A stretch of 63,489 bases of DNA, filler included, from Reclinomonas americana ATCC 50394 (taxonomy: Eukaryota): the NCBI GenBank assembly GCA_048213135.1. It is 28 parts of 28 records of this genome, joined end to end, with 100 filler letters (N's around TTAATTAATTAA, not from the genome) between each part and the next. Parts side by side here need not be neighbours in the genome. Positions count along the whole stretch, not along the records: positions 56,288 to 59,415 come from AFZH01024707.1; 27 more parts are not named here. One strand, given 5' to 3'. Position numbers and translations under genes: made by a program. Each line of letters starts with the position of its first letter. The stretch's first letter is position 1. Below the pieces are notes generated by a model. The model saw nothing but the letters and a program-made list of their open reading frames with translations. It did not search any database and was not told where the DNA came from. Of the stretch, positions 1 to 63,489 are shown piece by piece.

Positions 1-1558
1 AGCCCCGACAGTCACGCCATCAACACAGACGCCTCGAGCAAACAAGTCCACAAGATCGCTCGTTACGCGGCGCTCCAGCACGGCAACATGTTCGTTCCGG
101 TGATTGCTCTGCTTCAAGTCGCGACGCTCCTCACTGTGTACACCGCCGACACCCTTGTTATTATGCGCACCGCAACAGCACAGCATCCAATGAGCCTCCA
201 TGCACAACTGGTGTAGCTTCTCGCCAACTGCCTCGGACACGTAGCAGCACATGCCAGCCTGCTTCTCCTGCTGGAGAGAGTGCGTCAGTGCGTGGGTCTT
301 GTAGGATTCGACGGATACACCATCGCCACACGCTCTGCGCATACGTGTTCGTGCCGTGAGTGAGGAGCGTGATCACAATTGCGCGGCATTCGACGACACA
401 CTCACCCAATGACGGCTCGCAGATACCAAATGGTTCGCGCGTACGCTGCATCGTCACTGCTATCCCGATGAGTGGCCATCGTGTGCGAATAGTAGTCCGC
501 TAGCGCCGGAAAGAGCAGCAAAGCTGGCTCATCCTCCATCAACGTGAACAGCTCGGCCTCCGAATACGACGGACAGTACTTGACGAGCACCGCTGCGTGA
601 AGCGAGAATTCTCAGTATGAGTGCTCACGGTCGACTCCGAATGTGTGTGAGCCTTGCCGGCTGCAAACAGCCTCACCTCGTAGCGCAAACATGATGACAT
701 GAGTAACGGCGATCCAGTCCCGTCCAAGAAAGGAACCATTGTTGTTGGCGAATGAGTAAATGACGCGAGCCAGTGTCGGATCGTCGCAGACATGGCACTT
801 ATGAAATCGGCCAGGTCCGACATCATCTGGCCGACGATGCTCTTCTCGTCGACGAGACGCAGAAAGCAGGTCTCGAATGTGACGCGGAAACGGACAGCAA
901 TGCCCTCAGCAACTATGTGAAGATCGATGGGCAGCAAGATGTCTCGATGAACCTGCATGCGGGGGGGTGGCGGTTGTGAGTTTTTGATGGCGAGGGAAGA
1001 TCTCAAACACATACACAGGCACGCACGTTAAGTTCGGCAAGTCGGTGACGAGTGCTGATGCAGGGTTCCTGTCACCTGCCACACCCAGTATAACCGACAC
1101 CTTCCTCTTCGCAACCATTTCACGTGTGTGGTCTAGATTGCGCCAAACCACCTTTGGTCGCACACCGAAACAAATTGGTCGAGGACAACGACAGGGTGCG
1201 GCAGTCTGTGGGCAGTGGATAACATTCGATCCAGTCCTGTAGCTAGCATGCACCATTGTGCAAGTGAGGATTACGCAACACAATGGGAGTGCTCCAAATA
1301 CACACACTCACCATGGCACCACCAGCAGCGTAGCTGGCGAATGACCGCAGCAGCCTCCTGCGCCTCAGGGCCGTTGGCTGAGTGAAACAGCAGGTCGGCG
1401 ACCACCCACAACTTCCGGCCATTGATCTCCGCCACAAAGCCATTTCGAAGCCGGTTCATAGAAATGGTGAGCTGTTTGTATGCTGACATGTTGCTCGTCT
1501 CTGCGAGACCATTCTCGAGCGTAAGCACCTCGAGCGTAAACACGGCGCATCACTACCC
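1..1558 (-). mobile_element. Eukaryotic CMC/Plavaka/Mirage-like DDE transposase fragment, spliced and degenerate
   Basis: Ordered motifs on the minus strand: LLFHSANGPE..CWWC, PIDLHIVAEGI, KLHQL...SNH. These resemble the AD.PE..CxxC, D.LH....G(I/V) and KLH...SN motifs of this superfamily. GTGAGT donor at about 1311. Confidence 0.45.
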
Positions 1559-1658
1559 NNNNNNNNNNNNNNNNNNNNNNNNNNNNNNNNNNNNNNNNNN
1601 NNTTAATTAATTAANNNNNNNNNNNNNNNNNNNNNNNNNNNNNNNNNNNNNNNNNNNN
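1559..1658. other. Artificial contig linker, first of 27 (others start at 4985, 8392, 10966, 12292, 15686, 19074, 22452, 25103, 27039, 30374, 31500, 32947, 35051, 36371, 38618, 39775, 42272, 45562, 47136, 50409, 52846, 53975, 56188, 59416, 60925, 62105)
   Basis: Identical N44-TTAATTAATTAA-N44 blocks. Composition and gene content switch abruptly across them. Confidence 0.98.
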
Positions 1659-1692
<34 letters not shown>

Positions 1693-1774
1693 CACACACA
1701 CACACACACACACAGAATGGTCAAGTGAGCAGTGGACTCTTTGCAAATGCACTCCAAAAAAATGCATTCCGCAC

Positions 1775-1853
1775 CATGCTTCTTGATCTTCTCATTGATG
1801 TTGTTGATGTAGAGGGTCTGGTTGGGCGGAATGTCCTCAAACTGGAACGACAT
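1775..1853 (-). CDS. U1A/U2B'' (SNF-like) spliceosomal RRM protein, first coding exon; rest off contig
   Basis: MSFQFEDIPPNQTLYINNINEKIKKH matches the U1A/U2B'' N-terminus and is followed by a GTGCGG donor. Confidence 0.85.
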
Positions 1854-2088
1854 TCTGTGCACACAACACAGAGAGAGAGTGTCAACATGCGATGTCGCGC
1901 AAGACAACACACGCACACACACACACACACAAAGGAATGCACTCTATCTATGCGCTCTCTCTCTCATGCACACATAGGGAGACACAGTGTGAGTGCAACA
2001 CGCACGCACGCGCGCGCACGAACCTCCTTTGTGTGTGCGTGTGTGTCCTGTGTGCGTCCTCTCTGTCTCACAAGTCACCGACGCGCCA

Positions 2089-4728
2089 ATGAGCCGCGTG
2101 CCCTTTGACCCGCGACGGGTGCGTCTCTCCTCTGCTCTCCTTACACACACTCCGAGACACACACACACGCACAAGCGCGCACATGTGTCACTGGGGGCGA
2201 GTCATGTTCACTTTCTCACACACACACTCTCTCACTCTCTCTCTCTCAGCGGCGGGTTTGGCACATTGAAGGGGTACTATGTCGCAACTTGGTGCCACGT
2301 CATGTGCACCTGGCGTTGCGCTCGCCGGGAATGTACACTGCGCGGTAAGTCAATCAAACGCATTCATTCCCTCTCTCTCACTCTCACTCTTGCTCACACT
2401 CTGTCTCTCTCTTCTTACAGTGACCGCAAGTTTGTGTTGTCTGCTGGTCGGCGGTCTCTGATTTCGCGGCAGAAGACGGCATTGCATCCGCGGCCAGGCG
2501 TTCTCCTCAGCTCATACTTTTTCGTCTTGTTTGCAGGTGTGTGTCTGTGAGAGAGTGTGTGTGTACTTCCTGTGTGTCTCATGGTTTGTGGGTGTGTGTG
2601 TGTGGTGCAGATGCGGATCTGGAGCGGGAGTTGTATTGCAGCGCGTTGTCGCCTCCGAGTCAGGTGTGTGTGAGTCTCTCTTCTGTGTTGTGTGTGTGTG
2701 AGAGAGAGTGTGTGTGCTGAGTCGTCTCCGTGCAGAACCCGACGTGGGATGTGCCGCTCAACCATTTATCCGAGCTCAGAGAGGATGAAGGTGAAGAGCT
2801 CTTCGTGCTTCACTCTTCCACCCTTCTTCCTCTGTCTTGCTTTCTCACACGTTCACGCTCTCCCTCTGCCTCCATTCTTCGCTCGCTCCCTTGCTCTCTC
2901 TCTCTCCCTCTCTCTGCCCCACTCTCTCCCTCTGTCCTCCCTTCATCCGCCATGCTCACATCTTCTTTCTGTGCCTGCTTCTCTCTCCGCTTTTCTTCCC
3001 TTCTTCTCTCTCTTCCTCTCCCTTCTCCCGCCTCCCTCTCCCTTTCCCTCTCCCCCCCTCTCCCTTCCCCTCACTCCCACCTCTCTTTTCCTCTCTGTGC
3101 AGCCTACCAACAACAAGAATTCGAGTTCTGCTTGTATGGAGTGCGGCATCCGAGCGTGGTGGCACAGCAGGCACAGCCGGCCACCGCGCCGTCCTCGTTA
3201 CCGGCGTCCTCGACCAGACCGAGCATCCCGGCCTCGGCCTCCTCCGTATCGGTGGCCTCGGCCGCCATGGCACTGCGTCGGGGGCGTCAGCTGCCGATCC
3301 CCAGTGAGCGGGAGCCGGCACCGCAAAGTGCACCCGCGGAAGCCGATCCACTGACGCAGGCGTCGCCGCTGCCGTCACCGTCGTTTTGTGTGAAGCGTGA
3401 TGATGCGCCGTTCCTGGCGGCGGCACAGGTGTGCTCCGAGAGTCACGATCAGTCGGAGGCGCACTCGCCGCACGTCAAGATCGATCCGCAAGAGGTGTTT
3501 TGTGCCATGCGATTCCGTCTGAGTTTGCGACAGCTGGTCAAGTGCCAGTGCGATGTTGCGTGCATGCATATTTCCCCTCCCACTCGGCCACGATTATCGT
3601 GTTGACTTGCATTCTGTGTGTGCAGCCGTCGGAAATTCCACTCCCGACCAACACCATTCTCTTTCAGTTCCAGGACGGGTTGTACTTTGTGCCGTCGTTG
3701 GTGCTGCAGCTGGAGGATGTGTCGTGGACGGTGGGTTGTACGAGAAAAAAAAAAGAGACAGCGCTCAACAATGTCTGACTGCGTATCTGCAGGGCTTCTC
3801 GTCGCAAGCTGACATTGCGCGCTCTGTGGACCTGTCACCGCCGTTCCGGCAGAGTCTCTATGCCAACTACGGCGGCACGTGGCGCGACTGGCCATCAGGG
3901 GAGCCGGCGCCGAGTGACTTGGCGGTGGTACTCAGCCACCCGGATTCATCGGTGCGGCGTGTTGTTGCTGTCAGCGACTCATGGTGTACTGGCGCGCGAC
4001 TCACACCAAACACTGCCCCTTCCCCAGATTACGCTGCGCGACATTCAAATGGGACTCGGCAAGATAATACACTACCGTGCCATCTCCAAAGAGGTGGCTG
4101 CAGACGTGGCGGTGCACAAGCAGCGTGTGGAGCGGGAAATTCTCGCCCCGCATGCCGACGACAGGGAGAGAGTTGCGCGCGAGTACGAAGAGTCTGCATC
4201 GCGTCAATGTCTGTGTTTATTTACCTTCGCCGACAGATACGTGAACTGGAGGAGAGAGCGAGGGAGGTGTTGCCACTGCGCGCGCAGGTGGCCTCGTGGC
4301 GTGCAACAGTGGCCAAGAGTTGCGTTGGGTGGCGTGTGCTGCAAGACCGCTTCCATCGCGCTGACACGGTGGCGCGTGTGCAGGGAAAGATGCTCTGCGC
4401 AACTTGTCAATATCGGTACAAGAGAACCGAGATCGTCTGCAGGAGTCATTCGCGGTATTGGAGGCGAAAAAGGCGGCGCTGGCGCAGCGGGATGCCGAGT
4501 TGCAGTCACACAGGTGCCGTCATCTCCTCCTCCTCATCATTACTGGAGTTTCCCTGCGTCCACTCATCCAAGCATCCTCGTTGTTTATTTGTGCAGAGCG
4601 GCCTTGTCGCAGTGCGAGCAGGAGCTGCTGTTGCGGCAGAGCATCATGGTGGAGGAGCTGTCGTCGATATTCCGCGTCAACCGGGAGTCGCTGGCCGGCA
4701 TTCCCTTGGCCAACAAGGATCTGTCAGG
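2089..4728 (+). CDS. UVRAG: UVRAG/Vps38-like autophagy PI3K subunit, multi-exon, 3' partial
   Basis: Exons read MSRVPFDPRR|RRVWHIEG, LLSSYFFVLF, ELYCS..|NPTW (C2-like), NTILFQFQDGLYF, a coiled coil, then RQSIMVEELSSIF..LAGIPL, in UVRAG order. Confidence 0.7.
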
Positions 4729-4731
4729 TAC

Positions 4732-4984
<253 letters not shown>

Positions 4985-5218
4985 NNNNNNNNNNNNNNNN
5001 NNNNNNNNNNNNNNNNNNNNNNNNNNNNTTAATTAATTAANNNNNNNNNNNNNNNNNNNNNNNNNNNNNNNNNNNNNNNNNNNNGGGCCCGAACGTGAGC
5101 GGGCGACGCGTCCGACACATCTCTCTCTCCACGCGTGCGTGACACACACTACACACACACACACACACACACACTCTCTCTCACACACACGCGCGCGTTC
5201 TCTCTCACTGCGCAGCCC

Positions 5219-6666
5219 ATGAGTCGCCCGCGCTCATTCTCTCTGCCCTTTGGCAACCCTCTGTCGCCCTCACGGCCTCCACCTTCGCCCTCGGCTGCTG
5301 GTCTTGCTGCGCTCAGTGGCACCACCACCACCACCACTGCTCTCAGTGGAAATGCATCGTGTCGCGCACGAGTGAGTGTGTCTCCAGCGATTGCCACCAC
5401 AGTCACCACCACAACAACGACAACAACAACAACGTTGCTTGCTGTGCCGCCTTCTTCTCCTCCTCCTCCGCCTCCACTGGTGGCCTCGGCATCGTTGCGT
5501 ATATTCCTCCTGACATGCATTGACTCAGCAGCACACAACTTCTTACTCTCCCTCCCACTCTCCGCCTCTCCCTGTCTCTCCCTCTCTCCACCCCCGCTCT
5601 TTCTCTCTTGTCATGCTCACGGTCATTGTTTGTGTGTGTGTTTTGCATGAATTTCTCCGAGCAGCAGTCAATCGTCGCCTTCGGAGGCGGACGTGCGGCG
5701 CAGTGTGAACACTATTGAGTCGTTCTTGCTGCATCAGGGGCATGTGCCGTCATGTTGCGCGCGCGCGTGCTTGTTTGGTTGGTTTACCGGTTGTTCACTC
5801 TTCTGTGCGTTGTTTCAGATGCCGTTCCGCTGGTGCACCAGGGATCGGTGATGGAGAGCATTCCGTTGCATGAGATTTTGTCGCCGCAAACGCGCGGGGT
5901 GAGTGGAGGTGCGGCGGCGCTGGCCAAGAGGCGTGGCAAGTCGGCTGCGCATCACGCGCAGCATCATCATCATCCGCGTTCTCCGTCGTTGTCGTCGGCG
6001 GCCGAGTTGCAGTCGTCGAGTCGCGTGCACCATCATCACCATCATCACCACCAGCAACACCACTCGCATCTGCATCATCCGCATCAGCGGCGGAGAGCCT
6101 CGATTGCGATTTCGTCGCACGAGTCGCTGGAGTCTGTGCTTGCGTCGCAGTCACCGCTGCCGCCGGCGCCGCTGCCACCGCCATCTCCTCTTTCGCCACC
6201 ACCGGCGTCTGCCTCGCGGCCGTCGTCGTCATCGTCGCAGCCGGGGGCGGCGAGCACAGAAGCAGCGCAGCGGAGCTTCCGCGACATGGACCGCGCGCTG
6301 GAGCAACTGCAGCGCAGCGTGGCCGACCTCAAGCGACGGCTGCCGAGCCAGCTGGACGACTCTTCACGACCGCCACCGCCACCACCACGGCCACACAGCT
6401 CGTTCGATCTGCTGCAGTCGCCTCTGTCACCACTATCGTCGCCGCCTGCGTCGCCGCTCTCATCTTCCTCCTCGTCGCGGTCACGCCCACCATCGCAGCC
6501 GCCACCACCACCCCCGCCACCTCTTGTCACGTCGCGGTACAGCATGGGCGAATACCGCAGCTCGGCAGCGGCCATGGCCAGCGAGGAGGGCAGCGATTTC
6601 ACCGTCGAGGATGACGACTCGGGCACGCGCTCCTCCAGTCCCGGCTCCATGCTGAGCGGCGTGTAA
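5219..6666 (+). CDS. Hypothetical low-complexity Pro/Ser/His-rich eukaryotic protein with short coiled coil, spliced
   Basis: Long ORF 5752-6666 with poly-His, poly-Pro and MDRALEQLQRSVADLKRRL. Upstream exons uncertain. Confidence 0.45.
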
Positions 6667-6843
6667 CGAGATTTACTACTACAACCTAACGAATTATGCG
6701 TGCGGAGCTCACCGCACCGCGCATGCCAATAACGATCATCAACAATCACAATGTACCACCAGCTTTTAGATAACCCAAAGCTTGCAACGAAGGGAAGAAG
6801 TTGTGTAAGGTTGTATGTGCTCGCGCAATCAAATATCCGTGCA

Positions 6844-8071
6844 ATGAGAAGACCAGCTCTCCTGCTCATCACTGTGCTCATTGCTCTGTTGCTTGCTGCG
6901 TGTGTTGTGTCTGCGCGGAGACAACGGAGGAGAAGTACGCAACAGCAGCAGATTGAGGAGCTGATTGACGATGGTTTGGCGCTCTCTTTCTCTCTCAGTG
7001 TGTAAGAGTCTCGCGCGCTCACTCTCACTCGCGCACAGTGCTGGTCGAGGCCGAGAGCACTGCTGTGCCAGAGAAGGAAGTGGCAGTGCACTTGCACAAG
7101 CCGCCAACGCCATCGCCTGATCTCGGCCTCTCACCCACATGTGTGTTGTCTGTCACTCATTGTCTCACTCTGCCTCTCGCTGACTTGCTGGGCGTCACAC
7201 AGGCGACCAGATCGAGTGGAGTGGCCCTGAACGCATCTATGTGATTCGACACGGCGAGAAGGACATTGATGTTGCGGTCGTCAGTCTCTCTCACTCTCCC
7301 ACACTCACTCACACACACAGTCGCCACATAGCACAAGGACCCGTTCCTCAACCGTCGTGGCCTCAACCGAGCAGAGCGTGTGCGCGAGATCTTTGCAGAG
7401 GAGCCCGTCGGACCAGTGTCGGCCATCTATGCCACCAAGCCCGTGTCCAAGCTGCAGAACTTGAGGTCAGCAGCCCCTTTGCGCTCGTATGCAAGCCCTA
7501 CAGGTGCATCACCACTGTATGTGCTGCTCCTAGAGAGGTGCAAACGGTGACACCACTGGCCTCGATCCTCGGCGTTCCGATCCAGACACCGACCTATCGC
7601 ACGCAAGGCCGAAAGCTGCGCGAGGCCATCTTCTCCGACACTGCAGCGCGCGGTGGTCGTGTGCTGGTCGTATGGGAGCATCACTGCATGCAGGATCTGA
7701 CACGGGAGCTCATGGGAAGCGACTTTGACGCCACACGGCACCTCATTCCGTGCCACCCGGCGTGGGAGTTCAACTTTTTGTACACGCTCAAGTTTGATCG
7801 GTGCGGCCGGCTGCACTCGTTTGGCGTCTCCTGCCAGGATATGTGCCCGGAGTCGGGCTTGCTGGAGTGCGATGCCACCAATCCGCACGGAACCGCCGTC
7901 TCCCCGCGCATGATCTCCTACACGAAGCAGCGATGTGGCAAGCTGAAGGGCAAGAGCGTCCGCGATGATAGCTGCCCGACAGAGGAATTCATGCCGTTCG
8001 ACGCCACCATGTACGACGAGCTGATCGACGCCGACTCACCGCTCGAAGTTCACGAAGACGAGGAAGAATGA
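6844..8071 (+). CDS. Secreted histidine-phosphatase (phosphoglycerate mutase-like) protein, spliced
   Basis: Signal peptide MRRPALLLITVLIALLLAAC. Catalytic IYVIRHGEK, then R..QTVTPLA and LVVWEH motifs. Confidence 0.75.
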
Positions 8072-8128
8072 AACAGCATGTCCTCGTCCTCTCTTGTCTA
8101 GTCATCAGCTAGCGTGGAGCGCGATACA

Positions 8129-8391
8129 ATGGGCAACTGCTGTGCCTGTTGCTGCTCCAGCAACCGCGACCAGCACGCCGACGATGAGCAGGACGGAGGC
8201 TCCTCTGCTTACTCGGGGTTTGCCACACAGGTGTCTTTGCTTTTGTGCGCACGCGTGTGTGTGTGTGTTTCGCGCTCTCGGACATGCTCACGCGCCTCCA
8301 CAGCAGTCGGCCAAGAAGCGGCAAGGCGCCAAGCACAAGAGTCGATGTTGCGTGTGTGTCTCTCTGTGTGTGTTAGTCAGTCAATGGCGAG
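8129..8391 (+). CDS. N-terminus of putatively myristoylated/palmitoylated protein, partial
   Basis: MGNCCACCCSS followed by a GTGTCT donor. Confidence 0.5.
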
Positions 8392-8622
8392 NNNNNNNNN
8401 NNNNNNNNNNNNNNNNNNNNNNNNNNNNNNNNNNNTTAATTAATTAANNNNNNNNNNNNNNNNNNNNNNNNNNNNNNNNNNNNNNNNNNNNGCCTGCAGG
8501 GCATCGAAGAGTTCGACTGAGTCGCATCCGCTCACGCTGTGACGTCGTGTGACGGTCGATTCCGCGTGCGCCCGCGACCCTGCATAACGTATTCGAGTCC
8601 CCCAAGAGAGGAACTCCTTCCC

Positions 8623-9534
8623 ATGTCACGTCGCACCACGTCCGTCATCGCCGCGCTCGCCGCGGTCCCGCTCTTCGTCGCACTCGCCGGCTGCGCCACC
8701 GCGTCGTCCGACGCCGGCTCCGACGACGGTGGATCCACCGAGAACGAGGTGGTCAAGGTCGGCATCGTCGGCAAGGGCGACGCGCAGTGGGAACCCTTCG
8801 TCGAGGCTGCCGCTGAAGAGGGCATCACCGTCGAGCTCGTCGACTTCGGCAGCTACGAGCAGCCGAATCCCGCACTCACCGAGGGCGAGGTCGACCTCAA
8901 CCAGTTCCAGCACATCGTGTACCTCGCGGAGTACAACGAGGCATCGGGCTCAGATCTCACCCCGATCGGCTCGACCGCGATATACCCGCTGGGCCTCTAC
9001 TCCACGAAGTACGACGACGTGAAGGACATCCAGAAGGGCGAGACCGTCGCCGTTCCGGATGACGCCTCCAACCAGGCCCGCTCGCTCAACGTGCTGCAGC
9101 AGGCCGGTCTCGTCGAGCTGAAGAGCGGCGGCACGCCTTACTCCGACCTCGCCGACGTCGACACCGAGAAGTCCAAGGTGCAGGTCAAGGCCCTCGAAGC
9201 CGCACTCACCCCGACCTCGCTCCCGGACGTCGCCGCGGCGATCATCAACAACGACTTCGTGAAGGATGCCGGTCTGACGTTCGAGGACGCGCTGGCCACC
9301 GACGACATCGAGGACCCGAACGCGCTGCCGTACGTGAACGTCTTCGCCGCGCGCGCAGAGGACGCCGACAACGAGACGTACCTCAAGCTCGTCGAGATCT
9401 TCCAGACCGACGAGGCTGTGCAGAAGGGCCTCGCGGAGTCGTCGGGCGGTACGGCGCTGTCGCTGCAGACGCCGGTCAAGGACCTCGTGGACTCGCTGAA
9501 GAAGGTCCAGAAGGAAGCTGCGGAGAACAAGTGA
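8623..9534 (+). CDS. metQ: MetQ/NlpA methionine ABC lipoprotein (actinobacterial)
   Basis: Lipobox LAGC, PNPAL..GEVDLNQFQH and YPLGLYS. RBS GAGGAA. Confidence 0.92.
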   Translation: MSRRTTSVIAALAAVPLFVALAGCATASSDAGSDDGGSTENEVVKVGIVGKGDAQWEPFVEAAAEEGITVELVDFGSYEQPNPALTEGEVDLNQFQHIVYLAEYNEASGSDLTPIGSTAIYPLGLYSTKYDDVKDIQKGETVAVPDDASNQARSLNVLQQAGLVELKSGGTPYSDLADVDTEKSKVQVKALEAALTPTSLPDVAAAIINNDFVKDAGLTFEDALATDDIEDPNALPYVNVFAARAEDADNETYLKLVEIFQTDEAVQKGLAESSGGTALSLQTPVKDLVDSLKKVQKEAAENK

Positions 9535-9563
9535 GCACGGGCGGGAGCGATCCCGCCTGATGC

Positions 9564-9600
9564 GAGAATCGGGTGACGCCGTGTGCGTCGCCCGATTCTC
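9564..9600 (+). terminator. Strong intergenic hairpin between metQ and metN
   Basis: gagaatcgggtgacgc-cgtgt-gcgtcgcccgattctc, a 16-bp stem. Confidence 0.55.
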
Positions 9601-9629
9601 ATTTCCCGAGAACCAGACCGGAGAAGCAC

Positions 9630-10673
9630 ATGCCGATCGTGAGCCTGACGAACGTGTCGAAGGCCTACCCTTCGCGGAACCCCGGAGACGGCGAGATCGT
9701 CGCGGTCGATGACGTGACCCTCGAGATCGAGAAGGGCGACGTGTTCGGCATCATCGGATACTCCGGTGCCGGCAAGTCGACGCTCGTGCGCCTGATCAAT
9801 GCGCTGGAGCCGGCCACCGCCGGCAGCATCCTCGTCGACGGGGTCGACATCACCTCGCTCAAGGAGAGCGAGCTCCGGCGCATCCGCGGCGGCATCGGCA
9901 TGATCTTCCAGCAGTTCAACCTCTTCTCGTCGCGCAGCGTCAAGGCGAACATCGCCTACCCGCTCACGCTCGCCGGGTGGAAGAAGGCCGACATCGAGGC
10001 CCGGGTCACCGAGCTGCTGTCGTTCGTCGGGTTGTCCGACAAGGCGAAGGCCTACCCCGAGCAGCTCTCCGGCGGACAGAAGCAGCGCGTCGGCATCGCC
10101 CGCGCTCTCGCGACGGGTCCTGCGATCCTCCTCGCCGACGAGGCGACCAGCGCACTCGACCCGCAGACCACTCACGAGGTGCTCGACCTGCTCAAGCGCG
10201 TGAACAAGGAGCAGGGCGTGACGATCGTCGTCATCACCCACGAGATGGACGTCATCCAGACCATCGCCACGAAGGTCGCCGTGATGGAGCGCGGCCGGGT
10301 CATCGAGCAGGGCGACGTGTTCGACGTGTTCTCGGCCCCGCAGAACCCGGCATCGCAGCGCTTCGTCGGCACCGTCGTCAAGGGCATCCCGTCGCCCGCG
10401 GAGCTGGCCGTGCTGCGCGAGCGTCATCAGGGACGCATCGTCACCTTCTCGTTCCGCGACGGGGATTCGTCGCAGGCGCAGGTGTTCCTCGACCTCGCGA
10501 ACGCGGGCTTGGACTTCGAGCTCGTCTTCGGCGGCATCAACGACATCCGTGGGCGGGCCTTCGGGCATCTCACGCTCGCGATCCGGGGGGACGGCGCGGC
10601 GATCGACCGCGCGCTGGCCGGGATCGGCGAACGCGTCGAAGTCACCGAGATCGCCGGAGAGGAGGCACACTGA
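9630..10673 (+). CDS. metN: Methionine ABC transporter ATPase
   Basis: GYSGAGKS, LSGGQKQR, DEATSALDP and a C-terminal NIL-like domain. Confidence 0.93.
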   Translation: MPIVSLTNVSKAYPSRNPGDGEIVAVDDVTLEIEKGDVFGIIGYSGAGKSTLVRLINALEPATAGSILVDGVDITSLKESELRRIRGGIGMIFQQFNLFSSRSVKANIAYPLTLAGWKKADIEARVTELLSFVGLSDKAKAYPEQLSGGQKQRVGIARALATGPAILLADEATSALDPQTTHEVLDLLKRVNKEQGVTIVVITHEMDVIQTIATKVAVMERGRVIEQGDVFDVFSAPQNPASQRFVGTVVKGIPSPAELAVLRERHQGRIVTFSFRDGDSSQAQVFLDLANAGLDFELVFGGINDIRGRAFGHLTLAIRGDGAAIDRALAGIGERVEVTEIAGEEAH

Positions 10674-10965
10674 TGGATCGTCTGATCGAACTCGGGCCGG
10701 AGTTCTGGGCCGCGGCCCTCGAGACCCTCTACATGACCTCGTTCGCGCTCGTCCTCGGCGGTGTGCTGGGCCTCGTCATCGGCATCATCCTCTACGTGAC
10801 GCGACCGGGAGGGCTCGTGCAGAACGCGTTCGTCTCGACGATCGCGAACCTCGCCGTCAACTTCTTCCGTCCTATTCCGTTCGTGATCTTCATGGCCGTG
10901 GCGCAGCCGTTCGCCCGCGCGGTCGTCGGCGTCGGCATCGGCACCACGGCCGGCGCCTTCATCAT
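10673..10965 (+). CDS. metI: Methionine ABC permease, 3' partial
   Basis: ETLYM...NFFRPIPFVI. Start overlaps the metN stop (TGATG). Confidence 0.9.
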
Positions 10966-11065
10966 NNNNNNNNNNNNNNNNNNNNNNNNNNNNNNNNNNN
11001 NNNNNNNNNTTAATTAATTAANNNNNNNNNNNNNNNNNNNNNNNNNNNNNNNNNNNNNNNNNNNN

Positions 11066-11342
11066 CGCAATCAGTGCACACACACGCGCACACACATGCG
11101 TGCACAAGGTGACACGCAACAAGAGCCGTCACTGGACCGCCCAGTTGCGTGGCGGCAGTGATGGCGGAGAGCGAGGCCGCATTCAGCGCCTTCCCATTGT
11201 GCTCCACCAGCACCAGTGACTTGACAGGCGCCGCCGATGAGAAGCGTCGCGCAAACTGCACACGCGCGTGCATAAGAGACAGCGTGAGAGAGGGAGCAAC
11301 AAAGAGAGCGGAACACACCGCTGTCACCACTGCGCGCATCAT
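11066..11342 (-). CDS. ETFA: Electron transfer flavoprotein alpha, mitochondrial, 5' part
   Basis: Transit peptide RRFSS, then SLVLVEHNGKALNAASLSAITAATQLGGPVTALVA. 45-nt intron. Confidence 0.85.
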
Positions 11343-11406
11343 TGCAAACTCTGTTGATTGATTGAGTGAGTGGGAATCAAATCTTGTGTTGTGCGTGTGT
11401 GGGAGA

Positions 11407-22939: not shown

Positions 22940-23518
22940 ATGCCTGTGCTCTTGTATCCCGCGTTGCCGGATCGCGGGGATGGGGCGCGGTTGGGCGGTG
23001 CTCCGCCGTCGTTGATCGAGACGCATCCGCTTCTGGAGACGCATCGGTATCTGCTGACTCTTGCCGCGGGCTGCGCACCGTGGACCGGCAGCCGTGAGGT
23101 GTCGGTGGTGTTGCGTGCCGGCTTCGGCATCGAGGACGAGGATGTCGTCTATCCGGACATGGCGATGCGGGCGATCGTCCATGATCCCTCACCGCGTGGT
23201 GCGCGGGACGACCTGGGGTGGCCGGGACTGCGTGCGACAGCGCTGATCCAGCGACCGGACGCCGCGTCTACGCCGGCTCTGGTGCGGATCGATGACGAAC
23301 CCGTCTTGATTCAGGGTGAGCCTGCGTTCGCTGATGCCGTGCGCGCCGATGGGCATCGATTCCTCTTCCAGATCGATGAGGAGGGGTGGCCTGTGGAGGG
23401 CGAGCTTGAAGACGTCATCACGGAATATCTGTGGGGATATGGCTCGGTGTACTTCTACGGCACACCGGATGAAGACGGGACCGTGCGCGACGTCGTCGCA
23501 GGCTTCCTCGACTTCTAG
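22940..23518 (+). CDS. Hypothetical protein (DUF1963/YwqG-like C-terminus)
   Basis: RLGGAP near the start. FLFQIDE..YLWGYGSVYFY at the end. Confidence 0.55.
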   Translation: MPVLLYPALPDRGDGARLGGAPPSLIETHPLLETHRYLLTLAAGCAPWTGSREVSVVLRAGFGIEDEDVVYPDMAMRAIVHDPSPRGARDDLGWPGLRATALIQRPDAASTPALVRIDDEPVLIQGEPAFADAVRADGHRFLFQIDEEGWPVEGELEDVITEYLWGYGSVYFYGTPDEDGTVRDVVAGFLDF

Positions 23519-23579
23519 CCGAACGGGTCAACTGTGTTGCACCACGCAGGCCCCGAAGCGTCGTCGTTAAACTGCTCCG

Positions 23580-24101
23580 GTGGGAACCGATGAATATCGT
23601 GATGCGAGCCCGCGAGAACCGGTCAGTTCGGCACGCGACAGCGTGCCGCAGGGGCGACTCACGTTCCGCACGGTGTGGGGTGGTCCGTCCCCGCAGGCGG
23701 GCTTCATCGAGGAGCTCGCCCGGATCAAACAGCGCGTGCGAACCGTGGATTTCTCGTACCACTTCGACCTCTTCCTCACGGTCGGTGGCGAGATCACGCC
23801 GGTGCCCAGCCCGTCCGGATTGCGGACACCGCGGGTGTTTCTGCCGCGACGCACTGTCACGGGAGAAATCCGGATCAGCAACGACGATGTCAGCGCCGCT
23901 TCTGATCCGATCGCCTTCCTGCGGCAGACGATTCACGCGGCACTCGCCGATCTCATGAGGCGCATCGCTGCCCGTGACTCTGCCTTCGACGGGGACGCGG
24001 AGCGAGGGAAGATCGCGTTCCTCATCGACGAAGAGGCCATCCCCGGCGCGGATGCAGCTCCTGATGCGGCGACGCCTGCTGCGGAGAAGACGGGCCAGTG
24101 A
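23580..24101 (+). CDS. Hypothetical protein, Imm12-like immunity candidate
   Basis: VWGG..FDLFLTVGGEIT..SGLR..TVTGEIRI pattern. Confidence 0.45.
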   Translation: MGTDEYRDASPREPVSSARDSVPQGRLTFRTVWGGPSPQAGFIEELARIKQRVRTVDFSYHFDLFLTVGGEITPVPSPSGLRTPRVFLPRRTVTGEIRISNDDVSAASDPIAFLRQTIHAALADLMRRIAARDSAFDGDAERGKIAFLIDEEAIPGADAAPDAATPAAEKTGQ

Positions 24102-24856
24102 AAACGCCTGGCGACGCCGAGCTGTCACGCCGCTGGACACCGGATCGGCTGGCTGCGCTGCAGGAGCAGGTTCTGGAGCAGGCGCGGATCGTGAAGGGTC
24201 CGCATCGATTCGACACCGACTGGGCTGCGACGGATGAGGGCCGGCTGGATCTGCGCGGCGTGAAAGCGGGGCGGGATGGCCTGCAGTTCCGGTTCATCAC
24301 GTTGTCCCGCGTCGACTTCCGCCGCGCACGAGGCCGCCTGATGTTCTTCGAGTCCGAGCTCTCCGACTGCCTGTTCGATTCTGTATCGCTCACCGGGCAG
24401 CCCCGTTTCGACCGCGGCTTCGTGCGATGCAGTTTCCGTGACGCATCACTGAAGGGGTTGGCGATCGGCACGCAGGTCACCGAGTGCGACTTCACCGGGG
24501 CTGACCTACGGGTGGTGAAATCGTTGCCGAATACTCGATTCGACCGTTGCACCTTCGACGGTGCCGACCTCGGCGGAGCCGACTTCTCGGATACCACCTT
24601 CACGGACTGCACGTTCGTCGATGCCACGTTCTCCGCGGGAACGAGCTTCACGCGGTGCGCCTTTGTGAACACGCCCGTCGCGTTCGGTCTCGCACGTGTG
24701 ACACGCTCACGTCGTGACGGCGAGCCGCTGCCGGACCAATGGGTGGGCGAGGAGCAGGCCGACGCAGCCCGTGAAGCGTACGCCCAGCGGTATGCGCGTG
24801 CCGCCTCTGCAGGGCGTGCGGACGATCTGCCCCTTGGCCCGGAGGTAGAGAGCTAG
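24098..24856 (+). CDS. Pentapeptide repeat protein
   Basis: CSFRDASLK, CDFTGADLR, CTFDGADLGGADFSDTTFTDCTF. Confidence 0.85.
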   Translation: MKTPGDAELSRRWTPDRLAALQEQVLEQARIVKGPHRFDTDWAATDEGRLDLRGVKAGRDGLQFRFITLSRVDFRRARGRLMFFESELSDCLFDSVSLTGQPRFDRGFVRCSFRDASLKGLAIGTQVTECDFTGADLRVVKSLPNTRFDRCTFDGADLGGADFSDTTFTDCTFVDATFSAGTSFTRCAFVNTPVAFGLARVTRSRRDGEPLPDQWVGEEQADAAREAYAQRYARAASAGRADDLPLGPEVES

Positions 24857-25102
24857 TCGTCTGGCGCCGTCTCAGGGGCGCTGGTGGCATCGAACAGCAA
24901 TCTGTCGACGACGTGGTCGTGTCGGGCTGGCGGCGTGATGATGTGCGTCAGCAGATCCTCGAACTGCGAGAACACGACATCCGCCTCTTCGAACTCCGGC
25001 TCCGTTCCGTGGACGACTGCTCCATCGTCTCGCACTGCGAGGTACTCGTAGCCGTTCCGCACGGAAAGCAGGATCGGCAAGTGGCGCTTCCAGAAACGGG
25101 AG
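24853..25102 (-). CDS. SMI1/KNR4 (SUKH)-like protein, C-terminal part
   Basis: FWKRHLPILLSVRNGYEYLAVRDDGAVVHGTEPEFEE. Confidence 0.6.
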
Positions 25103-25202
25103 NNNNNNNNNNNNNNNNNNNNNNNNNNNNNNNNNNNNNNNNNNNNTTAATTAATTAANNNNNNNNNNNNNNNNNNNNNNNNNNNNNNNNNNNNNNNNNN
25201 NN

Positions 25203-27038
25203 TCCGCATTTCTGTTGAGCAGGGTTGCAACAAGAAGAGGATACTGGTGAAGGCATTCGGCCTCATAGCACCCTTGGTGATGGGATCCACAGTCCTCCAC
25301 CACCAGTGCCTTCTCTTGCAGCTTGCCTGTGGCGAATGCGGAATACCGACGGAGGGACCTGGCTGTCCGTCATCCGCAGTCATGTCTGCATTCGGCAAGA
25401 GTCTTGCCAATAGTGCCAACAACGCACGCAGCGAGACGCCAAAGTCGGTGGAGGGTGTGCTCGAGAGCTTGAGCAACTTCATCGAGGTAAGTGTCTCTGT
25501 CTTGACTTTGTATTTCATTCGACTGTGCCGCGCCTGCTTGCTGATCCGACAATCATGTGTGTATGTAATCATCAGAAAAGCAGTCTTCGCGGAGCCGAGC
25601 TGGTGAATGCTGTCGAGAGACCAATAATTGTGATTGACGAACGTGGCCATTCTGAGGCATGCGAACTGTGATTGTGTGCATTGATGTACATCAATGATGT
25701 TGTCTCACTTTCTCGATTCTCGGTGACAGAAATCAGCCAAGCTTAAAAGCAAGCTAAACGTTCTTCTGCCATTCGCCACACAGGCCATGCAAGCTCTCCG
25801 TAACTTCCCTGGCCTGCTGGTCACTCTGCTTCGAGACGGATGTCTGTCCGAGGCGGAGATTGCACGTGCCGTCGAGTGGTGCAGTGAGCGAGGTTTGGGA
25901 GCGTGACACACATTTCTGCACAGTGTGTGCTGGTGCTGACAAGCAAGTGACCAGTCGTGAGGGAGATGGAGATGGTGAAGAAAGAGAAGAAGAGAGAGGA
26001 CGACGAACAGGCGGATGATGATGACGACAGCGAGAATGAGGACGATGACGTGGAGGGGAAAAGGAGACACAAGGTACGCCCCTCACTGCTATGTGTGAGA
26101 TGCGAATTATGTGTGCATTCCGAAACTGCATGGTTCTCAATCGCAGCGCCGGAAGAGTGGCCCTGCGAAGTTGAGCATCAACGAGCAGCTAATGCTCGCG
26201 AGGCTACATGTTGCGTGTTGCTGTTATCTCTGCATGTCGCCGAAAATGTTGTCATAATCGTTTCACCGACCGCATTGCAACAGGGCTACAACAGGAAGAA
26301 GATACTGGTGAAGGCATTCGGCCTCATGGTACCCGTGGTGCTGGAATCCACTGTCCACCATCATCAGCGCCTTCTCTTCCGGCTTGCCTGTGACGAATGC
26401 GGAATGCCGTCGGAGGGACTGGGCTGTCCGTCGTCCGCTGTCATGTCTGCATTTGGCGAGAGTCTTGCCAAAAGTGCCAACACGGCACGCAGCAAGACGC
26501 CCAAGTCGGTTCAAGGTGTGCTGGCGAGCGTGAGCAAGTTCATCGAGGTAAGTGTCGGTGTTTTGTGCTGTTTCACCATCATGGATACGCGGCTGGTGAC
26601 TGACTTGAGTTCAATGTATGCGGGACCATTAGAAGAGCGGTCTTCGAGGAGCTGCGCTGGTGGATGCTGTCGAGAGACCACTGATTGTGGTTGGCGATCG
26701 TGGCTACTCTGAGGCATGTCTCCTGGATGTGTGGTTCTGTGAATTGATGTTAGTTTGCTCACTATGCGTACTCTCGGGTGACAGGAATTTGCAAAGTTGC
26801 CGAGGCGAGGTCCTCCAAATTCTCTTCTGCCATTTGTCACGCAGGCCATGCATCTGCTCCGCGACTATCCAGGTCTGCTGGCCAGTCTGCTTCGAGATGG
26901 TTGTCTTTCGAAGGTGGAGATTGAGCGTGCTGGTGAGTGCTTGTCACGTGACAATGTTGGTGCACCTTGTTGTTGTTGCGTGTCGTTTCATCATGAGCAC
27001 TGACGAGCATAATGTAGTGTATGGTGACGAGAAGCCGG
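25203..27038 (+). repeat. Two diverged tandem copies (period about 1.06 kb) of a spliced eukaryotic coding unit
   Basis: KKILVKAFGL..CG.P.EG.GCPSSAVMSAFG at about 25235 and 26295, with conserved GTAAGT donor and LLRDGCLS. Confidence 0.85.
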
Positions 27039-27530
27039 NNNNNNNNNNNNNNNNNNNNNNNNNNNNNNNNNNNNNNNNNNNNTTAATTAATTAANNNNNN
27101 NNNNNNNNNNNNNNNNNNNNNNNNNNNNNNNNNNNNNNTCGCCTCTCCTCTCACACGCATCCACGCCAGCCACCAACATGGCGGAGACGAGGTCGGCCTT
27201 GTTGCACTTGGGCATGGTGTCGTCGGTGCCGGAGATTGAGGCCTGGTGCGAATATCGTGGCATTCGGAGGGCGGCAGTGTCGCCTGGTGCGGCTGGCACG
27301 CCCGGGGTGCACCTGTCGGAAGCGGATTTTGTGGAGCTGGCACTTGAGAAAGCGCAGGTTGGGCAGCGCGAGGGAGAGGGAGAGGGAGAGGGAGAGAGAG
27401 AAAGAGAGGTGACGGCGCAGACGCAGGAGCATCACGTTTGGACACACTCAGACGCACGCACGCTTACAGCCACGCGCAGACACGCAAGAGTAATTGTAGC
27501 AGAGTCATCACGCACACAGACGCATATATA

Positions 27531-27780
27531 GCCGCACTCAGTCGCACACAGCGGATCATCGCTGACTCGCAATGCACACATATTCACGCACACACGCGCA
27601 CGCTTTGTCGACGTATAGACACAGACAGACAGACAGAGGGAGAGTGAGAGACAGGAGCATCACACGCACACACAGCCGCACTCAGTCGCACACAGCGGAG
27701 CATCGCTGACTCGCAATGCACACATATTCACGCGCACACGCACACTTTGTCGACGTATAGACACAGACAGACAGAGAGAA
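27531..27780. repeat. Tandem duplication of about 144 bp in a CA-rich intron or intergenic region
   Basis: gccgcactcagtcgcacacagcgga..gtcgacgtatagacacagacag at 27531 and 27675. Confidence 0.85.
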
Positions 27781-28135
27781 GGAGAGAGAGAGAGAGAGTC
27801 AGGAGCAAAGAGGAGCATTGCTGACGCGCAAGGCACACACGTGCACACTGTGCCACCCAGACCCCAGATCATTACACGCACGAAGATCTACAGAGAGAGA
27901 GGGAGGCAGCAGCAGCACTGCACGCATGACAGCGACACACAACAAGAGCAATTTCTTGTGTGCGTCTCGCGTTTGCTTCTGTGTCTGTGCGCTTAATTCC
28001 TCCTTTCGTTGCCAACCATCGCAGTGTCAAACGCCACTGCTGCCGGTGGTGAGTAACCTGCTGCACTTTTCCGGGTGAGTCTACAGCCACTCGTGCTGCG
28101 CGCTCTCCACTCGCCATTCTCACATTCTCTCCCAG

Positions 28136-28635
28136 GTTCCTGGAGAAGAAGCGCGGACCCCGTGGCCAGAGCTGGCAACGCCGATGGTGCGCTCTTGTCC
28201 CTCTACCTCCCCGCCCCCCATTGGCGTCCCTCATCCATCCTTCCGCGCAGGTTCATTCTGGACCCGACAGAGCGAGTGGTGCGCTACTGGAAGCTGCCGG
28301 TGGACCAGGCGAGTGGAAAGGCGGCCAAGGGCAGCATTCCGGTGGAGAACAACACCACCGATCGGCACCTCGCGGAATACCTCGGCTTCGATCTGTACCC
28401 CAACAGCAGCAAAGCCAAGCGCGCCTCGTACCATCTCCGCGCCGAGTCCGAGGAGCAGCTCGAGCACTGGCTTTGGCGCCTGGCCTTCCTCTCCGTGTTC
28501 CCGGTGCCGCACATTCATCAGGGCGCCGGTCTCGAGGAGTTTGAGCGCAGGTGTCGCGAGCGGCCGTGGATGGCCGGCGACCGCAACTCCATGCCAGCGC
28601 AGTTTTTGCGTGTCGACAAGCGAATCTACCATTGA
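28136..28635 (+). CDS. PH-domain protein, 3' exons
   Basis: SWRR..FILD..VRYWK..KGSI..YHLRAESEEQLEHW. Confidence 0.7.
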
Positions 28636-29049
28636 AGGCAACTTAAACAAATTCGAACACACGGCCGCTGTGTCATCATGCTTCACGGATACAGTTGGCA
28701 GGTTGATTGCTGGTGCGTGAAGTGGTTGAACTCGAGGGTGAATGGCAGCAACAACAGCTTGCTGCATGCTGATCACCACCTTGAGTGAGGTCAAGGGGGC
28801 ACAGGGCCCACAGGGTTGCCACTGAGCGTATGATCCCGAGGCAAACTGAAGGCTAGGAGGTCGAGGAGTGCCAGAGAACCCGCAATGTTGCAAGTGACTA
28901 ATATCGAATGCGAACAAATTTTATGCTCTCCAGACCGCTGCTCTGCTGTGCACACAAACTAGAAAGTATGTCGTTGGTGCTAAATGGTCCAATATTTGGT
29001 TGAGCGCGCGAAAAAGCATGACCAATCACACTGGCAATTGCGCAAATTC

Positions 29050-29092
<43 letters not shown>

Positions 29093-29093
29093 A

Positions 29094-29629
29094 ATGGGGC
29101 AGGGTGCCAGCAAGGATGTGATTTCCGTCTTGCGACGCACAGCAGAGACTGATGGAGAGGACCTCACACGACAAGAGCTCCAGGCAAGCGTGTGTGTGTG
29201 TGTGAAAGAATGAGTGCAAAAGACTCATGTGTGTATCACATGTGGCAGCATCTGTGGGACAAGTACGATGGCGACCGCAGTGGGTCCATTGGTGAGAGAG
29301 AGAGAGAGAGACTGAGTGTGTGTATAAGGGAGAGAGATTTGCTCATGTGATTTCCGTGTGTGTGAGAAGATCGCGACGAGTTTTTCGCGCTCTTGCGGGA
29401 TGTGCGTCGCACGGCGAATGAGGAGTTCTTCCATGTGAAAGAGCTGCATGCGGAGACCGAGGAGAAGATCCTCGAGCGCGCCTTCCATTTGGTCGATTCC
29501 AACGGCGATGGCGTGGTCTCGCGCTCCGAGTTCACCAACTTGCACAAGGCGCTCAAGCTCATGTGGGAGTGCCAGGAACAGATTGAGACCGAGGCGGCTG
29601 TTGAGTCGGGGGGAGAGGAATGGGGGTAA
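29094..29629 (+). CDS. Myristoylated EF-hand protein (calcineurin B/NCS-like), spliced
   Basis: MGQGASK, EF loops DKYDGDRSGSI.. and DSNGDGVVSRSEF. Confidence 0.75.
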
Positions 29630-30473
29630 AGGGGGGAAAGGGGGGAAGGAGGGAGGGAAAAGGAGAAGGAGAGGGAGAAATCAAGCAGCTGTCAGTCCTT
29701 TTTCAGAGCTATCCTTTTCTGCTTCTCGCCAGCTGTGGTTCTGGTGCTTCTGTCTTTTCGCTTTGTCTCCTCTCTGCGAGGCGGCTGTTGAGTCGGGGGC
29801 AGAGGAGGAAAGGGGGGGGGGGGGTGGGGGAAGGGGAGAGGGAAGGAGAACGGTGGTTGTCAGTCATTTCTCAGCTGTCCTTTTCCGCTTCTCGCCAGCT
29901 GCGTTGCTGGTGTTTTTGTCTCTTCTCTTCCTCTCCTGCGCTTCTCTCTCTCTCTCTCAGCCGCTGGGTAGATTTGTGCTGCGTCGCCGCACCATTCTCT
30001 TCTCGCCAGCGTGATTTGTTCTGTCCCCTCTCTCCCTCTTCTCTGTGCGCCCCTCTCCCCTTCAGTCGCTGAGCGGATCTGTACTTTGTGATTGTTCTCT
30101 CTTCTTCTCTTCCTCTTCTCTGGGCACCTCTGTCACTTTGTGATTTTTCTCTTCGCTTCCTCTTCTCTGTGTACCTCTCTTTCCTCAGCCGCCGAGCGGA
30201 TCTGTTACTTTGTGTCGCCTCATTATTCGCTTCTCGCAAGCGGGATTGTTCTGTCTCTTCTCTCTCCGTGTGTGTCTCTCTCCCTGAGCCGTCGAGTGGA
30301 TCTGTTTCCCCCGTACTCTGCTCTCCAGCTGCATGTGATTGCTCTGTCTCCCCTCTCCTCTCTCTCTCTCTCTNNNNNNNNNNNNNNNNNNNNNNNNNNN
30401 NNNNNNNNNNNNNNNNNTTAATTAATTAANNNNNNNNNNNNNNNNNNNNNNNNNNNNNNNNNNNNNNNNNNNN

Positions 30474-31499
30474 TATTCCAGATTTCCGCTCCAAACGGTC
30501 GGGGTTGTTTGCGCAAATCCGACAGCGCTTCGGTCTCGACAATCCCTCCGACATGTTCGACATTGGGTACTTCGAGATCAACCCGCAGCCGTTCTTCATG
30601 TTGGCGCGCGAGTTGTGGCCCGGCAAATTCCAGCCGACCATTACACACCACTTTCTCAAGTATCTGGAGGACAGCGGCAAGCTGCTGCGGTGCTACACGC
30701 AAAACATTGACTGCTTGGAGAACGAGGTCGGCCTGGAACGTGTGCTGCAGTGCCACGGCTCCTTCCACACCGCAACATGTCGACACTGCCACGAAAAGTA
30801 TGCGGCCAAAGATATTGAGGAGGCGGTGAAGCAACAGGTGCGTCGGATGTTGGTTTCAAGAGGGAGGGGGTTTTCAACTGACATGAGTGACTGCGCGCAG
30901 AATGTGCCCATCTGTGCGCGTTGTAACGAGGGCGTGGTGAAGCCCGACATTGTGTTCTACGGCGAGGCGCTGCCGGCGTCGTTTTTCCACACAGTGGAGG
31001 AAGACATGCCACTGTGCGACCTGCTGATTGTGATTGGGTCGACACTCAAGGTCAATCCCGTGGCGGAGATCATTCGAAAGATTAATCCCACCATCCCGCA
31101 GATTCTCATCAATCGCGAGGTGGTGGCCCCGCCTCATCAGTTCGACGTGCACCTGCTCGGCTACTGCGACAATGCCGTCAGTGCTTTGTGGAGAAGTCTG
31201 GATCGCGAGAAATACGAAGCAGTGCGTCGTTTTGCTGGTGTGCATGTGTGTGTGATCGCGGAGGCCTCATGTTGTTGGCCGATGCAGGTTTTGGATGCGC
31301 ACCGCACCGAGTACTTGGCACGACGGGCCGCCAGTGCACCAGCAGCGGAGGCCACCGTCACTGCAGAGGCGGCGGCGACCACAGATGTCGCCAATGGTGG
31401 CGATGTCAAGATGGAGGATGCAGCACCGCGATTCCGCTCTCGTCGGTTAGCGGCGGCGGCCCAGCAAGCCGAAAAGGCCAGCGGGTACCCCGAGCCGAA
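30474..31499 (+). CDS. Class I sirtuin (SIR2/SIRT1-like), internal fragment; introns 30838-30900 and 31222-31287
   Basis: IPDFRS, YTQNID, QCHGS, CxxC..CxxC, KPDIVFYGE and LINRE. Confidence 0.93.
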
Positions 31500-31599
31500 N
31501 NNNNNNNNNNNNNNNNNNNNNNNNNNNNNNNNNNNNNNNNNNNTTAATTAATTAANNNNNNNNNNNNNNNNNNNNNNNNNNNNNNNNNNNNNNNNNNNN

Positions 31600-32946
31600 A
31601 GACAAAGAGAAGCGCTGCACAACAAGTTGCTCATGCCATTCATGCACGAGGACAGAGAGGAATGAAAAAACGTCGTCTTGGCCTTGATGGCGCCATGCAC
31701 TCACCAAGTGCGCTCTGGCATTTGGTGGCAGCTCCGCTGGCAGCTGCGCCAGCTCAGGTCGCAGTCCCTCCTCGACCACCTGCTTCCACAGCACGTAGAG
31801 TTGTGATATGGACACGCCGCGTCGCTGCAGGAAGTCCTCGTATGGTCTCCGCCGCGCCACAATCTCCCACAGCATGATGCCGAAGCTGTAGACATCGGCC
31901 TTCTCGGTGAAAGGCTCGTTCAGTACAATCTCGGGCGCAATGTACACGGGCGTGCCACAAATGGTCTGGGTGTGCTCGAATGGGTCAAAGTTCTGCCGTG
32001 CCAATCCAAAGTCGGCCAGTTTGACATTCGGCATCTTGGCGTAGTAGAAGGCGGCCTCGCCAGTGACCGGATCCGTCATCTGCGAAAAATGTTGCGTGCG
32101 AGTAAGACGTGGAGACGCCGAGCTACTGAGTGCAAGAATGGAGACTTGCCTCGTCAGGGGCCTCCTGGATCAGGCAGTTCGCCGGCTTCAAGTCGAGATG
32201 CTTGATGACCGGACTGCAGTTGTGCAAGTAATCCAGGCCCTGTGTGCACGTGTGATATTAGAAATCACACAGTGCGACAGAAGGTGCAATTCAGAGACAC
32301 AAAGGAGACCTGTGCCACTTGGTGTGCCATGTCGAGTCGTTGGATGAGTGTGAGATGAAGTGGCGCCGCACCGGGTTCCGCATGCAGACACGTCTCCAGC
32401 GAACCACCGCTCATGAATTCGTACACCAAATTCACTTCGCCCTGCGATTTGCTCTCGTAGTAGCCGTACAGTTGCAAAACGTGTGGGCACATACAATTGC
32501 TGCACCAAATGTTCACGCAATGAGTCCTCACAAAGAGTGCGTGTCCAACAGCATGCACACACGCACCGCAGCACCGACAATTCGGTGGCAAACATCTTGC
32601 GATTGTCGGCCGAGTCGCGCAGGCGCTTCACTGCCACATCCTGCGCAGTGTAACATGATGAGTAAAAACACCACATTCACACAAGATGCGCGCGCGTGCT
32701 GTCATCCACTTTAACTTTTTCGTAGTACTTTGCTCGCGAAATCACCGACGACGCGCCAGCTCCCAGATTGTGGCCGGTGAATGCAAGACGATTGCGATGC
32801 ACCATCATCTCTGGTGTTGGTGGTGTGACGGGTGAGGTGGCGGGCGACACTTCTGCTCCACCGTTGGACGCTGCAAAGCGTTCAGTGAGTGCAAACAGCA
32901 GTGGCAACAGTGCAAACATGCTGGTGCACGTCGTAACGAGATGGCT
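31600..32946 (-). CDS. TKL-group protein kinase, spliced fragment
   Basis: LGAGAS, VAVK, HLDLKPANCL, DFG, GTPVYIAPE and DVYSFGIMLWE. Confidence 0.9.
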
Positions 32947-33046
32947 NNNNNNNNNNNNNNNNNNNNNNNNNNNNNNNNNNNNNNNNNNNNTTAATTAATT
33001 AANNNNNNNNNNNNNNNNNNNNNNNNNNNNNNNNNNNNNNNNNNNN

Positions 33047-33894
33047 GCCACCGGCGGCTGACCCGCGATCTGGTACAGCCGCTCGTCGCGCGACGCCCGC
33101 CGGTCGATCCGTGGCAGCGACGCCAGGAGCCCTGCCGTGTAGGGGTGCGCGGTCTCGTAGAAGAGCGGATCGACGTCGGCCGTCTCGACCACCCCGCCCG
33201 CGTACATCACCAGGACGCGGTCGGCGGTGCCGGCGACCACGCCGAGGTCGTGCGTGATGAGCAGCACGGTCGTGCCGGTACGGCGCTGCACCTCGCGCAG
33301 CACCTCGAGCACCTGCGCCTGCACGGTCACGTCGAGCGCGGTCGTCGGCTCGTCGGCGATCAACAGGTCGGGCTCGTTGGCGATGCTCATCGCGATCATC
33401 ACGCGCTGGCGCATGCCTCCCGAGAACTCGTGCGGATAGCGGTCGACGCGCAGTTCGGGCGAGGGGATGCCGACCACGTCGAGCAGCTCGATGGCTCGCG
33501 CCTTCCGCTCGGCCGTCGTGGTGTCCGGACGGTGCACGCGCACGGCCTCGATCAGCTGCTCGCCGACGCGCATCACCGGGTTGAGGGCGGTCAGCGCGTC
33601 CTGGAAGACCACGGCGATGTCCTTGCCGCGGATCTCGCGCAGCGCGGCATCCGACATCCCGACGAGCTCCTGGCCGCGGAACCGGATCGAGCCGGTGACG
33701 ACGGCCTTCTTCGGCAGCAGCCCCATGATCGCCATCGCGGTCATCGACTTGCCCGAGCCCGACTCCCCGACGATCCCGACCGTCTCCCCCTCGCGCAGCA
33801 CGAACGAGACGCCCTCGATAGCCCGGGCGAGACCGGCATCCGTCGGAAAGCTGACCGACAGATCCGAGACCTCGAGCAGCACCCCGCCGCTCAC
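33047..33894 (-). CDS. Oligopeptide ABC ATPase (OppD/DppD), 3' partial
   Basis: [16 protein letters not shown] and DEPTTALD. Confidence 0.92.
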
Positions 33895-34793
33895 AGGTTC
33901 TTCCCCTGCGGGTCGAGCGCATCGCGCAGTCCGTCGCCGATGAAGTTCACGCACAGCACCGTCACGAGGATGAACAGTCCGGGGAAGTACAGCAGGTACA
34001 CCTGCGGAGTGCCGACGTAGCCGGCGGCCTGGCTGAGCATCGAACCCCAGCTGGTCTGCGGCGGCTGCACGCCGAATCCGAGGAAGCTCAGCGTCGACTC
34101 GGCGATGATCGAGGAGGCCACCGCCAGGCTCATCGCGACCACGATCACGCCCGCGAGATTCGGCAGCAGGTGCGAGACGACGATGCGGAATCCGGATGCT
34201 CCGATCCCGCGCGCCGCGTCGATGAAGTCCTTCTCGCGGAGCGACAGCACCTGCGCCCGCACGACCCGGGCGATGTAGGTCCAGCCGAGGGCGGTGAGCG
34301 CCAGGACGATCGTGGTCGGCGACGGCCCGAGGCCCTGCAGGATCACGGCCAGCAGCGCGATCGCCGGAACGATGAGGAAGAGGTCGGTGATGCGCATGAT
34401 GAGCTCGCCGATCCAGCCGCCGACGTAGCCCGAGATCGCGCCGAGGGCGGTGCCGACAACCGTCGCGAGCACGGCGACGGCGAGTCCGATCGCGAGCGAG
34501 ATCTGTCCGGAGAAGAGGATCTCGCTGAGGTAGTCGCGACCCAGCTCGTCGGTGCCGAGCCAGTGCGCCCCCGAGGGCGGGGTGGGTCCGGTGAGGAGGT
34601 CCTGCTGTCCCTGCGGGTACGGCGCGATCCAGCCCGCGCCGAAGCAGGCGATCAGCAGGATCACCAGCACGATCAGACTCACCACGCCCAGTCGGTGCCG
34701 CAGGAACCCCTTCAGCAGCTGACGGGTGGGCGCCTTCTGCGGCTCCTGCTCGGCGAGCAGCTCCTCGCGCCCCGCGATGCCGGCACCGCTCAT
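33891..34793 (-). CDS. Oligopeptide ABC permease (OppC/DppC)
   Basis: HWLGTDELGRD, EAA-like motif and LSFLGFGVQPP. Confidence 0.92.
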   Translation of the reverse strand: MSGAGIAGREELLAEQEPQKAPTRQLLKGFLRHRLGVVSLIVLVILLIACFGAGWIAPYPQGQQDLLTGPTPPSGAHWLGTDELGRDYLSEILFSGQISLAIGLAVAVLATVVGTALGAISGYVGGWIGELIMRITDLFLIVPAIALLAVILQGLGPSPTTIVLALTALGWTYIARVVRAQVLSLREKDFIDAARGIGASGFRIVVSHLLPNLAGVIVVAMSLAVASSIIAESTLSFLGFGVQPPQTSWGSMLSQAAGYVGTPQVYLLYFPGLFILVTVLCVNFIGDGLRDALDPQGKNL

Positions 34794-35050
34794 GACAGTC
34801 TCACTCTCGGGTCGAGCACCGCGTAGGCGATGTCGGCGATCAGGTTGCAGATCACGACCGCGACGGCGACCACGATCATCCAGGGCAGCAGCACGAACAC
34901 GTCGCCGGCCACGAGCGACTGCAGGAACAGGCGCCCCATGCCGGGGATCGCGAAGATCTGCTCGGTGACCACGAGGCCGCCGATGAGGATCGCCGCGTCC
35001 AGTGCGACGACCGTGACGAACGGTGCGAGCGAGTTGCGCACCGCATGCCG
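34790..35050 (-). CDS. Oligopeptide ABC permease (OppB/DppB), 3' part
   Basis: TEQIFAIPGMG..YAVLDPRVR. Confidence 0.88.
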   Translation of the reverse strand, partial: RHAVRNSLAPFVTVVALDAAILIGGLVVTEQIFAIPGMGRLFLQSLVAGDVFVLLPWMIVVAVAVVICNLIADIAYAVLDPRVRLS

Positions 35051-35150
35051 NNNNNNNNNNNNNNNNNNNNNNNNNNNNNNNNNNNNNNNNNNNNTTAATT
35101 AATTAANNNNNNNNNNNNNNNNNNNNNNNNNNNNNNNNNNNNNNNNNNNN

Positions 35151-35260
35151 AGCTTCGCGAGCGGATCGAACGTCGCCCGCACCGCCCAGAACAGCACGAA
35201 GGAGGCGACGAGGATCACCGGGATCGAGTAGAGCACCCGTCGTGTGATGAACGTGATCAT
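35151..35260 (-). CDS. OppB/DppB permease 5' part, probably the same gene as 34790-35050
   Basis: MITFITRRVLYSIPVILVAS with RBS GGAGG. Confidence 0.8.
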
Positions 35261-35306
35261 GTCGTCGCCTCCTTCCTCTACGAATTCCTGGCCGCACCCG
35301 CGGGCG

Positions 35307-36370
35307 TCAGCCCGCGAGACCCCACTCGGCGAGGTTCCAGAACGGACCCTCGATCGGGTTGATCTGTAGCGGACCGCCGACCTTCTCGCTCCACAGCAGC
35401 ACGTTCGGGACGGCGTCGAGCGGGAGCGACGGGACGTTCTCGGCGATCAGCGCGTCGCCCTCGTGGGATGCCGCGATGCGCGCATCCGTGTCGATCTCGC
35501 TGTCGACCTGGGTGAGCAGGTCGTCGAGGCCGGGGATGTTCGCCCGGTAGAAGTTGATGCCCGAGAACCCGTTGGCGTCGCTCGGGATGTTCACCGAGGA
35601 GAACGTCGCGCTGAGCGTGGGGTCCGGGAACGTGTCGACGAGCGCCCAGATACCGGCCTGGAAGTCGCCCTCCGGTGCGATCGTGCCGAACAGGTCGGCG
35701 GGGGTGACCTGGTCGATGGTCATCTCGAATCCGGCGTCCGCCAGCTGCGACTGCAGCACCTGCACGGTGAGGTCGCGGCGCTTGTTGCCGGCCAGCGTCT
35801 TGATCGAGAAGGTCGCGGTCTCGCCGCCCTTGGCCCAGACGCCGTCGCCGTTCTTCTTCCAGCCGTCGCCCTCCATGAGCTCGTCCACCTTGTCGAGGTC
35901 GAGCGTGTACTGCGAGAAGTCGTCGGAGGCGAACGGAGCGACCATCGGCGAATTGAAGCTCTGCTGCGCCTTGTCGATGCCGAGGCTGCCGAAGAGGCGC
36001 TTCACGATGGCGTCGCGATCGATCGAGTAGGCGAGCGCCTGACGGACCGCGACCGAGTCGAAGGGGGCGACCGCGTTGTTCAGCCAGATCGCCTCGAGGT
36101 TGCCGCTGCGGGCATCGACCTGCGACTTCACGCCGGGGAGCCCGGCCTCGATCTGCGAGAGCGCGTCGAGCTGCGGTGTGGGTGCGAGCACGCTGACCTG
36201 GCCGCTCTTGAGCGCCTGGAACGCGGCCGTCGTGTCGGGCAGGAACAGGAACGTCACCTTGTCGAGGTGCGGCTTCTCGCCCCAGTAGTTCTCGTTCGGC
36301 ACGAGCGTGACCGACGTGCCGCGGGTCCACTTCTCGATCTTCCACGGTCCGCCGCTGAAGTCGTAGCCGT
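35307..36370 (-). CDS. Family 5 peptide ABC substrate-binding protein, 5' partial
   Basis: SGGPWKI, PNENYWG and VRQALAYSIDR. Confidence 0.9.
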
Positions 36371-36470
36371 NNNNNNNNNNNNNNNNNNNNNNNNNNNNNN
36401 NNNNNNNNNNNNNNTTAATTAATTAANNNNNNNNNNNNNNNNNNNNNNNNNNNNNNNNNNNNNNNNNNNN

Positions 36471-38617
36471 GGAATCGTCCACTGCAGGAAGATGTTGGTG
36501 AGGCCGTACTGCGTCACGACCAGGCTGGTCGGCGGGTTCGGCACCACACCGCTGGCAGCCGGAGTGGTGAAGTTGATGGCAGTGCTGAACGCGCACGTCA
36601 CCGGGTTGGCGGCAGTGCCAGCCGGGTTGAAGGGCGAGGTCGGGAAGGCAATCGAGAACTGGTTGCTGGCGCAGATCTGCAGGTTGACCGAAGTGCCAGC
36701 CGGCAGGCCAGTCACGTCAATGTAGTAGGTCGACAGGTTGTTGCTCCACGACGCCGCAGCGCCAGTGCCGTTGGTGGACGGAATGGAGCTGGTGTCAATG
36801 TTGACGGCAGAGCCGGCAGTGGCAGCAGTCACCGACGAGGCGCTGGTGGTCGAGTACACCACACGGTAGGCGCTCAAGTTCGGAGTCGGCGTCGTCAGGT
36901 TGCTCTGCGTGGCGCTCGAGGTGGCAGTGTTGGAGCCGCCGACGCTGATCGGAGTCGAGAAGTTGAGGCGCACGCCAGTCGAGAACAGGCGCGAGTACGC
37001 CACACCAGTGGGCGCAGCCGGCACAGAGCCGTTGTTGTCGGTGGTGGCCTGGAGGGAGCCGGCCGCCGAGGCAGTGGTGTTGTTGTTCACAGTGACGCGG
37101 ATCTTGGTCGTGTACTGCGTGGCAGCCACAAAGTTGTTGGTGGTGCCGCTCACAGTGAAGCCGGTGATCTGCTGGTAGAAGCCAGAGTTGTACGAGAACA
37201 GGCCGAAGAACGAGGTGGCGATGGTGCCAGCGCCAGTCGCACCGGTGGTGATGGCAGGCTGGTCAGTGCTGGCATTGGTCACCGTGTAGGCGGCAGTCGG
37301 CGCAGCGGTAGTGTCGCCCGTGCCAAAGGTGGCCGGGTAGTTGAAGGCGACGACAAACGACGTCGAAGTGACCTGGTCCACAGAGCCAGTGTACGGAGCC
37401 ACAGTGTAACCAGTCGGCGTGGCCGGCGCACCCGACGCCAGAGTCACCGTCACGGCGGTCGAGAAGGTCAGGCTGGCACCGTTGGCGCCCGGAGTGCCGC
37501 TGCCGTTGTTGTAAGCCGTCGAGATGGCGCAGCTGGTGCCAGTCAGGCCAGTGACCTTGACGAGCACGCGGTTGCGCGACAGACCAGAGCTGCCGGCCGG
37601 GATGCCAAAGTCGGTCAGGTCGGCAATGCTGGTGACCACCGTCACCGCACCGCTGCCGCAGTCCGACTTGACATACCACGACGGAGCGCCGCCAATCACG
37701 CCCACATTGGCCGCCACACCCTCCCACTCCACCCACGCCGAAGTCGACGTGACGTAGCGCAGGGTCGACGACAGCGTCGGCGCCGCAGTCGACACCTTGG
37801 TGGCATCGGTGCCGCTGGTGGTCAGAGTGCCGCTCCAGGCCGCAGCCGAGCGGTTCACCTGCGACTCAGTCCACACGTTGATGGTGTAGCCCTGGCCAGT
37901 GGTGGCGTTGGCGGCCGCGAGCGCACTCAACGTGTAGCCGCGCCACGTGCCAGACGACACGCTGGCAGCGGTCACAGTGGTGGGACCAGCGTCGCCAATC
38001 ACGAACGCGCGGTAGGCGGTGGTGCCGGTGGCGAGGTTGGTCGTCTGCAGCACGGTGAGCGACGTGTTGATGTCCTGGAAGGTGCTGGCAGAGGCACCGG
38101 GGGTCTGCGACGAGAGACCGCCCTGGCCGACAAGGTCAGTCGGCAGCTGCAGCCAGATGGTGGCCTGGGTGCTGCCAATGTAGTAGATGGCGTTGGAGCC
38201 GGCGGTGGCGGCCGGACCGCGGGCTGTTTAGGAGGGAAGAGGGGAAGGGGAATGACGGTGAGCATGAAGGAAACAAAGAGTGTGAGAGAGAGAGAGAGAG
38301 AGAGACTGAAGAATGGTGCGCAACTGGTGGCGGTGTAGAAGTTGTTGCCAGTCGGCGAGGCGGCGACGGCCGCGTTGGTGGTGGCCGCGTTCGTGACGGA
38401 GAAGGCGACCTGCGGGAAGTACTGGCGGCCGGGGAGGAGGCCAGAGAGGGTGACCTGCCAGCCGTCGAGGTGAGCAGTGACGGCCTGGTTGCTGTTGGCC
38501 GTGGTGGTGAGGCCCGAGGCGACAGCGACACCGCGCACATTGGCAGTGCCAGTGGCGGTGAAGCCGTAGACGCTGGCAGCCGACGACGCATTGACGTTGG
38601 CTTGGTTGGCAGTGTAC
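36471..38617 (-). CDS. Large Thr/Ala/Gly-rich fibronectin-III repeat surface protein, eukaryotic fragment; intron 38224-38324
   Basis: VPAAPTGV, VTGLPAGT, LSGLLPGRQY and VPNPPTSL..LQW FN3 motifs. GT..AG intron containing (CT)n. Confidence 0.75.
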
Positions 38618-38717
38618 NNNNNNNNNNNNNNNNNNNNNNNNNNNNNNNNNNNNNNNNNNNNTTAATTAATTAANNNNNNNNNNNNNNNNNNNNNNNNNNN
38701 NNNNNNNNNNNNNNNNN

Positions 38718-39774
38718 GAAGCACCGCCAGCGGTCAGCGTGATGACGAAGGTCAGCGAGGTGTCGGTGATGTCGATGACGGTGATCGAGTTGGCGGCGGT
38801 GAGGGCACCAGCGTTGACGCCGGCGGTGGTGGGAGTAACGACAGTGTTGACTGCGCCGACAGTGCCAGCAAAAGCAGTGCCACCGGTGGCATCAAACGTG
38901 TTGGCCGCAGGGTTGAGGGTGACAGCGCCAGCGGCAGCGTAGCCTGCGCCCTGGGCGTTCACGGAAGTGATCGAGAGGGCACCGGCGGCACTGATCGAGA
39001 CGTTCAGAGTGGCACCACCGGCCTGGTTGATGGGCACGGCAGTGTAGGTGGAGGCCACGGCGTAGCCTCCCATGCCAGTGGCGACGGGAGTGCAAGCCGA
39101 TGCAGCGGCAATGGTACCATCACCGGCCGAAGTGATGGTGCAGGTGGCCTGGTTGGCACCCGGCGACGGCAATGTCGCGCTACCACTAGTGCATGTACCA
39201 CCGGTAATAGTGAACGTGTACGCGGTGGTGTTGGCAAAGCCAGTTCCGGCACCAACAGACGCGGCTGCCACAAGGTTGCCAGTCGAACCAATGGTGAGCG
39301 TGAGTCCAGTGAAACCTGCAGAACCGCCGGCAGCAGGAGTGAAGGTCACGGGGCAGTTCACGAAGATCTTGCGGTAGCCCACGCCGGCAGTGCCTGTGGC
39401 GACAGTCGCAATACCACCGGCAGCAGCGTTGGACACCACTGCGTTGCCCGTGCAGCAGTACAACGGCGCAGCAGCACCGCCACTGATGAGTGTGTAATTG
39501 ACGCCAAAGACGGTAGTGGTAGTGGGCGTAGTGCCTCGAATGGCCACCACAAATTTGGAAGCAGACAGAGCAGTAGTTGAGGTGTTGCCGTCAAGGTAAG
39601 CAAAATCGGTGGCAGCCGCACCATTGTTGGCGGCGTTGGTGCCGGCGACAAAGGCAATGGCATTGACACCGCCGACTGCAGTGCCAGTGGCGGCAGTCGC
39701 CACCACACCACGCTGAGTCGGCGAGCCGACATTCATCACCACAAAGTTGTTGCCAATGGTGACGAAGCCGTTGA
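38718..39774 (-). CDS. Gly/Ala/Thr-rich beta-repeat extracellular protein fragment, probably upstream part of the FN3 protein
   Basis: Open across the whole contig. GxG(Y/F) repeats. Similar composition and same strand as the neighbouring contig. Confidence 0.65.
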
Positions 39775-39874
39775 NNNNNNNNNNNNNNNNNNNNNNNNNN
39801 NNNNNNNNNNNNNNNNNNTTAATTAATTAANNNNNNNNNNNNNNNNNNNNNNNNNNNNNNNNNNNNNNNNNNNN

Positions 39875-40577
39875 GAACTTCGTCACCGTGCTCACCGATC
39901 CGCGGGTACTCGGCTCGTTCCGCAACACGCTGGTGTTCCTGGTGATCAACGTGCCGCTGACCGCGGTGCTCTCGCTCGTGCTCGCCGCGGCCCTCAACAC
40001 CGGCATCCGCTGGGTGGCCGCGTATCGGGTCGCGTTCTACGTGCCGTACCTGACGGCGAGCGTCTCGCTGGTCGGCGTGTGGATGCTGCTGTTCTCGGGC
40101 AACGGACTGATCAACTCGATCCTCGGCCCGCTCGCGCCCGACCCGTCGTGGCTCGTGAACAGCGGGCTCGCGATGCCGATGATCGCGCTCTACGTGACCT
40201 GGAAGCAGCTGGGCTTCTACATCCTGCTGTATCTCGCGGCGCTCCAGAACGTGCCCAAGGAGCTCTACGAATCGGCGGAGACCGACGGCGCCGGCGCCTT
40301 CAAGCGCTTCCTGCACGTCACGGTCCCCGGCGTCCGCAGCGCCACCACGCTCGTGCTGATCCTGTCGATCATCACCGGCGCCAACCTCTTCACCGAGCCG
40401 TATCTGCTCACCAACGGCGGAGGGCCGGACGGCGCCTCCTCCACCCCGGTGCTGCTCATCTACCAGCTGGGCATCCAGCAGCAGAACCCCGACACGGCCG
40501 CAGCAATCGGCATGATCCTCGTGATCCTCGTCGGCATGCTGTCGCTGGCGGCGAACCGCGCGACCAGGGAGCGATGA
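39875..40577 (+). CDS. Carbohydrate ABC permease, 5' partial
   Basis: ALQNVPKELYESAETDGA. Confidence 0.9.
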
Positions 40578-41416
40578 TGAAACGCAGAAGCAAGGCCCCC
40601 CGCATCCTCAGCATCGTCCTGCTCACGGTGGCGGCGATCGGATTCGCCTTCCCGTTCTACTTCATGCTCGTCGGGGCGTTCCAGGAGAGTCCGACGAACG
40701 CGCCGAACGAGCTCTTCCCGACCAGCGGATGGACCGTCGACAACTTCGTCGCGATCGACTCGCGGATCGACCTCGCTGGCTCTCTGCTGAACTCGCTGAT
40801 CTTCACGGCGGGTGTGCTGCTCGGCACCGTGGTGTTCGGACTGCTCGCCGGGTACGCGATCGCCCGTCTCGACTTCCGTGGACGCGGCGTCGTCTGGGTG
40901 CTCATGCTGCTCGTGCAGATGGTGCCGTTCCAGCTGCTGATGATCCCGCTGTACGTGCAGATCACCCGCAGCTACGGACTCGGGGACTCGTACCTCGGCA
41001 TGATCCTGCCGTTCCTCATCAACACGACCGCCGTGTTCATCTTCGTGCAGTTCTTCAAGGCGCTGCCCGTGGAGATCTTCGAGGCGGCGCGCATCGACGG
41101 GGCCGGCGAGATCCGCCTGCTGACCTCGGTCGCGATCCCGCTCATCCGGCCCGTGCTGGTGACCGTCGTGCTCGTCACGTTCATCGGTCCGTGGAACGAG
41201 TTCCTCTGGCCGTTCCTCATCACGAAGGATGCGACGCTGCAGCCGCTCGCCGTGTCTCTCGCGAACTACATCTCGAACGTGGCGCAGTCCACCGCGAACC
41301 CCAACGGGGCGATCCTCGCCGGCGCGACCGCGCTCGCCTTCCCCGTCGTCATCCTGTTCATCGTCTTCCAGCGGTTCTTCCGCGCCACCGACCTCGGCGC
41401 AGCCGTCAAGGGCTGA
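40574..41416 (+). CDS. Carbohydrate ABC permease
   Basis: EIFEAARIDGAGE and WNEFLWP. Confidence 0.92.
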   Translation: MMKRRSKAPRILSIVLLTVAAIGFAFPFYFMLVGAFQESPTNAPNELFPTSGWTVDNFVAIDSRIDLAGSLLNSLIFTAGVLLGTVVFGLLAGYAIARLDFRGRGVVWVLMLLVQMVPFQLLMIPLYVQITRSYGLGDSYLGMILPFLINTTAVFIFVQFFKALPVEIFEAARIDGAGEIRLLTSVAIPLIRPVLVTVVLVTFIGPWNEFLWPFLITKDATLQPLAVSLANYISNVAQSTANPNGAILAGATALAFPVVILFIVFQRFFRATDLGAAVKG

Positions 41417-41446
41417 TCACTCGCTGTCCAGCCAGAAAGGGCATCC

Positions 41447-42271
41447 ATGTTCTCCGGAGCCTCCTTCCCCCTCGGTCCGTTCACCCCGTACGAGGGCAAC
41501 CCGATCCTGCGCCCGCGCGGCGACAGCTGGGAGTCGGCGAACCTCTACAACCCGGCGGCGATCGTCGACGGCGACGAGGTCGTGCTGCTCTACCGGGCGC
41601 ACGCCGACGACATCATCTCCCACATCGGCATCGCCCGCTCGAGCGACGGCGTGAACTTCACCCGCGAGGATGCACCGATCCTGTCGCCGTCCGAGGACTA
41701 CGAGACCTACGGCTGCGAGGACCCGCGCATCGCTCTGATCGACGGCACCTACTACCTCACCTACACGGGGTGGGATCGCCGCAGCGCGCAGCTGTGCCTG
41801 GCCACCTCGACGGACCTCCGCACCTGGACCAAGCACGGTCCGCTGTTCGACGACTTCGACACCTTCAAGACCATGGACCCCCGCGGGTTCAACTGGTCGA
41901 AGGCCGGGGTCATCGTGCCGCAGCGGATGCATGGGAAGTGGTGGATGTACTTCGGCGAGGGCGCGATCTACTGGGCGACCAGCGACGACCTCATCCACTG
42001 GGCCCCCGGCACGGCCGACACCGATCCGATGTACTCGCCGACGCCCGGCACCTGGGACGAGGCGCTCGTCGAGATCGGCACCTCGCCCGTCGTGACCGAC
42101 AACGGCCTGCTGCTGTTCCTGACGAACGGCGCCACCCGCGTCGTGAACGACGACGGCTCCGTCGATGTCGACTACCGCTGCGGTCAGATCGCGATCGACC
42201 CGGATGAGCCGACGAAGGTCATCGCCCGTCTGCAGGAGCCGTGGCTGCGACCGCAGACCTTCGAGGACAGG
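41447..42271 (+). CDS. GH130 family beta-mannoside phosphorylase/glycosidase, 3' partial
   Basis: NPIL.P, YNPAAI, LLYRA, GCEDPRI, YYLTYT and WSKAG. Confidence 0.85.
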
Positions 42272-42371
42272 NNNNNNNNNNNNNNNNNNNNNNNNNNNNN
42301 NNNNNNNNNNNNNNNTTAATTAATTAANNNNNNNNNNNNNNNNNNNNNNNNNNNNNNNNNNNNNNNNNNNN

Positions 42372-42559
42372 ACGGCGGTGAAGATCAGCGCCGTGCTCTC
42401 AAGTCCCACGCCCAGCGACATGTTGATCCAGTCGGCGAAACTCTCACCCACCGTGGTGCACAGGATCTTGATGATCCAGAACCACAGTGTGATCTCGGGA
42501 ACCTTGCTCAGCATCTCGCGGCGAACCCATGGCCTGGCCGCTCTCATCGTTGTAGTCAC
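42372..42559 (-). CDS. COG4705/DUF347 membrane-anchored protein, 5' part
   Basis: SKVPEITLWFWIIKILCTTVGESFAD. Confidence 0.8.
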
Positions 42560-42684
42560 GAAACGGACGCTACGAAGCTGCCTCTAAGACTCCTCTGAGA
42601 GATCTCGACGGAGTGCCAGAACGATAGCCCTTCTGACGTGCGCTACCCGCGGATGCAGGGCCAACGCTGTTCAGTGAGGTGTAC

Positions 42685-42721
42685 CCGTGGACGTCGCCGA
42701 TTCGATCCCGGCACGGCTCGC
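42685..42721 (+). repeat. Degenerate tRNA-Val 3' fragment (att-like)
   Basis: ccgtggacgtcgccgattcgatcccggcacggctc matches 43717-43751 at 30 of 35 positions. Confidence 0.7.
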
Positions 42722-42763
42722 GGTCATTGGTTCAGCCGAGACGGAAGCCGGTACGGTTTGGTG

Positions 42764-43594
42764 GTGGATTTCTGGAAGTGGTTCAGCGAACTCGACTGGG
42801 GTGGATTCGTCCCCGACCTCATTGTTGGTCTTGCGACGGGTGTGGTGGTCGGTCTCGTGCTCGTTGGGTTCGAGCGCCGTCTCATTGACCTTCGCCGTAA
42901 GTCGGAGGATGAGCAACAGTGGGGCGAGCGCTTCGAACGAATCCACGGCGCGCTGCTTGAACCGTTACCGTTCACGAGCGCGTCATACAGACCGTTCGGA
43001 GACATCGTGGAGCGCATCGAGCGGCTGAGTGCGGGCGCGCAGTCGATCCACCCCAAGGTTGCCGCGAACTTTCCGGAGTTGGCCATGCTCGGTCCTCTCC
43101 TCGAAAAGCTGGACGCCTTGCCTATCGCCGCGGATAGGTTGGAGCGCGCGAGCGCGGAGATGCTCACCAGCATGATGTTCACAGAAGGCGAGCCCAGCTA
43201 CATGATCGACGTGGCCGACGTCGTTCCTGAAACTGTGAGATCGGTGGTGCGCTTTGTGCATCCTGAGGACCCGGGCGCGGAGCTGATCTCCGGCCCAGAG
43301 TGGCTAGGGAACCTCGATCTGCGAATGGCAATGCACGCCGATTTCCGGGAGGCGTCCGTCCACTACCGATCGCTGGTCAACCAGATCGAGGCGTTTCGCT
43401 CGGCCTTCATTGACTACCGGGACGCGCGTCGCGCAGAGGTGATGAGAAAGAACTGGGCGTCAGTGCGATCCCCCCGCTACCGGCACCCATCAAGCAGGCA
43501 GGTTCGCCGCCAGTACGCGGCGAGCCTGAGAGCGGTTGAGCCGGTTCTGAAAGCGGAGGTGGATCGCGCGTACTTGACGGTCCCAGGTGACTAG
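42764..43594 (+). CDS. Hypothetical protein with N-terminal transmembrane helix
   Basis: Long ORF, probable GTG start (MDFWKWF), TM segment LIVGLATGVVVGLVLV. Codon usage looks less biased than its neighbours. Confidence 0.65.
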   Translation: MDFWKWFSELDWGGFVPDLIVGLATGVVVGLVLVGFERRLIDLRRKSEDEQQWGERFERIHGALLEPLPFTSASYRPFGDIVERIERLSAGAQSIHPKVAANFPELAMLGPLLEKLDALPIAADRLERASAEMLTSMMFTEGEPSYMIDVADVVPETVRSVVRFVHPEDPGAELISGPEWLGNLDLRMAMHADFREASVHYRSLVNQIEAFRSAFIDYRDARRAEVMRKNWASVRSPRYRHPSSRQVRRQYAASLRAVEPVLKAEVDRAYLTVPGD

Positions 43595-43710
43595 TAGCGT
43601 AAAACAGGCCCGGTCCCCCGGCGTCCCCCTGGGACGGACAATCAGTCCGAGCGTGCAAGATCTGCAACCTGAGAAACGCAGGAAATCAGGGTTGATGCGA
43701 ATGGTCCGCA

Positions 43711-43755
43711 TTTACACCGTGGATGTCGTCGGTTCGATCCCGGCAGGGCCCACCA
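43711..43755 (+). mobile_element. tRNA-Val(TAC) 3' half without a 5' half (attR/attL-like scar)
   Basis: TT-TAC-AC-CGTGG ATGTC GTCGG-TTCGATC-CCGGC AGGGCCC ACCA. No D-arm or acceptor 5' strand upstream. Confidence 0.8.
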
Positions 43756-43879
43756 TCTCCGATTCCCGCGACGCACCCGCGCAGACCTGCTGTCACGCCT
43801 GTGATCCTCTCCACCAATACCCTTGAGTACAAATGACGATTTGTGCTAGCGTCGGCTCATCCGAAGGAGGAGGTGGCCG

Positions 43880-44215
43880 ATGGGTGCCGAAGCCGTTGCT
43901 GATCTCGACCTCGCGCTGCGCGCCCTGGCAGACGGGAACCGCCGCGCGATCCTCGGGGTGATCCGCTCCGCACCGCTGCCGGTGGGCGCGATCGCGGACG
44001 CTGTCGGATTCTCCCAGCAGACGACCTCCCACCACCTCGGCGTCCTGCGGCGAGCAGGGCTCGCCGTCAGCACCCGTGAGGGAACGCGGCATCTGTTCTC
44101 GGTCGACACCGACGGCCTGTCGGCCGTGCGTTCCTACCTGGACGACTTCTGGCCAAGCAAGCTGGCCACGTTGAAGTCCGTGATCGAGGCGCGCGAGGGC
44201 GACGATCGTGGCTGA
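43880..44215 (+). CDS. ArsR/SmtB family regulator
   Basis: ALADGNRRAIL..SHHLGVLRRAGL..REGTRH. Confidence 0.9.
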   Translation: MGAEAVADLDLALRALADGNRRAILGVIRSAPLPVGAIADAVGFSQQTTSHHLGVLRRAGLAVSTREGTRHLFSVDTDGLSAVRSYLDDFWPSKLATLKSVIEAREGDDRG

Positions 44216-44642
44216 GTTCCGGGACTCGATCGACATCGCCGCCGCTCCGGAGACGGTGTTCGACTATCTCGTCACGGCGGAGGGCATGACCGCCTGGATG
44301 GGGCAGTACGCCGAGCTCGATCCGACACCCGGCGGCCGGTTCGCGGTCGACATCGCCGGGCACGCCATCCGGGGAGAGTATCTGCACGTCGAGCATCCGC
44401 GCCGTGTCGTCGTCTCCTGGGGCGTGGCCGGGAGCGAGACGCTTCCCGCCGGATCATCGCGCGTCGAGTTCACCCTCACTCCGACCGGCACCGGCACGCG
44501 CGTCGACCTGACCCACTCGGACCTTCCCGACACCGAGGTGCGCGGTCACGCGTACGGCTGGGCGCACTTCCTGCCGCGTCTCGCCGCCGCGGGCGCAGGC
44601 GACGACCTCGGAGCCGACGACTGGCGTCCGCTCGACGACTGA
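44208..44642 (+). CDS. SRPBCC/AHSA1 domain protein
   Basis: IAAAPETVF..W..PGGRF..VVSWG..GW. Confidence 0.88.
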   Translation: MAEFRDSIDIAAAPETVFDYLVTAEGMTAWMGQYAELDPTPGGRFAVDIAGHAIRGEYLHVEHPRRVVVSWGVAGSETLPAGSSRVEFTLTPTGTGTRVDLTHSDLPDTEVRGHAYGWAHFLPRLAAAGAGDDLGADDWRPLDD

Positions 44643-44676
44643 ACACCCACCGACCGCGCACAGCAAGGGGAAGAAC

Positions 44677-45027
44677 ATGGATACGGCATATGACATCGTC
44701 CAGGGCTATCACCGGGCCTGGACCAGCGGCGACGTGGAGCAGGCGATGACCTACGTCGCGGACGACATCACCTGTCGCGCACCCGGGGTCGACCTGCAGG
44801 GCAAAGAGGCGTACGCCCGGTACATCGGCGGCTTCGCGCCCACGCTCACGGGCATCGGCGACATCGCCGAGTTCTCCGACGGGGACCGTGTCGCGCTGTT
44901 CTACTATCCCCAGACCGCTGCGACGTCGACCGCGCCGGCCGCCGAGTACTTCACGGTGCGCGACGGGCGGATCAGCGAGACCATCCTCGTCTTCGATCGT
45001 CTCTCCTACGGTCCGCCACGCCCGTGA
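44677..45027 (+). CDS. SnoaL/NTF2-like protein
   Basis: YHRAWTSGD..ADD..FTVRDGRI. Confidence 0.85.
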   Translation: MDTAYDIVQGYHRAWTSGDVEQAMTYVADDITCRAPGVDLQGKEAYARYIGGFAPTLTGIGDIAEFSDGDRVALFYYPQTAATSTAPAAEYFTVRDGRISETILVFDRLSYGPPRP

Positions 45028-45117
45028 GGAGGGTCCGATCGAGCGTGCGGTTAGTCTGGACAGCACTCAGACCGTGAGCATCGGCCACGGCAGAGGGACT
45101 GAACTCCAGGAGCGACC

Positions 45118-45561
45118 ATGGCGCGACGCATCGTCATCAGCGGGGCATCCGGACTGATCGGCGGCGCGCTGACAACATCGCTCCGCGCGGACGGCATCGA
45201 CGTCACCACGCTCGTGCGACGCCCTCCGAGGAATTCGTCCGAGCGGCAGTGGGCGCCGGGGGAGCGCGACCTCGACCCCGAGGTGCTCGCCGGCGCGGAG
45301 GCCATCGTGGCACTCGGCGGCGCCAGCGTCGGGCGACTGCCGTGGACGCCCCGGTATCGCGAGGAACTGGTCGACTCCCGCTTGAAGAGCACGCGCACGA
45401 TCACGACCGCGCTGCGCGCGCTGCGCGACGATGCTCCGGCCCTCGTCTCGGCATCCGCAGTCGGCTATTACGGCTCGGCACCGGGGGAGCAGCTCACCGA
45501 GGACTCGCCCGCGGGCGATACCTTCCTCGCCGAGCTCTGCGTGCAATGGGAGGCGGAGGCG
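45118..45561 (+). CDS. TIGR01777 family NAD-dependent epimerase, partial
   Basis: ISGASGLIG, SASAVGYYG and FLAELCVQWE. Confidence 0.9.
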
Positions 45562-46447
45562 NNNNNNNNNNNNNNNNNNNNNNNNNNNNNNNNNNNNNNN
45601 NNNNNTTAATTAATTAANNNNNNNNNNNNNNNNNNNNNNNNNNNNNNNNNNNNNNNNNNNNGAGTAGACCGCTCAGTCGGTTGCGCCCGAGCTGCCTATG
45701 ATGACTTCGACGAGCGAACACGTGACGATAACCGTTCGGCGGATTGTGGAAGTAGACCCGACCAAGCATTTTGAAGCTGTCAGATGACGCCGGGGCGTGT
45801 TCGTCTGACTCAGAGCGGCTCCGGCGTGCATTGGGGTCACTCCGGGGTGCCTCGCTTCAGCGCTTCCCCCTTGAGCGGGGTGTGCCGCAGCCGCTTCGGT
45901 CAGGATCGCAACTGCGCCGCACTGCTCAGGGTGCCTGAGGACTAGCGATCATAGACCCCTGAGTTGAAGGCGTTCGCGCCGATAGTCGGGATAACTGGTC
46001 TTATCGGGGGTAGTGGGCCAGACGTTGAAGTGAGATCGGGCTGAGTTACTGATCGCCTGGGCAGTGCTCGAGCGGGATCACGAAGGTCTGCGCGTCCGCA
46101 AGAGTGTGTAGCGAGGTCTGCGGCGCAAGTGAAGGATTAGTCACCTCGTTGGCGGCCTGTCGCCGCGGACGTAAATCGTAGCGGTGTTCCCCGCTTGCTC
46201 ACGGTGACCGCGGTCTGGTCGAGTCCGCGGCGCGGGGCGGCTCAGACCCGATCAACTTGCCGGCATCCGCACGCTTGCGACCATGCAGAGCGATTCGGCC
46301 TGGGCTGTCGCTCAGCATCCGGCGCTCTCCGGCTCGTTCTCACCAGCGGGGCCGACATATCCGCTGGCGAATCGCGCAGGCAAGGCGTCCTCGTCTCAAG
46401 AACGCGATTCGGGAGGAATGCGGCTATCCCCGTCTCCCGATGCGGGA

Positions 46448-46642
46448 TCAGCGTGAGGCGTTGGCTATTCGAGTGAGCGTCTCCTCGGTCGTGAAGACTT
46501 CTCCTTCGCGTTCGGCGAGAGCCTTTGCGTGGAGTTCTTCCATGCCGGCGCGGACTCCTTGTAGACGGGCATGCCGGGTTGCGTCGTTCACTTCTTTCAA
46601 TGGCGTCTCTTCGGTTGGCCGGCCGAGTGGTGCCGCCGGCAC
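46448..46642 (-). CDS. Small hypothetical protein
   Basis: 64-aa ORF downstream of and co-oriented with 46661-47011. Confidence 0.4.
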   Translation of the reverse strand: MPAAPLGRPTEETPLKEVNDATRHARLQGVRAGMEELHAKALAEREGEVFTTEETLTRIANASR

Positions 46643-46660
46643 GCGTGGCTTATGCGCCGC

Positions 46661-47011
46661 TCAGAGCTCGCGGTTCCAATCCTCCAGAACGAAATCGGAG
46701 CATGCACGCCGCGCCTCCTTCTCGTAGCAGTGGGAGAAGACGAAGCCTGCCTTTATGTCCTCGCGGCTCATCGATTCGACGTCAAGGAGTGCCCAATCAG
46801 CGTCCTCTCGGTGTGCGAATGCCCCTGCGTAGAGATCTTCCACCCCGGTGCATGCGTCGTAGACCGGATCGATTAGTGCTGCGAGCTGTGCTTCCTCGTC
46901 GGCGAGCATCGCGCTGAGCGTCGCTTGCTCTTCATCCGAAACAGCACCGTCAGCGTAGATCGCATCGTACTCGGGCCCGAACAGGGGATGCGTCGCGTAG
47001 TGCTGATTCAT
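46661..47011 (-). CDS. Hypothetical acidic protein
   Basis: 116-aa ORF with plausible composition. No family recognised. Confidence 0.55.
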   Translation of the reverse strand: MNQHYATHPLFGPEYDAIYADGAVSDEEQATLSAMLADEEAQLAALIDPVYDACTGVEDLYAGAFAHREDADWALLDVESMSREDIKAGFVFSHCYEKEARRACSDFVLEDWNREL

Positions 47012-47235
47012 CGCGACGCTGGCCGACCCGAATGCGGCGTCGCAGTTCGGGGGTTGCGGCTTCCGGCGTCGCCTGCTGGATCAGGTTCACGATGAGGATA
47101 ACGCCGGCGGTGATCGCGACCAGGCTGGTGATGGTNNNNNNNNNNNNNNNNNNNNNNNNNNNNNNNNNNNNNNNNNNNNTTAATTAATTAANNNNNNNNN
47201 NNNNNNNNNNNNNNNNNNNNNNNNNNNNNNNNNNN

Positions 47236-47649
47236 TCGGAACTGTGCGCAGTGAGTGTGTGTGTGAGAGAGAGAGAGGATGAGAGAGAGAGAGAGAAAGA
47301 GAGATGCACCTCGCGCGCCACCAATCACATCGCCTTCGGTGGCCACCCACTCGACAACACAGTCGAGATACTCAAACACGGCTGTGAAGAACGGAACTCC
47401 TGTTTGCAAATGTGAGCGAGAAAGAGGGAGCTGCGCGGGTGTGTACTCAGCCAGCAGCCGACACCAACCGGCCAGTGTGACATCGGGCGACTTGACAAAG
47501 AGCGTGGCGGAGGCCTCGGCAGTGCCAACCACTGCACCACCGACATCGAAGGCCGGGATGTCCTCACGCAGGAACTCTTGCACAGTGCGATCGGCAAAGT
47601 CTGGCGGCAGAAGCGCTGCAAACTTGGAAACGGAAGACGCCACGGCCAT
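47236..47649 (-). CDS. QPRT: Quinolinate phosphoribosyltransferase, eukaryotic, 5' exons; intron 47400-47468
   Basis: FLREDIPAFDVGGAVVG..LFVKS..LAG|VPFFTAVF..VEW..EG. Confidence 0.9.
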
Positions 47650-47769
47650 CGCTTGCACACAATGAATTAAATGACCAACAACATCGATCTTGTCCCGCGT
47701 GCGTCGTCCTCGCTCTGCATCCAACCCTTCGCTGGTGACGGCACCCGCGGGTGTGATCTCCCCACAACC

Positions 47770-50408
47770 ATGTTCAAGAAAGCGTTGGCCGAGGCCTCAC
47801 GTCGCGTCCAGCAAGAACGCTCGACAGTCGATGACGACGAAAGTGGGCAGTTTGGCGCCGCCGACAACGGCGACGACGATCGTGGAAGTGATGGCGATCG
47901 CGATGGCGATGAAGAAGAAGAGGAAGGCGGAGGCGGAGTACGCGAGGTAGACGAGGATGAGATGTTCAACTGGTCGGAGAGTGCGGCGACGCCAGTGTCA
48001 CGACGAGGGTCGGCGAGACGAGCGGCAACGCGCGCTGCGGTACAGGAGGCTGATGAAGAGGAGGATGGGGAAGAGGAGGAGGTGGCGAGCGGTAGTCGCC
48101 GAGCCTTGTCGCAGCGTGTAGCGGATGCATTGGACGATGAGCGGGGGAGCGGCAGTGGGCGGCAGCGACGAGTGGTTGACGATGATTTCGCAGGTCGTGA
48201 ACCACTCTCAGCTGATGGTGAGTTGTGTTCTTGTCTGTCTCTGTGTGCGTGTGTGCTGAACTACTCCGTGCGATTACGTGCAGCGCGGTACTGGAAAGGT
48301 CGCTACGAGGAAAAACTCAGTGCGACCTCGGCAACGGGCGGGAAACGTGGTAAGCGCGCCGCCGCCGATGCAGGGTCTCGCAAATCGTCCACGAGTGCTG
48401 CCTCCAGGCGACTCGGTGAGTGCGGATCTACCTTGTACCATCCATTAATGTTTGTCGGCGCTGTTCTCACCGACGCGATCGCTTTCGAGCAGGTGAGGTC
48501 AAGGAGGAGACCGAGTCTGCGGTCGCCGCCGCCGAGCGCGGCGACATGCTGGCGATGCATCACGAAATCAAGAATCTCAAGCAGCAGCTGGACATGAAAC
48601 GAGCGCAGGTGCGCACTATGATGCGTCAGCACGATGCGCTGCTGGCCAAGGCTCGTGGTGAGCAGGGGCAGGATCAATCATCGGACTTGGCTCGCAAGGT
48701 GCATTCATCTGGCGGTGTGCAAGCGAATGCTGCCCAGTGCTCATCTGTCGCTGCAGTGCAAGGAGATGCGTGAAGAAATGATCCTCAATCGTCGTGTACG
48801 AGCCGAGCTGGAGGACCAGCTGCTGAAGACCGGGATGCCGCTGGAGACGGTAAGTGATGGTCACTAGTAGTTGCTTGCACCAATCGCCTGCACGGGGATG
48901 ATCACATGCGCGCGCGCGCGCGCAGCTGCGAGAGGTTGAACGAAAGGCAATTGTGGGTAACGGTGGTTCGCGCAAGAATCTCGACGAGCTGGAAACTAAG
49001 AAACAGGTGCCGCTCGCTCCTACAGGCCATGCATAACTGTCACCTGCTCATCCTCTGTGATTGTAGGTGGATGCGCTGAAGAAGGAACTTGAGGCGATGA
49101 AGCGGCAAAAAACACGCGAACGGATAGTGTATGGTGTGTGTGTATATATTTGAACTGGCATGATTTCTGCTCTGGCGCGTACTCACAAGTATGTGTGTGT
49201 CTCACACAGTCACGCGAGAGGCTGGCATGTCGTCGACTGTCCTGTCACGATACGCAGAATCGTTTGCCGCTCGTGAATTGCTGGATAATCCAGAAGTGCA
49301 GGCGCTTCGACGTGTGGTGGAGGAACTTCGTGCGGAATTGCTGGCGGTCCGTGAGGCAGAAGCCACTGTGCGGCGCAAGTGAGTCTACCTCTCCCTTGTT
49401 TCTGTTGTTATGGGGTGCTGACGGACAGGGATACGTGACGTGCTGTGTAGTGCGATGCAAGAAGCCGCCGATCACAGCGTTCTCTGCAAGAAGCTACAGC
49501 AGCAAGCGGACGAGGCTGAGGAACACCGAGTGCAGGCCGTCGCCGAGCAGGCGCAATCGCATGCCGAGGCAGAGAAACTAAGAGCGCAAGTTGAGGCGAT
49601 GGAGCGAGAATTCTCTCAGGTGTGTAGGGCACTGGAGGCGTGTTCCGTCGAAGGTGGATGATGACGAGAAAGCGCCCATGCATGTCGCAGCGCAAGGGGG
49701 AGGAGTCGGCGCAGACGGCCGCAGTACAAGCTCAAGTGACGAGGCTTGAGGGAGAACTTAGTACGGCGAGTGCCAAGTTGCGGCAACAGGAGTACGAGTT
49801 CCAGGTGGCACAGAGTCACGTGGTGGAGTTGCAAAAAGTTGGGTTGCAATGATCCACTGCCGCGCTACAGCATTTCGCGCTCACCCTCGCGATTATGTTG
49901 CGCAGGAAATTGACGAACTCCAGTTTGCAGAGCGAGCCGCCCGTGAGTCCTACAAGAGCGCTTCACAAGAATGCCAGGTTCTGTTGTCGCGCGCTGCGAC
50001 TATTGTTGTATTGTATTTGCGATTTCTCACAGATGCCCTGTGCTGCACAGTTGTGGCAGAAGAAGCACGACAAGGTCGTCGCACAGTGCCAGTTGCTGCG
50101 AGAGCAGGCGCAGTATTTGACAACTGAGCTAGATGTGCGCAACTTGTGTTTCCACCACTCCACCATCGCACGCGTTACTGAACTTCTCCCCCGTGCGTGA
50201 CTGCGTGCAGAGCTTGAGAGCAAGAGTGCTGGAACTAGAATCGGCAGTCGACCAAGCTGATCCACCCACCAATGGCACTGTCACTCCCGTGACTATGGAT
50301 CGAGCGCAGCAGCACGGATCAAATCAAGAAGCGGCCACGGCACCAATCGTGATACGTGATCACACACAATTCCAGGCACAAGGAGCGCCTCAAACACAAC
50401 AACAACAA
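47770..50408 (+). CDS. Long coiled-coil protein, many short introns, 3' partial
   Basis: Successive heptad-rich exons with GT..CAG introns. Confidence 0.65.
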
Positions 50409-50575
50409 NNNNNNNNNNNNNNNNNNNNNNNNNNNNNNNNNNNNNNNNNNNNTTAATTAATTAANNNNNNNNNNNNNNNNNNNNNNNNNNNNNNNNNNNN
50501 NNNNNNNNCCTAGCGTAGGGAGATGGATCGCACGTCGATATGCTCGGCGCATGATCTTTGCCGCCGCGCCGACCG

Positions 50576-51019
50576 ATGCCATCCACCATCGATCCGACGC
50601 TCTTAGCGCTGATCCCAATACTGACCGTCGTGCTTACCATCTTCGCCGGGCTCGTCGGCGCGGCTATTCAGGGGCGCCGCGAACATGCCCGATGGGTGCG
50701 GGAACGCCGGTACGAGGCGTACATTGCCCTCACAACTCTCCACAACAAGCTGCAATCCGCGTCACAAGGTCGTGTCGCCGCGCTTGCCGCGGGACGTGAC
50801 CCGCAGACCGACCATGTCGTGGTCGAAGTCCATCGCGACGCGCTCGCCGCATTCCCGGGTGCCGTCGCTCCACTGCATGTGCTCGGCCCGGCCAGTGTCG
50901 GAGCAGCAGCCGACGAGGTGATGGGGCTGCTTGGTGATGAGTCTCAGAACGATGCGCGACGAGAAGCCGAGATGCGGCTTGCGACGGAGATGCGAAAGGC
51001 GCTCGGCGTCAAGTTCTAG
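50576..51019 (+). CDS. Hypothetical actinobacterial protein with N-terminal TM helix
   Basis: LIPILTVVLTIFAGLVGA..W.RERRYEAY..MRKALG. Confidence 0.65.
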   Translation: MPSTIDPTLLALIPILTVVLTIFAGLVGAAIQGRREHARWVRERRYEAYIALTTLHNKLQSASQGRVAALAAGRDPQTDHVVVEVHRDALAAFPGAVAPLHVLGPASVGAAADEVMGLLGDESQNDARREAEMRLATEMRKALGVKF

Positions 51020-51336
51020 CCCAACAAGATAGGAGCCCCGTCGGCGTTCCGCTCGCTCGAGGGGGACTGCGGCATTCGGCAGTGTCATCCTGCGTCAGCG
51101 CTCGCTCGAATCCCCAGTTGTCGAGGACTTCGTCGACCTCGTGCTGCTGCCAGCGCTGCGGGTCTGAACCTTCGCGTCGAGCGGCTCAGTCCTGGCCGTC
51201 TCCCTCGACGACGGCATCGTCCGCGGCGGCTTTGGCGGCAGCGCCTTCCTCCGTGGATTCCGCCCCGCCGCTCGAGGCCGACTCGTCCGCCGCCGTGTCG
51301 CCGGACCGCCGTGAGGGGTCTTCGCATTCCTGGTCT

Positions 51337-51492
51337 CTACCCTCCCGACGGGTTCTCGACGGGCTTCCCGTCCTCGTCCGTCGTCTCCTCGTCGAGAAGC
51401 TTCTGGACATCGTCGGGCGTGCCGCCGGCCGGTGCGTCGGCGGCTTCGACCGCACCCTTGCCTTCGTTCTGGTTCTTCGGATCGCTTGTCAT
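51337..51492 (-). CDS. Small acidic hypothetical protein
   Basis: MTSDPKNQ...GKPVENPSGG. Confidence 0.5.
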   Translation of the reverse strand: MTSDPKNQNEGKGAVEAADAPAGGTPDDVQKLLDEETTDEDGKPVENPSGG

Positions 51493-51591
51493 CCGGCGAA
51501 CGTACGCTCCTGGCTCCCGCCGAGCGAGGGGGTTGACCATCGCGCTCGAGCGGCAGCGGACGCGGAGCGGGTCAACTCGCATTGCACAATC

Positions 51592-51608
51592 ACTACATCC
51601 GTTGTAGT
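51592..51608. promoter_or_regulatory. Palindromic operator candidate ACTACA-N5-TGTAGT
   Basis: Perfect 6-bp inverted repeat about 35 bp upstream of the DHFR-family gene. Confidence 0.45.
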
Positions 51609-51642
51609 TTCAACTGCGACACCTGTTGTGAATGGAGAGATC

Positions 51643-52212
51643 ATGCGAGAACTCGTGTACTACGTCGCCGTCAGCCTCGACGGTTTCATCGCCGGCCCGA
51701 ACGGCGAGTTCGATGCGTTCCTGATCGAGGGCGACCACATGGACGCGATCAACGATCGCTTCGCCGACACCATCCCGACGGATGCCGCCACCGCGCTCGG
51801 CATCCGCCAGGACCGCACCGAGTTCGACACGGTGCTGATGGGCTGGAACACCTATGCGATCGGCGGAACTCCGAGTCCGTACCGCCACCTCCGGCAGATC
51901 GTGTTCAGCCGCACCCGCACGGCAGAGGCCGAGAACCTCGAGGTGACGGCCGAGGATCCGCGGGCCGTCGTCCAACGGCTCAAGAACGAGGACGGCGCAG
52001 CGATCTGGCTCTGCGGCGGCGGGGAGCTCGCCGCGACGCTGGCCGACGAGATCGACCGGCTGGTCCTCAAGCGGCAGTCGCTGCTCTTCGGAGATGGCAT
52101 CCCACTGTTCGGCGACCGTCTCTACCAACCCGAGCGGTTCGAGCCTGTGGAGACGACAGCGTTCCGGACCGGTGTCGTCGTGTCGGAGCTCGTCCGTCGC
52201 CGCGAAGGATGA
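51643..52212 (+). CDS. Dihydrofolate reductase/RibD C-terminal family protein
   Basis: YYVAVSLDGFIA, LMGWNTY, IWLCGGG and LFGDGIPLF. Confidence 0.9.
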   Translation: MRELVYYVAVSLDGFIAGPNGEFDAFLIEGDHMDAINDRFADTIPTDAATALGIRQDRTEFDTVLMGWNTYAIGGTPSPYRHLRQIVFSRTRTAEAENLEVTAEDPRAVVQRLKNEDGAAIWLCGGGELAATLADEIDRLVLKRQSLLFGDGIPLFGDRLYQPERFEPVETTAFRTGVVVSELVRRREG

Positions 52213-52329
52213 CCGCCACCTGCCGCTGAGCGCGTTCGAGTATGCCGGAATACGATTCCGCCGGCTCGGCTGGGCCTCTTCGTCGGGCTGGTGCGGATTG
52301 CTAGCATTGTGCTGTCAAGGAGGTGCAGC

Positions 52330-52656
52330 ATGGCGACGGTGACGATCCGGAACCTGAGCGACGAGGTGGTGGCCGCACTCAAAGAGCGCGCACGACGCAA
52401 CTCTCGCTCGATGGAGGCCGAGGCGCGCGATCTGCTCACGCGCATGGCGGAAGGAGAAGAGTTCGTGAGCGGGGTAGAGGCGCGCATCGCCGCACGAATC
52501 CGACCGCGCTGGTCCATGCCGACGAGCGAGTTGATGGCGCGAATCGCTCAGAGCCCGCCACCACCCGTCGACGCCGAAGCCTGGCTCGCGGACACTCGAG
52601 CAGACGACGATTCCGAAGACTTCCGCGATCCCTGGGACCAGCATGCTGCTTCTTGA
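52330..52656 (+). CDS. FitA-like ribbon-helix-helix antitoxin
   Basis: MATVTIRNLSDEVVAALKERARRNSRSMEAEAR. Confidence 0.88.
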   Translation: MATVTIRNLSDEVVAALKERARRNSRSMEAEARDLLTRMAEGEEFVSGVEARIAARIRPRWSMPTSELMARIAQSPPPPVDAEAWLADTRADDDSEDFRDPWDQHAAS

Positions 52657-52845
52657 CACGTCGGTGCTCATCGATGTGGACAGAGTCCGCCTTCCCGACG
52701 AAGCGCTCACCTTCAGCGCAGTGACCTATTCGGAGCTGGTGTTCGGTATCGAGGCAGCGTCGACCGAGGCGCTTCGCCGTGAGCGCACGGCACGATTGGC
52801 ATGGCTTCGAGACACCTTGGAAACGGAGTGGCTGCCTTTCGACAC
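52643..52845 (+). CDS. PIN-domain VapC/FitB toxin, partial
   Basis: LLDTSVLI..SAVTYSEL..LPFD. Overlaps the antitoxin. Confidence 0.88.
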
Positions 52846-55464
52846 NNNNNNNNNNNNNNNNNNNNNNNNNNNNNNNNNNNNNNNNNNNNTTAATTAATTA
52901 ANNNNNNNNNNNNNNNNNNNNNNNNNNNNNNNNNNNNNNNNNNNNCGCACACACTCGGCGAGCAAGACACGAGACTCGTGGACTGCGTTGGATGATCTTG
53001 GAGGGTGCAGTCTGCCCTACATGGTGCACCATGTTGGTACGCAAGAACACGAAAGATGCGTGTGCAGTCGTGCAAACACCGCGAAATCACGTGTTTGCGA
53101 TGCCCAAGGCGGCGGTTGCGTGCGCGATGGTGGCGCTTGCTGCCAACATCAGTGCATACACATACCTCGACACCTCCTGCTCTCATTGCAGTGCAGCACG
53201 CACAGAGACGGGCCAAAACATACATCAGGAAACAGTGTCCACTGGGAACAACTTGCGCAGGTGCGTGCACAGCCCGAAAAAACACGGTGAGCCACTGCGA
53301 AACGTGTTGGCACACCCCCTGGTGCACAAGGCGCAGTGCCAGCGTACTGTGGTGTCGCGGTGGCGCGTCGACAAGACGGTTTCCGGCAAACTTCGCGCAA
53401 CTTCCACTGCGTCCTGCGAGCCTTAATTCACGAAGGAGATGGTTGCTTGGGCCACAGAGACCGGCCATCTATAGCCGAAGATGTACTCCCTCGGCTAGTC
53501 AGCTCAGAATGCTTAACGGACCACGCAGGAGCGCATACTTCGCAAACAAAAAACGTTCCCGGAAAATCAGCTGGAAGTCCATGCAGTTGTCGAGCTGCAA
53601 GCCCTCAAAATCAGCTCCATTCGTTTTCTGCTTGTTAGAAGGATCGAGAAACTTTCTTTTACGCGTTGCACATACTTTTCCTTCATCTGGCTTCGCTTGG
53701 CTCGAGTTGGCCGGCCTTCCGGATCCAGAGGCCTGGGCTGGCCTCCGAAGTCACCAGGCTCCTTCCCAGCCGTCACACTTCACCGTCCACGCCGTCGATC
53801 AGTCGGCGGACGAGACATCGCAGTGTGCAACACACGCAGCGGCACGGCCAGCGCGTGTTCGTGCAGTGGCAGCGCAGTGACTCTCCTCTCGCTTCACCGT
53901 GGGGTTTCGTGTGCAAGTGAGTGTGTGCGATATGGCAACGCACTTGCCGCGGCACACTGGTAGTGGTGCAAGTGNNNNNNNNNNNNNNNNNNNNNNNNNN
54001 NNNNNNNNNNNNNNNNNNTTAATTAATTAANNNNNNNNNNNNNNNNNNNNNNNNNNNNNNNNNNNNNNNNNNNNCTGTTCCACGCACGCTCGATCGCTTT
54101 TGAGTGGGGCGCTCATCCAGGCAACTTGTGTCTATCACACGGCACGGCGCTGCACGATCGCCGACGTGCGTGTGATGATGCCCATCGCGTGTGGTGGTCA
54201 GTGTGTCTGCACTGCAAATTGCGTCGCCAAGTCGATGCCGCTGCAGCGCGACAGCGCTGGGAAGTCGTCAGTGGTGTAGAGTACAGAGTGCGTGGCTCGG
54301 CAGCGTGCGTGAGTGACCGCTGGTCGTCGCCTGGCGTCACACACGAGAGCCGTCGATTTTTCCGTACGGCAGTGGCGCGATTATGCGTGCAGTGTGTGTG
54401 CTTGTGGTGGAGTGTTCTTACCACCGCCACGACACAGAAGAGAGTGAGTGGGCGGGTGTCGCACGCCACTTCTGCAGCCAAGTGCTGTCGTCTTGACTGG
54501 TTTTTCGTTCATCCAGCCGGCGCCGGCCGACATCTCCTCTTTGACAGCCACTCGAGCGGCGACACACTGGTTCCTGGCATCCTCCAAAGCACGCGACGCG
54601 ACCCCTTCTCAACTCTGCCACACACTGCGCAGCACTGCCGCGTTGGAGTGCACTGTCGCAAAGAGATTGCTCGTCACAGTGTGCGGTCGCGATGCACGGC
54701 CAGCGAGTGACCACAGCTGGAGCGCTATAGCTAGCATGCTCATGCAGCGCTGCTCCTTGCAAGAGCAGTGCGAGTGCGTGCTCATGTGTGTGTGTATGTG
54801 TGTGTGCAATGAGACGATCATTCATGTCGTCTTTATCATGATGTCGGGTTCACGTTCAGTGCCTGCAAGCTTGCTTGTGGTCTGCATATGTTGCACGTGA
54901 TGCACAGCACTGAGTGGTGTTGTTTGTTGCGTTGCTGTTGGTGACACAATCAAAGGTGACGACCTCACACACGCTTTCATGCTGCACTCACTCTTCCGTC
55001 ATGATTACCGAGGCCTGCAGCTTGTAGCATACGAAGTAGCACTGCACCACGCCGGTACCTGCGCATGCACTGCAGCCTCCACGTGCACTGCGACTCTGTT
55101 GGCGACACGAAAGGGAAAAAGAACCGCATTCCAAATCGGGATGACCTGCGTGTGAGACGTGAAAACACGAAATGAAGCATGCCACGCACACACATGCTGC
55201 GGTGCGGTGTTTGGAGAGCATGCCAGTGGTGCTCTTGGTGCGAGGCGACAAACACAGGGTGAGAAAAGCGAGATGCAGTGCCGTGTGGGAGTCGAACAAA
55301 TTTGAACATTGCGTGAAACTCCGGTCTGAAATGTTGCAATACACACACTCACTCTCCAGCGGCTTGCTGTGCACACCGAGTACATTGGACTATTGCACGC
55401 CGAGTGCCGCAAGAACCACCAAGAGAGAGTGAAAAATGACCGAGAAAATCGGTCAACTTTGTCT

Positions 55465-56140
55465 CGCCGTATTCGCCCGCACTCACAGGATTCGCTCGTG
55501 CTCGCACCGAATTCGCGGTCAGTGGTGCAGTGTAAATCGAACGTCACTCTACTCACCACACAAACATCAGGCGTCAATCTGCTCAACGAGAATGACTCAG
55601 AGAGGGTGCTACGAAGGTACTCTGACGCTCCGTATCACACCAGGAGCAGCAGGAAAGAAGTGGGCGAAAGCACGCACGAATGCGGCCACCGGCCGGATAC
55701 GCCCGACAGCACGCCGAATTCGCGAAATTTGTGTGCAGTTTTCGAACACTGTTTTCTCCCCCCACAAACATCGCACCACCCACCCCAATAGTGCGTTAGA
55801 ACGAGCGAACGACGGCCTCTCGGATGCTGTGCTCCGATCTGCGTGCAGAGCGATATTTGAGAAGTGTGCGCGTATTCGGGGGGCTGCCGGATTCGCCGAC
55901 CGGTATTCGCCACCAAAAAAACCAAGGCAAACGGCGACTTTTGCCGCGAAAAACTGCGAAAAATTTTGTGTTCGGTTTTTCACCCACTTCCACAGTAGCA
56001 CCATCACTTTACTATAGCGCAAAATGCTCAGCGCAAGGGGCCCTCCAACCTCACGTGTCGCACGCGCTGTGAAACGCAGCAGGAAAAAAGTGACTCGAAT
56101 CCGGTGGGATTTTCCGCCGTGATTCGCCGTGATACGCGTC
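55465..56140 (+). repeat. Dispersed same-strand ATTCGC/ATACGC motif array
   Basis: ATTCGC at 55471, 55490, 55511, 55718, 55891, 55905 and 56122. ATACGC at 55697 and 56132. Confidence 0.6.
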
Positions 56141-56287
56141 CGAAAAATTAACCAGTGGATTGTCGCCACTTCGTCCTGGGACGAGGGNNNNNNNNNNNNN
56201 NNNNNNNNNNNNNNNNNNNNNNNNNNNNNNNTTAATTAATTAANNNNNNNNNNNNNNNNNNNNNNNNNNNNNNNNNNNNNNNNNNNN

Positions 56288-57853
56288 GGGCCGTCAGCGA
56301 CTGGAAGTGCGATGGATCGAGCATGGCGTCGACGCTGAGCGACATCTCCACACTGTCCTCGTACACATCCTGAATAGTCTCCGGCGACACCAATATGAAG
56401 GACGAGGCCAGCGCGAGAATGGCGTTGCGCACGCGGCACACACTCTCGCGCCCCGCCGTCTCGTCCGTCACCGTGCTGGCAGGCGACAGCCACACGTAGC
56501 CGTTGAGGCCGAGAATCATGTCCACGCCCAGTGCGGCGAACGAGTGAAAGTGCTGCTTGCACCGCTTGATGAGATGCGGCTGTACCTCCACCAGCACACC
56601 GTTGCCGAGTCGTCCGTAGCGCGATGAACGCGTCTGCAGCGCCATTGAGCCATCCTGCTGATAAAACTGCTGTACCTCGGCGCTGATCAAGTCGCCCTCG
56701 GCGTACATGCTGCGCATGTTCAGCTGGTCCTCGTAGGTTCTCCGCCGCTGAGCGTCGCCCGGCAGTGTCACAGCCGACAGCAGCAGCACGGCGCTCTGGA
56801 ACGAGTTCACATCGACCTTCCACCGCTTGTTGCCGACCTGAGCAGCGCGTGGCAAGTGTTGGAAAGACACGCAAACAAAAAACAACGAAAACAAAGCAAC
56901 AACAAACATCGACAATGCGCCCGACCACCACGTCGCCCACGTGGCCTTGGTAGCGCGACTTGAGTGGCACCACCGACACCAACTGATTGACGCGCTCCAC
57001 CACCCCGCAAATGGCGGCGTACAGGTGGTTGTCGACCGAGTACGTTCCGTGGCCTCTGCGACACAAAAAGTTGTCGTTCAGACCTCAAACTAAAAAAAAA
57101 ACATTGGAACACTCTCGTCTTTGCGTGTCATCCTTGCACAGGGGCCAAGCTAATCTTCTCTGTATCGTTCCAATTTTTGAGTTTGGCGAAGACCCGAAGG
57201 TCTTGCCGACTCCACACATGGTCTCCACCCACACCCATATGCACGCGGCGACACATGCCACGCGATGCATTATGGGACAAGCTGATCGAAATCAGCGGCA
57301 AGTCTGCAATGGACACCACAGACACGAGAAATGTGCAGAACCCTTCCTCTGCCTCCAACGAGGTGCACGGAGAATGTGTACAGAGTGGAGAGAGAGAAAC
57401 TGTGCAACAAAGTGCAACAAAGTGTGCTGTTGTGCATAAGGAGTCAGATGTTGAGTCGGCGGTCATGGCAGAGCCCACACGCGCACACGCACAACTCGGA
57501 GAACACGCACACACACACCACCACCACTGCCACGCTGCAGTTGTTGTGTGCTGCGTGCGCCTGAACGTCGAGAAGAGTGCATTCCCCCAGCAATCTGAAC
57601 ACACTCTCTTATCCCTTCATCTCCTCTCCTTCTCCCTCCCTCCCGTCTCTCTTCTTCACACTGCCTCCCTCACTCACTTGCCCCCCACACACACACGCAC
57701 TCGACTGAGACCACACAGACACGCAGACACTCACCGCAAGTGACCCGTGTCATCCTCTAGAATCAAATCTCCCGGCGTCACCAGGTGCACTCCGCTGTAC
57801 TCGGTCACGCTCTTCCTCCGCCCACTACTGCCGGAGCCACTGCCACTCGCCAT
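56288..57853 (-). CDS. RRP4: Exosome cap subunit RRP4/EXOSC2; exons 57853-57735, 57055-56908, 56837-56288 (3' partial)
   Basis: [39 protein letters not shown]|..[25 protein letters not shown]. Confidence 0.95.
57097..57213 (-). ncRNA. U6: U6 spliceosomal snRNA
   Basis: 5' stem-loop, then AAAATTGGAACGATACAGAGAAGATTAGCTTGGCCCCTGTGCAAGGATGACACGCAAA..GTTCCAATG and a T10 Pol III terminator. Confidence 0.96.
57268..57278 (-). promoter_or_regulatory. USE/PSE-like element GTCCCATAATG upstream of U6
   Basis: At about -65 to -55 from the inferred start. Resembles the plant USE RTCCCACATCG. Confidence 0.35.
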
Positions 57854-58007
57854 GGCTACACGATTAGATCACAGATCACAATCCATCCACCGACACTTCA
57901 TCAATCGCTTCTCTGTCTTCCGTGTGTCTGCGTGTGCGCCTCTCCCTCGCTCGCCGTGAGTGCATCTCTCTGCGTGTGCGTCGGTGGTGCAGCAAAGGCA
58001 AGAATCA

Positions 58008-59415
58008 ATGGAGTACGACAGCGGGCACGGCGACTATGAGCGCGACATGTCGCCACCACCCGTGTCGGGCGGTGCAGCCTCGTCGCGATCGCGCAGCATT
58101 CTGGGCCACCCCGACGACGATGCACGGCTGGACGGGTGGCTGCGCTCGCATCTTGAACCCATGTGCGTGCGCTTCTCTCTCTCCGTCTCTCTCTGCGACA
58201 TGTCTGACTTGCAACACACTCGCAGCTCGGATGCAGAGCCGTCGACGCTGGCCAACCTCGTCAAGGCCCTGTTGAAGCCGGAGCGCATTGATGATGCAGA
58301 TCACCGGCGTCGCCTCTCAAACGAGCTCAAGGACTTTGTGTCGGATCCGCATCGTTGCGTCACCCCCCGCCGAGCGTAGTGTGTGTTGCCGGCACTGCAT
58401 TCTCATGCGGTTCACGGTGGGCGGTGCAGATGCTGATCGGTTTGTGGATGAGCTGGCCGAGGCGATTCACTCGCGGCGTTTCTCGCGCACCAGCAGTGCC
58501 GTCGGTGGTGCTTCTTCGTCGTCGTCGTCATCATCATCGCGACGGCCGTATGTGAGCGAGCGCGACCGGTCGGCAGGGCGGCGCGACACCTGGCGGCGAT
58601 CGGAGCGTGGCTCGAGCCGCGAGCGCGACAAGCGACGACGCAGTCCGTCTCCGCAGAACGGCTACGGGCGGGTGAGCGATGACCACGATGCTGGTGCGCC
58701 GTACAAGCGCGCACGCAGTTATCGCAGTCGGTCGCGGTCGCCGCCGCCCACCTCGGCTACGCGGCGTGGAGGTGACCAACACGGCGCACCGCCACCAAGT
58801 TGCGTGGCAGAGTTGCTTGTTTTTTTTCCTCAGCATGTCGACAGGGGCTCACTCCACCTGTCCGCAGTCCACGTGGGCGAGTCCGACAAGGACGGCGGTG
58901 GTGACATTGTGCCGTACGATCCCGAGTCGCCATCCATCGCCGCCGTGTCGCCATCGGCGGGTGAGGGTGGTGCTGCAGCAGGTCAATTGCAGCAGCAACA
59001 GCAGCAACAGCAGCAGCAACAACAACAACAACACCATGGTGGTCCACCGCACATGCACCAGCCGGGTGGCACACCGTTTTATGCTGGCCCCCCGGGTGCG
59101 TATCTCGGCGGGCGTCCGCCCGGCTTTGCCCCCATGTACATGCCACGAGGAGGGCTTGAGATGTACAGATATCCGCCTGGCGGCATGATTGGTGTGCATC
59201 CAGCAGCCGCCTACAGAATGGGACGCAATGGCCCGGCCGACGCCGGTGGTCCCGAGGGCGGACCACCGATGATGAGTGCGCCTGGTGGCGGCATGCTCAT
59301 GGGAGCTCCGCACGGTCCGCCTATGATGTACGCAGGTGGTGGAGGTCGGGGACGCGGGCGCGATGGCATGTGGAATGGATCCATGAGAGGCTCACGGCGC
59401 TCGTCGCAAGGAAAC
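58008..59415 (+). CDS. RBM26: RBM26/RBM27-like PWI-domain protein, 3' partial
   Basis: LDGWLRSHLEPI|SDAEPSTLANLVKALLK..LKDFV..FVDELAEAI, an RS-rich region, and YDPESPSI. Confidence 0.8.
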
Positions 59416-59515
59416 NNNNNNNNNNNNNNNNNNNNNNNNNNNNNNNNNNNNNNNNNNNNTTAATTAATTAANNNNNNNNNNNNNNNNNNNNNNNNNNNNN
59501 NNNNNNNNNNNNNNN

Positions 59516-59882
59516 GCTCCGCCGTCACCGCCATGATGTCGCGCTGCTCGAAGCTGACATTGCTCAATCCGAGCTCTGCCGCTTCCGCCTTGGCACGTGC
59601 GATCGCCCGCCCGCTCAGGTCGATGCCGACGAGCCTGGCGCCTGCGCATTGCAGCGCCATCGGGATCAGGTTACCGCCGCTGCCGCAGCCGAGCTCCAGC
59701 ACCCGCATCGTCGCGGTCGGCGCCGGATTCATGCCGTGGATATGCGCGATCGTCGCCAGATGCGCCGGATGCGTCTGCGAGAAGGCGTGCCCGGGATAGG
59801 CGACCGCGTCATAGGGGTTCGTCGCCAGGTCCTTCATCGCCAAGTCTTTCATCGCCAAGTCTTTCATGGCCATGTCGTTCAT
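59516..59882 (-). CDS. Class I SAM methyltransferase (regulatory-domain type), 5' part
   Basis: YDAVAYP..QTHP..RVLELGCGSGGNLIPMA..GIDLS. Confidence 0.88.
59822..59881 (-). repeat. 15-bp in-frame tandem repeat, 4 units, encoding MNDMA/MKDLA
   Basis: tcgccaagtctttca-type units at 59822, 59837, 59852 and 59867. Confidence 0.85.
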
Positions 59883-59932
59883 CGAGGAATTCCGTCTATC
59901 CCGTTCGTATCGTTGCAGGTTCCGCGACGCCG

Positions 59933-60924
59933 TCAGCAGCCGATCACCTTGAACTCGACCCGGCGGTCGAGCGCATCGCTGGCGTCGTCCTTGCCCGTGC
60001 CGACGAGGTTCTCGTTATAGCCGCGCCCGCTCGCGATCATCCGGCCACGGCTGTCGGGCGCACCCGCCTGGAGCAGATCCATCACATATTGCGCCCGCAG
60101 CACCGAAAGCCGCTCGTTCACCTGCGGCAGGCCGGTGCGCGAAGTGTGGCCGACGATCTCGAGGCAGGCGCCCTTCTGCTGGGCACGGGTCGCGATCTGG
60201 CTCAGCCACATCGGATAAGGCCCGGTGATCTCAGGATTGGCGATGAACTGGGTCGAGCCGGGCTGGAACAGCAGCTTGACCATCAGCTGGTTGCCGGAGA
60301 GGCCGCTGTCGACGAGATCGCCGAAGGCCTCGACCGCATCGTCCTTGCGCCCGAGCTTGCTGCTGGCGAGATAGGCGCCGATGCGGACGCGGTGCTGGTC
60401 GCCACCCGGCAGTGTCCGCGCCGTCCGGTAGAAGGCGAGCGCCTCGCGATAATGCCGCGCCTCGTATTCGAGGATGCCGTCATTGATCAGCGCGGCGACG
60501 TTGAGGCGCTCGGCATAGAGCGGATCGATCGCGTCGCCGAGCTTCGTGCCCTGGCAGGTCTTGATATAGGCTTCGGTCGCCGGATCCTTCGACCACATCG
60601 GCGAGTCCCGGTAATAGGTCGTCGGGGTGACGTCGACGCCCTCGGGCTTGGCCCGGGCGACGCCCTTCGACACCACCCGCTTCGATTTCATGTCCAGCAG
60701 CGTCAGGCAGATCCGGTAGGCGTCGCGCGTGCCCTTCGCGTCTCCGGCATTGTTGACCGCGGTGAAGGTCCCGACCAGCACCGCGGGATTGCGCGCCAAC
60801 GCCTCGGCCGAGAAAGGCTGCACCTGGAAGCGCGGATAGGATTTGCCGACCAGCTCGATCAGGCTCTGCTGCATCGAGCGTGTCGAGGTCGATTGTGCGC
60901 CGGAGACGCCGTCGATCAATGGAT
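59933..60924 (-). CDS. OmpA-family protein (alphaproteobacterial), 5' partial
   Basis: LEIVGHTS..NERLSVLRA..GRG..DRRVEF. Confidence 0.88.
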
Positions 60925-61024
60925 NNNNNNNNNNNNNNNNNNNNNNNNNNNNNNNNNNNNNNNNNNNNTTAATTAATTAANNNNNNNNNNNNNNNNNNNN
61001 NNNNNNNNNNNNNNNNNNNNNNNN

Positions 61025-62104
61025 ACTCGGTACACGTTATTCCACCGCTGTGGGGTTTGGCACTACAGGCTGGCAGCCGCAAAGACTGGAAGACACACGA
61101 TGAGCTGATTGAGAGGTGTCTTGAACTGGTACGTGTGGTGTGGCGATGCACAGCAACAGCATAGGTCGCTGACCTCCGGTCCTCTTGCACGTCGCAGCGA
61201 CGACAGAGCGCCACAGCCTCCCAGTCGGCGTTCCGCATTCTTTCGACTTTTATTTCGTCGCTGCAGGTACACTCGCCACCACCCCGTGACATTCGCGACA
61301 CAACAGTTCCATTCATCAGTTCCGCACAGAGTCGCAAGGACTATGTGCGAGGAGAGCAGTGCGCCCGCGAGCTCATTGCACTGGCGCACTCGCTGGTGGA
61401 GCAGCGCACAGGGGGTACCAACTCTGCAGATACTCCCGGTGGTGATGCTGGAGAGGCCAAGACCGGTGAAGACGATCCAGTGACACAGGCCGAGGTGTAC
61501 CTGGCGGCAGTCATGCGCGAATCCGGCCGCATCGAAGAGAGTCTGAGGATTTTGGCAGAGGCTGAGGAGCGCTGTTGCGTCCAGATGCACGCTGCCTGTG
61601 CGACCATCACTTTTCGTATTGCTCACTTGAGCGGTGCAACACAGGCACGCGTGCAGGAACATTGGAGTCTGCAGATTTTAGCGCGGTACTTCTCGCGCGC
61701 TCTCTCGCACTGCGCAAGGATAAGCGCCACGCCGAGGCTGCCGCTGCGTTCCAGCGTACCGCGCAACTGCTCCGTCGCAATTACCCAACCAATGCCGCAC
61801 TACCAGTGGCGCTCATCAACGCTGCGTGGAACCAGCGTGAACTTGGCGACACGCCAGGTGCTGTGCGGCTGATGGAAGGTGCGAGGAGCGCAAGTGCATT
61901 CGCCCGTTTTGCTCCACAGGCTGACATGTGTATGTTTTGCTGCAGAGGCGCACGAAGTACGCGCCGCCAACTTGGGTCGCCGAGCACCGCTCACCATCAA
62001 TGTGTTGCTCGATGTTGCGCGAATGCATGTGTTGAACAAGGACAAGGCCAGCGAGGAGCGCGTACTGCGCCAGGCTATTGCTATATGTGAGAATGAGCCG
62101 GCAA
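61025..62104 (+). CDS. TPR-repeat protein, eukaryotic spliced fragment
   Basis: YLAAVMRESGRIEES, ARSLALRKDKRHAEA and LRQAIAICE helical repeats. Confidence 0.6.
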
Positions 62105-62204
62105 NNNNNNNNNNNNNNNNNNNNNNNNNNNNNNNNNNNNNNNNNNNNTTAATTAATTAANNNNNNNNNNNNNNNNNNNNNNNNNNNNNNNNNNNNNNNN
62201 NNNN

Positions 62205-62626
62205 GAATCTTGATGAGCTTCGAGGGCTTGATGATCAGAATCATGCCGACGAGCACAAAGGCGCCGAGCAGGGCGACGCCGGTGCCCATGAGTCCGAGGC
62301 TCTGCGGTTGATGAGGAGAAGGGCGAGGGTGCAAAGGAGAGAGATGAGGGAGTGGGCAGTGCACATCAAAGGTGATGAAGCAAGGCAGGAATTACGACAC
62401 ACAAAGCATGTGCACCAACAAGAGAAACACAGGCGCGCTGCCCCTCTTCAGGAGTCGGGAGCACAACGTACCCGACGACCGATAGCCAGGTTGTTCGTGC
62501 CCTCGGGAATTCCCGACAAGCCGCACAGCGGAGCGCTGGTGATACTGCGTGACGCACAACAAGCGAGTGAGAACTCACGAGCATCCTCCAACTTTCTGAC
62601 TCGCTGCGTTCTGTCTTGCTCGACAA

Positions 62627-62670
<44 letters not shown>

Positions 62671-63308
62671 ACGTGAGTGCGACTGTGCACATGCGAATGC
62701 GAATGCGACGGCGGTGATAAGCGATCACACGACAGGCACTCTCACACGCAAGCTGTACAGGAGGCGAACAAAGAAAAAGAGAGAGAGAGAAAGAGAGATC
62801 CCTTCGCTTCCCTACAGCATCTGCACTTTGAGCGTGATATCTCTCCCTATCTCTCTCTTTCCCTCTCTATCATTCCCTCTCGCCCGCGCAACGTCGTCAA
62901 GCACGTCTCCATCGCCAACAACCCAAATCGCCACTGCTCACTCTGCCCGGTCGTCACCAGCTCCGCATACTGCACACACCGAGTGAAACCACTGAGAAGA
63001 GGAAGAAGAAACCACCAGGAAAGCACGAATGCGCAACTCTCCAGTCATGCATGTAGAGCTGCATTAATCACAATGAGTGAATGATGATCGAATATTGCAA
63101 TGTGATTCTCTCTCTCTCTGTTGCTCTCTGTGTGTGTGCGTGTGTGTGAAAGACACAAACGGAGAGAGAGTGAGCGTGTGTGCGCGCGAGAGAGGCAGTG
63201 CATGCGTCATGGTCAAGTCGCACATAATGTCGGAAGAACCGCACACGGGAAAACCAAACAAAGAGACACTCGCCTCTCTCTCTCCTCTCACACACACACA
63301 CACACACA

Positions 63309-63339
<31 letters not shown>

Positions 63340-63466
63340 TGGCACGCGCGCACATACACCTCACCATGACACCCGCCAAAATCACGCACACAGCCGTGGC
63401 CACCACAACCGCCACCGTCCACGGTCGCTCTTGCTCCGGTCCACGTGAAGGCTTCCGCTCGTACAT
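62205..63466 (-). CDS. Hypothetical membrane protein, multi-exon, partial
   Basis: Two hydrophobic segments (VAVVVATAVCVILAGVMV; LLGAFVLVGMILII). Microsatellite-filled introns. Confidence 0.45.
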
Positions 63467-63489
63467 TAGAAGAGGAGGAAGAGGGATCG

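Follow-up and report, generated by a model that had tools for sequence, protein, structure and literature searches.

The window analysed here, a stretch of 63,489 bases from Reclinomonas americana, was pieced together as a pseudo-scaffold from 28 short contigs. Each of the 27 linkers between them has a 12-base all-frame stop sequence flanked on both sides by 44 N. One N-free contig of ∼3.1 kb (56288–59415) carries the gene for the exosome subunit RRP4 and, inside its first intron, a gene for the spliceosomal U6 snRNA that reads in the same direction (Table 1). As U6, the entire intron 1 and both flanking exons share this one contig, the assembly joins are not the source of the nesting. The RRP4 gene runs off the contig end, and the C-terminus of the protein is therefore absent. 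At its other end, a spacer of 154 bp separates the start codon of RRP4 from that of a divergent neighbouring gene.

The host gene was identified from its protein domains and homologues. Exon 3 matched the Pfam families RRP4_S1 (1.4e-23) and KH_6 (1.7e-12), and exon 2, a 49-aa piece, matched ECR1_N (5.8e-06) with 26.4 bits, which is just below the cut-off of 27. The order of the domains (N-terminal domain, S1, KH) is that of the exosome cap subunit RRP4/EXOSC2. Of the 704 candidates from a protein search with exon 3, 111 reached E ≤ 1e-10, and the RRP4 chains of solved exosomes in the PDB matched this exon at E 5e-38. The closest homologue was that of the jakobid Seculamonas ecuadoriensis, with 63% identity over exon 3, followed by proteins with 52–54%; this one protein points to a jakobid, or a near relative, as the probable source.

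The three exons were spliced by script, and the resulting protein was compared by alignment with 12 homologues chosen from the 111. No gap appeared at either junction in any of them (12/12). At the intron 1 junction, the motif RGHGT was present in 11 of the 12 homologues and GHG in all. Exon 1 ends with ..GHL followed by the bases CG, and the split codon CG|A restores an R, after which GHGTY follows. This exon codes for the conserved VTPGD..LR segment, and its translation lines up with RRP4 homologues at their N-termini. Because a conserved RRP4 segment spans the junction without a gap, the 679-nt intron is real as gene structure. The initial annotation had proposed that RRP4 exon 1 splices to GHGTY over a 679-nt intron and that this intron holds an intact, sense-oriented U6. 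The splice agrees with the sequence and with the ungapped alignment to 12 of 12 homologues, and the presence of U6 within the intron follows from the Rfam match described below taken together with that alignment. U6 is thus nested in RRP4 intron 1 in the direction of its host, the junction being read from the sequence.

Table 1. Features of the RRP4/U6 locus in order of transcription. Coordinates are those of the whole window; positions relative to U6 take 57207 as +1.
Feature	Position	Strand	Basis or remark
RRP4 exon 1	57735..57853	minus	ATG at 57853; 39 full codons and two bases of a split Arg codon
RRP4 intron 1, 679 nt, phase 2	57056..57734	minus	GTGAGT..CAG; junction gives LRGHGTY
10-nt tandem repeat, 2.3 units, ~195-217 nt upstream of U6	57402..57424	minus	Tandem Repeats Finder, 100% matches
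Perfect 6+6 palindrome, 4-nt centre, at -89..-74	57281..57296	minus	sequence
GTCCCATAATGCATCG, candidate proximal/upstream promoter element at -71..-56	57263..57278	minus	sequence
CATATG, TATA-like candidate at -34..-29	57236..57241	minus	sequence; +1 = 57207
U6 snRNA gene, full length	57097..57207	minus	RF00026 match; T run goes on to 57092
U6 5' stem-loop, 9 pairs, UUCG loop, one bulged C	57185..57207	minus	fold and Rfam structure line
ACAGAGA box	57157..57163	minus	same as Rfam consensus
AGC triad	57149..57151	minus	same as Rfam consensus
T10 run, presumed Pol III terminator	57092..57101	minus	at U6 3' end
TCTGAAC, candidate branch site of RRP4 intron 1	57076..57082	minus	downstream of T10
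T5, short polypyrimidine tract and possible back-up Pol III terminator	57065..57069	minus	between branch site and AG
RRP4 exon 2 (GHGTY.. to ..GRIVD)	56908..57055	minus	Pfam ECR1_N and start of RRP4_S1
RRP4 intron 2, 70 nt	56838..56907	minus	ungapped homologue alignment over the junction
RRP4 exon 3 (S1 and KH)	56288..56837	minus	3' end lost at assembly join (N-run from 56287)

RRP4 intron 1 is ∼10 times as long as the introns around it. The other introns of the same contig measure 63, 70 and 76 nt; the 70-nt intron (RRP4 intron 2) is backed by homology, and the 63- and 76-nt introns of the neighbouring gene were drawn from GT..AG ends and frame continuity only. These values fit the earlier statement that introns here are mostly 45–100 nt, as far as three introns of one contig can speak for it. 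Automated intron heuristics run on the window gave mostly false positives on high-GC3 contigs, and no size distribution was derived from them. For the nuclear genome of Andalucia godoyi, the genome paper gives an average intron of 151 bp and a range of 55–756. Within RRP4 intron 1 the placement of U6 is asymmetric, with 527 nt of intron upstream of the gene and 35 nt downstream of the T10 run, and U6 starts ∼650 bp inside RRP4.

The U6 gene is full-length. Using cmscan with Rfam 15, we obtained a score of 86.3 bits for RF00026 (gathering score 44; E 1.3e-20), and the match covers positions 1–105 of the 105 in the model, without truncation. The region of the internal stem-loop aligns with the RF00026 consensus. 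When 57207–57097 was folded, the 5' hairpin formed, and so did a long-range stem of 9 pairs that brings the 5' part of the RNA together with its 3' part (telestem). In the conserved centre of the molecule we found two departures from the Rfam consensus, one immediately after AGC and the other farther downstream. Judged by the human and yeast structures, the latter presumably belongs to the loop part of the internal stem-loop, which would leave the stem intact. The description of a full U6 with ACAGAGA box, AGC triad, internal stem-loop, 5' hairpin and T10 run thus agrees with the covariance-model match, the sequence and the fold. Marks of a retrocopy were not seen at U6: the gene has no 3' A-tail and no truncation, the bases next after T10 are AGTTTG, and none of the 25 repeat families found supplied direct repeats bracketing 57207/57092. 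At the Rfam gathering score the window also contains two tRNA genes besides U6; these three matches, and the six at E ≤ 0.1, include no snRNA other than U6.

The T10 run stands directly after U6 and is followed by T5, as expected of the oligo-T ending of a Pol III gene. T or A runs of at least 10 occur only twice in the 63,489 bases of the window, and for this reason T10 is not a product of chance; runs of at least 8 number three. The distance of ∼35 nt that had been given between T10 and the acceptor was confirmed, the last T lying 35 nt from the AG (57057–57056).

The upstream region offers candidates for promoter elements. CATATG is a weak match to a TATA box and is one of six AT-only tracts of at least 4 nt in the 527 nt upstream of U6. 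From this density, the chance that an AT tract falls near -30 is roughly estimated at ∼1 in 10, and the position of CATATG is accordingly only weakly informative, since six such tracts lie in the region. The two halves of the 16-nt GTCCCATAATGCATCG resemble a plant snRNA upstream element, a likeness to be treated as a lead only.

Internal or tRNA-type promoter elements were not in evidence. No B box with ≤1 mismatch was present in 56900–57900, a search in which both tRNA genes of the window matched as positive controls; across the whole window such matches numbered 20 against 17.9 expected. When ≤2 mismatches were allowed, we found two A-box and one B-box matches, against 3.8 and 2.0 in shuffled sequences. 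No tRNA or tRNA-like element lies in RRP4 intron 1. Control of U6 by tRNA-type A and B boxes, of the yeast SNR6 or the trypanosomatid type, was thus rejected, the boxes being not above chance and a companion tRNA being missing.

Two other readings of the long intron were considered and set aside. A blastn comparison of RRP4 intron 1 with the window, made with a repeat or transposon in mind, returned matches to CA/GT microsatellites only. As for an antisense gene, the 250-aa open frame at 56991–57743 had no Pfam match above the cut-off; one hit, LAP1_N, had 17.2 bits against a cut-off of 25.

The putative signals for removal of the host intron are packed behind U6. A candidate branch site, T5 and the AG all lie inside the last 35 nt of RRP4 intron 1, and the U6 unit ends 13 nt ahead of the likely branch point. 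The neighbour's 63-nt intron and a 62-nt candidate intron at 3731–3792 each carry a similar sequence, TCTGACT, about as far from their acceptors. The 3' splice module of the host is complete without T10, which precedes the likely branch point, so that a role of T10 as polypyrimidine tract is unnecessary. The initial suggestion that the oligo-T of U6 also serves the host intron as its polypyrimidine tract is consequently not needed, TCTGAAC being located downstream of T10 and a separate T5 standing before the AG.

The initial annotation had left two readings side by side, one in which a Pol III unit lies within a Pol II gene and one in which U6 is released from the intron. Between the two, the sequence favours the former, as we infer from the 527 nt of upstream intron, the TATA-like element and the T10 and T5 runs. 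On the annotation's further suggestion, a coupling of U6 supply to RRP4 splicing or transcription, the sequence speaks neither way. More generally, the T10 and T5 runs, the length of the upstream region in a locus that is compact elsewhere, and the lack of retrocopy marks argue for an ordinary, self-contained Pol III U6 gene nested in sense orientation in RRP4 intron 1, and we regard this as the probable explanation.

Under such an arrangement, Pol III would start at ∼57207 from an upstream promoter lying within the ∼530 nt of intron that precede U6, with the TATA-like CATATG at -34..-29 and the element at -71..-56 as candidate components. It would stop in T10, and T5 could serve as a back-up. 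Pol II would transcribe RRP4 from the 154-bp divergent promoter and read through the U6 unit, and intron 1 would then be spliced out through the branch site, T5 and AG, which crowd together in the 35 nt behind the U6 terminator. Room for the U6 gene and its promoter would account for the ∼10-fold greater length of the intron relative to its neighbours. If expression of U6 and of RRP4 were linked at all, the link would arise incidentally, from chromatin or polymerase traffic that the two share, and not from a processing dependency.

Published observations are consistent with a self-contained Pol III unit at this place. Mid-size RNA genes transcribed by Pol III from their own promoters sit in introns, whether sense or antisense (PMC6619189). 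In a reporter, a sense Pol III unit placed in the intron did not measurably change expression of the host, unlike an antisense unit (PMC5358760). At human U6 promoters, nearby Pol II enhances transcription of U6 by Pol III (PMC2082468), so that a location ∼650 bp into an active Pol II gene might even be favourable. A phrase search of published texts found no description of a U6 gene within an intron, and the precedent for U6 itself is therefore by analogy. Self-promoted Pol III genes in introns are already known, and the RRP4/U6 locus would be a fresh instance of them. The arrangement is accordingly less exceptional than it was first rated.

Other explanations were weighed against the self-contained Pol III gene. 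Free-standing U6 genes might supply the U6 of the cell, the intronic gene being a recently duplicated or retroposed copy that is barely expressed or not expressed at all. U6 pseudocopies are common in the introns of animals, and the Pol III promoter elements at the RRP4-nested U6 are candidates only, both of which speak for such a silent copy. In the human genome, divergent snRNA copies exceed 1,000 and most are taken to be pseudogenes without expression (PMC7073466). On the other hand, every conserved element of the RRP4-nested U6 is without defect, with 86 bits across the full model; T10 is present, and an A-tail, a truncation and a flanking target-site duplication are all missing. Furthermore, among introns of 63–76 nt and next to a spacer of 154 bp, one would hardly expect ∼640 nt of intron to serve no purpose. 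We therefore consider a silent or redundant copy unlikely. A mistaken picture of the locus, either from a wrong gene model in which U6 lies upstream of a shorter RRP4 or from a chimeric assembly, is highly improbable. It could be invoked because the window is made of 28 short contigs with N-linkers and the intron 1 junction is read from sequence, but the N-free contig contains U6, both exons and the whole intron, the VTPGD..LR segment of exon 1 is conserved, and the GT..AG junction gives an ungapped LRGHGTY in 12 of 12 homologues, the nearest of which shows 63% identity in exon 3.

Release of U6 from the intron would mean that U6 is made by Pol II as part of the RRP4 pre-mRNA, spliced out, debranched and trimmed by exonucleases in the manner of intronic snoRNAs, and U6 output would then depend on transcription and splicing of RRP4. 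The sense orientation of U6 at 35 nt from the 3' splice site is compatible with such a route, the Pol III promoter at the locus is a candidate only, and the sequence just past T10 is partly complementary to the 5' region of U6 (two pairings). However, an extended terminal stem around U6 was rejected, as U6 folded with its flanks was no better than shuffled sequences (MFE z = 0.20; 108 of 200 shuffles were at least as stable), which disfavours extended terminal pairing. T10 looks like a Pol III terminator, and the 527 nt of upstream intron would be left unexplained. It also counts against release that U6 is capped on the 5' triphosphate left by Pol III, that the mRNA of an exosome subunit is an unlikely high-output host, and that the phrase search found no publication on an intron-encoded U6. 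We judge release from the intron to be very improbable. Very little probability is likewise given to the proposal that this is the sole U6 gene and dependent on its host, whether U6 is cut from the RRP4 intron or Pol III loading is gated by RRP4 transcription.

The U6 genes of animals and plants are free-standing and use upstream (type 3) promoters, and yeast SNR6 has a TATA box, an A block and a downstream B block. These genes share with the RRP4-nested U6 the RNA itself and the oligo-T terminator, and the CATATG near -30 would be a weak candidate for the counterpart of their AT element. The free-standing genes, however, are intergenic and have defined PSE/USE or A/B elements, whereas the nested gene has candidates and was negative in the B-box test. 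In trypanosomatids, U6 genes are driven by the A and B boxes of a divergent upstream tRNA gene. These organisms belong to the same supergroup, Discoba, if the jakobid assignment holds; their U6 has a companion tRNA, whereas RRP4 intron 1 is without a tRNA and its A/B boxes are not above chance. Intron-encoded snoRNAs come free when the host intron is spliced out and trimmed by exonucleases, with snoRNP proteins as their protection. They resemble the RRP4-nested U6 in being sense small RNAs near the 3' splice site of the host, and differ from it in having no terminator or promoter of their own, whereas U6 has T10 and a long upstream region.

Closer parallels to the nesting come from animals. 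The intronic ncRNA loci of Caenorhabditis elegans, as described in two reports (PMC1474057, PMC2527325), likewise consist of a small-RNA gene in the intron of a protein gene, with room for a promoter and an oligo-T end, and their expression is expected to be independent of, and far above, that of the host. The promoter motifs of these animal genes (UM1-3) have been defined and tested, whereas those at the RRP4/U6 locus are candidates only, and the available text of the same reports does not state that U6 itself is intronic (PMC1474057, PMC2527325). The MIR element of the mammalian Polr3e gene is another Pol III-occupied unit within a first intron; there, as at RRP4, the host is a housekeeping gene that serves RNA metabolism, and the two polymerases may affect each other. 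This unit is antisense and interferes with its host, and as a SINE-type element it has A and B boxes (PMC5358760). The RRP4-nested unit differs from it in being a U6 gene in sense orientation, with no A or B boxes above chance.

We also looked for the arrangement in sequences of possible relatives. A 51-base stretch specific to the RRP4-nested U6 had no match in metagenome contigs, in which jakobid DNA is perhaps absent. A pattern combining the U6 core, a T run and a GHGT-coding exon within 64–124 nt also gave no match in the metagenome contigs; as a control, the pattern matched once in the window itself and in none of 100 shuffles. The protein collection was searched, with a 100-aa antisense frame that spans exon 2 and U6, for wrongly called reading frames of relatives; of four candidates, none reached E ≤ 10. 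A literature search of published texts for jakobid snRNAs or nuclear genomes turned up only the Andalucia godoyi genome paper and no publication on jakobid snRNAs, and snRNAs go unmentioned in the passages of that paper that were consulted.

The consequences of the nesting depend on which explanation holds. If U6 is a self-contained Pol III gene, the locus is mainly a point of annotation, as U6 is invisible to annotation based on proteins, and the long RRP4 intron 1 should stand in gene models and not be 'corrected' out of them. The intron also supplies a candidate U6 promoter of ∼120 nt for a little-studied jakobid-like (Discoba) lineage; the literature searched yielded no description of Pol III snRNA promoters in this lineage. 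The locus is, moreover, a compact natural test case of co-directional Pol II and Pol III traffic. The picture of U6 biogenesis would change only if production of U6 hinged on the host intron. If this were the sole U6 and were released by splicing, U6 would be a Pol II-derived and splicing-dependent RNA; if the loading of Pol III were gated instead, the supply of the catalytic RNA of the spliceosome would be tied to one of the subunits of the exosome, which degrades RNA.

The window is a pseudo-scaffold of 28 contigs (∼1–3.5 kb each) split by 27 joins; the features on either side of a join are not real neighbours. Coordinates are tabled below.

Features of the window
Feature	Position	Strand	Remark
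Pseudo-scaffold	1–63489		
Joins between contigs	e.g. 1559–1658, 56188–56287, 59416–59515		44 N, 12-base all-frame stop linker, 44 N
Candidate intron	3731–3792	+	62 nt
A/T run	3745–3754		inside candidate intron
GT dinucleotide microsatellite	4734–4851	+	long
Contigs with high GC3	9100–10700, 33800–34900, 40400–41800, and others		long open frames
tRNA-Ala(CGC)	17391–17466	-	not on the RRP4 contig
tRNA-Pro(GGG)	22747–22823	+	not on the RRP4 contig
Neighbour gene, divergent from RRP4	58008–59415	+	truncated at contig end
Neighbour-gene intron, inferred	58163–58225	+	63 nt
Neighbour-gene intron, inferred	58354–58429	+	76 nt

In the long open frames of several contigs, we observed a third-codon-position GC (GC3) of 0.9–1.0; these contigs may be bacterial contaminants from a non-axenic culture, or may carry strongly biased genes. 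The GC3 of the RRP4 contig is far below this range. CA/GT tracts akin to the long microsatellite are present in RRP4 intron 1 as well as in several other contigs.

Besides U6, the only Pol III genes in the window are the two tRNA genes. A sub-threshold tmRNA-clan match at tRNA-Ala(CGC) is the tRNA itself. The only A/T run of at least 10 nt in the window, other than that of RRP4 intron 1, lies inside the 62-nt candidate intron, which also has a branch-site-like TCTGACT ∼20 nt upstream of its AG.

The divergent neighbour gene is 154 bp away from the RRP4 start. Its product is of low complexity, being Ser/Arg-rich first and Gln/Gly/Pro/Met-rich thereafter, and two pieces of it searched against Pfam yielded no match.

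Among the RRP4 homologues from the protein-collection search, an N-terminal fragment of 141 aa (P0111), encoded on a 505-nt ENA contig, appears to rank second in relatedness to the window's RRP4, behind the homologue of the jakobid Seculamonas ecuadoriensis. This fragment is unbroken across the positions of both RRP4 introns, and hence its source is probably a transcript. P0111 marks the presence of another jakobid-like organism in the public data.
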